From IMG/VR virus record IMGVR_UViG_3300035182_002389, positions 32,001-96,000 of that record: 64,000 bases of DNA; one strand, given 5' to 3'. Source of the stretch: a virus. Its lineage: Duplodnaviria; Caudoviricetes. The translations under genes and the position numbers were made by a program. This document shows positions 1 through 64,000 of this stretch, in pieces. How positions within the stretch are numbered: the first letter of the stretch is position 1; the number at the start of each line of letters is the position of its first letter. Under the pieces are notes generated by a model, which saw only the letters and a program-made list of their open reading frames with translations, ran no database searches and was not told where the DNA came from.

Positions 1-1
1 G

Positions 2-100
2 TCGAAAGTCGCGGTCGAGAACCGTCGCATCGTCTGCTTCTCCGTTCCAAACTCGACGCTCGTGGTGCGCCGCAAAGGACACGTCAGCGTGCAGGGAAAC
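2..100 (+). mobile_element. Intein C-terminal splicing region (blocks F/G)
   Basis: ...IVCFSVPNSTLVVRRKGHVSVQGN|C: terminal Asn followed by Cys+1, after which the extein motif KHGMHLVRL resumes. Confidence 0.75.
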
Positions 101-388
101 TGCAAGCACGGCATGCACCTCGTGCGACTCATGTGGACGTGTCGCGACCTGCTTACGACGGGTGAGTACATCGTCCGCCGCCCCGACGCCGAAGTGCTGC
201 TCACGATTCGCAACGGCGCGTGGAGCTACGACAAGCTCATCGAGTTCGCCGAGGCCGAAGACAAGACGCTCACCGAGCTTGCGAAGACGTGCACGATCTT
301 GCCGAAGGAGCCTCCGCGAAAGCAGCTCAACGAGCTGTGCGCCGGGCTCATCGAGGAGTTCAACGTCGAGATCATGCAGGGGCGGTGA
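2..388 (+). CDS. 5'-truncated RlaP-like predicted nucleotidyltransferase (C-terminal part), preceded by the C-terminal end of an intein
   Basis: Frame open from base 2. CKHGMHLVRL...TGEYIVRRPDAEVLLTIRNGAWSYDKL matches the C-terminus of phage RlaP/DNA pol beta-like nucleotidyltransferases. Confidence 0.7.
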   Translation, partial: SKVAVENRRIVCFSVPNSTLVVRRKGHVSVQGNCKHGMHLVRLMWTCRDLLTTGEYIVRRPDAEVLLTIRNGAWSYDKLIEFAEAEDKTLTELAKTCTILPKEPPRKQLNELCAGLIEEFNVEIMQGR

Positions 389-750
389 TGGTAACCGACA
401 CCTACACGCCCATCCCGCAAATGGTCGGCGCGATCTTCTTCACCGCGTGCCGAACGAAGAAGCGCCTGCGGCTCGACGGGGACGTCTGGCACGCCCTGTT
501 GTCTGGCGCTGAAGAAGGCAGCGGCAACGACGTCAGTATCGATCTGGAAGACGTGAGCGGGGATCTCAACGATCTCCTCGACTCGCCCATCACGCTCGCG
601 GAAGAGGCGGCGCGCGAAGGTGAGGACAAGGCATCGTCGTGGACCTTCTACCGGATCGGCACGGCGAAAGGGATCGTCACGCTCCGCTTCTGGGGCGAGT
701 CGAACGGGTACTACAGCACCGCCGCGGACGTATCCGTGTGGCGAACGTGA
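388..750 (+). CDS. Conserved phage hypothetical protein
   Basis: ATG overlaps the upstream stop; LEDVSGDLNDLLDSPI...SWTFYRIGTAKGIVTLRFWGESNGYYS resembles a widespread phage family. Confidence 0.7.
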   Translation: MVTDTYTPIPQMVGAIFFTACRTKKRLRLDGDVWHALLSGAEEGSGNDVSIDLEDVSGDLNDLLDSPITLAEEAAREGEDKASSWTFYRIGTAKGIVTLRFWGESNGYYSTAADVSVWRT

Positions 751-784
751 AGGGGTCAATCATGAACGTGAAGGGGTCAATCAT
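743..784 (+). repeat. 21-bp exact tandem duplication
   Basis: GAACGTGAAGGGGTCAATCAT x2, spanning a stop codon, RBS and start. Confidence 0.9.
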
Positions 785-1433
785 GAGCGCGAAGGTCAAC
801 GTTCGAGAGATGGACGCTCGTTACCGTCGCTACGAGTGGGGCTGCGGGGAGCTGGTCGAGGGGCTCACCGCCGACGAGATCAACGTCTGCTACTGCGACT
901 GGAGCGGCTTCTGCCACGAGTCCATCGACAGCGGCAACCACTACAGGCGAATCTCGGGCGGCTGGACGCCGTGGGGCGTCTACGATCGCGTCGAGCGCCC
1001 CTTTGCGGAGGGCATCGAGTGCATCCGTCGGGGCACGCGCTTCAGCGAGCTGTACAACAAGCACTCGCGGGCTCGTTGCAGCGAAGGCTACACGAGCTTC
1101 ATCTTCCAGCCCGAGGTCGACACCGAAGCGCAGATTCGTGAGGGCGTCATCGAGATGCCGAACCTGCACCCCGTGCTGAAGGATCGCCTGCTCTACACGC
1201 TCGACATCGCGACGGGCAAGAAGGGAGGGTTCTACGCGACGCCCTCGCTCTGGGAGGAGACGCAAAACGCCGAGGGCGTCTTCTGCGACCGGATCGTGGA
1301 GCTTCATGGCGACGGCGCCTCGTTCGATCCCGCGCTGATTCGCGCGGGCATCGAGACCTCCCCGTTCCTCACCGAGAAGGCGCGCGAGAACCTCCTCTAC
1401 AACCTCGGCAACTTCGAGAGGAAGAGTGCGTGA
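783..1433 (+). CDS. Hypothetical protein
   Basis: GC3-biased codons, coupled to the next gene. Confidence 0.65.
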   Translation: MSAKVNVREMDARYRRYEWGCGELVEGLTADEINVCYCDWSGFCHESIDSGNHYRRISGGWTPWGVYDRVERPFAEGIECIRRGTRFSELYNKHSRARCSEGYTSFIFQPEVDTEAQIREGVIEMPNLHPVLKDRLLYTLDIATGKKGGFYATPSLWEETQNAEGVFCDRIVELHGDGASFDPALIRAGIETSPFLTEKARENLLYNLGNFERKSA

Positions 1434-1882
1434 TGCTCAAGAAGTTCTTCTCGACCGTGAGCGCCGAAATGTTCATGGACTCGGCCGGGCGATACGTCTT
1501 CCCCTTTGCCTCGGGCAGCAAGATGATGTGGGGCATCGAGCTTGCCGTTCGAGGGATCAAGGAGGACGACGACGTTGGTCCCCTGACGACGTTCTCGGAC
1601 CTGCTCGTCTTCGCGTACGGGCATACGAACGATCGCCGATACCGTGAAGGTCTCGGCGCGAAGGTGTTTCACATCCCGGGGCCGACGCGCGAGCTGGCGG
1701 GCTACGCCGGCCTCTACCGCGGGCAGAAGGCCTTCCTCGAATGCGTGAAGCGCGTCTCCGTCTGCGAGGACCACAACCTCCCCGTGATGCTCGCAGAGCC
1801 CCTGCAAGAGCACCGCTGCCTCGTCATCGGCCCCGTCGCCTCTCTCGGATGCGACGCGTACTTCTCGGATGAAGAGCCATGA
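1433..1882 (+). CDS. Hypothetical protein
   Basis: TGATG overlap, coding-like codon usage. Confidence 0.6.
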   Translation: MLKKFFSTVSAEMFMDSAGRYVFPFASGSKMMWGIELAVRGIKEDDDVGPLTTFSDLLVFAYGHTNDRRYREGLGAKVFHIPGPTRELAGYAGLYRGQKAFLECVKRVSVCEDHNLPVMLAEPLQEHRCLVIGPVASLGCDAYFSDEEP

Positions 1883-2114
1883 GCGGGGGCAAAGGCGCAA
1901 GCCTTACCACTGGTATTGGGACTTCCTCTGGCACGCGCACCCGCCGGCCATCGGCGTGTACGGCAACAGCTACCAGAACGTTCTCGCGACCTTCCCTGCC
2001 GACGATGCGGGTTTCAGGGCCGCCGACAAGTTGCTCGACGATCTGCGTTCCGGTCGGACCCGTGAGAAGGTCGTGCTCAACGACTCCCTCAAAGCGATGA
2101 TGAGGATTTCGTGA
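1869..2114 (+). CDS. Hypothetical protein
   Basis: Fits the gene chain; GTGA overlap with the next gene. Confidence 0.5.
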   Translation: MKSHERGQRRKPYHWYWDFLWHAHPPAIGVYGNSYQNVLATFPADDAGFRAADKLLDDLRSGRTREKVVLNDSLKAMMRIS

Positions 2115-2845
2115 TCGTGCACATCCTCCTCATCGTCCTCTGCGCCGTCTCGTACGTCCTCATCGGCTACATGACGGCCGACTTCTTCAAGCAGCTCGCG
2201 CCGCCGCCGCCCTCACGCAAGGCGGCGGCCAAGCGCGGCGCCCCGGCCATCGAAGCGCCGAACCTCTTCATGGTTCGCACGGCCGCGCACGAGGCCGGCC
2301 ACGCCCTGCTCGCGCTCTCGACGACCGCCGTTGCGCGCGTGACGGGCATCCGTGTCGACGACGACGGGCTCGCGGGCGTGATGAACTACCGCAAATCGCA
2401 CCTCGTCTACCTCGACGAGAGCCCGCGGGCGCTCTGGTGCTTGCTCGTGATCGATCTCGGCGGCATGGTCGCTGAGATGATGGTGTGCGGTTCGGTGAAG
2501 ACCAACCCGTGCCGCGACGATCTGCTCTCGGCGCGCGCCTACGCGAAACAGATCGTCGACGTCTCGACGCTCGGCCGCTTTCCGTGGTCGAGGCCGCGGC
2601 GCACCAAGGCGCCCGATTTCCACCGCATGTTCGAGGGCGGCTTGCCCGAGGTCGAGCACGAGGTGATGAGCCTCGCCTACGGCCTCGCGTGGGACCTCTT
2701 GGAACGCCGCCGTGAGCAGCTCGACGAACTTGCCGCGCTGCTCGCACACAAGAAGGTGCTCAGCGAGCACGAGGTCGAGCAGTGGTTTGGCAACCGCAAC
2801 CTCTTGCTCGGCCTCGGCAAGATCATCGGCCATCGGTTCGTGTGA
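2111..2845 (+). CDS. Membrane-anchored M41 (FtsH-type) zinc peptidase domain without AAA domain
   Basis: N-terminal TM helix; AAHEAGHA (HExxH), LGGMVAE and DDLLSA motifs. Confidence 0.7.
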   Translation: MIVHILLIVLCAVSYVLIGYMTADFFKQLAPPPPSRKAAAKRGAPAIEAPNLFMVRTAAHEAGHALLALSTTAVARVTGIRVDDDGLAGVMNYRKSHLVYLDESPRALWCLLVIDLGGMVAEMMVCGSVKTNPCRDDLLSARAYAKQIVDVSTLGRFPWSRPRRTKAPDFHRMFEGGLPEVEHEVMSLAYGLAWDLLERRREQLDELAALLAHKKVLSEHEVEQWFGNRNLLLGLGKIIGHRFV

Positions 2846-2853
2846 GGAGCGCC

Positions 2854-2985
2854 ATGCACCTGCATCGAGAAATGTCGGCCTGCAAAACCTGCCAGCGATA
2901 CGCCGCCGCGATGGCGGTCTTGATCGTGGTCTTGGCCGCCCTCGCCGTCCTCTCCGCCGTCTACCCCAACGCGACGTTCCCGTAG
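2854..2985 (+). CDS. Small membrane protein
   Basis: GAGGAG RBS, hydrophobic stretch. Confidence 0.5.
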   Translation: MHLHREMSACKTCQRYAAAMAVLIVVLAALAVLSAVYPNATFP

Positions 2986-2997
2986 AGGAGCTTGTCG

Positions 2998-3252
2998 ATG
3001 AAGCATGAAGCGCGAGGCTCCGGCCTCCTTCGGCAAGAGTGGTTCTCGGTCTGCTCGCGGCACAGGGCGCCTCACGAGGATTGCACGCTGTGCGATCAGG
3101 GCGAGTGGAAGTACGTCGCGTGGCTCGAAATCGAGCATGGCCTCTTCAGGCTCTCGCCGAGGCTGTGGAAGGCGTGGGCGAACCGGCCCTATCTGAACCC
3201 GAGCCGACGCTTCCTCGAAAGCGTGTTCCCCGGCCTGCGCAACAAGAGGTGA
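2998..3252 (+). CDS. Hypothetical protein
   Basis: GGAG RBS, in the gene chain. Confidence 0.55.
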   Translation: MKHEARGSGLLRQEWFSVCSRHRAPHEDCTLCDQGEWKYVAWLEIEHGLFRLSPRLWKAWANRPYLNPSRRFLESVFPGLRNKR

Positions 3253-3256
3253 CGAG

Positions 3257-3358
3257 ATGGACAGCGGCCTCTTCAACATCTTCCTCGTGGGCGGCGTGCT
3301 CATCGGCACGCTCACCCACACCATCTGGACCACGTACCGACAAGGACCCGCGAAATGA
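3257..3358 (+). CDS. Small membrane peptide (33 aa)
   Basis: MDSGLFNIFLVGGVLIGTL..., GAGG RBS, ATGA overlap with the next gene; not in the ORF track. Confidence 0.45.
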   Translation: MDSGLFNIFLVGGVLIGTLTHTIWTTYRQGPAK

Positions 3359-3882
3359 GCTACACGGCCCTCTGGTGGACCATCGGCATCCAAACGATCG
3401 TCATCATCGTCTACGACATCCTTTTGCGCGGCGCGAAGAAGGCCGGCGCGAAACAGGCCGTGAAGGAGCTGACGAAGGTCGAGGTTGTCGCAACGAGCCT
3501 CAACGACCTCGCAAAGCAGGTCCATGACCTGTCGTCGAGCAAGGGGTGGTGGGATGACCAGAAGGACAGCGAAGGCGTCCTCATCTACGACGAGGTCTGC
3601 GAGCAGGTCCCGCTCAAGCTCGTGCTCATCCACTCCGAGACGTCCGAGGCCGTCGAGGTCTACCGCGAGACCAAAGACCTCGCGGAGCTGCGCAAATCAA
3701 AGTTCGTCCTCGACAAGAACGGCGCCATGAAGCCCGTCGGATTTGACTCCGAGATTTCCGACGTGCTGATCCGCGCGCTCGACCTCACACACGCGCTCGG
3801 CATCGACATCGACAAGGCCGTCTCAGACAAGCACGCCTACAACCAGACCCGCGCGCATCGCCACGGCGGCAAGAGGGCGTAG
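3355..3882 (+). CDS. MazG-like all-alpha NTP pyrophosphatase
   Basis: LIHSETSEAVE...SEISDVLIRALDL...KHAYNQTRAHRHGGK. Confidence 0.75.
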   Translation: MSYTALWWTIGIQTIVIIVYDILLRGAKKAGAKQAVKELTKVEVVATSLNDLAKQVHDLSSSKGWWDDQKDSEGVLIYDEVCEQVPLKLVLIHSETSEAVEVYRETKDLAELRKSKFVLDKNGAMKPVGFDSEISDVLIRALDLTHALGIDIDKAVSDKHAYNQTRAHRHGGKRA

Positions 3883-3888
3883 AGACGC

Positions 3889-3903
3889 GGCTTGTTGTAA
3901 GTC
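3889..3903. promoter_or_regulatory. Palindromic box GRCTT-N5-AAGYC
   Basis: GGCTTGTTGTAAGTC, intergenic. Confidence 0.6.
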
Positions 3904-4007
3904 GAACAGGCTGTGCTGCGCATCCTGTTTTGCGCAGCGTATGCCGCGTAAGCCGGCCATTTGGCAAGTCGCTTGCCGCGGGCCCCACACAGGAAGAGGA
4001 TCTCGCC

Positions 4008-4349
4008 ATGCTCAAGGACGGCGCCGAGAACATCACGGTCAGCTTCAAGACGGAGGGTTCCGTCACCGCCGACGAGCTTGCACAGCTCGTCAAGGATTCG
4101 CCTTCGGGCATGGCGGGAGGCCAGGCGGGAGGCTGGAGCATCGTCTTCACGCGGCCTGGCTACAAGGCAAAGGCCGAGACGATCCACTACTGGTGCTTCT
4201 CGGCCCGCCGCATCGAGCAGGACGAGCCCTCGACGGAAGACCTGATGTTCATCCAGGGGTTCATCCGCAGCCTCGGCGGCCCCGACGTGCCGGGTGCGAC
4301 GACGACGCCGGGCGGCTGGTACTGGACGTGGGCGGTCGGCGGCGACTGA
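4008..4349 (+). CDS. Hypothetical protein
   Basis: GAGGA RBS. Confidence 0.6.
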   Translation: MLKDGAENITVSFKTEGSVTADELAQLVKDSPSGMAGGQAGGWSIVFTRPGYKAKAETIHYWCFSARRIEQDEPSTEDLMFIQGFIRSLGGPDVPGATTTPGGWYWTWAVGGD

Positions 4350-4490
4350 ATCCCGCCAAAGGCGACTGAATCCCGCCAAAGGCGCCCGATCCCGCGCCGA
4401 AGGCGCGCCCGATCCCGCGTCGAAGGCGCGCCCGGTCCCGGTCCCGATCGCCCGGCCCCGGCCCCGGTCCCCGAGACGAGACGAGACGAA
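4341..4490. repeat. 20-bp tandem duplication plus GAA/AAA-triloop hairpins in (TCCCGG)-like repeats
   Basis: GGCGACTGAATCCCGCCAAA x2, CGCGCC-GAA-GGCGCG, (GAGAC)n. Confidence 0.8.
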
Positions 4491-4495
4491 AAGGA

Positions 4496-4561
4496 CGACC
4501 TTCGGTCGAGCACGGGCTTTGCCCGAGGACGCGCCTTCGGCGCGAGGACGGCCTTCGGCCG
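4496..4561. repeat. Four-hairpin triloop array, copy 1
   Basis: CGACC-TTC-GGTCG AGCA CGGGC-TTT-GCCCG AGGA CGCGCC-TTC-GGCGCG AGGA CGGCC-TTC-GGCCG. Confidence 0.9.
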
Positions 4562-4581
4562 AGGAAGGGAGAAGCGAGCCC

Positions 4582-4857
4582 GTGAAACGACAAGGCATCG
4601 ACTACATCCGGCCCTACATCGTCATCACGCGCGACCACGCCGAGGCCTTGTTCCCGGAGTGGCCGACACTTGTCGACGGGTGTGGCAAGGCCATCCTCGA
4701 CATGGGCGGCCCTGTCATCCTCCGCATTCACGAGCCTCGCGCGAAGGATAGGGGGCGCCACCACTTCACCTTCGAGGCCCCCTCGAACAACAAGACCCTC
4801 ACGATGTGGCGGTCGAGAGACGAGGTCGCCACCGCGGCCTTCAAGAACCCGCCGTGA
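4582..4857 (+). CDS. Hypothetical protein
   Basis: GTG start after the hairpin array. Confidence 0.5.
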   Translation: MKRQGIDYIRPYIVITRDHAEALFPEWPTLVDGCGKAILDMGGPVILRIHEPRAKDRGRHHFTFEAPSNNKTLTMWRSRDEVATAAFKNPP

Positions 4858-5033
4858 GCGGCCCCATTCCCATCACGAAGTACGTCGACGGCAAGAAGGT
4901 TCCCTGCTGCCCGTACTGCGACGAGGCTCCGCTCGACGCTCGCAAACCGTCGAAGGATGGCAGCGTGCTCTGGGACTGCTGCGGATGCCTCGGCGTCTGG
5001 TTGTTTCGAGAAGGCTACTGGATCGCATTCTGA
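4854..5033 (+). CDS. Small zinc-ribbon protein
   Basis: CPYC...CCGC. Confidence 0.5.
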   Translation: MSGPIPITKYVDGKKVPCCPYCDEAPLDARKPSKDGSVLWDCCGCLGVWLFREGYWIAF

Positions 5034-5044
5034 GAGGATTCGAG

Positions 5045-5722
5045 ATGATCATCGTAGAGCCCAGCGTCGTGATCGATGGCCCCGTGGACGGGGCCAAGAT
5101 GCTCCGCGATCTCGAATGGATCGCGCGCCACTGCTACAAGAGCGAAGGGCTCATCTGCGAGGGCAGCGCAGAGAAGATGGCGAAGAAGCTCTTCGAGAGC
5201 GACCCGCCCCACGTCGCCATGGGCGATCACATCACCCTGCGCTGCGTCTTCATCTGCGACCGCGGCGTCTCGCACGAGATGGTCCGCCACAAGATCGGCG
5301 TCGCCTTCGCGCAAGAGTCGACCCGCTACTGCAACTACAGCAAGGACAAGTTCGAGCGGCAGATCACGGTCATCCGTCCGCCGAACCTCAAGCGGCCCGA
5401 GCGATGGGAGAAGGCCATGCGAGACGCCGAAGAGGCGTACATGGAGATGCTCGACGCGGGCGACCCTCCCGAGATCGCGCGCTCGGTGTTGCCGAACGCG
5501 ACCAAGACCGAGGTCGTCTGCACGCACAACATCACGGCCTGGCGCCACATCTTCAACCAGCGGGCGGTGAGCAAGCGCGCGCACCCGCAGATGCGTCAGG
5601 TGATGGCGCCGCTGCTCTCGTGGTGCCGAGAGACGATCCCCGTCCTCTTCAACGACCGCGTCCCTGCGCCGCTCCCGGAGGGCGTGAAGCCCGCGATCGT
5701 CACCGTGGAGTGCCGGGAATGA
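5045..5722 (+). CDS. thyX: FAD-dependent thymidylate synthase ThyX
   Basis: CDRGVSHEMVRHK...AQESTRYCNYS, ARSVLPNA, WRHIFNQR...AHPQMR. Confidence 0.92.
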   Translation: MIIVEPSVVIDGPVDGAKMLRDLEWIARHCYKSEGLICEGSAEKMAKKLFESDPPHVAMGDHITLRCVFICDRGVSHEMVRHKIGVAFAQESTRYCNYSKDKFERQITVIRPPNLKRPERWEKAMRDAEEAYMEMLDAGDPPEIARSVLPNATKTEVVCTHNITAWRHIFNQRAVSKRAHPQMRQVMAPLLSWCRETIPVLFNDRVPAPLPEGVKPAIVTVECRE

Positions 5723-6126
5723 GCGACCGCGAGGAGATGCGCAAGAACCCGTGGATCTTTCACGTCTTTCCTCCGAAGGTCGAGACGTGCACGGTGTGCG
5801 GCGGCTGCAAGTGTCAGAACCACCCGAAGATGCTCGTCTACCTCGACGGGCCGAGCTGGTCGCGCGAGCAGATGGTGCCTCCAGGCACAACGGTGCAAGA
5901 GCTGTCGGACTGGTGCGACAAGCTCCCTCACGTTCGACCTTTCCCGGTCCCCTGGGAAGGCATCGAGCGCCTTCACGCCGTCCTCAACGGCTTGCGGCAA
6001 GTCGTGCCCCCGGACGACGAGCTTCAGGCCATGGGGTTCGAGGTCGAGGGGCTCCTCGTCATCGTCGTGCCTCACAAGGCCGCGCGCCGGCCGATCTCGC
6101 CGCCCACCGTGAGCCCCTTGAACTGA
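5719..6126 (+). CDS. Hypothetical protein
   Basis: ATGA overlap with thyX; CxxC motifs. Confidence 0.55.
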   Translation: MSDREEMRKNPWIFHVFPPKVETCTVCGGCKCQNHPKMLVYLDGPSWSREQMVPPGTTVQELSDWCDKLPHVRPFPVPWEGIERLHAVLNGLRQVVPPDDELQAMGFEVEGLLVIVVPHKAARRPISPPTVSPLN

Positions 6127-6127
6127 G

Positions 6128-6340
6128 ATGGACGCGAGGACCGCTTGGATCTTCGCGGGCGCAGTGTGGTGCTGCACCCTGCTCAGCATCGGCGTTACGC
6201 GGCTCTTGATCTGGAGGCTGCGCAAGAAGGTCGTCAGGCTCGAAAAGGCCGCCGCCCTGCACGACGAATGGTCGAAATCGAGGAAGGCGTCCGACAAAGG
6301 GACGCGCGTCCTCGACCTCGACCTTCACGACGAAGGCTAG
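6128..6340 (+). CDS. Small membrane protein
   Basis: N-terminal TM helix. Confidence 0.55.
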   Translation: MDARTAWIFAGAVWCCTLLSIGVTRLLIWRLRKKVVRLEKAAALHDEWSKSRKASDKGTRVLDLDLHDEG

Positions 6341-6672
6341 TCGCGGTCTCGGAGCGCGCCGAGGACCGAGTAGGCCGCGCCGGCTGCGAGGCGGTCCATG
6401 TTCTCTTGGTGGCGGGCCTCTGGAGTCATCGAAGCGAGGCGGGTCTGGTCCTTGTTCCACATCCAGATGCCGACGCCCACCAGGCCGACCACGAGACCGC
6501 CGACGAGCAGGGTGCCGGTCGTGATCCCGGTCTGCTGCGGGGGCGCGGCATAGCCGATGGGCTGCGTGAACTGCGGGTCAGCGACGGGGACGACGGGAGC
6601 AACGACCGCTCCGGTGGAGGCGTTGCAAAGGAGGGGGCGACGGTACGGAGCGGCCATGGGCGGATCGTACAT
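6337..6672 (-). CDS. Membrane-anchored protein, possibly virion-associated
   Basis: STGA motif and TM segment LLVGGLVVGLVGVGIWMWNK. Confidence 0.55.
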   Translation of the reverse strand: MYDPPMAAPYRRPLLCNASTGAVVAPVVPVADPQFTQPIGYAAPPQQTGITTGTLLVGGLVVGLVGVGIWMWNKDQTRLASMTPEARHQENMDRLAAGAAYSVLGALRDRD

Positions 6673-6730
6673 GGCGTGAGATGACGCGACAACCGCGTCT
6701 ACGGGCAGGCGGCAGGAAAGGCGGGTGGCG

Positions 6731-8781
6731 ATGCTGAGTCGAATCACAGCGCAGCGCAAAAGGCGCTGTTTTATGGTCTACGACATGGAGTGGATCCCGG
6801 GCCAGTTGGAGGTCCGTCTCCTCGGCCTGTACGACGGCGACCGATACCGCGCGTTCCACAAGGTCGACGACTTCCTCAACGCGGTGCTGGTGCGTGAGAA
6901 CGCGGACAAATGGCTCTACGCCCACTACGGCGGCATGGCCGACGCGCAGTTCCTCCTCCAGCGCCTCGCCTCGCGCGCGGACGAGGGCTTTCAGATCGAC
7001 GCGTCCTTCTCGGGCTCGTCGGCCATCATCATCCACGTCACGCGCGGCGAGCTGAGCTGGCACTTCATCGACAGCTTCTGGCTGCTGCGCGATCGGCTCT
7101 CGAAGATCGGCGAAGCGGTCGGCCTCGAAAAGATGGGCGAAGAGTACGCCTGCGACAACTTCCCGAACTGCGGACACGTCGACAGCAACGAGATGAAGTA
7201 TCTCGATCCCTGCTCGTGCACGCACTCCTATGGAGCGCACGACAAGCAGCCGGGCACCAAGGACCTCGCGTGCCTCGCGTGCGGGTGCAGGAAATACGAC
7301 GGCGATCACCCCTACGCGATGTGCGTCTTCTGGGCGCCGATCGCCGAGCTGACGACGTACAACGAACGCGACTGCGTCATCTTGTACAAGGCCATCGAGC
7401 GCTTCGAGCAGACGCTGCTCGATCTCGGCGGCCAGCTCCAGATGACGATTGCCTCGTGCGCGATGCACCTCTTTCGTCGCAAGTACCTCCAAGACGACAT
7501 TCGCACCGTCGCCGCCGTCAACGGGTGGGCTCGAAAGGCCTACACGTCTTCACGCGTGGAGGTGTTCCAGACCCACTGTGAGAACGCTCACTATTTTGAC
7601 CTGAACTCGTCTTTTCCGTTCGCGATGACATTTGACTGTCCTGGCAACGTGAAGAAGATGCGCGCGAAGAAGCTGCCTCCCTACGGCAGCATCTACATCG
7701 CCGAGTGCGAGATCATCGTGCCCGAGATGTACCTGCCGCCGCTGCCGTTCCGGCACGACGGGCGCGTCTTCTTCCCGACGGGCACGTGGACGAGCTGGTT
7801 CTCGAACATCGACCTGGAGCTGCTTCAGAAGCGCGGCGGACGAATCGTGAAGGTGATTCAGTCCATCGAGTTCGAGAAGCAATCCTCTCTTCGCGAGTAC
7901 GCGATCGACATCTATGCAAAGAGAAAAGCCGCGACGACGAGCTACGAAAAGCTCATCCTCAAGTATCTGTTGAATAGCCTTGGGGGCGGGATGCGGATGG
8001 CGCCCTTGGCCGCATCCCGAGCCCCCTCTGGCGCCCATAGGAACTCTACGGAAAGTTCGGCGAGCGCACCGAGAAGACCTCGATGCTGCTCCATCCAACG
8101 TCGACCGACTGTCCTCACACGCCGAAGCATCGGTGCGACAGTTGGCCCATCTGCCCGCACGCCATCGAAGGCGTCGAGTGCAACCTCTGCATCCAGATGC
8201 TGTTCCCTGGGTGTTTGCTCGTCACCAACGAGGTCGAGCTGGCGCACGAGTGGGTGCCCATCGCGGTCCACATCACGGCCACCGCCCGCAAGAACCTCGA
8301 AGGTCACCTCTGGAATGCGCAGGAGGACATCTACTACTGCGACACCGACAGCGTCATCACGACCGTGCAGCTCCCGAGCGATCCGACCACCCTCGGCGCG
8401 CTCAAGCTCGAAGACGAGATCCGTAAGGGCGAGTTCATCGCCTGCAAAATCTACGCGGTCGAAGTCATCGACGAGAAGACTGGCCACGGTCACTGGAAGA
8501 CCAAAGCAAAAGGCTTCTCCAAGATGAACTACAGCAAGTTCGTCGACGTGAAGCTCGGCAACGACATCAAGCTCGCGCGCATGACGCGCATCCGCGAGCT
8601 GTATCGAAAGGGCAAGATCGTCCCCGAGGAGAACATCGTCGCCAAACGCCTCGTGCAGAAGTGCATGGCGAAGCGCTGCATGCTCCCGTCGGGACAAAGC
8701 CGCCCTTGGACGATCGAGGAAATCCAGAGAAACCGCATGGATCTCGGCATCGACATCGATCCCATGATCCTGTCGGATTGA
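6731..8781 (+). CDS. polB: Family B DNA polymerase of protein-primed type, split by a 65-nt insert (segments 6731-7981 and 8047-8781)
   Basis: Exo YDME / HFIDSFWLL / YNERDC; motif A YFDLNSSFPFAM; motif B KYLLNS+LYGKFG across the break; motif C YCDTDS; KAKG. Confidence 0.9.
7982..8046 (+). other. 65-nt structured intervening sequence in polymerase motif B
   Basis: Removal restores the frame and NSLYGKFG; perfect 10-bp stem 7987-7996/8010-8019 plus G5/C5. Confidence 0.85.
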
Positions 8782-8831
8782 CGTTCGCCCTGGGCGACAC
8801 ATATTACGCAGATCCGCAAAAGGCTGAACCG

Positions 8832-9416
8832 ATGGCGAAGATGAACCTGTCGACGCGCACCCTCTTGGCCGTGGGCATCACGATGATGGCGGTGGAAGCC
8901 GCCCGCATCCTGCTCGGCCTCACGGCAATCCTGTCGACGCGCCTCGTCGGGTTCATCTCCGTCGGTCTCGGCGCGTCCATCGTGATCGAGACCCTCGTCA
9001 TCGCGTTGCTGTCGCGCATCTCGTCGACGCCCAAGATCATGCGCTCGTTCGCGAACGCGGCGCTCCCCGGGCTCTGGATCGTCGCCTACTACTTCACGGG
9101 CGGGGCTCGCGCGGTCGCGGTCTCGCTCGGGATCTACTTCGTCATCTTGAACGCGATCGAGCTGTTCGGCGCGCGCAGCCGGAGCACCGCGAAGATTTCG
9201 ACGGCGGTGCAGCAATCCGGCGGGGTGACGATGGCGTGCAATGAGCTGTGCACGTGCGAAGCGTGCCAAGGCTACGACGACGCCGTTGAAGCGCTCGTCG
9301 CTGCGGAGGCGTCCCCGGACGACCTGCAAGACCCCGTGCGCCGATTCGTGCTCGCGAGAACGCGAATGGTGAAGGCCCACGAAGAAGACGAAGCTGTCGA
9401 ACCGCCGCTCGTGTGA
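8832..9416 (+). CDS. Multi-pass membrane protein
   Basis: About 4 hydrophobic helices. Confidence 0.6.
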   Translation: MAKMNLSTRTLLAVGITMMAVEAARILLGLTAILSTRLVGFISVGLGASIVIETLVIALLSRISSTPKIMRSFANAALPGLWIVAYYFTGGARAVAVSLGIYFVILNAIELFGARSRSTAKISTAVQQSGGVTMACNELCTCEACQGYDDAVEALVAAEASPDDLQDPVRRFVLARTRMVKAHEEDEAVEPPLV

Positions 9417-9426
9417 GGAGAAGTCC

Positions 9427-9579
9427 ATGAAGATCCTTCAAATCGTCCGCCGCACCACCCGCACCATCGCCGGTTCGTTCTTTCTCGGCCTCGGGTCGAG
9501 CCTCCTCGGCGTGCCGAACGAGACCTTCGACGAGTGGATGAAGATGGCTCTTCTCCACGACGTCGTGAGCGCGCCGTGA
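9427..9579 (+). CDS. Small hypothetical protein
   Basis: GAGGAG RBS; not in the ORF track. Confidence 0.45.
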   Translation: MKILQIVRRTTRTIAGSFFLGLGSSLLGVPNETFDEWMKMALLHDVVSAP

Positions 9580-9655
9580 GCAACGACGAAGCCTCCGCCC
9601 CGCCCTCGAACTCAAGCACAAGGTCGGCCTCGCCGTCCTTGGTGCGACGTGGTTC

Positions 9656-10147
9656 GTGCAAGCGATCGCGGCAATCTACTTCATCGCCGTCGTTCCCGCG
9701 CATCACGTTGGAGCCCTCTGCACTCTCATCGCAGCGATGTATCTGATTCGAGGTGCAAGCGTCACGTTTCTCACGACGACCGTTTCGTTCCGCCCGGTTG
9801 CGAACGAGATCCTTTCGGCGATCCTTCCGGCGCTCTGGGCCGTCGCGCTCTACAAGGGCTCGGACTCCCGAGCGATCGTCCTGGTCTCGGCGGCGTGGTT
9901 GCTTGTAACCGCCGCGCAAGCGATCGGCGGGACCACCGTGAAGGTGTGGAGGGTCATACGGATGATGCGCGGCGAGATCGACGAGGATGGCGATGACCCG
10001 AGCTGTCCCGACTGCGTCGAGACGGGGCTTGCTCACAAAGCGTTCTTGGACGCGGGCCGCCGTGGCGACGACATGGACGAGACGGGGCGCGCACTTTTTG
10101 AGGCTACGGCGAGGATGTACAAGGCGCACGGCAAGGAGGGGCCGTGA
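9656..10147 (+). CDS. Membrane protein (start uncertain)
   Basis: 3-4 TM helices; frame open upstream to 9569. Confidence 0.5.
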   Translation: MQAIAAIYFIAVVPAHHVGALCTLIAAMYLIRGASVTFLTTTVSFRPVANEILSAILPALWAVALYKGSDSRAIVLVSAAWLLVTAAQAIGGTTVKVWRVIRMMRGEIDEDGDDPSCPDCVETGLAHKAFLDAGRRGDDMDETGRALFEATARMYKAHGKEGP

Positions 10148-10524
10148 AGACGCCTCCCATGCGCGTCGAGGGCATGCCTGAGAGCCCCGAGCGAACCGCC
10201 AAGCGGCTCGGCTTGTCGAAAGCCGTCGTCGATTCGCTGCGGCGTCTGCTTGGCATGGGGCCGAAGAAGAAGACCGCGCCGAAGAAGGTCCGCCAGTTGC
10301 TCGATCTCCTCCACGGCGGACATCAAGAAGTGTGGGTCTTCTGGGAGGACACCGTCAAACCGACGAAGAACGTCCGGTCGGCCGCAGAGTGGCACTGCCA
10401 CGTGACCGGAACGCGCACGTTCGACCGCCACTCGCTGTCGGCCTTCACGGGCGTGCCCGTCGAGGTGCTGATGTCGGACGACCTGAAGCTGCTCCTCCCC
10501 TACGGCATCCGTCTTGCGCGGTAA
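10144..10524 (+). CDS. Hypothetical protein
   Basis: GGAGGG RBS, GTGA overlap. Confidence 0.55.
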   Translation: MKTPPMRVEGMPESPERTAKRLGLSKAVVDSLRRLLGMGPKKKTAPKKVRQLLDLLHGGHQEVWVFWEDTVKPTKNVRSAAEWHCHVTGTRTFDRHSLSAFTGVPVEVLMSDDLKLLLPYGIRLAR

Positions 10525-10591
10525 TGACAATCATGAGCTTGCCGCGCGAGAAGAGAGCCGCCTATTGCAAGCGTTCTGGTATCGTCAAAAC

Positions 10592-11584
10592 ATGTCACAT
10601 GCGCCCGTGATGTACACGCTGTCCGCGCCGAGCCTTTCGGCCCTCGGACAGATCCAAGGAAACTTCAACGACGGCGATCTTGGCGTCGTGGGCCGCGTGT
10701 TCTACGTCTATCGCTCGGCCATTCCTGCGCTGCCGCCCATAGGTGGAACCCTCGCCTACGGAAAAGGGTATTGGGCGCCGTTCAACGATGTCCCCCTCAG
10801 TGAGACGACGCGCGAAATCATCGTCGTGGCAAGCGGGACAACCTCAGCGTTTCGGACGCCCGTCGGCTCGTATTTCGCGGCTCATTCCGAAGACGTGCAA
10901 GTCGACATTTCGACCGACGGCGGTACGAACTGGATCGAGCAGCAATACGGTCCCGACTACAACGCCTACTACTCGGGCATGTGGAACCCGCCGTACGAAC
11001 AGCCGATGAGCGTGCGCGATGTTGCTTCTGGCATCTGGATTTCGGGGGGCTTCCCGCCCGCGGGCTGGCTCGTCCGAATCCGATGGATCGAGCGGACCGC
11101 GGTCTTCTTTCCGCGCACCGTGAGCCCGACGAGGTTCGACTTCAACGGGATCGCCTGGATCGTGAACAACGCCGTGTCGTGGACGACGAGCAACGAGTTG
11201 TACAATCCCAACGGGGTTATCGTTCCGCCTGGGCCCAGCGGGTTCGTTCCTGAGCTGTGGCGCGTAGGACGACATCGCGGAGGGCTCAACCGATCCACGG
11301 TCGGCAAAGACTTTCACGGGTCGGGCCGCCGCTTGCTGCCTTATTTCCGCGGCCCGCAAGCCATCGTGGCCGATCCCAACGGGCTGGTGTTCATCGGCAC
11401 GTCCGACATCGCGGGCCCGTCGCTTTGCAAGTTGAAGTTTCGCGTCTGCTACTACAGTCCAACGCTTCGCGCCCGTACTCCGTTCGCGCCCGGACTCATC
11501 ACGCGTTTTGCGAAGCTCGATCGGCATAACGGCAACTCCACCACCGTCCGCAAGGCGCAAACGATCTACGTGGATCCGTCCTGA
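10592..11584 (+). CDS. Beta-rich protein, possibly virion- or fibre-associated
   Basis: Asp-box-like ISTDGGTNW; lower GC than neighbours. Confidence 0.55.
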   Translation: MSHAPVMYTLSAPSLSALGQIQGNFNDGDLGVVGRVFYVYRSAIPALPPIGGTLAYGKGYWAPFNDVPLSETTREIIVVASGTTSAFRTPVGSYFAAHSEDVQVDISTDGGTNWIEQQYGPDYNAYYSGMWNPPYEQPMSVRDVASGIWISGGFPPAGWLVRIRWIERTAVFFPRTVSPTRFDFNGIAWIVNNAVSWTTSNELYNPNGVIVPPGPSGFVPELWRVGRHRGGLNRSTVGKDFHGSGRRLLPYFRGPQAIVADPNGLVFIGTSDIAGPSLCKLKFRVCYYSPTLRARTPFAPGLITRFAKLDRHNGNSTTVRKAQTIYVDPS

Positions 11585-11605
11585 TGAAGTGGTAGTCTTT
11601 TTTCC

Positions 11606-11702
11606 GATGCGACCGTGAAGCCGTGGTCCTTTAGCATTCCGGTCGGAGTTCTTTAGGGTGCCGTTCGGCGCCACTTTAGGATCACGCCTCCACGGTCGCA
11701 TC
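11606..11702 (+). ncRNA. Candidate structured RNA (symmetric three-way junction)
   Basis: 12-bp closing stem GATGCGACCGTG/CACGGTCGCATC and three CTTTAG units; intergenic. Confidence 0.5.
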
Positions 11703-11783
11703 TGAGCTTTTGATGCTCCCCGCAGATTCTCTCCATCGCCCCATCACGCTCGCGCCCCTGACGGGGGCGGCGTGGAGGACGCC

Positions 11784-12089
11784 ATGGGAGATCGAAGCCG
11801 TTGCAAAGATCGTGGTCGAGGGGATCGTCGAGACTGCACGCGCGCGTGCGCGCTGAGCGCCTGGAAGCTCTGGACGCGCGTCATGGGCTCAACGTGGCCC
11901 GTGCCCGCAGGGAAGTTCAAGAAGCGTCAGGCGATGAGCTGTCGGTGCCGCAAGCACCCCGTCGGGAGCCCCAAGGTCGGAGGGTCGCTCTGCCACGGGG
12001 GCGCCTATCATCCGGCGACCGTCGAGCGCATCGTCGGCAAGCGCCTCGCGCGCGATTGGCTACGCTTCGGTGAGACGGAGGAACGATGA
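11784..12089 (+). CDS. Cys-rich basic hypothetical protein
   Basis: GGAGG RBS. Confidence 0.5.
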   Translation: MGDRSRCKDRGRGDRRDCTRACALSAWKLWTRVMGSTWPVPAGKFKKRQAMSCRCRKHPVGSPKVGGSLCHGGAYHPATVERIVGKRLARDWLRFGETEER

Positions 12090-12409
12090 AGCACGTGATC
12101 CTGGTCGGCCTCGGCCTCTACGTCGTCGTGATGTTCCTCGTCAGCGTCAACCGCACACGCTACGTGATGGCAGGGATGGCGAAGCTGAGGGGCGGAGCGA
12201 CGCTTCCCTTCGCTTGGGCCTACTGGAAGGGCTGGGTCGGGGTCGCGTGGTTCACGCTCTCGGGCATGGTCACCATCCCGTACGAACTCGCCCTCATCGC
12301 TCGCAAGTACGTCAAAGTCCGACGCTCGCAGGATGAGATGGGCGCTGTCGAGGTCCTCGCGGCGCCGAAGGATCCTCCGAGCGAGGAGCCGCCGAGCGAG
12401 GGCCCGTGA
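12086..12409 (+). CDS. Membrane protein
   Basis: Two hydrophobic segments. Confidence 0.55.
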   Translation: MKHVILVGLGLYVVVMFLVSVNRTRYVMAGMAKLRGGATLPFAWAYWKGWVGVAWFTLSGMVTIPYELALIARKYVKVRRSQDEMGAVEVLAAPKDPPSEEPPSEGP

Positions 12410-12663
12410 TCAAGTACGCGATCCTCGCCTACGGGCTCGTCGGGATCACCAACGCGGTCTGGTGGTGCTGGACGGTGCTCGCATTTGCGGCGGCCAAGCA
12501 AGGCTACGACCGCATCCCCTTCGAGGATCTGACCGCACGAATGTGGTGGGGAGCCTTCCTGTTCGGGCTCAAGCAGGCGCTCACCTGGCCCGTGGACGTC
12601 GTGCGACGATTGCGCATGTACGCGTACGGGCGAGGGTGGGTGGACAGGCTCCCGCCCTCGTGA
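12406..12663 (+). CDS. Membrane protein
   Basis: Two hydrophobic segments. Confidence 0.55.
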   Translation: MIKYAILAYGLVGITNAVWWCWTVLAFAAAKQGYDRIPFEDLTARMWWGAFLFGLKQALTWPVDVVRRLRMYAYGRGWVDRLPPS

Positions 12664-12676
12664 GGCTCGCGAGGGT

Positions 12677-13078
12677 TCAGATGCTGGAGCGGCGGCGCGG
12701 CGGCGAGATCGCGAGCGAGCCCATCGAGACGGGGCCGCGCGCGATCGAGTACCTGCCGCCGACCGAGATCCCCTCGCTGCGCAGGCTCGATCGACGCTTG
12801 TCCGACTCGACCTTGTGGATGGCCGCGTCGATCGTCTGAACCAGATGCGTGCGCAGCCAGCCCTTGACCTCGGCGCGCTCGGCGACCGTGAACTTCGATC
12901 GGTAGCCGATGAACTCGACGTGCTGGACGGCGGCGGCCACGAGGTTGCGGCGGTAGTCGTGAAGGTTTCGCCACACCTCCGAGTTCAGGTCCACGGCGAC
13001 CTTGTGCCGCATGGACGCGAGGTAGTCTTTCGGGCTCTGGCCCATGAGGGCCTCGAAGACATCGTTGAAGTGGCTCAT
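12677..13078 (-). CDS. Hypothetical protein (leaderless start)
   Basis: TATACT 7 nt before the ATG. Confidence 0.55.
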   Translation of the reverse strand: MSHFNDVFEALMGQSPKDYLASMRHKVAVDLNSEVWRNLHDYRRNLVAAAVQHVEFIGYRSKFTVAERAEVKGWLRTHLVQTIDAAIHKVESDKRRSSLRSEGISVGGRYSIARGPVSMGSLAISPPRRRSSI

Positions 13079-13099
13079 GTGCGCGAGTATAGCTCCGAG

Positions 13100-13114
13100 G
13101 GCTTGGCGCAAGCC
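13100..13114. promoter_or_regulatory. Palindromic box between divergent genes
   Basis: GGCTTGGCGCAAGCC, 16 nt before TGG-TACGCT. Confidence 0.65.
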
Positions 13115-13142
13115 AGCGCGCAAACGGTGGTACGCTGCGCTC

Positions 13143-13535
13143 ATGGACAGCACCTGGAAGTGGGCGGCCGGAGCATTGGGGCTCGGCGTGGTCGGCTACT
13201 TGGTCCTGCGGCCGGGCGCTTCCGCGGACGCTCCCAAGCTCGTGCTTCGGACCGAGTGGAACGCATCGCACCGCTCGCCGCTGCTCACCGAGGTCTCCGC
13301 CGCGGAACTCGCGGCGGCCTCGGCACACATCCCGAGGCTCCCCACGCAGGGAGAGCTTGCCGCGACCATCGTGCGCGGCGGCGTCGTTTCGGTGCGCCCT
13401 GTCGGCATCGAGTCCTACGACGCGAGCACGGGCATCGGACAAATCTACGATCGCACCGATCTCGCCGCCCCGCAGTCGTGGTCGAACGTGCGCGTCGCCG
13501 ATTTCGTGGGCGCCGTTTCGTTCCTGATCCACTGA
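13143..13535 (+). CDS. N-terminally membrane-anchored protein
   Basis: WKWAAGALGLGVVGYLVLR; leaderless. Confidence 0.6.
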   Translation: MDSTWKWAAGALGLGVVGYLVLRPGASADAPKLVLRTEWNASHRSPLLTEVSAAELAAASAHIPRLPTQGELAATIVRGGVVSVRPVGIESYDASTGIGQIYDRTDLAAPQSWSNVRVADFVGAVSFLIH

Positions 13536-13552
13536 GGCGCCAAGCGCCGTTC

Positions 13553-13918
13553 CTAGACCGTCGAAGCCTTGAGCACGAGGTTTCGCGGCAGCGGGCCCCG
13601 GTAGAGGATCTGCTCCAGGATGACGTCGTCGCCGTCGAAGTCGTACCCGATCGAACCGCCCGCCTTTCGCAGCGCCGCGACGTTGATCTCGACGAGCATC
13701 GGCGTCGACTTGTCGTGACACCCCGCGCTCTCGGCGTAGTCGCACGCCGTGTCCTCGTTGTTCGTGAGGTAGAGGCCTTCGGTCAACGCGGCGCTGCGAA
13801 GCTTCCTCAACCCCTTCTCGCTCGTCCCGTGCCACAGGCGCGTGGGCCAGATCCAGACGGAGACAGGCTTGTGCGAAGTCGACGTCTTCGCGCGGGCGGG
13901 CTTCTTCACGGCGCTCAC
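13553..13918 (-). CDS. ADP-ribosyltransferase-fold protein
   Basis: LWHGTS...GLYLT...ACDYA. Confidence 0.55.
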   Translation of the reverse strand: MSAVKKPARAKTSTSHKPVSVWIWPTRLWHGTSEKGLRKLRSAALTEGLYLTNNEDTACDYAESAGCHDKSTPMLVEINVAALRKAGGSIGYDFDGDDVILEQILYRGPLPRNLVLKASTV

Positions 13919-14232
13919 CGCGGCAGATGGTCTTTTGCGAGCATCACGGTGCCGCCGAGGACCATCGCGGTGCCGGCGAGAAACCTCCACGACAGATCGC
14001 CCGCGGGCGAGTCGATCATGCCGCCGACGCCGAGTCCCGCGCCGGCGGTCGCGATCCCTGCGTAGACGAAATCGCTACGATGGGCGACGGTCCCGTAGAT
14101 GGAGAGCGCGGCGCCGGCGGCAGAGGCCACCATCGCGCCGGTCTTCATCCACGCCGGCAAGGGCGCGGGCGTCGTGGCCGGGGCGTCCGCGCCGACGCTC
14201 GCGCGGGCGGCGAGCGGAGCTGAACGAACCAT
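13915..14232 (-). CDS. Small multi-pass membrane protein
   Basis: Three Gly/Ala-rich hydrophobic helices. Confidence 0.55.
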   Translation of the reverse strand: MVRSAPLAARASVGADAPATTPAPLPAWMKTGAMVASAAGAALSIYGTVAHRSDFVYAGIATAGAGLGVGGMIDSPAGDLSWRFLAGTAMVLGGTVMLAKDHLPR

Positions 14233-14311
14233 CGAAACAGAGCGAGCGAGGGAGGGGCGGGCGTAGGACATGAGGGACCTCGACGTCGAGGCTACCATGG
14301 ACGCGGGCCTT

Positions 14312-14896
14312 CTACGAACGCCGCGCGTTGCTCGCAGCGATCCTTCGTGCCTCGCGCGCGGCAGCTCGGCGCACGTCGGAGAGCTGCTTCTTCAGCCTCG
14401 CGATCTCGGCCTGCGGCATCGCGCGGACGTCCGGGCCCGGGTAGTGGTAGCTGCGGTACGGGTAGACGGCCTTGGGCAACGGCAGACCCGTGTCGAACTC
14501 GCGGCCGAGACGCTCTTCGATCCAGCCCGGCGCGCCGTACTCCTCGCGCACGTACGCGTCGAGCGGAATGACGCGCAACAGGGCAAGCTTGCGGTACGAG
14601 GTCGCGGGCACGAACATCTCGCCGCCGTAGCGCCCGTGCACGCCTGCGTCGTGAACGATGGAGGGGTCGACCCTGAACTCGGCGAGGAAGGGGCGCATGT
14701 ACCCGTGCTCGTTCACCCACGTCTCCGGGCGCGGGCCGAGGTAGATGCCGGGCCTTCCCGAGCGGTCTTCGAGCGCAAACGCGTTGTCCTCGGGCGCGAA
14801 CTTCGCGTCGAGCTTGAAGCGTGCGCGCTCGGTCAGGTGATACCAGACCGGCTGCACGAGGGAGTGGCGTTGCGACAGGCTCGACACCGATGACAC
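14312..14896 (-). CDS. ART-fold-like protein (start approximate)
   Basis: WYHLT...GIYLG. Confidence 0.45.
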   Translation of the reverse strand: MSSVSSLSQRHSLVQPVWYHLTERARFKLDAKFAPEDNAFALEDRSGRPGIYLGPRPETWVNEHGYMRPFLAEFRVDPSIVHDAGVHGRYGGEMFVPATSYRKLALLRVIPLDAYVREEYGAPGWIEERLGREFDTGLPLPKAVYPYRSYHYPGPDVRAMPQAEIARLKKQLSDVRRAAAREARRIAASNARRS

Positions 14897-14962
14897 CTCG
14901 GAAGGGATCGTACCACGCGCCCAGACTCGAAGGTTGTCGGCCGACAGCGTAGACTCGGGCGC

Positions 14963-15319
14963 ATGCTCCTGTTCCACGGCACGTCCAAGCGGCAGTGGAG
15001 TCGCCGCCTTTCCGGCGAGCAGACGCTCTACCTCGTGAACAGCGCGAAGGAAGCTTGGAGCTACGCGTACCACGCCGCAGAAGAGGACGAGCTGGAAGGC
15101 CGCACTCCCGAGCCCATCGTGCTCGCGATTCAGCTCGGCGATCTGCGAGGCCTCACGCGCCTGCCGGACGACGCCGCGATCCGTTCCGGCGAGCTGCCCG
15201 CGTCGGCGAGCTGGCGCGACACGCTTCGCGCGGTCGGCTCGTTTGCGGTCTTCGGGCGCATCGAGCGCTACAAGCGGTTCTTCGCGAGGGTCAGGCCCGC
15301 GACGAGCTTGCGCGAATAG
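14963..15319 (+). CDS. ADP-ribosyltransferase-fold protein
   Basis: LFHGTS...LYLVNSAKEAWSYA; leaderless (TAGACT +7 nt). Confidence 0.55.
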   Translation: MLLFHGTSKRQWSRRLSGEQTLYLVNSAKEAWSYAYHAAEEDELEGRTPEPIVLAIQLGDLRGLTRLPDDAAIRSGELPASASWRDTLRAVGSFAVFGRIERYKRFFARVRPATSLRE

Positions 15320-15441
15320 CCCGCCGAGAGTCGAGGGCTCGGCCCGATGCGCGAGTCGGGTGAGGGTAGCGGTGAGGGGCCCGCACAACCTCCCCCTGAG
15401 CCCGCGCCCGTCCAGCGCACGCACGGCCTCGGGTGAAGGCT

Positions 15442-15476
15442 GCGGCGCCGGGGGCACGGGCACCCCACGGCGCTGC
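15442..15476. terminator. GC-rich hairpin between convergent genes
   Basis: GCGGCGCCG/CGGCGCTGC plus GGGG/CCCC; no U-tract. Confidence 0.35.
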
Positions 15477-15627
15477 TGGCTCAGATTCTAGGTGGAGCGG
15501 GTGGCTGCGGGGCGCGTCCAGCGTGCGAAGCACGCGCTGCCCGTTCCCGTTGCCAGTGAGCGAAGCGAACGTTCCCGTTCCCGCTCTCGCTCTGCTGGCT
15601 GCGGGTGCGCCGACGCTCGCCCCAACG

Positions 15628-16452
15628 TCAACCGAGAACGCCGTAGAGCGTCACGTTGCGCGGCAGGCTGATCGTCTGGGGGCTGCCGTTCTTGAACTCG
15701 ATCGTGAAGGGCATGCCGCCGCCGAGAACGATCGGCTTGAGGTCCAGGGGCACCGAAATGGAATAGAACCCGTCGGCGATGGGCGCCATGAGCCCGTTGA
15801 CGCGCGTCTGATACATCGCCGCGGCGTTCGCGTTCTGCGTCTGCGCGGGAACGTTGGCGCTCGAAGGCGGCCAGACGATGTTACGCCCTGCTCGGACGAC
15901 GTCAGGCATCGCTGCCGCACCGTTTGCGTCGAACTCCCACGAGATGCCCGTCGGTCTGAACTGTCGACCGCTCACGAAGGCCATGATCGCCTGCGATCCG
16001 CCGTTGCCGGGAATGCTGGGAGCGATGCCCGGGGGCAGGTTCCACGCGAACGGAATGCTCGCGTCGAACGGGCCGAGCTTGGCACGCTGCGCCGGGTTGA
16101 GCGTCGCCCGCGCGGGAGCGCGCAGCGCCGCCGCGTTGAACGCCAGGGGCGCCGCGGTGCGCACGGGGGACGTTCCCTGCTGGCGAAGCGCAGCCATCGC
16201 CGCGCCGTCGGCACCGCCGAGGTGCGCGAGGGCGGAGGCCGCGTGGACGTCGGGCGTCACGAGGCCGCCGAAGGGCTGCACGCCGGCGGTGTGGGCGGCG
16301 TACATCGAGGCCGCGTGGACGTCCGCGGTGAGCAGGCCCGAGAGGGGATGGTTCGCCGAGCGACGGAGCTGCTCGGTGTACGAGAGGCCGCGCGCGGCGG
16401 GCGCGCCGCCGGTCTGGGCGTGGTTCTGACCGCAAGAGGGGCAATAGGGCAT
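15628..16452 (-). CDS. CxxC-H leader family protein 1, putative virion protein
   Basis: MPYCPSCGQNHAQTGG; PFGGLVTP repeats; beta-rich C-terminus. Confidence 0.7.
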   Translation of the reverse strand: MPYCPSCGQNHAQTGGAPAARGLSYTEQLRRSANHPLSGLLTADVHAASMYAAHTAGVQPFGGLVTPDVHAASALAHLGGADGAAMAALRQQGTSPVRTAAPLAFNAAALRAPARATLNPAQRAKLGPFDASIPFAWNLPPGIAPSIPGNGGSQAIMAFVSGRQFRPTGISWEFDANGAAAMPDVVRAGRNIVWPPSSANVPAQTQNANAAAMYQTRVNGLMAPIADGFYSISVPLDLKPIVLGGGMPFTIEFKNGSPQTISLPRNVTLYGVLG

Positions 16453-16522
16453 GGAGGATCTCCTTGCTGCCGAGGCTACCACTTTTGCTTCGACTCGTGC
16501 CAAAACAAGAAGACGCCCTCGC

Positions 16523-16537
16523 GGCTTTCGACAAGCC
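16523..16537. promoter_or_regulatory. Palindromic box
   Basis: GGCTTTCGACAAGCC upstream of the minus-strand gene. Confidence 0.55.
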
Positions 16538-16568
16538 GTGCGCCTCACACCTCGCGAGACGAAAAGGA

Positions 16569-16636
16569 CGCGCCTTCGGCGCGAGCACGACCTTCGGTCG
16601 AGGACGCTCCTTCGGAGCGAGGACGCGCTTCGCGCG
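16569..16636. repeat. Four-hairpin triloop array, copy 2
   Basis: CGCGCC-TTC-GGCGCG AGCA CGACC-TTC-GGTCG AGGA CGCTCC-TTC-GGAGCG AGGA CGCGC-TTC-GCGCG. Confidence 0.9.
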
Positions 16637-16648
16637 AGGCGAGAAGTC

Positions 16649-17131
16649 TCAGAAGCGGTTGTACGTGAGCTTGCCCGAAGGGAACGCGAGGGGCGCGTCG
16701 GTCGGGTTGTAGAGGATGACCGAGAGCTGCTTGGTCACAGGCCAGCCTGCGAACGCGGGGTTCAGGGCGACGTCTTGGTTCGCGCGGGCGAGGTAGAGCT
16801 GGCCCGCGCTCGTCGGCACGGGTTCGAGCGTGAGCTTGCCGAACGACCTGTGAGCCTTCGCACGGTTGATGACGTCGCGGCCGACCTTGATCTCGGCGAT
16901 GTAGAGGTCGGGGCTCTCGAAGGTCACCGTGACGGGCTTGATGGGCGAGCCCGTGTAGTAGATCGCCTCCTTGAACCCGTGCGCGGGGACGATCCCCGCG
17001 CCGGGCAAGGGCATCGCGTACGCCCCACGGTGGAACATGCTCTCGATCATCGCGAACGCTTTTGACGAGCGCGGCACGATGCCGGCGCCCGTTTGGGCGT
17101 GCGCGGTTCCACAGTGGGGGCAACGCTTCAT
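16649..17131 (-). CDS. CxxC-H leader family protein 2
   Basis: MKRCPHCGTAHAQTGA; SPDLYIAEIKVGRD...LSVILYN. Confidence 0.7.
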   Translation of the reverse strand: MKRCPHCGTAHAQTGAGIVPRSSKAFAMIESMFHRGAYAMPLPGAGIVPAHGFKEAIYYTGSPIKPVTVTFESPDLYIAEIKVGRDVINRAKAHRSFGKLTLEPVPTSAGQLYLARANQDVALNPAFAGWPVTKQLSVILYNPTDAPLAFPSGKLTYNRF

Positions 17132-17153
17132 GGTGCGGCCTTCTCTCGCGAGA

Positions 17154-18464
17154 TCAGGAGACCAAAGCCGAGAGCGTCACGTTCTGCGGGACGCTCGTGA
17201 GCGCGACCGGACCGGGCCCGCGGTTGACGAACTCGACCCAGAAGCCCGAGCCCGCCTGACCGGGCGCCGACTGACCGAGCTTGAACGCCTTGAGCGCGCT
17301 GAGCGAGACCGATCGGGTTGCGCGCTGCTTCGTCCCCTGCGACGCGGCCCGCGGACCCGCGCTGCCCGCCTGGTAGACGTAGCCGTTGTTCGCGTGGATG
17401 GCCGACAGCTCCCAGCCCGCCGAGGCCGCAGCGCTCTGCCACTGGAGCGTGTTCGGCTTGATGGTCTCGCCGTTCTCGGGCAGGTACACGCGGAAGTTCG
17501 CGCCGACGGGGTAGTTGGTCCCCGGCGGGAAATGCGGCACCGGCGGGTCCGGGAACGCGAGGGTCGCTTGATGCGGCGCGACCGTTGCGCGGGCAGGGAC
17601 TGCGACCTTGGCGGCCGTGTTGCCGATGCGCCGATACGCGACGGGCGCCGCGGTGCGCGCCGGAAGCGCGTTCGCCTGCTGCATGGCCTGGGGGACGCTC
17701 TGCATGCCGGCCGGGCCGCCGAGGTGCGCGAGGGCCGAGGCCGCCTTCACGGGGGGCGTGACCAGGCCGCCGAAGGGGTTTGGCGCGCCCATGTGCGCGA
17801 GCGAAGAGGCCGCGTGCACGCCGGGGGTCACGAGGCCGCCGAAGGGCAGCGCCGCGCCGGTGTGCACGGGGGTCCACGACGCCGGCAGGTGGAGCACCTC
17901 GCCGACCTTGAGGTCCATGAAGTTGCCGTCGATCTTGTTGGTCGCCTTCTGCGGGTTCGCAGCGGCCAGCGCCTTCCACATGTCCTTGCGGCCCGTGTGC
18001 TTGTGCGCGATGTGCGAGGGCGTGTCGCCAGCCCGCACGATGTAGACGTTGCCGCTCGCCTTCTGCTCGGCGGGCTGCACGGTGGCGGCCTGCGCGGCGG
18101 CCTTCTGCGCGGAGGCGATGAGGTTCTTCTTCGCCGTGGTCGCGCCGGTGTGCATGGGGACCGTGCCGTTCACCGACTGGCCGTAGCCGTGGCTCTGGGC
18201 GCTCGGGGCGACGGAGCGGGCGTTGAACTGCGACACGGGAACGGGCATCGCCGTGAGGTGCTGCGGGGCGCCTGCGTGCGCGGCCTGGTAGGACGGACGG
18301 CGCGCGTTCTCGATGGCCGCCTTCGCCGCCGCTTCCTGGAGGACGGCGGCTGCGTACACCTGCTGCGTCTGCGAGCGGTAGGGGCTCGCCTGGGGGAGCG
18401 CGGGCGCCCCGGTCGCGGCGTGGGGGAGAGGGTGGTTCGTACCGCAAAAGGGGCAGAAGGGCAT
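17154..18464 (-). CDS. CxxC-H leader family protein 3 with LysM domain
   Basis: MPFCPFCGTNH; YIVRAGDTPSHIA...WKALAAAN...LKVGEVLHLP. Confidence 0.75.
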   Translation of the reverse strand: MPFCPFCGTNHPLPHAATGAPALPQASPYRSQTQQVYAAAVLQEAAAKAAIENARRPSYQAAHAGAPQHLTAMPVPVSQFNARSVAPSAQSHGYGQSVNGTVPMHTGATTAKKNLIASAQKAAAQAATVQPAEQKASGNVYIVRAGDTPSHIAHKHTGRKDMWKALAAANPQKATNKIDGNFMDLKVGEVLHLPASWTPVHTGAALPFGGLVTPGVHAASSLAHMGAPNPFGGLVTPPVKAASALAHLGGPAGMQSVPQAMQQANALPARTAAPVAYRRIGNTAAKVAVPARATVAPHQATLAFPDPPVPHFPPGTNYPVGANFRVYLPENGETIKPNTLQWQSAAASAGWELSAIHANNGYVYQAGSAGPRAASQGTKQRATRSVSLSALKAFKLGQSAPGQAGSGFWVEFVNRGPGPVALTSVPQNVTLSALVS

Positions 18465-18540
18465 GGGAGAGCTTCCTTGGTGGATCGAGAACGAAGCGGC
18501 GGACCTCGCGCGCGAGTTCACGCGCGAGATCCGCGGAGGA

Positions 18541-19281
18541 TCAGGAGACGAAGCCGGTCGGCATGATCGCCGCGCCCGTCGCGTTGTGGAACACGATGTA
18601 GAGGTGGTTGCTGTTGATGGTCGCACCCATCGGCAGGTTCTTCGTCCACACCATACCGCCCGTGTCGAGCTGAATCCCTCGGCACACGCCATCGTTGGCG
18701 GCGGGAACGCCGATCGGGGTCGCCGAGCACGCGTCGTACGTGCCGGTGCGACCGGAGGCGTCGAGGGTCGGGAGCGCCTCGTTGCGGCCGACCTTGACCG
18801 AGGAGACCTGAAGACCAGGACTCGTGATCGTGACGCTGCGCAGAGCGATGTCGCTCGGCGTCTGATAGAGCGCGAACACGGTCGCGCCCGGGGCGATGGG
18901 CTTGTCGAGCGCGGGCAGTGCGATCGCGCTCGGCGGCGTCGGCGGCGTCGACGGCGTCGAGGAACCGCCGGAAGGCGCCGTGAGGTTTAGTCGGAAGCGG
19001 CGCGCGTTGAACAGGAAGGGCGCGCCGGTCGCGGCGCCGGCCATGAGACCGTTGACGGCGGCGCGCTCCTTCTGCTGCTGCGCCTGGATGACCGAGGCGG
19101 CCTTCTTCGCCTTGAGCTGCTGCTGCACGTGGAAGCTCGACGGGCGAGCCGTCAAGCCGTGCTGGGCCTGCTCGGCAATGGCCGCGGCGTAGATCCGCTG
19201 GACCTGCGAGCGGTAGGGGCTCGCCTGGGGGACGGCCCCGACGGCGGCGTGGTTCTGGCGGCAGTGGGGGCAAAGCGACAT
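18541..19281 (-). CDS. CxxC-H leader family protein 4
   Basis: MSLCPHCRQNHAAVGA; PQASPYRSQ shared with protein 3. Confidence 0.7.
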   Translation of the reverse strand: MSLCPHCRQNHAAVGAVPQASPYRSQVQRIYAAAIAEQAQHGLTARPSSFHVQQQLKAKKAASVIQAQQQKERAAVNGLMAGAATGAPFLFNARRFRLNLTAPSGGSSTPSTPPTPPSAIALPALDKPIAPGATVFALYQTPSDIALRSVTITSPGLQVSSVKVGRNEALPTLDASGRTGTYDACSATPIGVPAANDGVCRGIQLDTGGMVWTKNLPMGATINSNHLYIVFHNATGAAIMPTGFVS

Positions 19282-19345
19282 GAGGACGGCTCCTGATCTC
19301 TCGGGTTCGTCTCGCATCGTACCACTGCCGTACGGGTCCGAGAAC

Positions 19346-19360
19346 AGCTTGTCGCAAGCC
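19346..19360. promoter_or_regulatory. Palindromic box
   Basis: AGCTTGTCGCAAGCC in the divergent intergenic region. Confidence 0.6.
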
Positions 19361-19396
19361 GTGAAACCCTGAACGCTTTGCCAGCGACTAGATACA

Positions 19397-19425
19397 TTGA
19401 CAACTCATGTACGTTGTGCGATCCT
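19397..19425 (+). promoter_or_regulatory. Promoter P1
   Basis: TTGACA-N17-GATCCT; spacer ends in TACGTTGTGC. Confidence 0.7.
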
Positions 19426-19438
19426 CACGTCTGACTCC

Positions 19439-21148
19439 ATGAAGAAACCGAACGCGGGAAGCGAAAAGAACGCGCCGTTGGCGCGAGCACGCGCTTCGCG
19501 CGAGGACGCTCCTGCGGAGCGAGGACGCTCCTTTGGAGCGAGCGGCGAGAAGCAAAAGTACGTCGCGGGGCGCCCCGTGCGGGTCGGCGACAGGTTCGGC
19601 GAGCTGACCGTCACCGAGCAGATCGAAGCGCCCGACCACAAGACCTACCAAGGTCGGCACTGGCTCTGCACGTGCGACTGCGGCAACCCTGCGATTCGCA
19701 CGACCACGACGCTTCAGCAAGCGCTCGCAAAAGGGCACGTCTCTTCCTGCCGAGAGTGCTGGCTGGAGCTGCTCCGATCGCGCACGGCGGAGACGTTCGA
19801 CCAGGAACGAACCAAGACGCGCACCGCGCTCGCATCGCTGTGGGCGCAGCATCGAACGCTCTACAGCGTCGCCTACGACGCGCGCGAAGAAGAACGGATT
19901 CGAGACGCCATCGAAGAGGACGGGATCCCGATCCGGTCGGAGGAGTCGCTCTCCGAGCAGTACGCCGTCGAGCCCTCACTGCTGAACGTCGACGCTCCCT
20001 CGTCGGCGGAGACGACCACGGCCCCGGTGCAGCGCGCCGCGTACCTCTATCCCGTCGGAGGCGGCGAGCTTTGCTGGGCGTGCATCACGTGTGGCGAGAC
20101 CTTTTCGCGAGGGTTCGGGTGCACGCTCTGCATCGAGCCCGTCTGCATGGACTGCGTGAGGAGCGAGGCGCACGTCCACACCGAAGACGAAGACGGCCTG
20201 ATGCTGCATCAGATTGCGGCGGAGTTCGATCGGAGCCGCGAGCGCGTCCGGCAGATGGAGACGCAGGGTCTCACCAAGCTGCGTCACCTCCACATGGCTT
20301 CACTCGTCAGGACCCTCGGGGCGGACTACGTGAGCGTGCACGCGTTTCTTCGCGCCTTGCACCCCGAGCTTCTCGACGTCGGCGAGATGCTTGCTGTGCT
20401 CGACTGGCGCGAGCGCATGGCGCGCGAAGCGAAGGTCGCCGCGTACAGGGCCGCAGAGGAGGCGGCCGAGAGGGCCGCAGAAACGCGGAGGATCATCGAA
20501 GAGCGTCGCCAGGCCAAGCGTGAAGAAGAACAGCGTCGCCGGGCCGAGCTTGCTGCCCAACCCGAGGAAGTGAGGGCGCTTCGTATTCAGCGCAACCTCG
20601 CGCGTCGTGAGACGGAGACGACGCGGCTGGCGAACGATCTCGCAGCCTGGCACGCGAACCTCGAAGCGTTGCGTGCGAGCGAGCCCGAACGAGATCGGCG
20701 CGCGGCCGAGGCGAAGAGCGCGCTCGAACTCGAACGCATCGAGAACGAGAAGAGGCGCAGCGCCGAGGTGATGGAAGAGGCCCGTAAGACCCTCGCCACG
20801 ACCTCCGCCGTCTTCGTCCCGAGCAAGCTCAGGGTCGCCGCGCGCAAGCAAGACCTCCTCGCGATCCTCATGCTCCCCGTCGGCGAGTTCGATTTCAGCG
20901 AGGAGGTGCGAGGCGCACTCGTCGAGGCCGGCGCCGAGTACATCGGCGATCTTCTCTGCGAGCTGTCGTGCCCGCCTTCGCGATGGGTCGGACCTCTGCT
21001 CGGCGCGGAGGTGCTGTTCGCGTTGCGAGAGGTCGGCCTCAACTTCGGCGTCAACATCTACGCGCTCACGGGCAGGAAAGGCTCGGAGCTGCCGTTCGCG
21101 ACCCCGTTCGTCAAGCGGATGGGGAAGGTTTCAACCAAAAAACATTGA
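19439..21148 (+). CDS. Multidomain protein: CDCG zinc domain, sigma70 region-4 HTH, coiled coil, RNA polymerase alpha-CTD-like domain
   Basis: WLCTCDCG; LHQIAAEFDRSRERVRQMETQGLTKLR; LPVGEFDFSEEVRGALVEAGAEYIGDLL. Confidence 0.7.
   Translation: MKKPNAGSEKNAPLARARASREDAPAERGRSFGASGEKQKYVAGRPVRVGDRFGELTVTEQIEAPDHKTYQGRHWLCTCDCGNPAIRTTTTLQQALAKGHVSSCRECWLELLRSRTAETFDQERTKTRTALASLWAQHRTLYSVAYDAREEERIRDAIEEDGIPIRSEESLSEQYAVEPSLLNVDAPSSAETTTAPVQRAAYLYPVGGGELCWACITCGETFSRGFGCTLCIEPVCMDCVRSEAHVHTEDEDGLMLHQIAAEFDRSRERVRQMETQGLTKLRHLHMASLVRTLGADYVSVHAFLRALHPELLDVGEMLAVLDWRERMAREAKVAAYRAAEEAAERAAETRRIIEERRQAKREEEQRRRAELAAQPEEVRALRIQRNLARRETETTRLANDLAAWHANLEALRASEPERDRRAAEAKSALELERIENEKRRSAEVMEEARKTLATTSAVFVPSKLRVAARKQDLLAILMLPVGEFDFSEEVRGALVEAGAEYIGDLLCELSCPPSRWVGPLLGAEVLFALREVGLNFGVNIYALTGRKGSELPFATPFVKRMGKVSTKKH
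19471..19540. repeat. Four-hairpin triloop array, copy 3
   Basis: CGCGCC-GTT-GGCGCG AGCA CGCGC-TTC-GCGCG AGGA CGCTCC-TGC-GGAGCG AGGA CGCTCC-TTT-GGAGCG. Confidence 0.9.
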
Positions 21149-21173
21149 CATGTTTATGTAGTTGATCCAAACT
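21145..21173 (+). promoter_or_regulatory. Promoter P2
   Basis: TTGACA-N17-CAAACT. Confidence 0.6.
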
Positions 21174-21207
21174 GAGCGTTCCCTCGCGAGGGTCTGAAGG
21201 AGACGGT

Positions 21208-21441
21208 ATGGGCGAGACGTGCAAGCTGAGGGCGTGGGGGTCGGGCGACAAGGAAGACTGCGGCTCGCCGGCGGGCTCGCACGGCTACTGCCAGAAGTGC
21301 TACCCGCTCGTGCGAGGTGGCATCCTCGCGCGCATTCGAGAGGCCGAGCGCGACCTCGAATCCGACAGGTTGGAGCTGCGCCAGCTCGAAGCGGCAGAGG
21401 CTCGCGACATCGCCAAGCGCTGCTTCGGCGGAGACATCTGA
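21208..21441 (+). CDS. Small Cys-containing hypothetical protein
   Basis: AAGGAG RBS. Confidence 0.6.
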   Translation: MGETCKLRAWGSGDKEDCGSPAGSHGYCQKCYPLVRGGILARIREAERDLESDRLELRQLEAAEARDIAKRCFGGDI

Positions 21442-21449
21442 GGCAAGGC

Positions 21450-21525
21450 GAGACGAGATGGGGAACGGGAACGCTCGCTTCGCGAGCTGGCAACGGGAAC
21501 GGGAACGCTCGCTTCGCGAGCTGTG
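21450..21525. repeat. (GGGAAC)n / GCTCGC-TTC-GCGAGC element
   Basis: Two tandem GGGAACGGGAACGCTCGCTTCGCGAGCTG units. Confidence 0.85.
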
Positions 21526-21537
21526 GAGAAGGCCATC

Positions 21538-21927
21538 GTGGCGAGCAACCCCCGCAAATCGCAACACCTCTGCGTCCACAACCTGTGCAAGAACCTTCGC
21601 GAGCCCGGCAAGGCTCGCTGCTGGGTGCACCTCGGTTGGGCTGCGCGCCATTCTGCGACCTACCGGCAGCGGCGCGAGAGCCAGGGGCTCTGTCACCACT
21701 CGGCGTGCAAGAAGCGCCCGGTGAAAGACCGCCGCTTCTGCAAGCCCCACCTCAAGCTCCACGCCGAGAAGACCAACGAGTACCTGAAGCGCAAAGCGAA
21801 GGAGCGCGAGCGTCTGAACGCCGACATCTCGCGCGCGATGGCGCAGTCGAGCATCGCGCAAACGAAGGCGGCCAAGCCCGCGAAGAAGACCGTGAAGAAG
21901 ACCGCGAAGAAGAGGGCAAGCCGATGA
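21538..21927 (+). CDS. Protein with duplicated Cys/His zinc knuckles and a Lys/Ala tail
   Basis: C-x4-C...C-xx-H twice. Confidence 0.55.
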   Translation: MASNPRKSQHLCVHNLCKNLREPGKARCWVHLGWAARHSATYRQRRESQGLCHHSACKKRPVKDRRFCKPHLKLHAEKTNEYLKRKAKERERLNADISRAMAQSSIAQTKAAKPAKKTVKKTAKKRASR

Positions 21928-22142
21928 CCGAGCACTCCGTGGACGTGTCGATGGGCAGTGGCGAGGTGGCGGCGCACGAGGACGGCTCGATCGAGCTTCG
22001 CGCCTCGTCGATCGAGACGGCCCTGCTCGTGCTCGCGAAGATGCTCTCCGACCAAGGCAAGGTCATGGTCCGGGTGAAGGGCGACGGCTCGATGGGGATC
22101 GTCGCGACGCTCTCGATCCACGAAGCGCCCAAGCCGTCGTGA
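21924..22142 (+). CDS. Hypothetical protein
   Basis: ATGA overlap. Confidence 0.55.
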   Translation: MTEHSVDVSMGSGEVAAHEDGSIELRASSIETALLVLAKMLSDQGKVMVRVKGDGSMGIVATLSIHEAPKPS

Positions 22143-22172
22143 GAGGAAGAGGAAGAGGAAGAGGAAGCGACG

Positions 22173-23180
22173 ATGCGCCTTGGATGGATCACCGACCCCC
22201 ACATGAACTTCGTGAGCACGCTCGACTGGTGGCGCGAGCTGCTCAAAGAGGGCGACGACGCCTACCTCATCACGGGCGACATCGCGGAGGCCTCGTCCAT
22301 CATCCCGTCGCTCCAGGCGCTCGCGGCGGAACTGCCCGCCGGCAAGGTCATCTACTTCGTGCTCGGCAACCACGATTTTTACGGCTCCTCGATGCCGGGC
22401 CGTCCGAGGGCGACCATCGCGGACACGCGCGCGAGGGTCGCACACTTCGCGAAGTACGAGCCGAAGCTCGTCTACCTGCACGACCTCGATCCCTTTGCCA
22501 GCGCGCCGAAGGCGCGCGTTCCCGTTCCCGTTCCCGAATCCCGCGCCGAAGGCGCGTCTCGTCTCCCTGCGCTGGGACGAGACGAAATCGGGAAGGGGGA
22601 ACGCTCGCTGCGCGAGCTGGAAACGGGAACGGGAACGGGAAACGGGTACGTCGAGATCGCTCCGAACACCGCGCTGGTCGGCGTCGACGGCTGGTACGAC
22701 ACGCTCAACGGCGACGTGAAGAGGAGTCGCTGCGGACTCGCGGACTTCCACCTCATCCCGGACATGAACTGCCCGGCGAAGGAGAGGAACGCCCTCTGCC
22801 AGACCCTCACGATGATGGACGCCGTGCGGCTCCAGAAGATGATCGAGAACGCGCTCGGCGACAAGCGCGTCGTCGAGCTGGTCGTCGCGACGCACGTGCC
22901 GCCGTTTTCGGGCGCGGCGTGGCATCTCGGCGAAGTGAGCGACTCCGAGCACCTGCCCTACTTCTCGAACCGCCTCGTCGGCAAAGCCATCGTCGAGTCG
23001 ACCGAAGACTTTCGACAAGCCGGCGGCAAGGTGACGGTGCTGTGCGGCCACTCGCACTCGGAGGGGAAAATCTATCCCCACCACAACCTCAAGGTGCTCA
23101 CCGGCGCGGCCGAATACTACGCGCCGAAGAAGCACATGACGCTCGCGCTCGGCGAGCTTGTCCGTTCGGAGAACTGGTGA
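22173..23180 (+). CDS. Calcineurin-like metallophosphoesterase with an in-frame repeat insertion
   Basis: ITDPH, ITGDI, LGNHDFY, THVPP, CGHSH; preceded by (GAGGAA)4. Confidence 0.85.
   Translation: MRLGWITDPHMNFVSTLDWWRELLKEGDDAYLITGDIAEASSIIPSLQALAAELPAGKVIYFVLGNHDFYGSSMPGRPRATIADTRARVAHFAKYEPKLVYLHDLDPFASAPKARVPVPVPESRAEGASRLPALGRDEIGKGERSLRELETGTGTGNGYVEIAPNTALVGVDGWYDTLNGDVKRSRCGLADFHLIPDMNCPAKERNALCQTLTMMDAVRLQKMIENALGDKRVVELVVATHVPPFSGAAWHLGEVSDSEHLPYFSNRLVGKAIVESTEDFRQAGGKVTVLCGHSHSEGKIYPHHNLKVLTGAAEYYAPKKHMTLALGELVRSENW
22497..22648. repeat. Composite palindromic (GTTCCC)n...(GGGAAC)n element
   Basis: Left arm: GAA-loop hairpins in GTTCCC repeats; right arm: TGC-loop hairpin in GGGAAC repeats. 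Confidence 0.85.
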
Positions 23181-23184
23181 CCTT

Positions 23185-23290
23185 CCCGGCGGGCGACCGA
23201 AGGTCGCGAGCCGCCCGATCCCGCACCGAAGGTGCGCCCGGTCCCGGTCCCGTTTTCCCCGGTTCCCGGTCCCCGCTTTCCCGTTTCTGT
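23185..23290. repeat. GAA-triloop hairpins with TCCCGG-like repeats
   Basis: CGACC-GAA-GGTCG, CGCACC-GAA-GGTGCG. Confidence 0.75.
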
Positions 23291-23301
23291 AGGAGGACTC
23301 G

Positions 23302-23406
23302 ATGGCGTTCGCGTTTCAGAAGATGGACGTCTACCGGGCCTCGATGGAGTTCGTCTCCTTCGCGAAGCTCACTGAAGAAGAACAGGCCGCGCTCGGGATC
23401 CGCTGA
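23302..23406 (+). pseudogene. Remnant resembling the N-terminus of a four-helix-bundle (23S IVP/Avd-like) protein
   Basis: AGGAGG RBS; MAFAFQKMDVYRASMEFV then stop at 34 aa. Confidence 0.4.
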
Positions 23407-23409
23407 CTC

Positions 23410-23748
23410 ATGCGCTTCAACAACGGTCTGATGGGCGACAAAGCCCCTTGCGACGACTGCAAGCGCCCGCGCAGTGAGCACGAGTGGCGATGTCGAAAGT
23501 GCGGGGCGCTCTCGGTCGAGAAGCATCCGTGCAACTGCGGCGCGCACTCGTTCCCGACGCCCGCGTGCGGGTGCAAGATCGGCAGCTCCCTCTACTGCGC
23601 GACTTCGGTGCGAAGGTTCACCGAGCACGACCGCCTCGAATGCGCGATGTACGACACGGTCGCGGTCAGTGCCGCGCTCGCGAAGCGGTGGCGCGACGAC
23701 ATGAAGTGGGAGCTGGACGAAGCCGCACGACTCAAGGATCTGCCATGA
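23410..23748 (+). CDS. Cys-rich hypothetical protein
   Basis: Multiple CxxC. Confidence 0.55.
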   Translation: MRFNNGLMGDKAPCDDCKRPRSEHEWRCRKCGALSVEKHPCNCGAHSFPTPACGCKIGSSLYCATSVRRFTEHDRLECAMYDTVAVSAALAKRWRDDMKWELDEAARLKDLP

Positions 23749-24458
23749 AGTACAAATCGAGCCGGCCGGGCGGAGGGGGAGATTGCGCGACGTGCAAGCA
23801 GAGCACACTCGCACACGTGTGGCACTGCACGGGCTGCGGCAAAGAATCGAAGATCATTCGCCTGGACAAGCCCATGGCGGAGGCTGAGCCCGCGTGTTCG
23901 TGCGTCGACACTCTCATCCTTCCCTACTGCCCAAAAGACGTGCGAAGTCTGACTCAAGAGGACCTCGACGCCGACGATCTTCTGTCCGAGAAGCTCAGAC
24001 AACTCTTGTGCTTGGGCCCGGGGCCCTACGAGACCGCAATCTCGTGGATGCGATGGGAGCTGGAAGAGGTTGGACGGATGCGCGAGGAGATGGAAGAGAT
24101 CGCCCACCTTCGCAAAATGGAGGCGGCGCAGACCGACGAAGACCTCATCATGATCTTCCTTGGCGCGCTCTCCATCTTCCACGGCGCGACGACGGACGAA
24201 GCTTCCCAAACGTCGGCAAGCAAGAGCGTCGACGAGGCGCTCGATGCCCTTCGCGAGCGCATGAAGCGCCTTCGCGCGGTTGCCGTCGCCGCAAAGAAGG
24301 CGCGCCGCATCATCGAGTCTGAGGAGGATATTATCGACTCGTTGCGCGCGGGCTACGACGAAGAGAATGCGAGCCTCCGCTTCTCCAGGTTCCACGAGGC
24401 GCTCGCCGACCTGCGCGCGCACGACATGAATCCGATCGGATCGGTGAAACCAGCATGA
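23745..24458 (+). CDS. Hypothetical protein (CxxC N-terminus, coiled coil)
   Basis: ATGA overlaps at both ends. Confidence 0.6.
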   Translation: MKYKSSRPGGGGDCATCKQSTLAHVWHCTGCGKESKIIRLDKPMAEAEPACSCVDTLILPYCPKDVRSLTQEDLDADDLLSEKLRQLLCLGPGPYETAISWMRWELEEVGRMREEMEEIAHLRKMEAAQTDEDLIMIFLGALSIFHGATTDEASQTSASKSVDEALDALRERMKRLRAVAVAAKKARRIIESEEDIIDSLRAGYDEENASLRFSRFHEALADLRAHDMNPIGSVKPA

Positions 24459-25399
24459 GTGAAAAGTCCGAAGACCCTCGCGAGGATGAAGGTCGCTGGT
24501 CGCGCTACCGACCGGGCGGCAAGGAGTTCACTTCGGAATCCGAAGTGCTCCGCAAATGCACGAAGTGTGGCCACTTCGAGTGCCCTTTCTGCCGCATTTG
24601 GTGCGACACCTTCATTGACCATGAGGACGATCCGTCCATCGAAGAAGGCGACCACGAGATGTGCTGTGATGGGGAGTGCACCTACGACAGAGAGCCCGAC
24701 CCGAGGCTTGACGCCTTCCTCGGCGCGCACGAAGGTCACACTCTCGGCGAGCGTGAGGACGGGGCCGTCCTCGCCTACGAAGAACCGCCGCTGACGCCCG
24801 AGGAGCTGGCCGAAAAGGCTGCCCAGAAGGCGCGCGACGAAGCGGAACGACTCCACAAGAGAACGAGGCGAGCCATGCGTGAAGTTCTGAGCAAGACGGT
24901 CAAGGCGGCGCTCAAGGCAGTGGGCAAGGACGGCACGGGGATCTACCTCGTCGTCGACTTCGGGGAAAAGGGCGTGATGAGCGCCATCCTCAAGGACGAC
25001 CAGGACCCGACGGCCCTCGACCGCATCCACAAGAAGATCGACGAGGATTGGGCCAAGCCGCCCTCGGCCGATGCCGAGCGCTCGACGACGGTCGTCGTGC
25101 CGATGGACGAGCGCATCACGGACTCGGTCGCGCCTCCCCCGGGCCCGATGAAGGCCGACGACCCGATGAAGGCGGACGACCCGCTGAAGCCCGCCTGCGA
25201 CGCCACCATCGCGTCTGCGAAGGACGAAGAGGCCAAGCGTGAGGCGCTCATCGAGCACGCGCGCGCGTGGGTCAAGGACCCCGAGAAGAACGGCGGTCTC
25301 GAATGGCTCCAGAACACGGGCGCGGACGCGCTCGCCGCCCTCTTCACCGTCATCGACCGCGAACCCGAAGCGCCGGAGTTCGACGCGGACAGAGGATGA
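24455..25399 (+). CDS. Acidic hypothetical protein
   Basis: CxxC motifs; PMKADD tandem repeat. Confidence 0.65.
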   Translation: MSEKSEDPREDEGRWSRYRPGGKEFTSESEVLRKCTKCGHFECPFCRIWCDTFIDHEDDPSIEEGDHEMCCDGECTYDREPDPRLDAFLGAHEGHTLGEREDGAVLAYEEPPLTPEELAEKAAQKARDEAERLHKRTRRAMREVLSKTVKAALKAVGKDGTGIYLVVDFGEKGVMSAILKDDQDPTALDRIHKKIDEDWAKPPSADAERSTTVVVPMDERITDSVAPPPGPMKADDPMKADDPLKPACDATIASAKDEEAKREALIEHARAWVKDPEKNGGLEWLQNTGADALAALFTVIDREPEAPEFDADRG

Positions 25400-25445
25400 A
25401 ACCGCGTGTTTCATGCGGCAAAAACTGCATGAACACGTCAATGGC

Positions 25446-25474
25446 TTGACCCCTTATCTATTTTGTGAAAGCCT
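25446..25474 (+). promoter_or_regulatory. Promoter P3
   Basis: TTGACC-N17-AAGCCT; spacer ends in TTTTGTGA. Confidence 0.55.
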
Positions 25475-25533
25475 CGGTTTCGCGGAACGGGCGGACCTGG
25501 GCACGGAGCGCTTTTGGCGCGAGGGGCAAGAGC

Positions 25534-26175
25534 ATGAGCGTTCACATCGGAGACCGTTTCGGGCGCCTGCTCGTCGTCGCGAACGGTACGGAGGGGCCGA
25601 AGCGGATCGTCACGGTTCTCTGCGACTGCGGGCAGAAGCGCGAGGTCCAGGCCGGCAACCTCACGGTAGGGCACACGACCTCGTGCGGCTGCTATCGCGT
25701 CGAGCAGGTCAAGAAGGCGACCACGACGCACGGACACCGCGCGGGCGAGGACACGACGCCCGAGTACGAGGCGTGGCGAAGCACGATCGCTCGCTGCTAC
25801 GACTCCGCGTGCGAGTCCTTCCCCCACTACGGCGGCAAGGGCGGCGGCGTTTGCCAGGAGTGGCAGTCGAGCTTCGCGGCGTTCCTCGAAGATGTCGGTC
25901 CGAGGCCCAGCGAAGATCACGTCATCAGCCGTCGCCGGCGCGACGAAGACTTCACCAGGGAAAACACGTTCTGGGCGACGCGCGCCGAGGCGGCTCGCAA
26001 CAAGTCGACCACGCGCATGTATGAGGTGAACGGCGTGACCAAGTGCCTCGAAGATTGGGCGACCGAGTACGGCATCGGGAAATCAACGCTCCACTATCGG
26101 CTCAAGAAGGGGCTCTCGATGCGCGAGGCCCTCGATCTTGGGCATGGTCGGTCGGGCCGCCCGCTCCACGCGTGA
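25534..26175 (+). CDS. HNH homing-endonuclease-like protein with degenerate HNH motif
   Basis: GDRFGRL...LCDCG...TSCGC...EYEAWRSTIARC...HYGGKG...VCQEW...FLEDVGPRP. Confidence 0.8.
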   Translation: MSVHIGDRFGRLLVVANGTEGPKRIVTVLCDCGQKREVQAGNLTVGHTTSCGCYRVEQVKKATTTHGHRAGEDTTPEYEAWRSTIARCYDSACESFPHYGGKGGGVCQEWQSSFAAFLEDVGPRPSEDHVISRRRRDEDFTRENTFWATRAEAARNKSTTRMYEVNGVTKCLEDWATEYGIGKSTLHYRLKKGLSMREALDLGHGRSGRPLHA

Positions 26176-26184
26176 GAAGAGGTC

Positions 26185-26568
26185 ATGGACGAATCGAACG
26201 AACCGGACCAAGTCGTCATCCGCGTCTCGCGCGCGAAGCTGACGAACCTCATCGCCGCACGCGACGCGTATCGAAAGGCGCAGCGCGAGAACCACGAGCT
26301 GAGCGCCGCGTTCGAGAAGGCCGGCGAAGACCTCGACCACGCGACGATGGATCTTGTCGCCACCGTCGCGACTTCGATGCTGCTCGATGGCCTCGACCCG
26401 AGTGAGGTCCCCGAGGCCGAGCTTCAGCAGATCCGCGACGCGTACGACGCCGCCCTCAAGGTGCCGAGCCACGACACGATCCAAGAGCTGTTTCGGCTCG
26501 GCATCAACGCGCAGATCCAAGCGAACGCGCTCTCCAAACGCATCAACAAGCAGGAGCAGCTTCCGTGA
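26185..26568 (+). CDS. Hypothetical protein
   Basis: GAGG RBS. Confidence 0.6.
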   Translation: MDESNEPDQVVIRVSRAKLTNLIAARDAYRKAQRENHELSAAFEKAGEDLDHATMDLVATVATSMLLDGLDPSEVPEAELQQIRDAYDAALKVPSHDTIQELFRLGINAQIQANALSKRINKQEQLP

Positions 26569-26834
26569 AGCCGATGAGCGAAGAGGACCGGACCTCGTAC
26601 TTCGTGAAGCTCGCGTTCCTGAAGGGTCGAAGGGTCGCAACTCCATCCGAGGTCCCGAGGCGCGACTTCACCAATCCCGAGAACCGTCGCGCGAACGCGC
26701 GAGGGACCATCAAGGAGAACTCCAGCGGCCATGGGCTCTGCTTCCTCGTCGAGTACGACGACGGCGGCGAGGGGTGGTTCGATGCCGACGAGCTGAGCAT
26801 CGATCTGTCCGAGCTGATGGGGACCAGTCGGTGA
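26565..26834 (+). CDS. Small SH3-like beta protein
   Basis: FLVEYDDGGEGWFDADEL. Confidence 0.5.
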   Translation: MKPMSEEDRTSYFVKLAFLKGRRVATPSEVPRRDFTNPENRRANARGTIKENSSGHGLCFLVEYDDGGEGWFDADELSIDLSELMGTSR

Positions 26835-26887
26835 GCGAGCGGTTCGCACAGCGGCGCTAAAACAAGACGAGACAAGACGAGACGAGA

Positions 26888-26992
26888 GTGGGGCTGCGCG
26901 CCCCACACCCGCGCCACCTGCGGTGGGGCTCCTGTTGGGGCTCTGCCCCAAACCCCGCTGAGGGGCGCTTCCAGCGCGCCCCTCAGACTCCC
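26888..26992. repeat. REP-like palindromic cluster
   Basis: GGGGCTCTGCCCCAAACCCC and an 11-bp stem CTGAGGGGCGC/GCGCCCCTCAG. Confidence 0.6.
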
Positions 26993-27025
26993 CGCCGTTC
27001 AGATCAAGTGAAGGAGAGACCGTTC

Positions 27026-27421
27026 ATGGCTTCCAAGAAAATCACCCCCGCCGCGCCCCTGACCCCCGAGCAGCAGAGCAAGATGTTGGAGATCGCGGTG
27101 ACGGACGCTGTCGGTCACGCGATGGAGAACATTGTCGGCGCCCTGCCGAACGCCGTCTCGGTCGGCCTCGTCGTGAACTACATGACGCCCGCTGGCACCG
27201 AGGTGAAGAGCTTCCACGCGCTCGCCCAGCAGGGCGCGCACGACGAGAAGAAGGCAATGCTCGCGCTCGTCCAGAAATGGATGGAGCTGTCGGCGGAGCT
27301 GGCGAAGGCCGGCAGCCTGCCGAAGAGCGTCGTGCCCGTCGTCGAGACCGCCCTCGCGACGATCCGTGCGGCCTTCGAGTCGCCGGCGGCTACGCCCGTC
27401 GACGAGACGGAAGAGGCCTGA
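27026..27421 (+). CDS. Hypothetical protein
   Basis: AAGGAG RBS. Confidence 0.65.
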   Translation: MASKKITPAAPLTPEQQSKMLEIAVTDAVGHAMENIVGALPNAVSVGLVVNYMTPAGTEVKSFHALAQQGAHDEKKAMLALVQKWMELSAELAKAGSLPKSVVPVVETALATIRAAFESPAATPVDETEEA

Positions 27422-27424
27422 GCC

Positions 27425-28126
27425 GTGGCCGACGCACTCGCCCTCTGCAAGCGGCAGATCCAGAACCTCACCCGCGGCTACGAGGCGTGCATGGCCTCGG
27501 GCTCGGACGACATCATCTACGTCGAGCGCCAGCTTCGCAGGCTCACGCGCCGGCGTACTTGGTTGCTCACGGACGCCGTGCGCCGCGAGCGCAAGCAGCT
27601 CGACATCCTCTACCGCACGGTCGATCAGATGCTGATGCTCGACCGCAAGCTCCCCGAGCCCGTGCGAGCCCCCGCCATCGCGCGCCTGCGCCGCCGCCAG
27701 ATGGCCCACAAGCGCACCATCAACCGCCTCTACGGCCCGTTCGCGGAGAAGGTGCAGCTCTCCTCCATGTACGACAAGTTCGAGTTCCAGAAGGAGGACG
27801 TTGCGAAGGCCGGAGAGGCCGTTCGCGCCTTCTACGAGGCCAAGCCCGCCGGAAATGGCGAAGTCGACATAGCGATCACCGTCGCCGTCAAGAAGGACGA
27901 CGGCGAACAGATCGAGGGCCGGTCGATGAACTACTACGACGTCTCGTCGAGCTTCCCCGAGGCGATGTCCTCCCAGAAGCCGAAGAAGCTCGTGAAGAAG
28001 GCCGCGACTTCCGACAAACCGGAGCCGAAGAAGCCGGCGGCGAAGAAGGCCGCGAAGGTCGAGGAGCCGGTGAAGAAGGCCGCGAAGCCAAAGGCGAAGC
28101 CAAAGGCGAAGAAGGAGGCACCGTGA
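27425..28126 (+). CDS. Hypothetical protein with a Lys/Ala/Pro tail
   Basis: Coding-like usage. Confidence 0.6.
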   Translation: MADALALCKRQIQNLTRGYEACMASGSDDIIYVERQLRRLTRRRTWLLTDAVRRERKQLDILYRTVDQMLMLDRKLPEPVRAPAIARLRRRQMAHKRTINRLYGPFAEKVQLSSMYDKFEFQKEDVAKAGEAVRAFYEAKPAGNGEVDIAITVAVKKDDGEQIEGRSMNYYDVSSSFPEAMSSQKPKKLVKKAATSDKPEPKKPAAKKAAKVEEPVKKAAKPKAKPKAKKEAP

Positions 28127-28575
28127 GCAAGAGCATCGAGATCATCGACGGCGAAGACGAAGACGACATCCTCGCGAAAAAGCTCGCCGACGAGCTTGCT
28201 GTGGATGAGGAGAGGGTCCGAAAGAGCGGCAAGCGCATCTTCCGGGTCCGCGTCGTCCTCGAAACCGACGTCCTCGTGTTCGCGAAGGACGCGGAAGAGG
28301 CGTCCGATCTCGCTGAAATCCACTGGAACGGTTTCGGGGATCAAGAACCCTTCACCGACTACGAGCCCATCTCTTCGGAGGCCGAAGAGGTCGCGAACTT
28401 CTCACAGGTCGAAGACCTTCGAGACGTCCTGATGTTCGTTCCCGTCATCGACCCCAAGGACGAGATCGAGGATGAGATCAACGGTCTCGACTTCACTGTC
28501 CACGAGTACCTGCGCGCTCTCAAGGTGCCGGGAGAACCCGACGAATCGGACGAAGACGACGAGTCGGAGGAGTGA
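28123..28575 (+). CDS. Acidic hypothetical protein
   Basis: AGGAGG RBS; RVRVVLETDVLVFAKDAEEA. Confidence 0.6.
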   Translation: MSKSIEIIDGEDEDDILAKKLADELAVDEERVRKSGKRIFRVRVVLETDVLVFAKDAEEASDLAEIHWNGFGDQEPFTDYEPISSEAEEVANFSQVEDLRDVLMFVPVIDPKDEIEDEINGLDFTVHEYLRALKVPGEPDESDEDDESEE

Positions 28576-28760
28576 TGGAACACCCGACGTACATCCTGAT
28601 CGTCTTCATCCTCGCCGGGGTGTTCGCCGGGACCATCATCGCCACGATGTTCGTCTTCGCGTACCGCGAGCGCACCAAAGTCATCGAACGAGCCGGCCTC
28701 GATCAGAACGCCGCGCTCTACCGCATCGCCGCGGCCCTCACGCGTATGGAGCGGCCGTGA
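28572..28760 (+). CDS. Small membrane protein
   Basis: TM helix. Confidence 0.55.
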   Translation: MMEHPTYILIVFILAGVFAGTIIATMFVFAYRERTKVIERAGLDQNAALYRIAAALTRMERP

Positions 28761-28984
28761 AGCTTGCGTGCCCGTGCTGCGGGCGAGAGGTCGAGGAGAA
28801 GGAGCGGCCCGGCCTCTTTCTCAACGCTCGCCTCTCGCTCCGTAGCGATCTCGTGCAGCTCAAGGCCACGATCGAGCGGCTGCCCACAAAGGGCGCCGAG
28901 GCCATTCGCGAAGTCCTCCAAGGTCGCTACGAAGCCCACGTTCAACGTCTCCGGCTGCTCGGCGACGCCTCGGAGATTGCATGA
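28757..28984 (+). CDS. Small hypothetical protein
   Basis: CPCC N-terminus. Confidence 0.5.
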   Translation: MKLACPCCGREVEEKERPGLFLNARLSLRSDLVQLKATIERLPTKGAEAIREVLQGRYEAHVQRLRLLGDASEIA

Positions 28985-29349
28985 ACGAGGCGCCATTCGG
29001 CGAACATGAAGAGTGGAGGCCGATTCCTTCCCTCCCAGCCGGCTACGAGGCAAGCGATCTCGGGAGAATACGTTCCTGGCGACATCGAAAAGGAACCGCT
29101 TCGTCGCCTCTGATTCGCAAGCCTGTGAAACATACGAAGTATGGGCACATGTCGATGATGTTCTACGTCGACAAAAAGTTCGTATGCCGCCTCGTTCATC
29201 ACCTTGTTCTCGACGCTTTCGGCATTGCTCGACTACCCAACACGGAGACGCGCCACATCGACGAGTCGGGCGTCGATGCTGCCAAACGATGTGGCGTAAC
29301 GCCGGCGGTGATTACTCGTATTCGGAGAAGCAGAGGCTATGTCCGCTAG
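28981..29349 (+). CDS. NUMOD4 protein with a truncated HNH domain
   Basis: EEWRPIP...YEASDLGRIRS...LVHHLVLDAF...TRHID, then no GxxxNN motif. Confidence 0.7.
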   Translation: MNEAPFGEHEEWRPIPSLPAGYEASDLGRIRSWRHRKGTASSPLIRKPVKHTKYGHMSMMFYVDKKFVCRLVHHLVLDAFGIARLPNTETRHIDESGVDAAKRCGVTPAVITRIRRSRGYVR

Positions 29350-30181
29350 ACCGTTCATCAAATACGTGGGGGGCAAGACGCAGCTTCTGCCAACGCTGCT
29401 CCCTCTCTTCCCTCCCAAGTTCAAGCGCTACATCGAGCCGTTCGTGGGCGGCGGCGCCGTGTTCTTCGCGCTCGCGGGAGAGAACCGATTCGAGGAGGCG
29501 GTCCTCAACGACTGGAACGCCGAACTGGTGCTTCTCTACGCCATCGTGAAGTTGGAGCCGGCAGCGCTCATGCGAGCGCTCGACGAGATCGAGGCGCAGT
29601 ACGTCAAGCAGCCGAGTGAGACCTACTACACAATCCGAGCGCTCGACCTGGCCGCGATGAGCGAAGTTGCGCAGGCGGCCCGCTTCATCGCGCTCAATAA
29701 AATGGGTTTCAACGGCCTGTACCGCGTAAACAAGGCGGGCAAGTTCAACGTGCCGTGGGGCAAGAAGGAGAAGGTCTCGACCTACGACGAGGCGAACATC
29801 CGCGACTGCTCGGCTGCGCTCCACCTCGCGACGGTGTTCGAGGGGGACTTCTCGCACGTGATGGACAGGGCCGACGAAGGCGACGTCATCTACCTCGACC
29901 CGCCCTACCTGCCCATCAGCGCGACGTCCGACTTCACCGCGTACACCGCCCGGGGATTCGACGTCTTCGCCCACGAGCGACTCGCGAACGTCGCGGAGGC
30001 CGCCGCGAAACGGGGAGCGCTCGTCATCGCGTCGAACTCCGACCACGCCGAGGTGCGCTGTCTCTACGAAGCGCGAGGGTTCTCCGTGACGGAGGTGCTC
30101 GCGAAACGCAACGTCAACAGCCAGGGCGACGGGCGCGGCAAGATCAAGGAGTTGGTCTTCGTGCGCGACGGGCGCGCGTAG
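29339..30181 (+). CDS. dam: DNA N6-adenine methyltransferase (Dam/D12 class)
   Basis: PFIKYVGGK, YIEPFVGGGAVFF, FNGLYRVNKAGKFNVPWG, YLDPPY. Confidence 0.93.
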   Translation: MSARPFIKYVGGKTQLLPTLLPLFPPKFKRYIEPFVGGGAVFFALAGENRFEEAVLNDWNAELVLLYAIVKLEPAALMRALDEIEAQYVKQPSETYYTIRALDLAAMSEVAQAARFIALNKMGFNGLYRVNKAGKFNVPWGKKEKVSTYDEANIRDCSAALHLATVFEGDFSHVMDRADEGDVIYLDPPYLPISATSDFTAYTARGFDVFAHERLANVAEAAAKRGALVIASNSDHAEVRCLYEARGFSVTEVLAKRNVNSQGDGRGKIKELVFVRDGRA

Positions 30182-30190
30182 GAGGTCGTC

Positions 30191-30736
30191 GTGCCCTCGC
30201 TCTTTGCGGTTCTCACCGTCATCTTCGCGATCTGGTTCTTCTTCGGCGATGTCGTCGACGCATGGCTGCTGCTCACGATCAAGGAACGCCTGAAGGCGCG
30301 CGACGCAAAGAAGAAGGCAAAAGCGCTCGCCGACTCCATGGCCAAACCGAAGGACCATGGCCGCTGGCGCGTACTCGGCCGCTACGTGATCAAGTCCGAG
30401 AGCGCGCCGAAGACCTTGAGGGCGCCGAAAGAGAAGCGCAACTACCGCATCGGCCGCGACGCGTTCGGGCGCTACACGAGGGTCTACGAGACGGATGCTC
30501 CGCACGACCCGGAGCACCTCGCGCGCATCGAGGCGGAGCTGGACGCCGAGCTGTCGGGGCGCCGCGTCGACGACGAGGTCAAGAAGCTCTACCAGCCCAC
30601 CAAGAGCGCGTCTTCGCCGTTCATTCGCGTCGTCGAGAAGTTTCCGACCGACGTGGTGCAAGGCGACCTCATCGTCCGCCGCGGCGTCTACTACATGTTC
30701 GACGGCGGGCGCTTTCAACGGATGGACAAGGAGTAG
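30191..30736 (+). CDS. Membrane-anchored hypothetical protein
   Basis: GGAGG RBS, TM helix. Confidence 0.6.
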   Translation: MPSLFAVLTVIFAIWFFFGDVVDAWLLLTIKERLKARDAKKKAKALADSMAKPKDHGRWRVLGRYVIKSESAPKTLRAPKEKRNYRIGRDAFGRYTRVYETDAPHDPEHLARIEAELDAELSGRRVDDEVKKLYQPTKSASSPFIRVVEKFPTDVVQGDLIVRRGVYYMFDGGRFQRMDKE

Positions 30737-30739
30737 CTC

Positions 30740-30982
30740 GTGAACGTCGCCGACCTGATGCACCAGCTCTCGAAGCTGCCGCCGCACTACAAGGTGTTCT
30801 TCGCCGATCCGGGCGGCCGAAGCGCGCCCCACCAAGTCGCGCCCGTCCACGGTCTTCGGCAGGGCCACTATCTGAACTACGACGGCCATCAAGTTCTGCC
30901 TGCCGCCGCGGCCGACGACCCCGAGGACGAGGTCGACGCAGTGGTGTTTCTCCGCGTCGCGCCTGAAGAGAAGAGGCGCTGA
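30740..30982 (+). CDS. Hypothetical protein
   Basis: VADLMHQLSKLPPHYKVFF pattern. Confidence 0.6.
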   Translation: MNVADLMHQLSKLPPHYKVFFADPGGRSAPHQVAPVHGLRQGHYLNYDGHQVLPAAAADDPEDEVDAVVFLRVAPEEKRR

Positions 30983-30985
30983 ACC

Positions 30986-31903
30986 ATGAGCTTCACCGAA
31001 CCTCCCAAAGCCCATGCGGAGCCCGTTGCCACCGACGAAGAGCCGGCGAAAGAGCGGCACGGCAAGCTTACCCTCGTCGAGCCGCTGTTCATCGACCCCC
31101 GGCGCCGCTGCAAAATCTACCTGTGGCGGTGCGACTGTGGCAACGGCGTGCGCGCTTCGTTGAAGGACGTCCGCCACAAGCTCATCGCCTCTTGCCCGTC
31201 GAAAAGGTGCACGGGCGCGATGACTCCAAAACGCGTTCGTCGCGCGCCCGAGATCATCGCGTCGGCGCCCGAGATCATTGCGCCAGCGCCCAAGGCAGCA
31301 CCAGCGCCCAAGGTTGCGCCAGCGCTTGACTCTTCGCCGCCGACTCCCGATCGAGTGAGAAGCAAGAAGGTTGCGAGCAACGCCGAGCCCTCCGAGGTCG
31401 CCACGCGGTTTCAAGCTCTTCGGCGCCGCAAGCACTTCCTCGATCGCCTCCACGGCCTCCTTCAGCAGTACGAGCTGACCGTCGATGAGCAAGAGCAGCT
31501 CCTCTACGATCTCCTCTTCGACGTCACGACGCCCTCGAACGGGGCCGCACCTTCCACCGCTGCAACCCCTTCGGATGCGGCTCCGGCTCCGATCTTTACG
31601 CCCAAGGCGTCCTCGTGGCGCCTCATACCACCAACGTTCCCGCCTGTTAGGACCACCTTTCCCCCGATCCCGCGGTATCACGTCCTCGAATACTTGGTCC
31701 GCGAGGGGTGCACGAGGACTGCGGATGAGATGACCGTCGCCTTCTTCGGCGTGAGCCGATGCGACGTCCGATCCCGCGTCAAGACGCAGATCAAGGCCCT
31801 CTTCACCGCGGGCTTTTTGGAGCGCGTCGAAGACGGGTGGCGCGCGACGGAAAAGGGACGCAATCGGATCCACAACACATACGACTGGAAACGCTCGCTA
31901 TGA
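30986..31903 (+). CDS. Protein with N-terminal CDCG zinc domain and C-terminal winged-helix-like region
   Basis: HGKLTLV...YLWRCDCG...SC; LFTAGFLERVEDGWRATEKG. Confidence 0.6.
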   Translation: MSFTEPPKAHAEPVATDEEPAKERHGKLTLVEPLFIDPRRRCKIYLWRCDCGNGVRASLKDVRHKLIASCPSKRCTGAMTPKRVRRAPEIIASAPEIIAPAPKAAPAPKVAPALDSSPPTPDRVRSKKVASNAEPSEVATRFQALRRRKHFLDRLHGLLQQYELTVDEQEQLLYDLLFDVTTPSNGAAPSTAATPSDAAPAPIFTPKASSWRLIPPTFPPVRTTFPPIPRYHVLEYLVREGCTRTADEMTVAFFGVSRCDVRSRVKTQIKALFTAGFLERVEDGWRATEKGRNRIHNTYDWKRSL

Positions 31904-32079
31904 CAGAAGCCAGCGCTGAGATTCGAGAGTTGATCGCGCGCGCAGAGCGCCGCCGCGTCGTCGCCGCGCATCTGCGCAAAGCCTTCAACACCTCGACGCT
32001 CTCCACGTCCGAAAAGACCCGCGCCGTGAGCGATCTTCTCGTCGAGCTGCGCGCGAAAAGTCGCACGAAGCGTCCGTGA
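31900..32079 (+). CDS. Small hypothetical protein
   Basis: ATGA overlap. Confidence 0.45.
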   Translation: MTEASAEIRELIARAERRRVVAAHLRKAFNTSTLSTSEKTRAVSDLLVELRAKSRTKRP

Positions 32080-32092
32080 TATTCTTGCCCGC

Positions 32093-32287
32093 ATGAGCAT
32101 GATCGAGAATGGCCGCAAAGTCCGAAACTACATCCTCAAAGCCTTCCCGCGCGCCGCGTTCGCGAGCTACGCCTCCCGCGGCGACTTCGTCATCGAGATC
32201 CGCCTCCCCGGCGCCCTCCAAGACAAAGAAGCCATCGAGTTCGCGAAGGCCATCGGCACCGACCCACGACAGAGTTCGCTCTTCTAA
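32093..32287 (+). CDS. Small hypothetical protein (leaderless)
   Basis: TATTCT 7 nt before the ATG. Confidence 0.5.
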   Translation: MSMIENGRKVRNYILKAFPRAAFASYASRGDFVIEIRLPGALQDKEAIEFAKAIGTDPRQSSLF

Positions 32288-32596
32288 GAAGCCTCGCACT
32301 TCTGACCTGAAGCCGCTGCCGGCGCCCGAGGATGACCCGAGCCTCACTCCACTGCCCCTGGAGGGGGCGGCGAAGGCGTGGGGCATTGCTGACTTCGAGC
32401 AGGCGCTCGACGCGTCCTTTGCGGCGCTGAAGGCCATCCGTGCTGCGGCGAGCGGCACGTCGGGAGACATGGGCCCCGTCGGTATGAACGGCAGGGCGTT
32501 GAACTACTCCTACTCCGAGATGGCGGAGTGGGGGATCCAGTACGCGGCGCTCATCGAGCAGGCGAAGGCCGCGCGGCGCGGCGCAAAAAAGGCCCC

Positions 32597-32806
32597 ATGA
32601 CGAGGGTCGACGCGGCGATCTGCGCGCTTATGACGACGGTGCTCGTCGTCGGCGCTCTCTACCTCGCGCATGGGGCGCACCCCTACGCGGCGGCCTTCGT
32701 AGGCTTCATTGCTGGGCTGTTCGCGAACACGTTGTTTGACGGGCTGAGTGCATCAGGAGTCGCGACCTCGGGTCGCATGGAAGAGGGGCAACATGGCGAG
32801 AAGTGA
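32597..32806 (+). CDS. Small membrane protein
   Basis: Two TM helices. Confidence 0.5.
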   Translation: MTRVDAAICALMTTVLVVGALYLAHGAHPYAAAFVGFIAGLFANTLFDGLSASGVATSGRMEEGQHGEK

Positions 32807-33464
32807 GCTGACGGACATCACCTTCGTCCTCGACCGTTCGGGGTCGATGGGCACGATCAAGGCCGACACCATCGGCGGGTTCAACCAGTTCCTCGAAGAC
32901 CAGAAGAAGGCGGCTGGCGAGGCGCTGATGACGCTGGTGCAGTTCGACGACCAGTACGAGGTGCACTACGCGGGCGTGCCGATCGCCGCGGTGAAATCGC
33001 TCAACAACGACACCTTCGTGCCGCGCGGGTGGACTGCTCTCTACGACGCCATCGGCAAGACCGTGGTCGCGACCGGCAAGCGCATCGCCTCGATGCCCGA
33101 GGCGCAGCGCCCCGGCAAGGTGCTCATCGTCATCATGACCGACGGCGGCGAGAACAAGAGCGTCGAGTTCGTGGGCGAAGCGGGCCGACTCGCCGTGAGC
33201 GAGCTGGTCAAGCACCAGATGGACAAGTACGCCTGGGCGTTCCTGTTCCTCGGCGCGAGCCTCGACGCCCCGAAGGTCGCCGAAGGGCTCGGCATGGGCT
33301 TCAACAACGCCGTCGCCTACACGGCGAGCGGCAAGGGCGTGCAGAGCGTCATGCGGGGCGTGAGCCGCGGCACGGCGAACCTGCGGAGCGCCACGGGGCC
33401 CGTCGACAACCAGAACTTCACGAGCGCCTACATGAACCCGGACGACCCGCCGGCGAAACCGTAG
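32793..33464 (+). CDS. von Willebrand factor A domain protein
   Basis: MIDAS FVLDRSGSM, TALYDAIG, IMTDGGEN. Confidence 0.88.
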   Translation: MARSELTDITFVLDRSGSMGTIKADTIGGFNQFLEDQKKAAGEALMTLVQFDDQYEVHYAGVPIAAVKSLNNDTFVPRGWTALYDAIGKTVVATGKRIASMPEAQRPGKVLIVIMTDGGENKSVEFVGEAGRLAVSELVKHQMDKYAWAFLFLGASLDAPKVAEGLGMGFNNAVAYTASGKGVQSVMRGVSRGTANLRSATGPVDNQNFTSAYMNPDDPPAKP

Positions 33465-33469
33465 CGATC

Positions 33470-33484
33470 GGCTTACCGCAAGTT
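33470..33484. promoter_or_regulatory. Palindromic box
   Basis: GGCTTACCGCAAGTT upstream of the basic protein gene. Confidence 0.55.
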
Positions 33485-33564
33485 GCTCCTTCCGACCATG
33501 ATCGATACCCTCATGCGAAACACGACGCCCGCTCCTTGGGCGCGCGAAACGAAGGGTGCCGATC

Positions 33565-34506
33565 ATGGCCGCGAAGAAGTCTGCGAAGAAGAAGACCGCC
33601 AAGAAGAAGGCGAAGAGCGCGAAGAAGCCGGCCGTGACGATGGCCGAGCGAGCGAAGGCCTCCAAGGCCCGCGCGCGCGCGAGGGCCCGCGGCAAGGCTT
33701 CGCGCAAGAGCAAGCGAGAGGCGGCGAGCCAAGATGCCGTGACGCTGAAGACGGTCGTGAACGCGCGCGGTGAGCGCGTCCCGGTCGATGCGAAGGGTTG
33801 GCCCGTCGGCACCTCGGCTTGGACGGCCCCTGCACACGCGACCAAGGGCACGGCGAAGAAGCACTGGATCAACTCGTACAAGCCGATCCGTGTGCCGCCG
33901 GCGAAGCGCGACGGCAACTTCTACTGGCTCACCGACAAGAACCAGATCGTCTACAACGCGACGGGCCTGCTCACCGAGACGCTCGCCTACGCGAAGCCCG
34001 AGGTCGCGAAACGCGTCATGCACCACGCAACCAAGGCCGCGAAGGCTTGGGCGAAGAAGTCCGCGGCGAAGATCGCGAAGCTCGCGAAGTCCGAGGGCAA
34101 GTCGACCATCGCGAAGGTGAAGCCCGCGAAGCGCACGGCGAAGAAGACCGCGAAGAAGACCGCCAAGAAGACCGCCCACCAAGGCCGCGTCCATCCGACC
34201 GCGGCAGTGAACGACAGGCCGCGCTACTGGATGCGCGTCGGCGGCAAGCTGAAGCCGAGCGGCGGCAAGGCGATGGGCATCTTCCCCCACGACAAGTGGG
34301 CCGTGACCTACCTGCTCGCGGGTGAAGACCCGAAGCGCGACGTGGGCGTGCTCTTCGTCAGCGCTCGCAAGAACACTGGCGCGAAGCGGGCGGCCAAAGC
34401 GAAGCTTGGCAAGACCCACAAGGGCTTCCGCATCCTCGCCGCGTTCTCGCCTGCTGTGTACGAGCGCAAGCGGGCCAAGGAGCGCGGGGTCATCATCCGC
34501 GACTGA
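33565..34506 (+). CDS. Histone H1-like Lys/Ala-rich basic protein, possible genome-condensing protein
   Basis: AAKKSAKKKTAKKK and (AKKT)n repeats. Confidence 0.7.
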   Translation: MAAKKSAKKKTAKKKAKSAKKPAVTMAERAKASKARARARARGKASRKSKREAASQDAVTLKTVVNARGERVPVDAKGWPVGTSAWTAPAHATKGTAKKHWINSYKPIRVPPAKRDGNFYWLTDKNQIVYNATGLLTETLAYAKPEVAKRVMHHATKAAKAWAKKSAAKIAKLAKSEGKSTIAKVKPAKRTAKKTAKKTAKKTAHQGRVHPTAAVNDRPRYWMRVGGKLKPSGGKAMGIFPHDKWAVTYLLAGEDPKRDVGVLFVSARKNTGAKRAAKAKLGKTHKGFRILAAFSPAVYERKRAKERGVIIRD

Positions 34507-34929
34507 CTAGCGACGCGCGCTCCGCCAGCGCCGCACGATGACAGGCACATGGGTGAGCCGGTCGTGCAGCGCGGCGTTGTAGCGGTGGATGCCGTCGTTC
34601 AGGTGCAGCAGCTTGTCCTTGCTGTTGGTCTGGTCGCCAGGGACGACATCGAGAGCGGGCAAGGGGATGCCCGCCTCGATGGCTTCGAGGGCCCTCTGTA
34701 GCCGCTCGGGCTTCCAGACCTTCTCGGGCGCGATCGCGCGAACGTCGGCCCACGTGAAGAACGCACGCTCGTAGAGGCCGTGGCTCACGATGGAGTCGCG
34801 GACAGCCTCCGGGTCGTTGATGTTGTTCAGACGGCGCTGGGCGTCCTGGGCGTCCAAGGCGAACGTGCGCGAGCCCTTCGGGGGCGGCGCGATGTCGGGG
34901 GTCGGGATCGGGGGCCTCGGACGGCGCAT
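34507..34929 (-). CDS. ParB/sulfiredoxin-like domain protein
   Basis: LHLNDGIHRYNAA...VPVIV; leaderless (TAGGAT +7 nt). Confidence 0.6.
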   Translation of the reverse strand: MRRPRPPIPTPDIAPPPKGSRTFALDAQDAQRRLNNINDPEAVRDSIVSHGLYERAFFTWADVRAIAPEKVWKPERLQRALEAIEAGIPLPALDVVPGDQTNSKDKLLHLNDGIHRYNAALHDRLTHVPVIVRRWRSARR

Positions 34930-34992
34930 GCCAGCGATCCTACGCGATCGGTGCGCTTTTGCGGCCGAAACTGCATTATGAGGTACATGCAC

Positions 34993-35021
34993 TTGACAGA
35001 TGATGTACGTTGTGAGAGTCT
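34993..35021 (+). promoter_or_regulatory. Promoter P4
   Basis: TTGACA-N17-GAGTCT; spacer ends in TACGTTGTGA. Confidence 0.7.
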
Positions 35022-35116
35022 CGGATTCGCAATGAGGCGTGGCCGGGATAGGTCCGGCGGGCCAAGGCGAGGCGAGATTCGGCGAGGCTCCCTTCGGGGA
35101 GAGGACAGGTCAGGCC

Positions 35117-35338
35117 ATGAGCAGGAAGTATTACAGCGTCGAGGTAAGCCTCAAGGTGGCCTTCTTCGTCGATGGTGAGGCGGACGATGTTGCCATTCGC
35201 GACACTGTCGTTCAGGAGCTTTCAGAGGAGATGCACGACGTCGACTTCATGAAGCTCTACGACTTCGAGCCGCCTCCGTGGAAAGAGATCACGCGCAGGG
35301 AGGCTCACGAGATCGGGCTCGCCCACGAAGAGCGCTAG
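35117..35338 (+). CDS. Small acidic hypothetical protein
   Basis: Downstream of P4. Confidence 0.55.
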   Translation: MSRKYYSVEVSLKVAFFVDGEADDVAIRDTVVQELSEEMHDVDFMKLYDFEPPPWKEITRREAHEIGLAHEER

Positions 35339-35376
35339 CTGAGGAGAGTCGAGGGTGAGGGCCGCTTCGGGCGGCA

Positions 35377-35391
35377 GGCTTGCGATAAGCC
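35377..35391. promoter_or_regulatory. Palindromic box
   Basis: GGCTTGCGATAAGCC upstream of P5. Confidence 0.6.
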
Positions 35392-35431
35392 GAAGACGAC
35401 GACGGCGCAAAACGCGCCGAAAACGAATCGT

Positions 35432-35460
35432 TGGACAGGTTATGTACTTTGTGTGAAGCT
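35432..35460 (+). promoter_or_regulatory. Promoter P5
   Basis: TGGACA-N17-GAAGCT; spacer ends in TACTTTGTGT. Confidence 0.6.
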
Positions 35461-35518
35461 CGCATCATTCTCGGCGTCGGCCCGCTGTGGACTCGACCCG
35501 AACCAGAGGAGCGACAAT

Positions 35519-37030
35519 ATGAGCGAGCAGATGTCCCTGACGGGGACAGATACAGGCGCGGCCGTGGACGCCGCGCGCACGTGGAGCCCGTACCAAAAGG
35601 CGGTGTTCCACTTCGTGCAGTTCGGAAAAGGGAACGCGGTCGTCCGCGCGGTGCCGGGGTCGGGCAAGACGACCACCATCGTCGAAGCGGCGAAGCTCGT
35701 TCCGCCCGGCAAGAAAGCCGCCTTCGTCGCCTTCAACGGCAAGATCGCCGAAGAGCTGAAGAAGCGTCTGCCTCGGGGCGTTCCGGCAATGACGACGCAC
35801 AGCTTCGGCCTTCGCGCGCTTCGCAACGTGAGGCCGCAGACGCAGGTGAAGCTCGACAAGGGCGACAAGATCGTCCGCAGCATCCTCGAAGGCTGGGACA
35901 ACAACCGGCGCATCGAAGACGTCGAGCAGGACCCGTACGCGTCCTACGACAACTTCCGCCTCGTGCGAAAGGCGGTGGGACTCGCGAAGGGGATGCTGCG
36001 TCACCGTTCGACCTTCCTCGACATGCTCGACGAGTTCGAGCTGGAGTCGAAGAATCTGACGGCCGACCAAATCTCGGAGGCCGTTCTTCGCACGATGCTC
36101 CAGAGCCGCGAAGACGAAGAGACGGCCGACTACGACGACATGATCTGGCTGCCGTGCATCAAGAAGGTGCCGGTCCCGAAGTTCGACTACATCTTCGTCG
36201 ACGAGACGCAGGACCTGAACGCGTCGAAGATCCACCTCGTGCTCAAGGCGGCCGAGGGCGGGAGGGTCATCGCGGTCGGCGACCCGCGCCAGTCGATCTA
36301 CAGCTTCGCCGGCGCCGACGTGAACACGATGGAGCGCGTGCAAGAGGCGCTGAACGCTGAAGTCTTGCCGCTCAGCGTGTCGTACCGCTGCGCAAAGAGC
36401 ATCGTGCGCGAGGCGCAGCGCATCGAGGCGACCATCGAGCACGCGGAGGGCGCCCCCGAGGGCCTCGTGCGCACGATCCGCATCGAGAAGATCGAGGGCG
36501 AGCTGCGCGGCGGCGATTTTGTCGTGAGCCGCTTGAACGCGCCCATCATCTCGCTCTGCTTCCGGCTCATCTCGCAAGGGCGCCCGGCGTACGTGCAAGG
36601 CCGCGAGATCGGCGCGAGCCTCAAGACCACGATCGACAAGAGCAAGGCCGAGACGGTCGAAGACCTCTTGAAGTTCATCGGCGAGTGGCACACCAAAGAG
36701 ATCCAGCGGCTCACGGCCAAGGGCGTCTCGACGGACTCGGTCGACGACCGCCGCGCGTGCATCGAGGCGCTCGCCGAGGAGAAGGCCGACATCTGGGAGG
36801 TCTACGAGGCCATCGACCGCGTGTTCGCGGACGCCGAGGACTCGGCGAAGATTCGCCTCTCCTCGGTCCATCGCGCGAAGGGGCTCGAAGCGAGCCGCGT
36901 CTTCGTTCTTCAGGACACCTTCTACCTCGAAGACACGATTGAGGAAGCGAACTTGGAGTACGTCGCCTTGACTCGCGCGAAGACCGAGCTGGTCTACGTG
37001 CAGGGCGTCAAAATCTACAAGGCGGGATGA
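35519..37030 (+). CDS. Superfamily 1 (UvrD/Rep-like) helicase
   Basis: AVPGSGKT, FVDETQD, VGDPRQSIYSF, SYRC, SSVHRAKGLE, YVALTRAK. Confidence 0.92.
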   Translation: MSEQMSLTGTDTGAAVDAARTWSPYQKAVFHFVQFGKGNAVVRAVPGSGKTTTIVEAAKLVPPGKKAAFVAFNGKIAEELKKRLPRGVPAMTTHSFGLRALRNVRPQTQVKLDKGDKIVRSILEGWDNNRRIEDVEQDPYASYDNFRLVRKAVGLAKGMLRHRSTFLDMLDEFELESKNLTADQISEAVLRTMLQSREDEETADYDDMIWLPCIKKVPVPKFDYIFVDETQDLNASKIHLVLKAAEGGRVIAVGDPRQSIYSFAGADVNTMERVQEALNAEVLPLSVSYRCAKSIVREAQRIEATIEHAEGAPEGLVRTIRIEKIEGELRGGDFVVSRLNAPIISLCFRLISQGRPAYVQGREIGASLKTTIDKSKAETVEDLLKFIGEWHTKEIQRLTAKGVSTDSVDDRRACIEALAEEKADIWEVYEAIDRVFADAEDSAKIRLSSVHRAKGLEASRVFVLQDTFYLEDTIEEANLEYVALTRAKTELVYVQGVKIYKAG

Positions 37031-37033
37031 CCC

Positions 37034-37438
37034 GTGAAGCCGATTCTGATCCGCACGTTCGAGAACATCACGCTCCGGTACGACTCGCGGTGCATGAACT
37101 GTCGCGAGCGCATCCTTCGCCAGAATCGCGCTTGGCGCGGTCAAGGGCGAGGAAAGATGCTTTGCACGCCGTGCCACACTGAGATCATCGAACAGCTCTA
37201 TCCGAGCACGTGCTCGTGGGCGCTTACGATCGTACACGTGACCATGTCGCCGATGATGCTTACCAAACACCGCCTGGCCGCCGTTCGATGCGGCAAGGCG
37301 CGCGTGTTCCGGCAGGACGAATACGTTTGCGAGCGGGCGAAAGACCACACGGGGCCCCATTCCAAGCTTCTCGATGCGAACACGGTTGCCGACTGGCTCG
37401 ACGCTGAAGAGCAAGCCGTGTCGGCGGAGGTGCCGTGA
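37034..37438 (+). CDS. Hypothetical protein (CxxC)
   Basis: In the gene chain. Confidence 0.5.
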   Translation: MKPILIRTFENITLRYDSRCMNCRERILRQNRAWRGQGRGKMLCTPCHTEIIEQLYPSTCSWALTIVHVTMSPMMLTKHRLAAVRCGKARVFRQDEYVCERAKDHTGPHSKLLDANTVADWLDAEEQAVSAEVP

Positions 37439-37905
37439 TGGGAACCTATCTCCACATCGCGTACGAGGCTTGGGACAAGTCGGAGAACGCGTGGCGCCAC
37501 CACTTCCACAACGAGCAGGACGGCTCGGCCGACAACCACCCGTTCTACACGGCGTTCAAGAACTACCCGCTCCACTTCTTCTTCCGCCTGCTCGCGGACG
37601 GCGAGCCGTACGACACGCCGTCGCTCCTGCCCGCCTACCCGGAAGAGGGTTTCACGTACAAGTGGCCGTACGCGGCCTCACCCGAGACCTGGAACGCGCT
37701 CGGCGGCGAATCCGACGGCGCGTACATCGCGACGCTCGGCGCTATCTTCGCGCGCATGAAGGTCCTCGACGCGCACGTCGGCGAAGAGGTCTGCAAGGTC
37801 ATGCGAGCCCCCGAGGTCGCCCTCTACCGCGAGCGCGTCCTCACCGTCTTCGCGGCCATGGTCCCGATGCCCTCCTACGGGCGTCTGCTTTGGAGGTTCT
37901 CGTGA
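37438..37905 (+). CDS. Hypothetical protein
   Basis: GGAGG RBS, TGATG overlap. Confidence 0.6.
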   Translation: MGTYLHIAYEAWDKSENAWRHHFHNEQDGSADNHPFYTAFKNYPLHFFFRLLADGEPYDTPSLLPAYPEEGFTYKWPYAASPETWNALGGESDGAYIATLGAIFARMKVLDAHVGEEVCKVMRAPEVALYRERVLTVFAAMVPMPSYGRLLWRFS

Positions 37906-38330
37906 GCCGATCCCCCGATTGCCTCGGTTGTCGAGGCGTGGAACCTGACCTCTGCGGCGAGTGCATGGCGCACCGTTGGCGCGAGGAGGGGCGCGCGCGA
38001 GAGCGAGCCCAGGTGGGCGCTCTCTTCTGCCGAATGCTCGGCAAGGTGATGGACATGGAGGCCATCCGCCGGCTGCTCGACAGCGTGCCGAAGGGCGAGT
38101 GGAAGACGTGCTCCGAGGAGGGGCCGTTTCGCGGCACCAACCGCCAGACGCACTCGGTGTGCATCTACAAGGACGATTTCTCCGAGTCCGACGAAGAGCA
38201 CCAGTGCATCACGACGGGCGTCGGCGACGACGAGAAGAATGCCTACGCCGTCGCGAACTTCGTCGCCCAATCGCACACCATCCTCACCGACCTCTTGGCC
38301 CTCTACGACGGCAAACCAGAGGCGCCGTGA
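37902..38330 (+). CDS. Hypothetical protein, paralogue of 38327
   Basis: VPKGEW...EGP...GVG...ANFVA. Confidence 0.55.
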   Translation: MSRSPDCLGCRGVEPDLCGECMAHRWREEGRARERAQVGALFCRMLGKVMDMEAIRRLLDSVPKGEWKTCSEEGPFRGTNRQTHSVCIYKDDFSESDEEHQCITTGVGDDEKNAYAVANFVAQSHTILTDLLALYDGKPEAP

Positions 38331-38743
38331 CGGACTCCCCCTACTGGAAGGCCATGGCGAAGGGGCTTCACTGCGAGCCGAGCCCGGCCAAACCGTGCCC
38401 GCGGTGCGGAATGCCAACGCCTCGAAGCGTCTGCCTCGGGTGCGACAACAACGACCTGCGCCGCGAGCTGGACAAGGCCCGCGAGCTGCTGCGCCTCATC
38501 GACGCGTCCCAGATTCGCGCGATGCTCGCGAAGGTTCCCCAGGGCATCTGGGAGGCTGTGCAGGACGAAGGGCCGCCTCGGGGTCGTCGGATCGTGACGA
38601 CGAGCGTGTACGCGCGTCGGCACCAAGAGAAGCCCGAACAGGTCACCTTCGGCATCGGCACCGACCACAAGAAGGCGCGCGACATCGCCGATTTCATCGC
38701 GTACGCGCACATGACGCTCGTCACCCTCGGAGGCCGACTGTGA
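38327..38743 (+). CDS. Hypothetical protein, paralogue of 37902
   Basis: VPQGIW...EGP...GIG...ADFIA. Confidence 0.55.
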   Translation: MTDSPYWKAMAKGLHCEPSPAKPCPRCGMPTPRSVCLGCDNNDLRRELDKARELLRLIDASQIRAMLAKVPQGIWEAVQDEGPPRGRRIVTTSVYARRHQEKPEQVTFGIGTDHKKARDIADFIAYAHMTLVTLGGRL

Positions 38744-39219
38744 GCCGCGGACCCAACACGCCCGGCAAGGTCGGCCGCCTTGCGCACGCGAAGTACCAAG
38801 GGGCTGCCGCGGAGAACGTCAGCCACGCCCAAGGGGCCTCGGCTTGGTCGGTCGGCGCCGAGCATCAGCGAGCCCTCGATCTTCACGACATCGATCGCTG
38901 TCTCGCTGAGCCTCGCTTGAGCCAGGGCGCGCACATGAAGCTGCGCGCGTGGAAGGAGTACCTCGCGAACGTTCCAACGCGAGCGCTCGCTGCCGGCAAC
39001 CGCGAGAACCTCGACCGCATGGTGAAGGTCGTCGAGATGTGGGCGGCCGGCGTCGAGGTCGTGAGCGATCTCGAAAAGAACCAGAAGCGCTGCGCGCTCG
39101 GCCGCATCCACAACGCCGAGGTGCGCCGCGCGAGCAACGCGGTGATGGACCGAGCGTTCGCGAAACCCGGCGAAGCTCCCCGTCCCCCGCGGCGCGCCAC
39201 CTCCGACAACGACGACTGA
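38740..39219 (+). CDS. Hypothetical protein
   Basis: GGAGG RBS, GTGA overlap. Confidence 0.55.
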   Translation: MSRGPNTPGKVGRLAHAKYQGAAAENVSHAQGASAWSVGAEHQRALDLHDIDRCLAEPRLSQGAHMKLRAWKEYLANVPTRALAAGNRENLDRMVKVVEMWAAGVEVVSDLEKNQKRCALGRIHNAEVRRASNAVMDRAFAKPGEAPRPPRRATSDNDD

Positions 39220-39227
39220 GGCCTTCG

Positions 39228-39527
39228 ATGAAGCCCTACGGCTACTACAACATGAATCTCATGTACGAGACGAGCTGCTCGCGCTGCCTTCAGCCGCTCG
39301 GGCGAGGCGCTCGCGTCTGGTACAGTAAATCGCTCGGCCAGGCGCTCTGCCCCGACTGCTTCGTCGTCGAATACCCGACCGACGAGGTGAAGATCCGACC
39401 GCAGGATCTGACGCCCGTCGAGATCCAGATCAGGGACGCTCCCTCGCGCTCGATGGCCCGGCGCCTCGCCGAACAAGCAGGTCTGCCGCCGCCTCGGTTC
39501 GAGAGCGCCCCAAAGAAAGAGGAGTGA
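39228..39527 (+). CDS. Hypothetical zinc-finger protein
   Basis: CSRC...CPDC. Confidence 0.55.
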   Translation: MKPYGYYNMNLMYETSCSRCLQPLGRGARVWYSKSLGQALCPDCFVVEYPTDEVKIRPQDLTPVEIQIRDAPSRSMARRLAEQAGLPPPRFESAPKKEE

Positions 39528-39529
39528 GC

Positions 39530-39703
39530 ATGCTCGTGAAGGTCCAGTTCGTGATGGAGGTCGAGGTCGATCACCCCGGAGACGAAGAGGAGGCGTACGA
39601 CTACGTGAGCGACGAGCTGGAGCAGCGCGTCTGCACGGCAAAGGACCCCAGCGTCAACGTGATGCGCATCCACTCCTCACTGCTGCCGAAAGGGAAGGTC
39701 TGA
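39530..39703 (+). CDS. Small acidic protein
   Basis: GAGGAG RBS; not in the ORF track. Confidence 0.5.
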   Translation: MLVKVQFVMEVEVDHPGDEEEAYDYVSDELEQRVCTAKDPSVNVMRIHSSLLPKGKV

Positions 39704-39706
39704 ATC

Positions 39707-40252
39707 ATGGCCGAAGGTCTCAACCGCGTGCTTCTCATCGGCAACCTCGGCGCGGACCCGGAGCTGCGCTACGGACAGGGCTCGGGCAACGCGTTCCTCA
39801 CGCTCCGCATCGCGACGTCGGAGAGCTACTTCGACAAGCGCAGCAACGAGCGGCGCGAGAAGACGGAGTGGCACGACGTGACGCTGTTCGGCAACGCGGC
39901 CGAACCGCTCAGCAAGTTTCTGCGTAAGGGGCGCCAGGTCTTCGTCGAGGGGCGCTTGGAGACCAGTAACTACGAGAAGGACGGGCAGAAGCACTATCGT
40001 ACGCGCGTCATCGCGTCGCGCGTGACGCTGCTCGGCTCCGCACCTTCGCGCGAGGATTCGCCCTCGCCTCGGCCCGACCCGAGCCGGCGCGCGCCGGTGA
40101 CCTCGCAGCGCCGCGAGCCGCCGGACCTCGGCGATTACGATCCGCACGGCGACTACGGCACGCGAGGCGCTCCCGCGCTGCCGAAGGGACCTGCGCGTGA
40201 CGACGATTTCCCGACGCCGTTCGACGGCGACGAAGACGACATCGCCTTCTAG
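39707..40252 (+). CDS. ssb: Single-stranded DNA-binding protein
   Basis: LNRVLLIGNLGADPELRY...TEWH...LRKGRQVFVEGRL; acidic tail DDIAF. Confidence 0.95.
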   Translation: MAEGLNRVLLIGNLGADPELRYGQGSGNAFLTLRIATSESYFDKRSNERREKTEWHDVTLFGNAAEPLSKFLRKGRQVFVEGRLETSNYEKDGQKHYRTRVIASRVTLLGSAPSREDSPSPRPDPSRRAPVTSQRREPPDLGDYDPHGDYGTRGAPALPKGPARDDDFPTPFDGDEDDIAF

Positions 40253-40259
40253 GAGCGCC

Positions 40260-41045
40260 ATGAGCACCCGTTCGCGTGAAGCCATCGCCATCGAGGGGCG
40301 CCTGACCGCCTATCAGACGCCCGCGCGCAGAGAGGCCATCGCAACCCTTCCCTCGGACGCGCGCAGCGGGTTCACGCTCCTCGATGGCGCCGTGCCCGTA
40401 TCCGCCGGCGAAACGGCGCTCGTGCTCAGTACGCGTGAGCTGGACGCGCTCGCGCCGTTCGAGCCGACCTCGACGCGCATGCGCAACTTCTACGCGTGGG
40501 CGAAGAGGGACTGTGCGACGAGCCGTGCGACGAGCCGTGCGCTGCACGCCGCGCGCACGAAGACGGGCGGCTTCTACGTCTGGTTCTGCTCGACCGACGA
40601 GGCGCTCGCGTTCCTGCGCCTCATCGAAGCCGCCGCTTGGAAGCAGCTCCTGCAAGCGATGACGGACGCCGACAAGACAGGCGTGCACGAGGCCGCGTTC
40701 TGGCTCCAGCGCGCCTCTCAGAACCCCGTGGCGTGGCTCCTTGCGGCAGAAGCGCTCGCGAACGCGGGCCTCGACAGGTACGCCGAGACGCTCTCGTCCC
40801 TCGCGCGTGCGCAGGCGCCCGAGGCGTGCGCGGTCATCGACATGCTGATGATCCACCGCGCCGAGGAGGCCGAAGTCGACCCTCGCTACGCTTCAGCGCC
40901 CGCCGACCGTGAAGCGGACATGCGTCGAGCGTTCGCGCGGCGCGAGGCGTGGCGCAAGCTTCACTGCGAGCCCGCGTGCGACGGCGTGTGGGGCACGGGC
41001 TGCAAGGGATGCCACGAGGCCATCCCGGAAGACTTCGAGGGTTGA
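40260..41045 (+). CDS. Hypothetical protein
   Basis: AGGAG RBS. Confidence 0.6.
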   Translation: MSTRSREAIAIEGRLTAYQTPARREAIATLPSDARSGFTLLDGAVPVSAGETALVLSTRELDALAPFEPTSTRMRNFYAWAKRDCATSRATSRALHAARTKTGGFYVWFCSTDEALAFLRLIEAAAWKQLLQAMTDADKTGVHEAAFWLQRASQNPVAWLLAAEALANAGLDRYAETLSSLARAQAPEACAVIDMLMIHRAEEAEVDPRYASAPADREADMRRAFARREAWRKLHCEPACDGVWGTGCKGCHEAIPEDFEG

Positions 41046-41048
41046 ACG

Positions 41049-41303
41049 ATGGCTTGCGACAAGTCACCAGACCGCGCGCACGTCTCAGGGCGCGCGGAGA
41101 CCGACGAGGAGAAGCGAGCCATCCTCGGCCACATCTACGAGGCGTGGATCAAGGTGCCGACGGCGCGCCTCGGCCAAGTCATCGTCGCGAGGGTGCCCGG
41201 CGTGTACCCCAACGCCTCGCTCTTCTACATCGAGGACGAGAGGCTCGCGTCCGAGATCGAGGATGACGCGACGCTCACCGAGAAGCTGATCGGCGGCAGA
41301 TAG
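41049..41303 (+). CDS. Hypothetical protein
   Basis: In the gene chain. Confidence 0.55.
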   Translation: MACDKSPDRAHVSGRAETDEEKRAILGHIYEAWIKVPTARLGQVIVARVPGVYPNASLFYIEDERLASEIEDDATLTEKLIGGR

Positions 41304-41579
41304 ATGCCCGCCGTACTTCTCAAGTTCGAGGACATCGCCCCGCGGCACGTGGCGCTCTTGCGCGAGACGGCGCGCAGAGCCCACAAGCTCTACTACCCCG
41401 ACCGATGGGCGAGCCGAGATGCAGAAGACATTGCCGCGTGGAAGCTCCTGATGGATCGAGGGCTCATCGAGAAGAAGGAGGGGACCATCGCGACCGGCGA
41501 GACTCCTTGGCAGCCCGTCGAATACCTCGACGCTGCCGATGCCGGCCACAAGTTGCTCGAAGCCTACCGCCCGAGGTGA
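41304..41579 (+). CDS. Hypothetical protein
   Basis: In the gene chain. Confidence 0.55.
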   Translation: MPAVLLKFEDIAPRHVALLRETARRAHKLYYPDRWASRDAEDIAAWKLLMDRGLIEKKEGTIATGETPWQPVEYLDAADAGHKLLEAYRPR

Positions 41580-41582
41580 GCC

Positions 41583-41882
41583 ATGAAGACGACGCAGAAA
41601 CGCGGGATCACGGAGACGACCGTCACCTTTCGGATGTCGAGCGCGCTCAAAGAGGAGGTCGCCTCTTTCGCGCGCGAGCGTGGCGAGACGATGACGGCGT
41701 TCGTCTGCCGCGCCTTGCACGACGCGACCAGACCCGGCGTCCGCGCCGAGGTCATCGAAGAGAAACTCGCCGCCCGCATGAGCGAGCGCGAAGGAGAGCT
41801 TCGCGAGCAGCTCCTCGAAACCCAAGCCGACCTCGACGCCGCGAAACGTGTCATCGCGCGTCTGAAGGGGATCGGGCCATGA
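41583..41882 (+). CDS. Ribbon-helix-helix DNA-binding protein
   Basis: TVTFRMSSALKEEVASFARERGETMTAFVCRAL. Confidence 0.65.
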   Translation: MKTTQKRGITETTVTFRMSSALKEEVASFARERGETMTAFVCRALHDATRPGVRAEVIEEKLAARMSEREGELREQLLETQADLDAAKRVIARLKGIGP

Positions 41883-42295
41883 ACGGGCGTACGGGAATCT
41901 TCCAGCCTCGCCTCGGGGACTACGGTCGCTGCACGGCGCGCCATCGCGTCGGCGACAAGACCTTCCGCTGCTCGAACAAGGGCAGGCGCGTCGAGCGTTT
42001 CGTCGGCGGCGAAGACCAGTGGACGATCATCTGCCCCCTGCACGGGCTCACCAAGGAAGAGGAGCGCATGGGTAAGGAGAACTACGGCGAGGGCGAGGAT
42101 CGCGACGTCCCCGAAGAACCGTACCGCCAACAGCACGACATCTGGTGCGACGCGCGGCCGACCGACGTCCACTGCCAGTGGGTCGAGAACGTCGGCATGA
42201 CGGTCATCGACTGCGTGGCGGCTCGGAGGCGCGAGTTCCTGAGCGACCGCAACGCCCGTCCTCGCGCGCATGACGAAGGTGAGGGCGTGCCGTGA
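41879..42295 (+). CDS. Hypothetical protein
   Basis: ATGA overlap. Confidence 0.5.
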   Translation: MNGRTGIFQPRLGDYGRCTARHRVGDKTFRCSNKGRRVERFVGGEDQWTIICPLHGLTKEEERMGKENYGEGEDRDVPEEPYRQQHDIWCDARPTDVHCQWVENVGMTVIDCVAARRREFLSDRNARPRAHDEGEGVP

Positions 42296-42504
42296 GCGCG
42301 GACCTGTGCACCGTCTGCCGCCTTCGGCCGAAAGACGGGATGCTCTTCTGCGAACCGTGTCGCAGGAGCTACGACAAGGCCCTGATGAGCGACACCACCA
42401 TCTACGGCGCGATTCGATGGGCGGCGGAACGCGCTCGTCGCTTCGCGCGTGAGCAGGCGCGCGAAGGTCAGGTCCGCTACCTGCGCGGCAAGAGGCTCGC
42501 ATGA
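42292..42504 (+). CDS. Small Cys-containing protein
   Basis: CTVC...CEPC. Confidence 0.55.
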   Translation: MSADLCTVCRLRPKDGMLFCEPCRRSYDKALMSDTTIYGAIRWAAERARRFAREQAREGQVRYLRGKRLA

Positions 42505-42713
42505 GCTTGCTCTACGATCTCACGAACTGCGAGCACCCCGACGATCGACGCGCGCAGGCGATGCTCACGAACGGGGTCATGCAGTGGTGCGCTTGCTGCG
42601 GCGCGTGCCGTCTTCTGCAAGGGCAGCATCCGGGACCGTGGCGGCGCCCCGATCTCGTGGAGGCTGCCATTCGCCGCGTCGTTGCGGCAGCGAAAGACGA
42701 GGATGCTTCATGA
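42501..42713 (+). CDS. Small hypothetical protein
   Basis: ATGA overlaps. Confidence 0.5.
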   Translation: MSLLYDLTNCEHPDDRRAQAMLTNGVMQWCACCGACRLLQGQHPGPWRRPDLVEAAIRRVVAAAKDEDAS

Positions 42714-42961
42714 AGGTCTACATGGTCGACGGGCCCTACAAGGTCTTCGTCACGTGCACGTGCATGAAGTGCAAGGCCGAGTACCCAGCCTCGACGCCCG
42801 AGGTCATGCGCGGCCCGGGGCTCGTCGAAGACATCGGCATCTACCGCACCCCGTGCCCGAAGTGTGGTGAGGCCGAACGTGTGATGACCGTCGGCACGCC
42901 GGAACCCTTCAAGGGCCCATCGCCGTGGGCCGGCAAGACCGGCATCGAAAGTTGGCACTGA
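42710..42961 (+). CDS. Small zinc-ribbon protein
   Basis: CMKC...CPKC. Confidence 0.55.
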   Translation: MKVYMVDGPYKVFVTCTCMKCKAEYPASTPEVMRGPGLVEDIGIYRTPCPKCGEAERVMTVGTPEPFKGPSPWAGKTGIESWH

Positions 42962-42962
42962 C

Positions 42963-43910
42963 ATGAGCGACCCTCGCGAACCGACCAAAGAAGACCGCAT
43001 CTACGCGGCACGCGTGACGGGTACCTACCACCACGAGTCCATCAAGAGCTGGATCGAGACGGGCGTTCAAACGGAGGGAACGCCGTCGGAGGATCAGGAA
43101 ACGACCTACGAGCTGGCCGACCGCTTCGCGCGGGTCCGTCTCGAAGGCCGCGCGGCGGGATTCCACGTCGGCTACGAGGACGCCCTGCACAACGTCGAGG
43201 GCGCCATCGCATCGAGCTACTGCTGGCCGGGCGACTGGCGCGAGCACGAGCTGGATCCTGTCCGGTGCGCGAAGGGCATCATCGAAGAAGCATGCAAGGA
43301 GATGCCGGACGCCGAGACGGCGACCGCATGGGTCTGGCGCTTCGAGATGAACGAGGAGCTGTTCGCGGCCGACGAGCGCGGGTTCCGACGCGGCGCCAAG
43401 GTGTGCGGCGCCGTTCTCGGCGACATGTTTCATGGAACGGAGCACGAGACGCTCTGCGAGCTTCCTCGCGAGCACACGGGGCTGCACGAGAAGACGGACG
43501 TCAACGCGCGCTCGACCGTCTCGTGGGGCTCGTGGGGCATCACGGAAGTCGCCCCGCAAGTGATCCCGGAAGTGATCCCGGAAGTCGTCTCGAAGAAGCG
43601 CGAGCCCTGCGATTGCGACCAAGGCTGGGTCCGTCGCTACCTCCCCGACCGCGAGGAGCGCTGTCGCAAATGCAATCCCCTACGCCACAGGGTCGACGAG
43701 TTCGGGCCCGACAGCAACGGGCGCTGCACGGCGTGCCTTTCGCGCGCTGCGTCCGAGCGCCGCATCCCGGACCGAAAGATCCCCTGCCCCGCGCACGGGC
43801 ACATGGGCGACGGGGCTCGGTGCCGCCAGTGCGAGACCCGGCCCGCTGTCGGCGAACCTCCCATCGGTCTCGACGGTCTCTGTGCAGAATGCTGGAAGAA
43901 GGGGCGATGA
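42963..43910 (+). CDS. Hypothetical protein with Cys-rich C-terminus
   Basis: 315 aa, GC3 bias. Confidence 0.6.
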   Translation: MSDPREPTKEDRIYAARVTGTYHHESIKSWIETGVQTEGTPSEDQETTYELADRFARVRLEGRAAGFHVGYEDALHNVEGAIASSYCWPGDWREHELDPVRCAKGIIEEACKEMPDAETATAWVWRFEMNEELFAADERGFRRGAKVCGAVLGDMFHGTEHETLCELPREHTGLHEKTDVNARSTVSWGSWGITEVAPQVIPEVIPEVVSKKREPCDCDQGWVRRYLPDREERCRKCNPLRHRVDEFGPDSNGRCTACLSRAASERRIPDRKIPCPAHGHMGDGARCRQCETRPAVGEPPIGLDGLCAECWKKGR

Positions 43911-44098
43911 CCTTCTTTGGCAACTACGAGAAGAGCACATGCTGCTTCTGCAAGCGGAGCATCTCGAAGACGAACTGCTCGAAACACGGGGCCGCGTGCT
44001 GGCCGAAGTACGTCGTCGTGATGCTCGCCATCCACGGGGAAGGCTGGGCGCACGAGATTCTTCACGGGCGCAGCTACCCCGTCGAAGAAGTAGATTGA
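43907..44098 (+). CDS. Small Cys-rich protein
   Basis: ATGA overlap. Confidence 0.45.
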   Translation: MTFFGNYEKSTCCFCKRSISKTNCSKHGAACWPKYVVVMLAIHGEGWAHEILHGRSYPVEEVD

Positions 44099-44123
44099 CA
44101 GGTACATTACTTAGTGCGACTAT
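44095..44123 (+). promoter_or_regulatory. Promoter P6
   Basis: TTGACA-N17-GACTAT; spacer ends in TACTTAGTGC. Confidence 0.65.
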
Positions 44124-44132
44124 CGGCCCAAG

Positions 44133-45083
44133 ATGATCGAGTCCATCACGGTCAAGAACCCGAAAGCGACGGCGGTCGGCTGGTTCGAGAAGGTGTTCCC
44201 GCAAGGGCTCACCATGAAGTTCTCCCCCGGGCTCAACGTGCTCTGGGGCGCGAACGGCTCGGGGAAAAGCACCATCCTTCGCCTGATCGCGAAGATGCTC
44301 CACTGCGAGCAGGGCTACGAGCCCGTCGTCACGAGCGAGTCGATGCGCTCGTTGACGCCCAGGTACGCAGACCGTTCCTCTTCGTCCAAGGAGGCGACGA
44401 GGAAGGAGAGGTTCGACGCCGTGCAGCTCGTGCACTCGGGCCTCGGCACCTGCCTGTTCGACCCCGACCACAAGGTCGGCCTCATCGGCGGCGCGTTCGA
44501 TGACGATTTCTTCTCGCAGGGGCTCATGAACACGATGTTCCGGGGCTCGTCGGGGCAGGGCACCATGCACCGCTTCGATCGGGTGCTCGTGCGCGCGATG
44601 TCCGGCAAGGCGCCCGAGGTCGTCTGGAAGGTGCGCAAGGAAGACGCGACGAAGCCTCTCAAGGCCGGGGCGTCGGACTACGACATCGAGCGCCACGAGC
44701 AGGCGAAATGGGTCCTCGACACGCTCGCGGGCGACCCCACCATCGCGGACGCGGAGCGCCCCACGTTCATGATGGACGAGCCCGACCGCAGCCTCGACAT
44801 CCTGCGCCAGAAGAGCATCTGGCACATGCTGCGATGCGCCTCGCAGCGCTCGCAGATCATCGTCGCCGCGCACTCGCTGTTCGCGCTCGGTCTCCCCGAG
44901 GCGACGTACCACAAGCTCGGGGCGCCGGGCGCTCCCGCGGACCTCTACTACGACCGCTCGCTCGCGCAGGTCGCGGAGCTGCCCACGTGGCCTTCGATGA
45001 AGATCGAGATGAGCGCGGGCCAGAAAAAGGCCATCGACGCGGCCGTCAAGGACCAAGAGAAAAACAAGGACCCGTTCGGATGA
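44133..45083 (+). CDS. Soluble ABC-type ATPase
   Basis: Walker A GANGSGKST, signature SSGQG, Walker B FMMDEPD, H-loop IVAAHS. Confidence 0.85.
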   Translation: MIESITVKNPKATAVGWFEKVFPQGLTMKFSPGLNVLWGANGSGKSTILRLIAKMLHCEQGYEPVVTSESMRSLTPRYADRSSSSKEATRKERFDAVQLVHSGLGTCLFDPDHKVGLIGGAFDDDFFSQGLMNTMFRGSSGQGTMHRFDRVLVRAMSGKAPEVVWKVRKEDATKPLKAGASDYDIERHEQAKWVLDTLAGDPTIADAERPTFMMDEPDRSLDILRQKSIWHMLRCASQRSQIIVAAHSLFALGLPEATYHKLGAPGAPADLYYDRSLAQVAELPTWPSMKIEMSAGQKKAIDAAVKDQEKNKDPFG

Positions 45084-45271
45084 CCGTTCTGCACCTCGGC
45101 CCCGCTGTCCTGCCCGCGTGGACGTGGCCCGAAGAGGCCACCTACAACACCTGGCACATGGAGCTTCGCAACGACAAGCTCGACCTGCACCACGGCTTCT
45201 ACCTGCTGCTCGCCTACCTCTCGGGCGCGTACTACCCCACCGCCACCATCTCGGAGGGAAACGAGCCGTGA
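45080..45271 (+). CDS. Small hypothetical protein
   Basis: ATGA overlap. Confidence 0.45.
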   Translation: MTVLHLGPAVLPAWTWPEEATYNTWHMELRNDKLDLHHGFYLLLAYLSGAYYPTATISEGNEP

Positions 45272-45489
45272 GCGCCCTGAACTGCACTGGCCCGCGCGAC
45301 GGGCAGCCTTTCGCCGAGCGGTGCGGGCTGCCGGCAGCGTACCGCACGCCGAGCGGCGATCGGTGCGAGGCGTGCGCCGAGCGCGAGAAGGCTGCCATCC
45401 GTGACGGCGCGTGCATCCTCGCGATCCTGGCCGACAAGAAGGGCGTTTCACGTGAAACGTTGCTCGCGAAGTACGTGAGGATCCAATGA
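45268..45489 (+). CDS. Small hypothetical protein
   Basis: GTGA overlap. Confidence 0.45.
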   Translation: MSALNCTGPRDGQPFAERCGLPAAYRTPSGDRCEACAEREKAAIRDGACILAILADKKGVSRETLLAKYVRIQ

Positions 45490-45845
45490 GCGACGACGCA
45501 ATCATCGAACCGCCCGCGCCCGCGACCATCGAAAGTTCCGCGTCCACCGAGGAAGGCGTTTCCGAAGCCTTTGATGTGAGCAACGTCGTGCATCTCGTGC
45601 CTCGCGCGCACGAGGACAAGTGGCCCGAGGCGACCGAGTTCCTCAAGCAGCTCGTCGCGATGTCCGAGCGCGGAGAGCTTGCCCAGATCGGCATCGTCTT
45701 CGAGCGCGTCGACACGGTGTCGAGCTTTCGCGCCATCTTCCGGCCGGGGTCGAGGCCGGCCCGTCTCCTTGGCGAGCTGGAAGTCATGCGCACCGCCATC
45801 GCCATCCACCTCTGCCCGCGCCCCACGACCGAGGTCAAACCATGA
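45486..45845 (+). CDS. Hypothetical protein
   Basis: ATGA overlap. Confidence 0.55.
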   Translation: MSDDAIIEPPAPATIESSASTEEGVSEAFDVSNVVHLVPRAHEDKWPEATEFLKQLVAMSERGELAQIGIVFERVDTVSSFRAIFRPGSRPARLLGELEVMRTAIAIHLCPRPTTEVKP

Positions 45846-45995
45846 CCGACAAGCACGAGCCCGCGCGCCTCGATTTCGACCGGATCCGCGAGCGAAGTCG
45901 CAACTCGAAACCATCTGCCCAACGAATAAATCGCCGTTATACGCAGGACCGATGAACTCGACGTATAACGCGAGCGCGAGACGGGACGAAAAGGA

Positions 45996-46061
45996 CGGCC
46001 TTCGGCCGAGCACGGGCTTCGCCCGAGGACGCGCCTTCGGCGCGAGAACGGCCTGCGGCCG
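45996..46061. repeat. Four-hairpin triloop array, copy 4
   Basis: CGGCC-TTC-GGCCG AGCA CGGGC-TTC-GCCCG AGGA CGCGCC-TTC-GGCGCG AGAA CGGCC-TGC-GGCCG. Confidence 0.9.
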
Positions 46062-46082
46062 AGGCGAAAAGGAACGACGAAC

Positions 46083-46466
46083 ATGACGTATGACGAGATT
46101 TCGCCGACCATGCGCCAGGCCCTCGCGACCTGGGAGGCGTTCCGGCGCCTCGGGTTCTCGGCCGCCGACATCTTCTCGATGATTGCGAAGACCCTCGCGC
46201 GCGAGGAGGACGGCCGCGTCGTCGAGGTCTTGGCCTTCTTCATCGCCCTCCGATCGCAGGGTCGAGAGTTCTCCATCACCATCGGCGAGATCGAGGACGC
46301 GGACGCGGCCGAAGCCGAGTGGGCCCGTGTCGCGAACGCTCTACCAGGCATGGACGAAGAAACGGTCCGCCGCATCTGGTTCGAGAGCGAAATCTGCGGC
46401 CGGCTCGTCGCGCTCGGTCAGTCGCTCGCGGCCAAGGGCTTTCACATCCCCATCCTCGGCAACTGA
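46083..46466 (+). CDS. Hypothetical protein
   Basis: AAGGA RBS. Confidence 0.6.
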   Translation: MTYDEISPTMRQALATWEAFRRLGFSAADIFSMIAKTLAREEDGRVVEVLAFFIALRSQGREFSITIGEIEDADAAEAEWARVANALPGMDEETVRRIWFESEICGRLVALGQSLAAKGFHIPILGN

Positions 46467-46623
46467 ACATGCTCGACGTCCAGAAGCTTCGCGAGGAGTT
46501 TGAGAAGGCCGCGGCGCTGCTCGCTTCGATGCCGCCGTGGTTTCAGACCATGAGAGCGAGGCGCCTCGCCTACCTCCAGTACATCGCGAACCAGAAGAAC
46601 CTGTAGGCCCGAGGAGCAAGACC

Positions 46624-46890
46624 ATGTGCGAGTGCATTCAGCGCGCGAACGAGATGTTCAAAGAGCACAACATTCGCATCGTCACGCCCATGACGATCGA
46701 CGACAAGCGCAGGCTTGGCCCGCTTGCGAAGGCGACCATCCTCACCGAGAGGCTCGACAAGAAGAAGCGCGGCAACCCGATGTCGCTGGTCGCGACCTTC
46801 TGCCCGTTCTGCGGCGTCAAGTACGACGCAGGCAAGGACGAAGACGTGGAGGTCATCGCCGAGTCAAAACCTCGCGCGAAAGTCGTCTGA
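46624..46890 (+). CDS. Hypothetical protein (CxC...CPFCG)
   Basis: GAGGAG RBS. Confidence 0.6.
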   Translation: MCECIQRANEMFKEHNIRIVTPMTIDDKRRLGPLAKATILTERLDKKKRGNPMSLVATFCPFCGVKYDAGKDEDVEVIAESKPRAKVV

Positions 46891-46892
46891 TC

Positions 46893-47093
46893 ATGTCGAA
46901 GAACAAAATCGTCGCCGCGCTCGTGCACTTCATCAACTTCGGCATCAGCTCCGACAGCTACTACTCGTGCGGGGAGGGCAAAGAGCACCTCAAGACCGCC
47001 AAGGCCTTCTGGGACGATCAGCACCGGCTCTGCTTCACGATGAAGGGCAAGACCTACAAGTTCGCGTTCGAGTGCGTCGAGGAAGCGACGTGA
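46893..47093 (+). CDS. Small hypothetical protein
   Basis: In the gene chain. Confidence 0.5.
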   Translation: MSKNKIVAALVHFINFGISSDSYYSCGEGKEHLKTAKAFWDDQHRLCFTMKGKTYKFAFECVEEAT

Positions 47094-47413
47094 AGGACCC
47101 CATGCCGAGAGACCTCGCCAAGCTCAAGCTCTTCACCGTTTCCGTTTCTCTGAACTTCGACATGGCCGTCTTCGCGGGCGACGAGAAGGAGGCTCGCAAG
47201 GTCGCGCAGCGGCACTGGTCGACCGACGCCGCAGGCCTCGCGGTCGAGCCCGATTTCATGCCCGTCGAGATGACCGAGCAACGCCACACGCGCGGCGACT
47301 GCGACCTCGACATGTTGCCGTGGGCCCCCGAGGGCACCATCTGCGAGAGCGGATGCGAGAACCCGCAGCGCACGCTCGACGAGTACCTGACCGAGCGCGG
47401 CCTCAAGGGATGA
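47090..47413 (+). CDS. Small hypothetical protein
   Basis: FTVSVSLNFDMAVFAGDEKEA, similar to 28123. Confidence 0.55.
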   Translation: MKDPMPRDLAKLKLFTVSVSLNFDMAVFAGDEKEARKVAQRHWSTDAAGLAVEPDFMPVEMTEQRHTRGDCDLDMLPWAPEGTICESGCENPQRTLDEYLTERGLKG

Positions 47414-47417
47414 CGCC

Positions 47418-47843
47418 GTGTTCTTGCGCCACGTGAAATATCACTACGTCATCTACGGCGACGGGGACAGCAGCTACGGGCCCATCACGCCGAAGCGTCT
47501 GTCGCCGGGCGCCAAACGATTCTGGAACCGTTATGGGCTCGGGGATGCGGAAGAGGCCGTCGTCGCGTACGAGAACGGCAGGCTCGTCGGCTTTTTTCGC
47601 TTCTCGGTCGGTGAGAGGTTCCGTCTTCGCACCGATCCGATCGCCATCATGCGTCTGGTCGCGGGCGGCACGTGGGTCGACACTTCGGCGCGCCGGCGAG
47701 GGCTCGGCAAACGCATGTGGAAGTACGCCATCGAGCGTACGAAGCCTGCGGAGATCGACGTGTCCGTCGTCAGTCGAGGGGGAGGCGCGCTCATTCAGAG
47801 CCTCCAACGCGACTACCACACGCTTCGATGGGACACGTACTGA
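47418..47843 (+). CDS. GNAT-family acetyltransferase
   Basis: GTWVDTSARRRGLGKRM (acetyl-CoA motif A). Confidence 0.75.
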   Translation: MFLRHVKYHYVIYGDGDSSYGPITPKRLSPGAKRFWNRYGLGDAEEAVVAYENGRLVGFFRFSVGERFRLRTDPIAIMRLVAGGTWVDTSARRRGLGKRMWKYAIERTKPAEIDVSVVSRGGGALIQSLQRDYHTLRWDTY

Positions 47844-47873
47844 GCGGCAAGCGAAAGTGGTATCGTTTTCGCC

Positions 47874-48770
47874 ATGCTCCCGCACGGCACGATCTACCTC
47901 TCGGGCGCGAGGACCCGTACGCTCGACGCGCAGATGCGGTACGCGAACGACCACGCAAACACGTGGGACGAGGTGCCGCCCATCGGCATCTTGCTCACGC
48001 CGAAGACGGCCGACCGTGACGACGATCTGCGCCCCGGGATGCAGAACGTCTACCACTACGTCGGCATCGACAACGGTTGCTTCACGCCGAGCGGACGCGC
48101 GAGGTTCGCTCAGCTCGGAATGAGTGGCTACCTCGCGCTCGGACAGAGGGCCTTGTCGCTCTGGGGCGACCACGTGCTCTTCATCACGGCGCCCGACGTG
48201 CCGGGCGATTGGGCAGGCACCCTGCGTGCGAGCTTGCCTGTGCTCCCCGCCCTGCGAAGGGCGATGCCCCACTGCGCGGCCATCGTGCTTCAAGACGGCG
48301 CGACGCCCGCGAACATCCCGTGGGACGAGATCGATTGGGTCTTCATCGGGGGCTCGACCGCGTGGAAGGTGTCGGCCTTCGCGCACGCATGCTCAAAAGA
48401 GGCCCACCGTCGCAGAAAAGGCGTTCACATGGGGCGCGTGAACTCGCTCCAGCGCCTTCGGGTCGCAAGCGAGTTCGGGTGCACGTCGGCCGACGGGACC
48501 TACTTGCGCGAGGAGATGATCACGGGCGGCCTCGTCGGGCTCAAGAAGGCCTTGAACATCGCCGTCGACCTTCGAGACCCTCGCGATCGCGCGCGCGGGG
48601 CCAAGCTCATCAAGGAGGCGCTCGCCAAGTACGGGCCCGAGACCGTCGAGGGCCGGGCGATTCGCACGCCCATGCAGGCGTACGAGGCGCGCGCCATCGA
48701 GACGATCTTCACCTGGGCCCGCGACTCCTGGGCTCGGGCGGGCGGGCTACGGGCGCTGCACGGACGCTAG
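47874..48770 (+). CDS. tRNA-guanine transglycosylase/DpdA-like TIM-barrel protein
   Basis: IDNGCF, APDVPGD, LQDG, FIGGS, HMGRVNS, SADGT; leaderless. Confidence 0.55.
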   Translation: MLPHGTIYLSGARTRTLDAQMRYANDHANTWDEVPPIGILLTPKTADRDDDLRPGMQNVYHYVGIDNGCFTPSGRARFAQLGMSGYLALGQRALSLWGDHVLFITAPDVPGDWAGTLRASLPVLPALRRAMPHCAAIVLQDGATPANIPWDEIDWVFIGGSTAWKVSAFAHACSKEAHRRRKGVHMGRVNSLQRLRVASEFGCTSADGTYLREEMITGGLVGLKKALNIAVDLRDPRDRARGAKLIKEALAKYGPETVEGRAIRTPMQAYEARAIETIFTWARDSWARAGGLRALHGR

Positions 48771-49150
48771 ACGGGTGCTCGGCGTCGCCATGGCCACGCT
48801 TCCGGCCCGGGGAGCGTCTGGAGACTCCCAGAGGGCAGCTTGACCCTCCGGCCGAACGTCCACGCGGCAGGGTCCGAAAGTCCGTCCACGAAGCGCTGGA
48901 GGTCCCGCGGCACGCCATAGGAGTAGATCACGACCTCAGCCGGCACCGATCGCCGGCCGTCGAGGATGGCCTCGACGACCCGGTGGGCGCCGTCGAGCAC
49001 GTAGAAGCGGCCCGCGCCGATGGCCGCGAGCTGCACAGGCTCGCCCGCATGCTCGCTCACGAGGCCTCGGCGCACGTGAGCGAGCGTATGGACGATCTTC
49101 TCGTCGGTCTGGTAGAGCCGTCGAAGGCTGATCGAAGACGGCACAGGCAA
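48767..49150 (-). CDS. ParB/sulfiredoxin-like domain protein
   Basis: FYVLDGAHRVVEA; start placed just downstream of the repeat. Confidence 0.55.
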   Translation of the reverse strand: MPVPSSISLRRLYQTDEKIVHTLAHVRRGLVSEHAGEPVQLAAIGAGRFYVLDGAHRVVEAILDGRRSVPAEVVIYSYGVPRDLQRFVDGLSDPAAWTFGRRVKLPSGSLQTLPGPEAWPWRRRAPV

Positions 49151-49157
49151 CCTCTTC

Positions 49158-49385
49158 TTCCCCGTTCCCGTTCCCGTTCCCGTTCCCGTTCCCAGCGCGC
49201 CAAAGGCGCGCGTTCCCGTTCCCGTTCCCGTTCCCGTTCCCGTTCCCGTTCCCGTTCCCGTTCCCAGCGCACCAAAGGCGCGCGTTCCCGTTCCCGACTC
49301 CCGAGCGAGACGAGATCGGGCAGCGGGAACGCTCGCTTCGCGAGCTGGAACGGGAACGCTCGCTTTGCTCGCTGGAACGAGGACG
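49158..49385. repeat. Large composite (GTTCCC)n...(GGGAAC)n palindromic element
   Basis: Runs of GTTCCC with AAA-loop hairpins, then GGGAAC with GCTCGC-TTC-GCGAGC. Confidence 0.9.
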
Positions 49386-49386
49386 A

Positions 49387-49926
49387 TCAGGCCGACTTGA
49401 CCGCGAGCGCGGGCACGTCGTCGGGCGTGAGCAGGACGACGGACTTGTCCGTCGTCGCCCGGATGGCGCTGAGCAGGTCTGCGCCCTTGAGCGCGCGCAC
49501 CGGCACGTTGGCGAGCGTCCCGCCCTGCTGGTAGCCGCCGAGGGTGTAGTCCGGGATGACGATCGTGTAGCCGTTCTGCGCGAGGAGCTTGAAGACGTCC
49601 GCGGCCGACTGGCCTGCCGGAATCGTCTGCCCAGCGGCCGGCGACAGCATCGAGATTTCGATGGCCGTCATCGTCGAGTTCGCGCCCTGCTTGTAGCCGA
49701 ACGCGCCGAAGCCGTAGCCCCCGCCGCTCATGAGCAGATCCGCGTCGGACTTCGCGAGCTTGACGGCCTGCACTTCGGGGAGCTTGTACTCGGGCGTCGC
49801 GGCCACGGGCGGCGGCAGCGCGGGCGCACCTCCCGCCGTCGGGGCGGCCGGCTTCTTCTTGTAGTAGTAGACGCCGACACCGATGGCGCCGGCACCGGCG
49901 AGGAGGAGGAGCGTAGAGGTCTTCAT
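49387..49926 (-). CDS. N-terminally membrane-anchored protein
   Basis: TLLLLAGAGAIGVGVYYYKKK. Confidence 0.7.
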   Translation of the reverse strand: MKTSTLLLLAGAGAIGVGVYYYKKKPAAPTAGGAPALPPPVAATPEYKLPEVQAVKLAKSDADLLMSGGGYGFGAFGYKQGANSTMTAIEISMLSPAAGQTIPAGQSAADVFKLLAQNGYTIVIPDYTLGGYQQGGTLANVPVRALKGADLLSAIRATTDKSVVLLTPDDVPALAVKSA

Positions 49927-49959
49927 GGGTTCTCCGAGGGACAGGGACGTGATGAGAAA

Positions 49960-50005
49960 TCGGGAACGGGGACGGGAACGCTCGCTGCGCGAGCTGGAAA
50001 AGGGG
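49960..50005. repeat. (GGGAAC)/GCTCGC-TGC-GCGAGC half element
   Basis: Matches the right arm at 22590-22645. Confidence 0.75.
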
Positions 50006-50010
50006 ACGGA

Positions 50011-50961
50011 TTACGCCGACGCGGCGGCGTAGAGCTTGTCGAACTCGTCTTGGTTCCAGCCGACCAGAAGGTCGCCGTTCATGTCGATCACGGGGATGGC
50101 GGTCGTTGCGCCGTTGGTCGCGGTGCCGAGCTTCGTCCACATCGTGAGGTTGTTCTGCGAGCAGGTCGCGTCGCCGCACGCCACGTCCGCGAACGTGTAG
50201 GGGATGCCGGCCGCGTCCGCGTAGGCTCTGGCGGCCTTCGTATGCCCACACCACGTCGCGCCGTAGATGGTGATGGCCGGTTCGACCTTCGTCGCCGGCG
50301 CAGGTGGCGTCGAGCTTGCGGGAGGCGTGTCCGATCCGGTGGGAAAGAGCGGAGGCGGCGCATTGTCTGCGGGCGGGGCGTTGTCCGTCGGCCTCGGCGC
50401 GAAGAGTTCGAGGCCGGCTCGAAAGCGCGACGAGAAGGCGGGCTGCAACGCCTTCAGCGCGGCCGGGCGAAACGCGATGAGGGCAGCCGCAGACTTGAGC
50501 ACGGTCGGTTGCAACTGTGCCTGCATCGTGCGCATCGCGCTGAAGCCGACCGGGGCTTGCCACGGCGTGAACCCGGTCGCGGCGTTCTGAAGCGCGTCGA
50601 TGACCACGCGGTTCTGGAGCAGCGGGGCCGATCGGAAGCTCTGCGAAGACGCGGGGCGCACGAGCTGCATCGTGCTCATCTGGACTTGGTCGGGGGCCTG
50701 GGCAGGCACGGGCGGAGGCTGCGCAGGAGGAGACGGCGACGGCGACGGCGCCGGCAGCGTGGCGATGGTCGGGCCCACCCACGCGCATTTTCCGCTTGGG
50801 TCGCACGCGTACTGCTGCGAGACCCCGTCCGGGAGCGTTCGTACGTCGCCGTCCTTCGCCGTGGTCGCAGGCGCCGAGGGCGTCTTCGTCTTCTTGTAGA
50901 GGACGTACGCGACGCCAACACCGGCGGCGCCGAGGAGCAGATGGAGAGGCTTGATCGACAT
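50011..50961 (-). CDS. Membrane-anchored protein with C-terminal glutaredoxin/NrdH-like domain
   Basis: TM LLLGAAGVGVAYVLYKK; ITIYGATWCGHTKAARAY...IPYTFADV...AIPVIDMNG. Confidence 0.75.
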   Translation of the reverse strand: MSIKPLHLLLGAAGVGVAYVLYKKTKTPSAPATTAKDGDVRTLPDGVSQQYACDPSGKCAWVGPTIATLPAPSPSPSPPAQPPPVPAQAPDQVQMSTMQLVRPASSQSFRSAPLLQNRVVIDALQNAATGFTPWQAPVGFSAMRTMQAQLQPTVLKSAAALIAFRPAALKALQPAFSSRFRAGLELFAPRPTDNAPPADNAPPPLFPTGSDTPPASSTPPAPATKVEPAITIYGATWCGHTKAARAYADAAGIPYTFADVACGDATCSQNNLTMWTKLGTATNGATTAIPVIDMNGDLLVGWNQDEFDKLYAAASA

Positions 50962-50971
50962 GAGGGTCCTC

Positions 50972-50986
50972 GGCTTACCGCAAGCC
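50972..50986. promoter_or_regulatory. Palindromic box
   Basis: GGCTTACCGCAAGCC. Confidence 0.6.
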
Positions 50987-50993
50987 TACACGT

Positions 50994-51416
50994 TCATCCG
51001 CGCGCGAGGTACTTCACGCATTCGGGGCCGATTCCGCTGGCGATGCTGGCCGGCACCGTGAGCCGCCTTCCACAGCGCCCGCAGCGGCCCTCGTGCCAGA
51101 CCTGGACCATCGGCGGCATCCGGCCCGCGGCGATGTATTTCCAGACCCACTCGAACGCCTTCGCGCTCGGGGCGCCTTCGCCGATCGTGCTCTTGTACGA
51201 GTGACGGTAGGCGCCGTCGGGAAAGACCGTGCCGAGGAACTGGAAGTCCGTCTCGTTCGACGAGCCCCGCAGCACGCCGACGAAGGTCGGCATCGTCGGG
51301 TTCTTTCGCCAGAGTCGGTAGGTGAAGCGCGTGCCCGTCTTTTCCGAGACGAGCGTGACCACCGCGCGACCCGCGAGCATGAAGTCGCGGATCTGTTTCG
51401 GGTCGTGCATCTGCAT
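50994..51416 (-). CDS. DUF6011-like zinc-finger phage protein
   Basis: EGRCGRCGRRLTVPASIASGIGPEC. Confidence 0.75.
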   Translation of the reverse strand: MQMHDPKQIRDFMLAGRAVVTLVSEKTGTRFTYRLWRKNPTMPTFVGVLRGSSNETDFQFLGTVFPDGAYRHSYKSTIGEGAPSAKAFEWVWKYIAAGRMPPMVQVWHEGRCGRCGRRLTVPASIASGIGPECVKYLARG

Positions 51417-51433
51417 GGGAGGATCCTTCGTGT

Positions 51434-52564
51434 TCAGACGAGCGTGCCGTCGGCGTAGACCCACGCCGTGCCATTCCACCAGATCGGTTTGCCGTTGGCT
51501 CCGAGGGAGGTGTCGAAGTACGGCAGGCCGATGTTCTGCCCCGCGGCGAGAGGCGGACGCTGCGCAGTCGGACCCGCGAACGAGATGCCGCCCGGCAGGT
51601 TCACGAGCGTGCCCGTGAAGCCCACGGTCGGCGGGGTCACCGGCGAAGAGGTGCCGATGATCCAGAGCTGCGTCGTGCCGTCGCCCGAGACGACGTTTGC
51701 GGGAGACTGGCCGGGATTCAGCAGCGAGAGGATGCCGATGGCGTTCGGCGCGATGGCGATGATCGGGGCCGTCGAACCTGGATCGATCACGGAGGCGTTG
51801 TACAGCGCGACGATGACGCCGGGCCCGCCTCCCGTGTTCGGGGCATCCATCAGCGCCCGGCTCCCGAGGTTGCTCAGCGCCGCGCCAAGCTGGAGCACGA
51901 GCGCAGGAGGTTCGGCGGGGTTCGGCGCGTCGAAGGCGAAGGTTGCGAGCGAGGAGGGGATTCCTCGCACGGTCATCGAACCGACGATGCTGCTCAGGTT
52001 GCGAAGCTGCACGCCTTCGGGCGCTTCGAGCCGGTTCATGTCGGGGTTGCTGAAGGCCACCGACCGAAGGGTCGCGAGCTTCATGTCGTAGACGCCGAGC
52101 GGAATCGAGAACGGTCCCGACGTGACGCAGTCGATCCAGACGTCGATGGGCGAGGCGCTGAGGGCGATGAGGTCCATGACCTCGCCCCAGGTGTGCGCGT
52201 AACGAACGTCGGTCGGCGGCGCGTCCGGCTTGAAGATGATGCTGACCGGGTTCTCGTCGATCGCAGGAGCGTCCACGATACTCGTGCGAATCCACCGACC
52301 GATGCCCGTCGCATCGTGCGAAGTGGCCTGCTTTGCGCACAGGGCGCCCATCGCATCGCGTGCTTGCGGACCGTTGCAGGTCGACAGGACGTTGACGCCC
52401 GTGACCGCCGGCGCCGGGACGTGGAAGCTCAACCTATAGTAGCGTTCGAGGCTCTCCACGTGCGCGAGGCAGCCATCTTCGAGGCCGCTCGTGTCCGTGT
52501 TCTGAAGATCGCACGTCGTCTCGACGCGCAGAAATCCCGGGAACGGATTGTAGCCTTCCGTCAT
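51434..52564 (-). CDS. Fibre/adhesin-like protein, paralogue A1
   Basis: MTEGYNPFPGFL N-terminus shared with 52631; C-terminal GLPYFDTSLG..KPIWWNGTAWV. Confidence 0.7.
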   Translation of the reverse strand: MTEGYNPFPGFLRVETTCDLQNTDTSGLEDGCLAHVESLERYYRLSFHVPAPAVTGVNVLSTCNGPQARDAMGALCAKQATSHDATGIGRWIRTSIVDAPAIDENPVSIIFKPDAPPTDVRYAHTWGEVMDLIALSASPIDVWIDCVTSGPFSIPLGVYDMKLATLRSVAFSNPDMNRLEAPEGVQLRNLSSIVGSMTVRGIPSSLATFAFDAPNPAEPPALVLQLGAALSNLGSRALMDAPNTGGGPGVIVALYNASVIDPGSTAPIIAIAPNAIGILSLLNPGQSPANVVSGDGTTQLWIIGTSSPVTPPTVGFTGTLVNLPGGISFAGPTAQRPPLAAGQNIGLPYFDTSLGANGKPIWWNGTAWVYADGTLV

Positions 52565-52600
52565 GAAGACCATCGTCCTCGATCTACGCGGGCGAGACAA

Positions 52601-52615
52601 GGCTTACGCCAAGTC
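52601..52615. promoter_or_regulatory. Palindromic box
   Basis: GGCTTACGCCAAGTC. Confidence 0.6.
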
Positions 52616-52630
52616 TCACCCGGCCCAGGT

Positions 52631-54220
52631 CTACTTCGACCAGACCTGCCAGTAGACCGTCTGCGCCGCGTCCGCCGCCCCGCCCTTGCTCGTGATCGTG
52701 AAACTGACGCCGGCATTCACGTTCGAGAGGTAGAGAAAGCCCGTCGGCGCGACGCCGTTCGACTGGTAGCTGTACGTGACCGGCGTGCTGCCGCTGATTG
52801 CGGGAAGAAGAACGGTGAGCGCGCCGGCGCCATCCAGGGGGCCCTCACCGCTCGCAAGCGGTACGAGCGCCTTGAGCGCGTCGATTGCGTTCTGCACCGA
52901 TCCGCCAGGGCCGGTGAACGTGGGGAAGAGCACGGGCTGACCGGCAAGGACCGTCGCCCCAGGCGCCGGCGCACCCGGCGAGTTCAGGGCGCGCAGCTCG
53001 ATGTTCTCGCTGTCGAGGATCGTGACCACCGCGTAGCTGCCGCCACCAATCCCGATGAAGTCGCCCACGTGCAGGCACTGCGTCGAGTCGAACTTCGGCG
53101 TGATGGTCGACCAGAAGGCGGGCTGCACGAACGGCGTGATGAGATTCGCTTTGACCAGCGTGGGGGTGTGGGCCGCGTCGTCGTACGAGGCCTGCACGGC
53201 CTGGCTCAGCGTCGCCGCGAACCCGAACGGGCCCTGCCACGCGGGCTGGTTCGGCACGCCGTAGAACCACGTCGAGTCGTAGATGAAGTAGAGCCCAGCA
53301 CCCGGAGGACCCTTGAACGTGTTGTCGTAGCTGGTCGGTCCGAACGCAGGACCTGTCGAGCTGAACGCGATGAAACCGATGCCCGCGCCCGGCGCCGGTC
53401 CGCACTCGACGATCGGGATCGGGAACGAGCCGATGTCGAATGCAAGGTCGTTGAAGGACGCGACGAGGACGCCGCCTTGCGGCAAGTAGAGGCCAGAACG
53501 CGCGGTCGTCGCGACATTCTGGAGCCGAGCGCCTCTTGAGAAGGTGAGCAGGTTCGCGTCGTCCTGGATGATGCAGGGGCCCGTGCGCGCGTCGAGCTGA
53601 ATGACCAGGCCGTCTGTCACCTCGTAGAGATTTCGGATGACTCCGCCGAGGGGCTGGCGGAGGATCAGGTTCGGCGAGACGCCGCTCGGGCCCGTCGGGA
53701 TGTTCGCGCCCGCGAGGGTGAGGCGACCTTGGCCGTCCATCGGCACGGTCCACGGCGCGGGGGTCGCGGGCGGCATGAGCGAGTCGTCGACCTCGACGAT
53801 CAAGGCTCCGTTCGCGAGCGCAACCTGCGCCGCGACCTCGACGTCGGTCGCGAAGACATTGCCCTCGCTCACGCCGTTCGGGCGGTAGATGATCGTGCCC
53901 GAGCCCGAGGGCGAAGCTGTCGAGTCGAGGATCGAGGTGCGCACCCACCGCCCGATGCCGGTCGGGCTGTGCGCGCTCTGCCCCGGCTGCACGCAGGGGG
54001 CTCCGAACGCGTCGAGCCCGTCGGGCCCGTTCCAGGTCGAGAGCACGTTGACGCCGTCGACCGCGGGCGCGGGGACCTTCGTGCTCAGGCGGTAAAACCG
54101 GCCCGTGTCGACCACATATGCGAGGCAGCCCTCTTCGAGCCCGTCGGTCGACGAGTTCTGAAGCTCGCACGTCGTGGGCGCGGTGAGAAAGCCCGGGAAC
54201 GGGTTGTAGCCTTCGGTCAT
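52631..54220 (-). CDS. Fibre/adhesin-like protein, paralogue A2
   Basis: MTEGYNPFPGFL N-terminus; leaderless (TACGCT +7 nt). Confidence 0.7.
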   Translation of the reverse strand: MTEGYNPFPGFLTAPTTCELQNSSTDGLEEGCLAYVVDTGRFYRLSTKVPAPAVDGVNVLSTWNGPDGLDAFGAPCVQPGQSAHSPTGIGRWVRTSILDSTASPSGSGTIIYRPNGVSEGNVFATDVEVAAQVALANGALIVEVDDSLMPPATPAPWTVPMDGQGRLTLAGANIPTGPSGVSPNLILRQPLGGVIRNLYEVTDGLVIQLDARTGPCIIQDDANLLTFSRGARLQNVATTARSGLYLPQGGVLVASFNDLAFDIGSFPIPIVECGPAPGAGIGFIAFSSTGPAFGPTSYDNTFKGPPGAGLYFIYDSTWFYGVPNQPAWQGPFGFAATLSQAVQASYDDAAHTPTLVKANLITPFVQPAFWSTITPKFDSTQCLHVGDFIGIGGGSYAVVTILDSENIELRALNSPGAPAPGATVLAGQPVLFPTFTGPGGSVQNAIDALKALVPLASGEGPLDGAGALTVLLPAISGSTPVTYSYQSNGVAPTGFLYLSNVNAGVSFTITSKGGAADAAQTVYWQVWSK

Positions 54221-54247
54221 GCGTCCGAGCGTACACGAGCGCGCTCA

Positions 54248-54262
54248 GACTTGCGACAAGTC
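54248..54262. promoter_or_regulatory. Palindromic box
   Basis: GACTTGCGACAAGTC, 14 nt from the -10 element. Confidence 0.7.
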
Positions 54263-54270
54263 GGACGAGG

Positions 54271-55647
54271 TCAGCGGATGCGCGTCATCGAAGCCGCGGC
54301 AAAGCCGCTGTTCACGCCTCCGCCGAAACCGGCCGCGTTGGTTGCGAGGTCGAGATTCGCGATGGTGAAGTTGCGCACCGTCGTGAGCGCGGGAGGCGCA
54401 ACCGTCGTGTCGTAGGCCGCCCCAGAAGTCGCCCCGTTCAACTTGAAATCGTAGGTCGCGGTGTCCGCACCGCGAGCCTGCACGCCCCCAGTCCACGTTG
54501 AGGGGAGGCACTGAACGACCCCGCAGCGAACCTCGAAGACGTACGAGCCCGCGACCGCCGAGAGGCCCGCGATGGAGTTCGAGGGACCGTTGACGAAGAA
54601 GCTCGCGCCTCTATCGACTTGGACGGCCGCGTTGGACCAATCCATGAACAGGACCTCGGTCCCAAACACGAAACATCCCGGATGGCCGAGATTCACGGTG
54701 ACGCCTTGAAATAGCGTTCCTTGGCTGAAGATGGTGAAGCCTGGTTCCCCGAAGCCGGGAGCGATGAGGAACAGGCCTCCGCGCCACTGCCACGAAGCCG
54801 GACCCGACGCTCCGAAGGTGATGGCTCCAGCCCCCGTCGGGCTACAGCAGTTGTAGGTCAGAACATTGCCCGACATGTACGTGCCAAACACCGTCGAAGA
54901 GAACCGGCAACTGAACATGTAGAGGTGGGCGTCGTTGCCCACGAAACTGTCCACGATCGTCGACGAGCGGAAATCGCAGAACTGCGCGAACATGCCGTTC
55001 GGTGCGACGAAGATCACGGCTCCCTTCGCATGAAAGCGAACCGCTCCCGTGAACACCGTCATCGTGTAGACGGAGAACGCGTCCGCGCTCACCGGAGCCA
55101 CCTCCGTCGCGAGAATCGTGACCGTGGAAGGCAGAACGCGAAACGTCGGGCAAAGCCGGTAGTGGCCGGCCACCCCGTTCCACGCGGTGACGACCTTGCC
55201 GATCCAGGCGTAACAGTTCGCGGTCGAGTCGTAGAAGAGCGCGCTGCCGACGTAGGCGTCGAGGTTTGCGTTGACCGAGATTTCGAGCGCGAGCCCCGAA
55301 GCCTGCGAGCGCTGATGGTCGACCGTGAGCACGCCGCTCGCGACCGACGTCAGCGTTCCCTGAATGATGACCTGTCCGCCCGACTGGAGATACGGCTCGA
55401 AAGTCAGGTCTTCGGCGACCGTCGCATCGAGGAACGTGATGGTCACGACCGCCGAGACGATCGGCGAGACGCCGTAGCGCTTGATGAATGCTGCGAACGT
55501 CTTCAGTGGCGCGGTCGAGGAGAGGCCGGTGTTCGCGTCGCTGCCGGTCGCGTTGCTGATCCAGATGGACAGGGCGGAGGAGATCGTCGCCGTCGACGTC
55601 TGCTGGATGAACTGCGAGATGCTCCCGGGGCTGTTGACGACGTTCAT
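54271..55647 (-). CDS. Beta-helix-like fibre protein, paralogue B1
   Basis: IWISNATGSDANTGLSSTAPLKT (pectin-lyase-type N-terminal motif). Confidence 0.7.
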   Translation of the reverse strand: MNVVNSPGSISQFIQQTSTATISSALSIWISNATGSDANTGLSSTAPLKTFAAFIKRYGVSPIVSAVVTITFLDATVAEDLTFEPYLQSGGQVIIQGTLTSVASGVLTVDHQRSQASGLALEISVNANLDAYVGSALFYDSTANCYAWIGKVVTAWNGVAGHYRLCPTFRVLPSTVTILATEVAPVSADAFSVYTMTVFTGAVRFHAKGAVIFVAPNGMFAQFCDFRSSTIVDSFVGNDAHLYMFSCRFSSTVFGTYMSGNVLTYNCCSPTGAGAITFGASGPASWQWRGGLFLIAPGFGEPGFTIFSQGTLFQGVTVNLGHPGCFVFGTEVLFMDWSNAAVQVDRGASFFVNGPSNSIAGLSAVAGSYVFEVRCGVVQCLPSTWTGGVQARGADTATYDFKLNGATSGAAYDTTVAPPALTTVRNFTIANLDLATNAAGFGGGVNSGFAAASMTRIR

Positions 55648-55666
55648 GGGTTTCTTCCTCTACCGA

Positions 55667-57013
55667 TCAAACCAGAGCCGCGGAGCCGTTCAGTCGAGAC
55701 GTGCTGCCGCCAAACCCAGAGACACCTGCCGCGGCATCGAGATGAGCAAAGGTGTACGTCACCTCGGCGGCTTGGATCCCCGAGCCCGGAACGTAGGGAG
55801 ACCCTTGCGTCTGCAACGGCAGCCCGATTTTGAAATCGTACGATGCAGTAGCCTGCCCTCGCGCATACACGCTTACGGCCCACGACGCCCCGAGATGCTG
55901 GGCGACGCCGCTCTCTCCTCGAATGACGTAGCTGCCCAACGCGGTGCTTGTCCCCGAGAGCTTTGAGATGCTGAACAAGCCTCCGTTGTCGAAACGAAGG
56001 GCTTGAACGGGCCAGTCCTGAACCATGGCATCGCCGATGAAAACCTGAGCGCATTGAGCGTAAGAATCGATCTCTCCGCCCTGCACCGTGAAGCCCGTCA
56101 AAAGGGTCACGGGAGTGCGGAAGGTAAGGTTGTTGATCGCCCCACCGCCAAGCAGATAGTAGGTCTGACCGTTGGAGTCGACGGGCCCTAGACTTGCCGC
56201 CGTCACCAACGCGTTCGAGATGAAGGATCCAGATCCAGTGGCGTATGTGAACGCCCCAGAATAGCGGACGTTTGCGGCGCACCCATACTTCGAGCTGCTT
56301 GTGAAGAGGGCCGGCTGATTGGTCGCGCTGGAGAAATCGGCGTTGATGACCCACATCGCACTGACGCTCGACCAAGTCTCGTTGCCTTGCGCCTGGATGT
56401 TGAACGCCCCCGAGAACTTCGTGAACGATACGAGATTGTAGGTATTGCCGTTCGCGACCGTTGCGACCTCCGTCGGAAACGGTCCGACAGCGACGCCGCA
56501 CTGAACGAGGGGCGTGAGGCGAACCTTGTTCGATCCCGTGTCCTTGATCGGCCAAGCGACCGCGCCGGTTCCCGACCCACTGGTCATGACGATCATGTTG
56601 ATCCCGACGTAGGTTGCCCACGTCTTCGTCGAATCCGTGATTTCGAGCGACGTGTTCGTAGTCGCGTTCCTCTGCGTCGGAACCGCCGTCAGCGAGCCCG
56701 AAGCAACAGTCGTCTGAGTGCCTGCCAAGACCACGGTTCCGCTCGAACCGACGATGGGCGAAAAGAAAATGTCCTCCGTCACCGTCGCGTCCAAAAACGT
56801 GATGATCAGCGAGGCGTTGACGATCGGCGAGACACCGTAGCGCGACACAAACGCGGCGAAGGTTGCGAGCGGCGCCGCCGCCGAGGTCCCCGCGTTCGCG
56901 TCGTTGCCGGTCGCGGCGCTCACCCAGATGCTCAGCGGCGTCGAGATGACGCCGCTCAGGGACGGCGAGAAGAACTGGTTGACGGAGCCGGGGCTGTTGA
57001 TGATGTCGGTCAT
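55667..57013 (-). CDS. Beta-helix-like fibre protein, paralogue B2
   Basis: IWVSAATGNDANAGTSAAAPLAT; RYGVSPIV shared with B1. Confidence 0.7.
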   Translation of the reverse strand: MTDIINSPGSVNQFFSPSLSGVISTPLSIWVSAATGNDANAGTSAAAPLATFAAFVSRYGVSPIVNASLIITFLDATVTEDIFFSPIVGSSGTVVLAGTQTTVASGSLTAVPTQRNATTNTSLEITDSTKTWATYVGINMIVMTSGSGTGAVAWPIKDTGSNKVRLTPLVQCGVAVGPFPTEVATVANGNTYNLVSFTKFSGAFNIQAQGNETWSSVSAMWVINADFSSATNQPALFTSSSKYGCAANVRYSGAFTYATGSGSFISNALVTAASLGPVDSNGQTYYLLGGGAINNLTFRTPVTLLTGFTVQGGEIDSYAQCAQVFIGDAMVQDWPVQALRFDNGGLFSISKLSGTSTALGSYVIRGESGVAQHLGASWAVSVYARGQATASYDFKIGLPLQTQGSPYVPGSGIQAAEVTYTFAHLDAAAGVSGFGGSTSRLNGSAALV

Positions 57014-57044
57014 GGGCGTTGCCTCTTCGAGTCCTTGTGGGTTC

Positions 57045-57059
57045 GACTTGCTGCAAGCC
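57045..57059. promoter_or_regulatory. Palindromic box
   Basis: GACTTGCTGCAAGCC. Confidence 0.65.
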
Positions 57060-57064
57060 GCCGA

Positions 57065-59782
57065 TTACAGGAGCACCGGCGCTGCGATCTGAACGAGGAC
57101 CGTGCCATTGGTCCCGTCGGCCGCGGCGAGGAGGCCCACGCGCAGGATCCAGTCGCCCTTCACGTACGCGCTCACGTCGAGGGTGAGCTTGCCAGGCGAT
57201 TTCGCCATGAAGACCGGCTGACCTGCGTTGGCCGCGAGGGGTGCTGCGGCCCACACGGTCGCACCCGCGGTCGTCGTGATCTTGCCGCCCGTCTGGATGA
57301 CGACGGAGCCCGGGAAACCGCCCGAGACCGTCGAGAGGCCGAGCGCGTAGCCTGCGAGGGCGCCCTGGCCGCCGACTCCGTCATTGGCCGCGTCGGTGTT
57401 GAAGACCTTTGCCGTGCCCGCGACGTCCTTGTAGAAGACTGGCGAGCCAATGCCGACCATCGCTTCGCCGGCCACCTCGGTGACAACGGTCGTCGATGCT
57501 GCGGCGCCCGAGTGGGTGTGCAGAGCATCCGCGTTCGACGTCGAGCCGGCCGTGAGCGTGTCGAGGTTCGCGGCGGTGACCTGCCCCACGCCGGATACGT
57601 TGTGCACGTGCACGCCGGCAATCGCGAAATTGTCCGTCGCCGTTGCGCTGCCGCCCGGCAGGTCGATGTAGCCCGTCGCGGCGCAGCTCAGGACGATGCC
57701 CGCCTGCACGACGGTGTTCGACGAGAGCTTGACGGAGTTGGTGTTCGCCGCGCCGAGGACGACGTCGCCCTTGGTCGCGCCGTTGCCGGCGTTGAGCGTG
57801 ACGTTGCCGCCCGTCGTCGTGCCCGCACCGCCCGTGAGCGTGACGCCGCCGCCCGTCGTCGTGCCTGCACCGCCCGCGATGGACGTCAGGCCGCCGACCC
57901 CTGCTGCGCCCGAGCCGGCCGCGATGGTAAGCGCGCCGCCCGTCGTCGAGCCCGAGCCTGCCGTGAGGCCGACCGTGCCGCCGCTGCCTCCCGCGCTCGC
58001 GCCCGCCGTGAGCGTGAGGTTGCCTCCAACTGTTCCGCCGGCCGCCGCAGCCACCGCGGCGTTGCCGCCCGCGCCCGCCGCGGAGCTGCCTCCCGTGAGG
58101 CTCGCCGCGCCGCCCGCACCGCTTGCTGCGCCTGCCGCGCCGCCGTTGATGGAGACTGCGCCGCCCGTGCCCGAGGTCGTCGAGGTGCCACCGTTCAATG
58201 TGAGCGCGCCCGAGGCCGCGCTGTCGGCGCCGCCGGCCGAGATCGTCAGGCTGCCGCCCACCGTCGCGCCCGTAGAGGCCGCGACGCCGAACGAATAGGT
58301 GCCCGCGCCCTGCGTCTTGGTGAAGGTCGTCGTCTGGTTCGAGATCGAGAAAACGCCCGAGTTCAGCGCGGCGCCCGTGCCGTGGATCTTGACGAAGCCG
58401 TGCGTCGAAGTGCCGCCGCCGATGAAGATGCTGTCGGTCGTGTAGCTCGCCGTGATCTGCGTACCGATCGAGATGGTGCCGCTCGACGAGACGCCGGTGC
58501 CGCCGTCGATGTTGACCGAACCGCCGCCGGCAGTGTCCGCGATGCCGCCCGCGATCTGAATGGCGCCGCCGACGAAGGTCGCGCCCTTGCTGTTGCCACC
58601 GAGGACCAGGACCGCGCCGCCCGTACCGATGGTGTTCGCGTCGCCGCCGTAGACGTGCACGGCGCCGCCCGTGCTGCTGACGGTGCCCCAGCCTTGGCCA
58701 CCCGTCAGCTCCAATGCGCCACCGACGCCCGACGTCGCACCACCACCGCCGGCCCACACCGAAGTGATGGCACCGTTGCCGGTCGCGCCCGCGTCGCCTG
58801 CGTACAGCAGCAGCGTCCCGCCGCTACCGCTACCGAACCCAAAGCCCGATGAGAAGCTTGCTCCGCCGCCCACATCGTTCGCGCTGTTCGCCGATCCGGC
58901 CCAGATGTCGAGACCGCCGCCATCGCCAGCCGTCGAGCTGCGCACGTACAGCTCGTAGCTGCCGGCGCCGTTGGTCCGCTCGAACCGCGTCGCCTGATTG
59001 AAGATCGTCGTGATCCCCGAGTTCAGAGGCGCCGACGCGATACCGTGAAGGAGGATCGTGCCGTTGGCCGACGTCCCTCCACCGATATGGATGTTGTTGG
59101 TCGTGTACGTCGCGAGAGCCTGTGTACCGATCTTGACGTCGCCCGTCGCGATTGTTGCGACCGTGCCCTTGCCGCCGTCGATGAGGACGTTGCCGCCGGT
59201 GCCCGCGCCAGCGATGTTCGGACCGCCGTAGACATGCGCATCGCCTGCGGTCGACCCTGCGCTCGTACCGCTACCCCCGCGCAGCTCCGAGTTGCCGCCC
59301 GTGAGACCGCCGGTGCCGCCCGCCATGAAAAGCGCGCCACCGACGCCCTGACCCGCCGTACCACCCGCATACCCTCCGAAGATGGAAGCTCCGCCGCCCA
59401 ACGTGTCGTTGGAGGAAAAACCTGCCGAGATGTCCACCGCACCGCCCGTGACACCAGAGCCGCCGCGCAAAGACGCATCGCCGCCCGTGCCGAGCGTGGA
59501 AGCGCCTGCCGTGAGGCTTGCTGCGCCGCCTGTGCTCGCGGTCGAAGAGGCGCCGCCCGTCAGCGAAAGGCCTCCGCCGACCCCGGCCGTCGCGCCACCC
59601 GCGCCCGCTGTCACGCTGAGCGCGTAGCCGACCCCAGTGCCCGCGCCAAAGGGAGCGCTCGTCACCGCGAGCGCGCCGAACGCGTCGATACCGTTGTAGA
59701 CCGACAGCGATTGCGCGGTCTTCAGGCGCGAGTTGACGCCGGCTTGGCTCGTGATCGGGAGGGTCAAGATCGTCGCGGCCAT
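57065..59782 (-). CDS. Gly/Ala/Thr-rich 905-aa fibre-like protein
   Basis: Recurrent GG(A/S)xx(L/I)x(G/A)G units; globular C-terminal domain. Confidence 0.75.
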   Translation of the reverse strand: MAATILTLPITSQAGVNSRLKTAQSLSVYNGIDAFGALAVTSAPFGAGTGVGYALSVTAGAGGATAGVGGGLSLTGGASSTASTGGAASLTAGASTLGTGGDASLRGGSGVTGGAVDISAGFSSNDTLGGGASIFGGYAGGTAGQGVGGALFMAGGTGGLTGGNSELRGGSGTSAGSTAGDAHVYGGPNIAGAGTGGNVLIDGGKGTVATIATGDVKIGTQALATYTTNNIHIGGGTSANGTILLHGIASAPLNSGITTIFNQATRFERTNGAGSYELYVRSSTAGDGGGLDIWAGSANSANDVGGGASFSSGFGFGSGSGGTLLLYAGDAGATGNGAITSVWAGGGGATSGVGGALELTGGQGWGTVSSTGGAVHVYGGDANTIGTGGAVLVLGGNSKGATFVGGAIQIAGGIADTAGGGSVNIDGGTGVSSSGTISIGTQITASYTTDSIFIGGGTSTHGFVKIHGTGAALNSGVFSISNQTTTFTKTQGAGTYSFGVAASTGATVGGSLTISAGGADSAASGALTLNGGTSTTSGTGGAVSINGGAAGAASGAGGAASLTGGSSAAGAGGNAAVAAAAGGTVGGNLTLTAGASAGGSGGTVGLTAGSGSTTGGALTIAAGSGAAGVGGLTSIAGGAGTTTGGGVTLTGGAGTTTGGNVTLNAGNGATKGDVVLGAANTNSVKLSSNTVVQAGIVLSCAATGYIDLPGGSATATDNFAIAGVHVHNVSGVGQVTAANLDTLTAGSTSNADALHTHSGAAASTTVVTEVAGEAMVGIGSPVFYKDVAGTAKVFNTDAANDGVGGQGALAGYALGLSTVSGGFPGSVVIQTGGKITTTAGATVWAAAPLAANAGQPVFMAKSPGKLTLDVSAYVKGDWILRVGLLAAADGTNGTVLVQIAAPVLL

Positions 59783-59824
59783 GCTCTCGGGCTCCTTGTC
59801 GGGCGGTGCTCCGCCATCGTAGCC

Positions 59825-59839
59825 GACTTACGACAAGCT
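59825..59839. promoter_or_regulatory. Palindromic box between divergent genes
   Basis: GACTTACGACAAGCT, 16 nt before TGG-TACACT. Confidence 0.65.
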
Positions 59840-59867
59840 CCATAGCTCCGCGTGGTACACTCGGGCC

Positions 59868-60116
59868 ATGGCCGCCCGTCGCTCCTCCCTCTCCTCGCTG
59901 CCGCAGTACAGCTCCATCGGCAGCTACACGATCCTCTACCTCGACAAGAAGGGCCACGCGCTCTGTGCGCGTTGCGCGAACAAGCCCGGCGCCGAGATCG
60001 TCCGCGAGAGCACGTACGACGAAGGGCCGGCCATCGAGTGCGACGGCTGCGGCAAGAAGATCAAGTCGTCGTACGGCGTCGCCGTCAGCGCCCGACCCGT
60101 GTCGAAGAAGCGCTGA
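59868..60116 (+). CDS. Small zinc-binding phage protein (leaderless)
   Basis: ALCARC...YDEGPAIECDGC...SSYG. Confidence 0.65.
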   Translation: MAARRSSLSSLPQYSSIGSYTILYLDKKGHALCARCANKPGAEIVRESTYDEGPAIECDGCGKKIKSSYGVAVSARPVSKKR

Positions 60117-60138
60117 GGCTCCGCGGGCTGACGGTCCG

Positions 60139-60567
60139 TCAGCCGCGTCGAACACGCGCGAGGGTGACGACCTTCGCCGAGAAGTTCTCGCGCGCGTCGT
60201 ACACATCGTCTTCGCTCGTTCGGATGCGCGAGTCGAGGGCGCGTTTTGGGCTGTGGGGGATGAGCCGCAGCGGGACGGTCTTGTAGATGGTCCTGCTCAA
60301 GCGCCGTTTCCATCGGCGAATGAGCCCGTCCGCATCGTGTTCGCCTTCCGCATCGTAGAGATGATCGCCGACGCGAACGACGACGTGCACAACGACGTAC
60401 CAAGCGTCGTCTTCGCGGTGCATGTACACCCCCCGCTCGTCGTCCGTTCGGATGATCAGGTCATAGAGCTGAGGGTCTTGCACGCCCATGCGCAGCATGG
60501 CTTGTTGAAGGCCGATCGCGTACGACCAGCACGCGCCCGTGGTCCAGCGTTTGTCTGAGCGCGCCAT
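60139..60567 (-). CDS. Papain/transglutaminase-like Cys-His-Asp protein
   Basis: GACWSYA...VHVVVRVGDHLYDAEG. Confidence 0.5.
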   Translation of the reverse strand: MARSDKRWTTGACWSYAIGLQQAMLRMGVQDPQLYDLIIRTDDERGVYMHREDDAWYVVVHVVVRVGDHLYDAEGEHDADGLIRRWKRRLSRTIYKTVPLRLIPHSPKRALDSRIRTSEDDVYDARENFSAKVVTLARVRRG

Positions 60568-60568
60568 C

Positions 60569-60583
60569 GGCTTACAGCAAGTG
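60569..60583. promoter_or_regulatory. Palindromic box (one mismatch)
   Basis: GGCTTACAGCAAGTG overlapping the PLD stop codon. Confidence 0.45.
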
Positions 60584-61519
60584 CCCCGCGGCGATGTCGG
60601 CGGCAATGGCAACTTCGACCTTCGCTAGCTCCTGCACGTTCGTGACGATGACGCCCAGCTCGCGGTTGCGCGTCATCGATCCGGTCGAGAAGTTCACCGA
60701 GCCGATGTACGCCGCGGAGCCGTCCGCGAGGACGACTTTTGCGTGGATGTAGGGGCCGAGGCCCGAGTGTCCCGAGGATGGTGCGCCGCTCACATACACC
60801 TTGCCGCCCGCGGCCTTCACCATCGCGACGGAAGGGTTCGCGGCCGGAAGGTTCCCGGGCGCGTTCGCGACGACGAGGCGCACCTGAACGCCCTTTGCCA
60901 CCGCAGCGATGAGCCCTCTTGCGACGTCGTGGTCGCTGAACTCTTCGCCCTCGACGTCGAGCGTGTGTTTCGCCGACGCGATGAGCGTCATGATCTTCAG
61001 CTTCGCGTTGTCAGGCGCGACGACGAGCGCGCCCGAGGCGACGATTGGCTTGCCTGCGAAGTCGGCTGCGAAGATGGCTTCAGCTTCTGCAACATCAGCC
61101 GGGATCGTGTCGATGACGAGGTACTCGCGGTTGTGCATCGGCCCGGAGATGGACGCGTTCATCGTCATGATCCACGCGACCTTGCCGTCGAGGAGGACGC
61201 ATTTCTCGTGCGTGTACGCGAAATGCGGCGAGGCCCAAGCAACCGACACCTTCGCGCTCGTGAGCGCGGCGAACGCGAGAGAGTTCGGGCTCTCGCCCGG
61301 CGTCGAGAACGCGAAGTGCTCATTGAGCACGACCTTCACGTCGAGCCCTCGCGCGTGCGCGGCGATGATCGCGCCCAGCACCTCGTGCGAGGTGAGCATG
61401 TACATCGTGACGTGGACGCTTTTGTTTGCCGCGTCGATGGCTGCGATCAGCTCCGCGCCGTTATGGCCGTTCGGCTCGACGAGAATCGAGACGCCGCCCG
61501 CAGCCAGATCGTCGACCAT
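60572..61519 (-). CDS. Phospholipase D superfamily protein
   Basis: Two HKD motifs: YTHEKCVLLD and YIHAKVVLAD...GSVNFS...NRELG; leaderless. Confidence 0.9.
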   Translation of the reverse strand: MVDDLAAGGVSILVEPNGHNGAELIAAIDAANKSVHVTMYMLTSHEVLGAIIAAHARGLDVKVVLNEHFAFSTPGESPNSLAFAALTSAKVSVAWASPHFAYTHEKCVLLDGKVAWIMTMNASISGPMHNREYLVIDTIPADVAEAEAIFAADFAGKPIVASGALVVAPDNAKLKIMTLIASAKHTLDVEGEEFSDHDVARGLIAAVAKGVQVRLVVANAPGNLPAANPSVAMVKAAGGKVYVSGAPSSGHSGLGPYIHAKVVLADGSAAYIGSVNFSTGSMTRNRELGVIVTNVQELAKVEVAIAADIAAGHLL

Positions 61520-61555
61520 GTGCGCGAGCCTAGCAGATGTCCGACAGACTTGGCG

Positions 61556-61879
61556 TCAGATGACCTTGCCGTCCGGGGAGTAGGCCTTGAGCACACGGTA
61601 GCCCTCGAAGAAGTCCGTCACGGCCCTCTTGTAGTTGTCGTACTCGGAGTGGCCGTAGGGCTCGCGCGTCTCGGAATCGAACCGCGTGATGCGCCAACCG
61701 CCGGGACGGCTCGGATCGGGCGACAGAAGCAGGATGGTGTTCTCGTAGTCGGGGTGCGCGGTGACGGCCATCATGGGCTGCGGCGGCAGCGCTGCGTAAT
61801 GCGCGGCGAGCCTGCGCGTCATGACGCCCACGGCTCGCGAGCGAAGCACGCGACGTCGCATTTCTTCCGAGATGGCCAT
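61556..61879 (-). CDS. Hypothetical protein
   Basis: GAGGG RBS, overlap with the upstream stop. Confidence 0.55.
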   Translation of the reverse strand: MAISEEMRRRVLRSRAVGVMTRRLAAHYAALPPQPMMAVTAHPDYENTILLLSPDPSRPGGWRITRFDSETREPYGHSEYDNYKRAVTDFFEGYRVLKAYSPDGKVI

Positions 61880-62940
61880 CAGACAACCCTCACGCGATAC
61901 GTGCCCACGTTCGCGTCGGGCGAAGCGACCGCGAAGTCTGCGCTCCTGCCCTTCGGGTCGGCGGCGAGTCGGTCCAGCTCCGAAGCGTTGAAGAACACCG
62001 CCAAACCTTTGCGCTTTGCCGAGTCCACAACCGACGACGCCTGAATGGTGGGCCCGGAGATCGAGGGGAAGGTCGTGGTGATGTACTCGGCGGCGCCCGG
62101 GACAGGATCGTTCGGGCGGGTCTGCCAGATGTAGCCTTTGTCGATCGCGTCGGCGGCGATCTTTGCGCCGTACGCCGTCACGACGGTTTTGGTCGGATCC
62201 TTCGGGTCCTTCACGTACGCGGGCGGAAGAGGCTCGCTGGTCGCTCTCACGCGCACGTTGAAGAGCTTGCCGTTCGGCGATGCGATCCAACCGTCCGGGT
62301 CCTTCGTCGTCCCGAACGTCAGCATCTTCGGCGTCTTGTAGGCTGCGATGTCGTCGAGGTCGTAGCGCGCGAGGTAGACCGCGGCCTTGCCCTTGTCGAC
62401 CGTCGCCCGGATGGTCTTCGACCCGTTGTACCACGTCGGATCGTTGCGAGCGTCCGACACGTCCGAGTCTGCCATGATGTGAAATACGGCGCCGTCGCCC
62501 TCGTGATTGAGGATGTAGTTCTTGTACGCATCGCCGAAGAGGACGCGCTCCCCCTCCGCCGTGAGAACGAGCCCGTCGGGCCGCCACGGGTCGTACTCGT
62601 AGAGCTGCCCCATGCGAAACTGATCGGGCGCCGCTGCGGCGCTCTCTCGGGCCGGCGTGCCGGAAGGCTGCACCGGAAGACCGAACAGCCCAGGGAGGGC
62701 CGAGAGATCGGGCCACCCGGGCGTCGAGCCGTCCGCGAACGAAGCCCTCTCGCCTGCGGGAGCAACCACGGGCGCCGCGCTCGGAGCCTGACCTTGCAGC
62801 TCCAGAGGTGCCGGGGCCGAACCTGGCGGAGCCGACGCTCCGCTCTGCTTCGTGTAGAGCCAGTAGCCGCCGATCGCGACCGCGCCGAGGCCCACGGTCC
62901 ACAGGAACGCGCTCGACCCGCTGCCCTTGCCGTCCGACAT
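61879..62940 (-). CDS. N-terminally membrane-anchored protein
   Basis: FLWTVGLGAVAIGGYWLYTK; leaderless (TACGAT +7 nt). Confidence 0.7.
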   Translation of the reverse strand: MSDGKGSGSSAFLWTVGLGAVAIGGYWLYTKQSGASAPPGSAPAPLELQGQAPSAAPVVAPAGERASFADGSTPGWPDLSALPGLFGLPVQPSGTPARESAAAAPDQFRMGQLYEYDPWRPDGLVLTAEGERVLFGDAYKNYILNHEGDGAVFHIMADSDVSDARNDPTWYNGSKTIRATVDKGKAAVYLARYDLDDIAAYKTPKMLTFGTTKDPDGWIASPNGKLFNVRVRATSEPLPPAYVKDPKDPTKTVVTAYGAKIAADAIDKGYIWQTRPNDPVPGAAEYITTTFPSISGPTIQASSVVDSAKRKGLAVFFNASELDRLAADPKGRSADFAVASPDANVGTYRVRVV

Positions 62941-62959
62941 GAACGGCATCGTACCTTCT

Positions 62960-62974
62960 GACTTGCGGCAAGTC
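62960..62974. promoter_or_regulatory. Palindromic box between divergent genes
   Basis: GACTTGCGGCAAGTC. Confidence 0.7.
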
Positions 62975-63014
62975 GACGCTCGTCATCGACGTCGAGGCCG
63001 CGTACTCTCTGCGA

Positions 63015-63665
63015 GTGGACCGCCGCACCGACAAACGACGCCTGCTCGAAGCTTCCCGCAGCGCCTGGCAAATCGGAAAGAAGGCCGACCGCTACGTGAG
63101 CCAGCAGCGACACCTCGACGCCGCCGATGCGCATTTCAACGCGCACCTCCTGGAGCGTCGATTTCTCGACCGATACGGCAAGGCTCCGCTCGGCGACCGC
63201 TACCCGTTCGACGAACACCTACGCCAGCGCGAGCGCCACTTCGACGCCGTCGCCGAGGTCGAAGCGTGGTGGAAGAAGCGCAACGATCTGACCGTGAGGC
63301 TAGGCGAGTACAGCATCGCGGCGCGTTACGAGCAAAAGACGAATCTGCCGTGGCGCGCCGTCGAATCGCTGCGCCTCGAAGGTCTGTTCGCGGCGCGCGC
63401 CATCAACCTGCGCCACGATCTCATCGATCACGAGGGCCGCTTCAGCCGCTCGACCGACCACTCGGACATCGAGCGCGTCCGCGAACGCCACGCGGAAGCT
63501 CTCGCGGCCTTCCGGCGCGACAAGACCGGGCGCTACATCCTCGACATGAAGGAGCTGGCCGCCGCGCACGCTGCGACCCCCAAGGACCGCTACGGGCGCG
63601 TGCTTGGTCCCCTGTCGAAGTACGAGCGGGCGCGGGCCGCGCAAGGCGGCCGGAGCATGAGCTGA
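63015..63665 (+). CDS. Hypothetical protein
   Basis: TACTCT 6 nt before the GTG. Confidence 0.55.
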   Translation: MDRRTDKRRLLEASRSAWQIGKKADRYVSQQRHLDAADAHFNAHLLERRFLDRYGKAPLGDRYPFDEHLRQRERHFDAVAEVEAWWKKRNDLTVRLGEYSIAARYEQKTNLPWRAVESLRLEGLFAARAINLRHDLIDHEGRFSRSTDHSDIERVRERHAEALAAFRRDKTGRYILDMKELAAAHAATPKDRYGRVLGPLSKYERARAAQGGRSMS

Positions 63666-63709
63666 CTCGAACGTGTTCAAAATCGTGCGCGAGGCTCGAC
63701 GACTGAGCT

Positions 63710-64000
63710 TCAACGCAACGACGACCGAGCCTCGGCGTAGTAGCGGTGCGCGAAGTCGTCGGCCATCGAAGCAAACTTCTCGACGTCCGAGCCCTCGATC
63801 TTGATCGGGTTGATGCCCGAGCCGAGGAGCCATTTCGTCCCGTGCTCGGGGAGCGTCGAGTAGTGGATCACGCTCGATGACGCGTCCATGTAGAAGTAGA
63901 GCTGCATCTGCCCGTCGGGCGACGTCGCGATAGAAGGCTTGCTCTTGGTCGCCTTCTTCGGGACCTTCCAGCCGCGCGCCTTCAGGGACAAGAGGATGTT
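63710..64000 (-). CDS. Hypothetical protein, 5'-truncated at the window edge
   Basis: Open frame to the window end. Confidence 0.5.
   Translation of the reverse strand, partial: NILLSLKARGWKVPKKATKSKPSIATSPDGQMQLYFYMDASSSVIHYSTLPEHGTKWLLGSGINPIKIEGSDVEKFASMADDFAHRYYAEARSSLR

Follow-up and report, generated by a model that had tools for sequence, protein, structure and literature searches.

The stretch of viral DNA analysed here, called the window, is 64,000 nt long and corresponds to bases 32001–96000 of an IMG/VR record of 202,518 nt (65% GC, ~94% complete by estimate). The virus is present at sediment and microbial-mat sites. Between two ORFs on the plus strand, 10514/10592–11584 upstream and 11772–12089 downstream, it has a 187-nt intergenic gap that holds a 97-nt element at 11606–11702 (+). 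An earlier note on this DNA had placed an intergenic element here, closed by a 12-bp stem and containing three CTTTAG units, and we find the same: the gap lies between plus-strand ORFs as described, and all letters and coordinates are correct (stem 11606–11617/11691–11702; CTTTAG at 11629, 11651 and 11674). The features of the locus, all on the plus strand, are:

10592–11584 (+): gene encoding P0001, a basic all-beta protein of 330 aa; the longest ORF runs from a TTG at 10514, but homologues start with the Met codon at 10592
11590–11598 (+): TGgTAGTCT, a putative extended –10-like element 7 nt upstream of the stem base, with no good –35 hexamer; transcription start predicted at G11606
11606–11702 (+): whole structured RNA, stalk plus three-way junction, 97 nt (from the fold and the R1 score)
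11606–11617 (+): outer stem, 5′ strand, 12 bp with 11691–11702 (from the fold; the pairs covary in A2)
11618–11621 (+): internal loop AAGC opposite CCUC (11687–11690), probably A.C, A-U, G-C and C.C (from the fold)
11622–11630 (+): helix H1, 5′ strand, 9 bp with 11678–11686 (covariation)
11629–11634 (+): junction motif CUUUAG, copy 1; CU closes H1, UU is the linker and AG opens arm 1
11633–11652 (+): arm 1, an 8-bp hairpin with one C.U mismatch, one U.G wobble and the loop GGUC
11651–11656 (+): junction motif CUUUAG, copy 2
11655–11675 (+): arm 2, an 8-bp hairpin with a bulged A at 11673 and the loop GUUC
11674–11679 (+): junction motif CUUUAG, copy 3
11678–11686 (+): helix H1, 3′ strand (covariation)
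11691–11702 (+): outer stem, 3′ strand (fold, covariation)
11703–11716 (+): tail UGAGCUUUUGAUGC, with a short run of U behind the stalk; as a terminator it would be weak at best (read from the sequence)

Folding and copy number of the element

Folded as plus-strand RNA, 11606–11702 reaches –54.2 kcal/mol (z –8.2), a stability attained by none of 200 dinucleotide shuffles, and RNAfold gives its main helices pair probabilities of 0.87–1.0. The arms, which had been drawn with nine base pairs and a 2-nt loop, are 8 bp long and end in the tetraloops GGUC and GUUC. The proposal that the AG of each unit pairs with the CT of the next to form a symmetric junction holds in several homologues, where this form is the MFE structure, but not strictly in the window RNA: here the fully symmetric junction lies at –53.1 kcal/mol, 1.1 above the MFE structure (a nearest-neighbour value for this sequence alone), in which the first AG pairs with the last CU.

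The element is single-copy, as BLAST and both covariance models (R1 and R2) return one match each, and dispersed palindromes of the REP/BIME type are thereby ruled out. R1 scores the element at 92.8 bits on the plus strand and 55.7 bits on the minus strand. Three CTTTAG at the observed spacing occur once in the window and in none of 100 shuffles. The hexamer is strongly avoided across the 202,518-nt genome, with five occurrences on both strands together against ~17 expected per strand from base composition, and three of these five sit inside the element. Close strains add little: the 99.6% identical L121 has 11 substitutions across 2,657 nt, all outside the element, and is uninformative, and low-depth DNA contigs aligned to the stretch break near the element and contribute no variants.

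The element accompanies one protein gene

Relatives were found through the upstream protein, and every context with retrievable DNA was taken in (n = 12: the window, L122, L126, L127, L181, L179, L183, L185, L186, L187, L188 and L189). A stalk with a three-way junction lies 0–75 nt past the stop codon of the protein gene in 12 of 12 contexts. Among the window genes tested, this gene is the sole one common to the window and the neighbourhoods of its relatives, and whole virus records carry one RNA and one protein gene each. The genomes that host the pair are diverse: the loci L185 and L189 belong to viral contigs 199 kb and 173 kb long, and in the tailed phage L188 the gene stands between that of a tail protein, on its upstream side, and that of the large terminase subunit TerL (phrog_38, 1e-85). 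The RNA and the upstream gene form a module of two parts that travel jointly among virus genomes with nothing else in common, and they probably function together. Searches of 50,697 phage records with DNA and protein, a single-protein scan of viral contigs and a polymerase-based search returned no further relatives.

Several neighbourhoods have features of their own. In L188:803–5547 the relative of the window protein (10592–11584) is P0017, encoded between the genes of a tail or minor-tail protein and of TerL. In L122:4742–5977 and L126:2385–3590, the gene immediately before that of the family protein codes for a GDSL/SGNH-type lipase or esterase, which suggests a host-surface recognition or degradation module. 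In the 199-kb viral contig G001 (L195; G001:C1:165593–165946), an intact RNA follows an ORF of just 129 aa, which matches the C-terminal portion of the protein family; this ORF is either what is left of a truncated gene or the RNA's partner in minimal form. Finally, a 9,254-nt contig from sample 3300075153 carries five or six tandem paralogues of the family (342–387 aa), with gaps of 140–306 nt after three of them and ~30 nt after two. Because of these mixed gap sizes, the RNA may close each transcription unit rather than each gene.

Expression signals

Sequence signals suggest that the element is transcribed, though the signals differ between members. In the window, a scan for consensus promoters and terminators finds none at the element. 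L122 has a promoter-like site matching the consensus at 11 of 12 positions (TCGACA-17-TATAAT) between the stop codon and the RNA; in L179, TTGACG-17-TATTAC lies 7 nt ahead of the stem, and U7GU5 comes right behind the outer stem; L126 has TCGACG-17-TAGTCT before the RNA, placed like the –10-like element of the window, and a separate terminator hairpin after it. Both L179 and L126 have a clear U tract downstream of the RNA. L127 resembles the window, with a TGn-extended –10-like TGcTACGCT in the same placement and no –35 hexamer. In L185, L186, L187 and L188, the stalk starts 0–8 nt past the stop codon with no visible promoter, and the RNA would then be the 3′ end of the mRNA. A scan for intrinsic terminators, GC-rich stems with a U tract right behind them, finds none in L122 and L127, and no U tract follows the stalk in L185, L186 and L188.

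The placement of the last four members illustrates the main rival to the interpretation developed below, namely that the structure is a cis-acting 3′-end element of the upstream mRNA: a terminator, a block to 3′ exonucleases, or a site of RNase III processing or retroregulation. The long stalk would have this role, and the element would thereby control how stable and how abundant a highly expressed late mRNA is. We regard this as nearly as likely as the interpretation developed below, each being less probable than not. It would account for a position always directly 3′ of the same gene, and as close as 0–8 nt to the stop codon in L185–L188; a stalk of 20–25 bp with a conserved internal loop has the shape of an RNase III substrate, which spans about two turns of dsRNA with an internal loop; the U7GU5 of L179 and the terminator after the L126 RNA are in keeping with 3′-end formation; and the L188 copy sits at the boundary of the tail and packaging modules. 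A cis-acting element, however, has no need for a three-way junction, arms fixed at 8 bp, a 64-nt core or three junction strands that change in concert; most members lack a U tract, and our scan finds no terminator in the window; and strong promoter-like sites stand between gene and RNA in L122 and L179. It explains the position of the structure but not its fixed arms or concerted junction.

Those same signals bear on a second alternative, namely a stand-alone small RNA that serves as a decoy, sponge or anti-defence RNA by binding a host factor or a different viral one, and that neighbours the protein gene only through a shared expression cassette. Units of promoter, RNA and terminator in L179, L126 and probably L127, where the next gene is convergent, speak for it, and an almost fully paired RNA must act by shape. 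We nevertheless consider it decidedly unlikely: the link to one protein family is strict across very different genomes while the other neighbours change, and a junction motif that varies by lineage is odd for a conserved host target.

Conserved architecture and covariation

Members of the family are ~86–102 nt long and consist of a 20–25-bp stalk, interrupted by an internal loop and capped by the three-way junction. The core measures 62–66 nt in 11 members and exactly 64 nt in 8 of them. It comprises the 9-bp H1, two 8-bp arms with 3–5-nt loops and three 2-nt linkers; below H1, every member has an internal loop or mismatch and then 7–15 further pairs. In the four closest members, 97% of the cells in paired columns are paired and 17 of 34 pairs show compensatory changes, which none of 500 shuffles reaches. 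The junction core of nine members is 92% paired, with compensatory changes at 19 of 25 pairs (0/500 shuffles), and sliding the partner by 1–3 columns lowers the paired fraction of this core to 32–55%. A covariance model built from the nine cores (R2), from which L188 and L179 were left out, recovers both, at 38 and 36 bits. These substitution patterns indicate that the structure is under selection. They also support the idea, voiced in the earlier note, of an ncRNA or cis-element with C3 pseudo-symmetry, in that homologous loci keep the stalk, the junction and the triple motif.

The pair table of 11 members, segmented by hand and checked letter by letter against the loci, holds 236 Watson-Crick, 25 G.U, 4 A.C and 10 other cells. 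Since the opposite strand would carry 25 A.C mismatches, the folded strand is the plus strand, the sense strand of the gene, and the excess of G.U over A.C extends to the homologues what had been proposed from the wobbles of the window element. For L183 the strand is ambiguous, as R1 prefers minus and R2 plus, with one wobble each way.

A strand bias in wobbles would also arise from folded single-stranded DNA, and the element might instead act at the DNA level, either as a recombination site that folds as a single strand or a cruciform and marks where a mobile gene cassette ends, with a logic like that of attC, or as a binding site for a protein, its three direct repeats lying about two helical turns from one another. 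The gene and the element do behave as a cassette with changing flanks, and the repeats are spaced 22–23 bp. This alternative is very unlikely in our view: the promoter and U-tract signals fit an RNA, and it is the pairing that is kept between lineages, not the sequence of the direct repeats. Integron attC sites carry inverse core and core sites (RYYYAAC ... GTTRRRY) at their ends and have an integron integrase nearby. The ends of 11 elements lack RYYYAAC/GTTRRRY boxes, and no integrase family is seen in the retrieved loci.

The two arm loops of one RNA are, for example, GGUC and GUUC, GCCC and GACC, or CUCU and CCCC; in the window clade most loops are GNNC. Complementarity between them follows no consistent or covarying pattern in the 11 members, and kissing loops between the arms are ruled out on this ground. 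GGA sites of the CsrA type are likewise ruled out, as GGA is paired and not conserved, and so is a hammerhead or other ribozyme core, as the junction strands are only 2 nt long and no Rfam family matches.

Three-fold symmetry of the junction

All three junction strands read CUUUAG in the window and L127, and those of L122 and L126 depart from it slightly. Elsewhere they are AUCAAU three times (L179), YUCAAR (L185 and L187), CU(C/G)AAG, that is CUSAAG (L188), UUUAAR (L186), CUCAAG (L183) or mixed (L181). The comparison shows that the symmetry is conserved and the hexamer sequence is not: homologues do not lose the triple pairing, the outcome that would have counted against the earlier note, and the hexamer changes by lineage in all three strands together. 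In a test with one representative per lineage (n = 7), each junction position was shuffled among RNAs; the linkers within one RNA show 33 identities against a shuffle mean of 19.4 (p = 1e-4), and whole hexamers are alike to the same effect (p < 1e-4).

Pairing forces the complementarity of neighbouring strands, not the identity of linkers, and the stems of the two arms are not homogenised. For these two reasons a recent triplication does not explain the symmetry. Something treats the three junction faces as equivalent. Across these lineages the symmetry is kept by selection, junction strands changing together while stems drift. The alike linkers could also form a symmetric core of RNA only, for example through triples of identical bases, with no protein involved, and this would fit any functional reading.

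Comparison with known RNA classes

The element almost certainly represents a new conserved structured RNA family, absent from Rfam 15, with a pseudo-C3 junction and a two-part modular association with one protein family. The earlier note had recognised no known Rfam family, and none matches any member that we tested: a search of window 11300–12000 against Rfam 15 gives chance-level matches only (best E 0.72, 14.8 bits against a cut-off of 40), and a search of the loci of eight relatives returns nothing on the element. ARAGORN finds no tRNA or tmRNA gene in the window. Full-text literature searches gave no description of such an element; there is a catalogue of ~10,000 candidate structured RNAs in IMG/VR (PMC10690425), whose unnamed entries may include it.

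One of the known RNAs closest in outline is the prohead RNA (pRNA) of the phi29 family (Rfam RF00044), whose domain I joins a 5′/3′ helix, a pyrimidine-rich three-way junction and two arms (PMC5066667). Its sequence is poorly conserved and its secondary structure conserved, and its CE and D loops have intermolecular Watson-Crick complementarity (PMC5066667). Because the element shares the 5′/3′ helix, the pyrimidine-rich junction with UU linkers and the two arms, one can ask whether it assembles, as a packaging RNA would, into a ring on the packaging motor of a virus whose DNA is protein-primed. The resemblance is one of shape only, and this reading is so improbable that we give it next to no weight. 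The pRNA model has no match at E ≤ 10 in window 11300–12000 or at E ≤ 1 in the loci of the eight relatives, and no other Rfam family matches the element above chance level; the loops are 3–5 nt long, without covarying complementarity between the arms and without the complementary CE and D loops for ring formation; and unlike pRNA the element has equal 8-bp tetraloop arms and three junction strands that are all alike. The family is linked to a fibre-like gene rather than to a packaging motor or packaging genes, and it also occurs in a tailed phage with a terminase of the TerL type.

ToxI, the antitoxin RNA of type III systems, is a tandem array of near-identical 34–36-nt repeats that lies upstream of the gene for an endoribonuclease and is processed to single units, and the ToxIN complex is a three-fold symmetric triangle. 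The element resembles it in that a short motif is repeated several times and the RNA is encoded beside a protein gene. In contrast to ToxI, only the 6-nt junction strands repeat, with a period of 22–23 nt; the units form one folded junction; the RNA lies downstream of the gene; and the protein has no Pfam or PHROG family and no ToxN-like family match. A type III antitoxin RNA is ruled out by these differences.

T7 R1.1 and lambda sib are sites of RNase III processing or retroregulation. Like them and like intrinsic terminators, the element has a long interrupted stem directly behind a gene, and some members end in a U tract (L179), but those are simple hairpins and most members here lack the U tract. 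We know of no RNase III site, retroregulator or terminator with a conserved symmetric three-way junction as its cap.

The upstream protein

P0001 is basic (pI 9.4), as are the small members of its family (pI ~9–9.7). The family comprises 84 cluster representatives that share residues ~65–330 behind variable N-termini and have many invariant Arg, Trp and Tyr. Pfam and PHROG hold no family for P0001, the feature atlas returned nothing for it, and its sequence contains no recognisable RNA-binding domain. The AlphaFold model is all-beta with three domains (pLDDT 76.5, pTM 0.71). Foldseek with this model finds nothing in the PDB at E ≤ 1e-3; fold searches of VIA, BFVD and the atlas give weak likeness (Z ≤ 6.7) to N-terminal modules of tailspikes, to podophage tail adaptor or fibre proteins and to FN3. 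A homotrimer prediction scored 0.00, which is not evidence either way. The weak fold matches, the basic pI and the invariant residues, together with the position in the tail module of L188, make a virion fibre or spike-like identity plausible.

Discussion

The reading that we tentatively place first is that the RNA is a three-site partner of the neighbouring protein and that the two form a ribonucleoprotein. The three identical junction faces would provide three equivalent binding sites, occupied by three copies of the protein or by a trimer, and the resulting particle could serve, for example, as an assembly scaffold or cofactor. Because it exposes almost no single-stranded sequence, the RNA should act by shape and not by base-pairing to targets. 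In L122, L179, L126 and perhaps the window it would be transcribed from a promoter of its own, and in L185–L188 it would form the 3′ terminus of the mRNA of the gene. Several points weigh against this partnership. No RNA-binding domain is recognisable in the protein, whose fold matches are weak; G001 keeps an intact RNA with only the 129-aa C-terminal ORF; the RNA lies 0–8 nt past the stop codon with no visible promoter in four contexts, which fits a cis-acting 3′ element equally; and adjacency is expected for such an element too.

A more specific form of the protein-partner reading, which we hold to be unlikely, is that the RNA is a three-fold template for three copies of a basic beta-sandwich fibre-like protein, acting as scaffold or structural cofactor of a trimeric virion protein. 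Its motivation is that the genomic slot of the RNA matches that of tail-fibre assembly chaperone genes: lambda tfa, T4 gp38 and P2 G lie directly downstream of a fibre or receptor-binding gene, as the RNA lies behind a fibre-like one. The products of tfa, gp38 and G are proteins, whereas here the slot holds an RNA, and the fibre identity of its neighbour is weakly supported. If this reading were true, the RNA would be the counterpart of these chaperones; with pRNA as the only precedent, it would make a second known kind of phage assembly RNA; and its junction strands would co-evolve with the protein.

To our knowledge, natural RNAs with internal three-fold pseudo-symmetry are rare. With this family it can be asked in a clean setting what recognises a symmetric RNA junction, whether this is a homotrimeric protein, three single monomers or the RNA on its own. 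Because the RNA is strictly paired with a widespread, uncharacterised family of viral proteins (84 cluster representatives), a function can be tested for both partners. The junction of pRNA is already used as a module in RNA nanostructures, and the small, very stable 64-nt core of this family could serve in the same way.

Look-alike repeats

Pattern scans of viral and genome contigs for the triple motif gave only tandem repeats and chance matches. Arrays of a 22-nt hairpin in a Treponema MAG and 11-nt repeats in Paenibacillus, both scored by R1, are low-complexity look-alikes and not members of the family. The Treponema sp. arrays, on several contigs of one genome (L150:1652–2327, L156:7085–7232 and L147:3537–3719), join their 22-nt units by CCUYUAGG linkers and reach up to 46 bits with R1 purely through repetition. 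The window itself holds three further arrays (4491–4560, 16557–16640 and 19463–19545), each made of four tandem mini-hairpins of ~18 nt with the pattern GA-CG-stem-UUCG-stem-CG-AG. Their fixed linkers and differing stems follow a building logic like that of the junction RNA, but these are linear arrays of another family.

Follow-up and report, generated by a model that had tools for sequence, protein, structure and literature searches.

What might a phage protein do that appears to join, on a single polypeptide, counterparts of the two modules with which RNA polymerase reads the upstream part of a promoter? The question is raised by a gene on the + strand of a 64,000-nucleotide stretch of DNA (the whole of which is referred to here as the window) from an uncultured 202 kb virus with a bacterial host. 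A preliminary description had read the product, here called P0001, as a fusion of a sigma70 region 4 helix-turn-helix (HTH) and an RNA polymerase alpha-CTD-like domain, mimicking both promoter-recognition modules. The features on which the argument relies are the following:

19397..19425, + strand: promoter P1, with a TTGACA -35 element, a 17-nt spacer containing ATGTACGTTGTG and a weak -10 element, GATCCT
19439..21148, + strand: gene of the chimeric protein P0001, a stop-free open reading frame (ORF) of 569 aa (GC3 0.80)
19453..19547 (about), + strand: GC-rich, nested hairpin array in codons 5-37, encoding a basic low-complexity leader
19577..19783, + strand: zinc ribbon (C..C.C.CG ... C..C), residues 47-115, of a type seen N-terminal in phage HNH and GIY-YIG homing endonucleases
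19784..20053, + strand: acidic linker (pI 4.5), residues 116-205, of no recognisable family
20054..20188, + strand: second Cys/His cluster, seven Cys followed by H-x-H, residues 206-250, for which the Pfam and PDB hints are weak and all sub-threshold
20192..20314, + strand: sigma70 region 4.2 HTH, residues 252-292, found with Pfam, phmmer and NCBIfam
20324..20824, + strand: long helical E/R/A-rich spacer, residues 296-462, delimited with our own heuristic and not a trained predictor
20834..21058, + strand: acidic alpha-CTD-like (HhH)2 domain, residues 466-540, from searches, HMMs, hhalign and modelling
21059..21148, + strand: basic tail (pI 10.7), residues 541-569, plus the stop codon
21145..21173, + strand: TTGACA promoter-like site overlapping the P0001 stop codon, ahead of a 77-aa ORF at 21208

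The reading frame can be taken as a real gene, as had been proposed: it is free of stops, and gene callers delimited the same 569-aa protein identically on three other contigs or assemblies. It is also intact in a ~96% variant strain, whose listed differences, read from low-depth contigs, comprise 13 synonymous and 13 non-synonymous codons, a split that on these counts shows only moderate constraint. None of these differences falls in the recognition helix of the HTH; within residues 407-569, five of the seven amino-acid changes are confined to residues 491-496. Two alternative starts were rejected: TTG at 19397 falls within the -35 hexamer, and GTG at 19577 is disfavoured because at other promoters of the same family the ATG lies ~9-13 nt past the -10 element and because every gene caller took 19439. 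A start at GTG 19577 would drop the hairpin-encoded leader and resemble the start of the homologous ORF in locus L001.

As a whole, the protein stands alone in the collections that were searched. Queries with the complete protein and with its N-terminal half returned no relative besides itself, viral and metagenome scans returned the same virus and zinc-ribbon matches only, and tblastn against GenBank phages matched the zinc ribbon alone. Paralogues inside the virus were sought with the zinc ribbon, the zinc-finger/HTH part and the C-terminal domain, each query finding only itself, and an ESM Atlas feature search with residues 40-300 gave no usable match, the structural neighbours being homing-endonuclease-type N-termini with TM <0.4 by query. 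Since P0001 is without an orthologue anywhere searched, no argument from conservation can be made, and the sole informative Pfam family among the neighbouring genes is a metallophosphoesterase.

The proposed resemblance to sigma70 region 4.2 is borne out for the HTH half. Residues 252-283 match Pfam Sigma70_r4 (PF04545) with an E-value of 1.1e-7 and 31.7 bits over a gathering cut-off of 24.1 bits (33.9 bits for the isolated segment, 34.8 in a genome scan), at profile positions 19-50 of 50; positions 1-18, for the helix ahead of the HTH, are not matched, and P0001 lacks region 4.1 as well as this first helix of 4.2. The best NCBIfam matches are of RpoH and RpoD type, not ECF. In a phmmer search of the PDB, E. 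coli sigma70 region 4 was recovered with E 0.002, residues 255-292 corresponding to sigma70 572-609, the recognition helix SRERVRQ to T583-Q589 and KLRH to K597-H600. According to this alignment, R267, E268, R269, R271 and Q272 are identical to sigma70 R584, E585, R586, R588 and Q589, the residues that read the -35 hexamer. Compared with region 4.2 of group 1 sigma factors (PF04545; PDB 2p7v, 1tlh, 3t72, 4jk1), the motif SRERVRQ..E...L.KLRH is nearly identical to 583-600, whereas M, Q and T stand in for R603, K593 and R596, and the Cys/His cluster takes the place of region 4.1 and the first 4.2 helix. This cluster, which stands where that helix would be, is possibly a cross-brace two-zinc finger (RING/ZZ/B-box-like), and folding of the HTH, ahead of which no sigma helix can be recognised, may depend on this finger. 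Furthermore, Sigma70_r2 has no Pfam match in the ORF; being without sigma regions 1-3, P0001 is not a sigma factor.

The C-terminal domain demanded more sensitive comparisons. The preliminary description had let its reading stand or fall with profile matches for both segments; Sigma70_r4 was found, and RNA_pol_A_CTD (PF03118) gave no match at E<=10 with the whole protein, the isolated domain or a six-frame genome scan, as did the NCBIfam alpha-CTD even at E<=10. On the other hand, the resemblance holds as remote homology. A phmmer search of 1.84 billion representatives yielded a sole informative match, P0003 (E 6.7e-4), a protein made of Sigma70_r4 and five RNA_pol_A_CTD domains; besides it, the C-terminal-domain search found the spurious repeat protein P0002 and nothing further. 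Three HMMs of our own scored 25.4, 14.9 and 6.7 bits on the domain, the best of 2000 shuffles reaching 10.9, 7.3 and 7.8 bits, respectively; the second was built without the P0003 protein group, and the third, from rpoA sequences alone, is not significant. With hhalign, the domain aligns to rpoA/TPR alpha-CTDs over 63 columns (79% probability, E 1.6e-5). A single-sequence AlphaFold2 model of residues 455-569 has a pLDDT of 40.6 and is unusable; an alignment-guided model reaches 69.6 (core 84-89) from an input alignment itself composed of alpha-CTDs. Its first structural matches are alpha-CTDs, as the input alignment was (VIA Z 8.1-8.3, rmsd 2.1-4.2 Å over 64-94 residues; Foldseek target TM 0.62-0.74 and probability 0.93-0.99, but E 0.1-1). 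Remote homology to alpha-CTDs is thus supported at the level of sequence comparison.

P0001 and the alpha-CTDs align collinearly across the whole domain, and S487, G503, G518, E524 and L529 fall in five of six nearly invariant columns. Nevertheless, the mimicry that had been attributed to this part is overstated, as the homology holds while the contacts are lost: R265, N268, C269, K298 and S299 of alpha correspond to E489, G492, A493, L520 and L521, and only G296 is kept (G518). The segment equivalent to 285-289 is shorter, no alpha N-terminal domain is attached, and the domain has a pI of 4.05 and a net charge of -7. Replacement of the UP-element contact positions in an acidic domain argues that it probably contacts protein rather than UP-element DNA. 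E483 and D485 are acidic, equivalent to D259 and E261 of alpha. The cluster of changes at 491-496 in the variant strain lies on the helix-1 face, the working surface of alpha-CTDs.

Between both domains, the long E/R/A coiled coil of the preliminary description was recovered in part. According to our heuristic, charged residues make up 46-61% of the segments 325-375 and 409-450, which are rich in i/i+4 ion pairs and single-alpha-helix-like; hydrophobic occupancy of the a/d positions is 0.12-0.38 there and rises to 0.62-0.75 only over 381-415. A charged helix is thus apparent, with a heptad-like seam at about 381-415 and no hydrophobic seam in the remainder, and the spacer would be mostly charged and single-helix-like. 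At the other end of the protein, the CDCG zinc domain of HNH-endonuclease type was recognised again: it matches phrog_374, "HNH endonuclease" (E 1e-7, profile positions 198-276 of 617), the HNH endonuclease of phage phiG17, and, with 43% identity, the N-terminal part of an ORF for a GIY-YIG endonuclease (L001, 1206-2165). These ribbons share G.(K/R)FG.LT ... W.C.C.CG ... SC..C with P0001 at 38-43% identity over ~50-60 residues. Unlike in homing endonucleases, no catalytic domain follows the ribbon in P0001: Pfam finds neither an HNH nor a GIY-YIG nuclease domain, and the phrog_374 match is to the ribbon part only.

The whole of P0001 is without a homologue in these searches, yet the combination of sigma region 4 and alpha-CTD recurs in metagenomic proteins. 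Residues 252-292 and 466-540 lie within one uninterrupted ORF, and fusions of uncultured bacteria and phages (P0003-P0009) likewise carry Sigma70_r4 and alpha-CTD on one polypeptide. These fusions supply the alpha-CTDs to which the alpha-CTD-like domain of P0001 is closest by score, and the helix ahead of the domain aligns too. The fusions have Pfam-grade alpha-CTDs, mostly basic and often in 2-5 copies, and a complete region 4, whereas in P0001 region 4 is truncated, the alpha-CTD-like copy is single, degenerate and acidic, and there are two zinc modules besides a spacer of ~165 residues; beyond the domains no sequence is shared, and there is no full-length relatedness. We found no paper describing such fusions. 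The tblastn matches of the sigma-4/alpha-CTD piece of P0007 in GenBank phages are mostly bacterial rpoA/rpoD contamination (a checked one, L009, is an ordinary rpoA), and a pattern scan of viral contigs with that piece gave no match. More broadly, ORFs joining an alpha-CTD to a DNA-binding domain are common in viral contigs: 69 distinct small viral ORFs with Pfam RNA_pol_A_CTD (IMG/VR loci L010-L089) have Sigma70_r4, RHH, Mor, Xre-type HTH or Crp-type HTH as partners. Like P0001, they join a free alpha-CTD to a sequence-specific DNA-binding module; they differ in length (78-277 aa) and in passing the PF03118 threshold, and only two contain Sigma70_r4.

Both domain homologies being real, P0001 is assembled from relatives of the two RNA polymerase modules that read the upstream promoter. 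No multisubunit RNA polymerase gene was found in the 94%-complete virus record with a search positive in all 14 control genomes, nor a T7-type gene with a search positive in none of the 14. Viruses without an RNA polymerase of their own have to re-programme the host enzyme. One complete ECF-type sigma is encoded elsewhere in the genome, where Sigma70_r2 has a single match (G000:150581-150778, - strand). The P0001 gene is the first behind the sigma70-like P1, at a divergent junction, and its position directly behind this promoter is as had been described: from TTGACA at 19397, a 17-nt spacer, ending in TGTGc, leads to GATCCT, 13 nt from the ATG; the 3' TG plus c of the spacer forms an extended -10 TGn. 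P1 is absent from a simple sigma70 consensus scan because its -10 element is weak. It comes first in a family of TTGACA/extended -10 promoters that has further members at 25446, 34993, 35432 and 44095 (and 21145), five or six sites in all. TTGACA occurs four times in the 64 kb against 13.0 ± 3.5 expected, every time on the + strand and immediately upstream of a gene; the host sigmaA alone would be expected to suffice to explain this depletion.

From these elements, the reading to which we lean, at somewhat less than an even chance, is that P0001 would be an early promoter-bound regulator, itself unable to nucleate transcription, which probably occupies host-type promoters and redirects the host polymerase. 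It would act early, in a large virus relying on the host enzyme. The HTH, possibly with the help of the zinc ribbon, would bind TTGACA-type -35 elements, the candidate targets being host sigmaA promoters and, among the early promoters of the virus itself, P1 and those at 25446, 34993, 35432 and 44095. The mimicry of both modules that had been proposed is kept here as homology of both and is narrowed, on the sigma side, to the HTH: as region 2, region 4.1 and the first 4.2 helix are missing, P0001 should be incapable of open-complex nucleation. The alpha-CTD-like domain would be a head, carried on a long arm, that touches protein instead of reading DNA, and its partner could be region 4 of sigmaA or one of the factors whose usual contact is alpha-CTD. 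The likeliest net effect would be that sigmaA-type promoters are occupied and shut off, or re-tuned, with autoregulation of P1 as the viral ECF-type sigma takes over transcription. This proposal is least secure as to the direction of regulation.

Two other readings keep P0001 at the polymerase or its promoters. A rather unlikely one places it on the enzyme instead of on DNA alone: the sigma-4-like module would dock, in the manner of a minimal sigma or of T4 gp33, on the beta-flap of the host enzyme (core or holoenzyme), the head would replace or block the host alpha-CTD, and the protein would ride the polymerase and shift its promoter preference. L281 and V290, which align with sigma70 L598 and L607, are hydrophobic, and the searches of the virus record for an RNA polymerase gene found none; moreover, jumbo phages that lack an RNA polymerase carry genes for minimal sigma-like proteins with a single HTH, gp33 and AsiA (PMC7824862), and the commonest phage sigma-like proteins consist of sigma region 4 only (bioRxiv 10.64898/2026.10.08.757525). 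Nonetheless, profile positions 19-50 alone are matched, and all the -35-reading residues are kept, a complete retention which argues that DNA reading was kept as well. The missing region 4.1 and first helix of 4.2 make up much of the flap-tip pocket. The other reading, which we find distinctly unlikely, makes P0001 a tethered activator: held by its DNA-binding modules in or close to the -35 region, it would show its head to region 4 of the RNAP-bound sigmaA and serve as an extra alpha-CTD that stimulates viral promoters without UP elements. Native alpha-CTD contacts sigma region 4 through D259 and E261; in P0001 both equivalents, E483 and D485, are acidic while the DNA-contact positions are lost, the helical arm could span promoter distances, phage ORFs joining DNA-binding domains to alpha-CTDs are frequent, and PDB 3n97 shows an alpha-CTD beside sigma region 4 on UP/-35 DNA. 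However, an HTH of its own on the -35 hexamer would compete with the very sigma region 4 meant as partner, and D259 and E261 are conserved family-wide, so that their retention may be structural only. Worded as "a third alpha-CTD on a stalk", with the HTH anchored at TTGACA promoters and the acidic head, no longer a DNA binder, engaging sigmaA region 4 or another alpha-CTD client, the idea is just as improbable. If true, the virus would capture the polymerase in a new way, by re-using a contact between the enzyme's own subunits for activation or blocking, and the strain-variable helix-1 patch would set partner specificity.

Readings away from promoters seem more remote still. As a decoy, which we consider very unlikely, P0001 would offer free alpha-CTD-like and sigma-4-like modules that titrate the host or defence proteins usually docking on alpha-CTD or sigma region 4, among them activators, factors of anti-sigma type and defence systems with a sigma component. 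The acidic, non-DNA-binding character of the alpha-CTD-like domain would suit this role, and the helix-1 face is a hotspot of change between strains, as a contested protein interface might be, but the clustered changes may stem from one patch-conversion event, and neither the zinc ribbon nor the intact -35-reading residues serve an obvious decoy need. A weak match of the HTH to MzaA, which is the sigma-like component of the MZA defence system, has E 2e-4, far under the cut-off, and covers the generic HTH only. There is similarly little probability that P0001 is a domesticated DNA-binding protein of homing-endonuclease origin with a non-transcriptional role (e.g., genome organisation or replication), its HTH and HhH modules binding DNA or protein in a generic way. 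Its ribbon is otherwise found N-terminal in HNH and GIY-YIG homing endonucleases, and homing endonucleases also have modular HTH DNA-binding domains; against this, the HTH exceeds the Sigma70_r4 cut-off and has the recognition helix of a primary sigma, profile searches found no NUMOD-type family, the HhH domain is nearest to alpha-CTDs themselves fused to sigma region 4, and the nuclease domain is absent.

The promoter-bound reading would give P0001 a place beside known phage regulators. Staphylococcus phage G1 gp67 reportedly re-programmes the host RNA polymerase through sigma region 4 or alpha-CTD. The same route is described for T4 AsiA/MotA, T4 gp33, T4 Alt/ModA and phiKMV Rac (PMC2988021, PMC7824862). 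With all of these, P0001 would share early timing and, as the likely common target, the upstream promoter-recognition apparatus; they bind or modify the host sigma region 4 or alpha-CTD, whereas P0001 consists of copies of these modules, and no relation in sequence or fold exists. Known phage solutions bind or chemically modify these two parts of the host enzyme; P0001 and the wider, unstudied phage set suggest another strategy, namely to compete with or plug into the apparatus using copies of its own parts. The two modules diverged in opposite directions, in that the sigma HTH keeps its -35-reading residues while the alpha-CTD copy has lost its UP contacts, and this suggests that they split the work, one as DNA anchor and the other as protein contact. 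The sigma70-type early promoters, which form a clear set in this virus, provide a test bed for P0001.

Finally, the hairpin array that had been placed within the gene is indeed there, as GC-rich nested hairpins at about 19453-19547, with a fold z-score of only -1.96. The loose ends of other contigs fall at 19462-19528, which indicates that the element is repeated elsewhere.

P0001, the 569-residue protein under study, is encoded by a single open reading frame whose GC content at the third codon position (0.80) is typical for the surrounding genes of the virus record (202,518 bp, 94% complete according to CheckV), of which the window covers bases 32001-96000. The gene is genuine: gene callers returned the identical protein on three further contigs from different samples, and the frame carries no indels in a ∼96% identical strain from another sediment metagenome, which also rules out an assembly artefact as its source. 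The genes upstream lie on the minus strand, and the P0001 gene is the first of a long plus-strand block, after a 121-bp gap holding the promoter P1. Neither an orthologue (whole-protein, N-terminal-half, viral and metagenome searches) nor a paralogue (searches inside the virus) was found, and by sequence P0001 is an orphan protein. Its features are:

19397, plus strand: P1, -35 TTGACA, 17-nt spacer containing ATGTACGTTGTG, then GATCCT, with the ATG 13 nt on
19439-21148, plus strand: P0001 open reading frame
Residues 47-115: zinc ribbon matching phrog_374 "HNH endonuclease" (E 1e-7)
Residues 206-250: Cys/His cluster, seven Cys, then H-x-H
Residues 252-283: Sigma70_r4 (E 1.1e-7; 31.7 bits, cut-off 24.1)
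Residues 296-462: helical spacer, helical in character and very charged
Residues 466-540: domain resembling the RNA polymerase alpha C-terminal domain (alpha-CTD)
Residues 541-569: basic tail

The resemblance to sigma70 region 4.2 noted in the preliminary description is borne out by Pfam, with a match spanning profile positions 19-50 only. Residues 255-292 align with E. coli sigma70 572-609; R584, E585, R586, R588, Q589 and K597-H600 are all identical, R603, K593 and R596 are not kept, and the top NCBIfam models are RpoH and RpoD. Since sigma regions 2, 3 and 4.1 are absent from P0001, residues 252-283 are read as a sigma-derived helix-turn-helix (HTH), not as a sigma factor. The preceding Cys/His cluster gives sub-threshold hints of RING, ZZ or B-box fingers. 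As for the E/R/A coiled coil formerly proposed to join both halves, a simple heptad and ion-pair count suggests it for residues 381-415 only, residues 325-375 and 409-450 resembling a single charged helix.

The C-terminal domain is very probably homologous to alpha-CTD, in a remote manner. No Pfam or NCBIfam alpha-CTD match was obtained at E≤10 (whole protein, isolated segment or six-frame genome scan), nor did phmmer match the domain in the PDB; thus, profile searches support Sigma70_r4 but not RNA_pol_A_CTD, and what stands of the proposed alpha-CTD resemblance is remote homology. An exhaustive HMMER search among 1.84 billion representatives gave one informative relative, P0003 (E 6.7e-4, five stretches), a protein with Sigma70_r4 ahead of five RNA_pol_A_CTD domains of Pfam grade (2.6e-60), every one of them aligning with P0001 over the whole domain. 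Custom HMMs were built from alpha-CTDs collected around P0003, with the best of 2000 shuffles as control: P0001 reached 25.4 bits with sigma-linked alpha-CTDs (best shuffle 10.9), 14.9 bits with all except the P0003 group (7.3), and 6.7 bits with rpoA alone (7.8). Furthermore, hhalign of the single P0001 sequence against rpoA and TPR-linked alpha-CTDs gave 79% probability (E 1.6e-5, 63 columns), and five of six nearly invariant columns of a 49-sequence alignment are kept. AlphaFold2 on that alignment modeled the domain with a pLDDT of 69.6 (core 84-89), and two independent structure searches returned alpha-CTDs as best matches: Foldseek (target TM 0.62-0.74, rmsd 2.4-3.1 Å, E only 0.1-1) and VIA (Z 8.1-8.3, all top six), a support that is partly circular because alpha-CTDs made up the input alignment and no usable model came from the single sequence.

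The contacts to UP elements are almost wholly substituted in this domain, in MAFFT and hhalign registers that agree: E. coli R265, N268, C269, K298 and S299 correspond to E489, G492, A493, L520 and L521, G296 is kept as G518, and the segment 285-289 is shorter. Its pI of 4.05 and net charge of -7 make the domain acidic, whereas rpoA examples have pI values of 5.0-6.4 and P0003 repeats of 9-10. Given the replaced contact residues and this acidity, it probably serves to contact a protein and not to read DNA. Acidic residues are retained at the equivalents of alpha D259 and E261 (E483, D485). Residues 407-569 differ between the two strains at seven positions, five of which fall within 491-496, in helix 1; the HTH recognition helix contains none of the listed differences. 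In the variant-strain contig, RGALVE at 491-496 (20909-20926) becomes QDGLIK, with five replacements in six codons and two in the other 157 aligned residues; the cluster is either a contested interface or selection hotspot, or a single micro-conversion patch.

The gene does lie directly behind P1, whose extended -10 consists of the 3′ TG of the ATGTACGTTGTG-bearing spacer, then c. The same layout recurs at 34993 (12-mer identical) and, more loosely, at 35432, 25446 and 44095; an additional TTGACA at 21145 overlaps the P0001 stop codon. TTGACA is depleted in the 64-kb window (both strands, 4 observed vs. 13.0 ± 3.5 in shuffles), and all four occurrences are plus-strand family sites ahead of genes. 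This recurring layout and depletion lend credence to P1 as an early promoter of sigma70 type, one of a small family. The family pattern is TTGACA-N4-ATGTAC(G/T)TTGTG-n-(nAnnCT) on the plus strand, with members at 19397, 25446, 34993, 35432, 44095 (and 21145) and, outside the window, at 8774 and 16621 of the virus record; each lies ∼9-13 nt before an ATG, implying very short leaders, and the conserved ATGTAC box could be a regulator site.

The virus record yielded no gene for a multisubunit RNA polymerase, nor one for a T7-type enzyme, the latter absence being weakly supported because the T7-type search found none in the control genomes either. One complete ECF-type sigma is encoded outside the window (G000:C1:150323-150778, minus strand; 195-aa open frame; Sigma70_r2 41.5 bits, Sigma70_r4 30.7 bits) and probably serves a later gene class.

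Our best model, held tentatively, is that P0001 acts as an early promoter-bound regulator. The sigma-derived HTH would anchor it on TTGACA-type -35 elements, the zinc ribbon might offer a second DNA contact, and the long helical arm would carry the alpha-CTD-like head as a protein-contact module. P0001 itself could not achieve transcription start; the likely consequence would be that sigmaA-type promoters, its own included, are shut off or re-tuned as the viral ECF sigma takes over transcription. The way these domains are combined is striking and lends itself to direct tests on a defined set of promoters, with a function that we infer and an alpha-CTD call that is remote.

Jumbo phages devoid of RNA polymerase are described as depending on sigma factors, minimal sigmas, gp33, AsiA and alpha-modifying enzymes (PMC7824862), and P0001 might be a polymerase-bound appropriator resembling gp33 or a minimal sigma, which we consider unlikely. 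Somewhat less probable is a tethered activator offering its alpha-CTD-like head to region 4 of sigmaA. Mimicry of both upstream recognition modules, as initially suggested, agrees with both homologies but not with the loss of all alpha-CTD DNA contacts save G518, and a decoy for alpha-CTD or sigma-4 (sigma70 region 4) clients is improbable. We give equally little credit to a domesticated homing-endonuclease DNA binder with no link to transcription. The HNH-type zinc N-terminus of the preliminary description is confirmed by phrog_374, with 43% identity to the N-terminal end of an ORF for a GIY-YIG endonuclease on a viral contig and 38% to the phage phiG17 HNH endonuclease, and Pfam finds no nuclease domain after it.

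The combination of sigma-4 and alpha-CTD recurs, as judged from domain matches. P0003 and P0004 (L005 2626-4524) carry sigma-4 then four or five alpha-CTDs, P0007 three alpha-CTDs then sigma-4, and P0008 two alpha-CTDs and a Pfam Sigma70_r4 match; P0009 shares the P0008 layout by eye, its precomputed Pfam list giving alpha-CTD only. These five metagenomic cellular proteins hold sigma-4 and 2-5 tandem alpha-CTDs in three orders; P0003 and P0004 have an N-terminal hydrophobic, signal-like segment, and P0008 and P0009 an extra ∼400-residue C-terminal domain of unknown family. The commonest sigma-like phage proteins are sigma-4-only (bioRxiv 10.64898/2026.10.08.757525), and no description of alpha-CTD fusions was found in the literature searched; P0001 is an unusual variant of a recurrent, undescribed design. 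Besides, IMG/VR loci L010-L089 hold 69 distinct small ORFs (78-277 aa) with a Pfam-grade alpha-CTD. Only one of them has an alpha N-terminal domain; the rest are partnered with Sigma70_r4, FitA/Arc RHH, Mor, Xre-type/HTH_3, HTH_23, Aca2, Crp-type HTH or other DNA-binding domains, apparently forming a class of phage proteins that has escaped study. Other proteins of ∼430 aa (P0010-P0012, P0019, P0020, P0022-P0025, P0028, P0029) carry TPR repeats then two alpha-CTDs, some source-labelled "DNA-directed RNA polymerase subunit alpha" despite having no alpha N-terminal domain.

In the same early block, the P0001 gene is followed by small Cys/His-rich, partly very basic ORFs (21208-21441, 21523-21927, 23410-23748) matching no Pfam family, which may be further zinc-binding regulators. 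The hairpin array formerly noted in the gene is present as nested GC-rich hairpins at ∼19453-19547, encoding codons 5-37; short pieces of other contigs match this stretch alone, and the conserved part of P0001 begins only at residue 47. GC-rich hairpin units of 34 nt, arranged in tandem and with GGGAACGGGAAC loops, also occur intergenically at 21448-21520, and in frame inside a metallophosphoesterase ORF (22173-23180), where translation turns them into Gly-Asn/Gly-Thr repeats.
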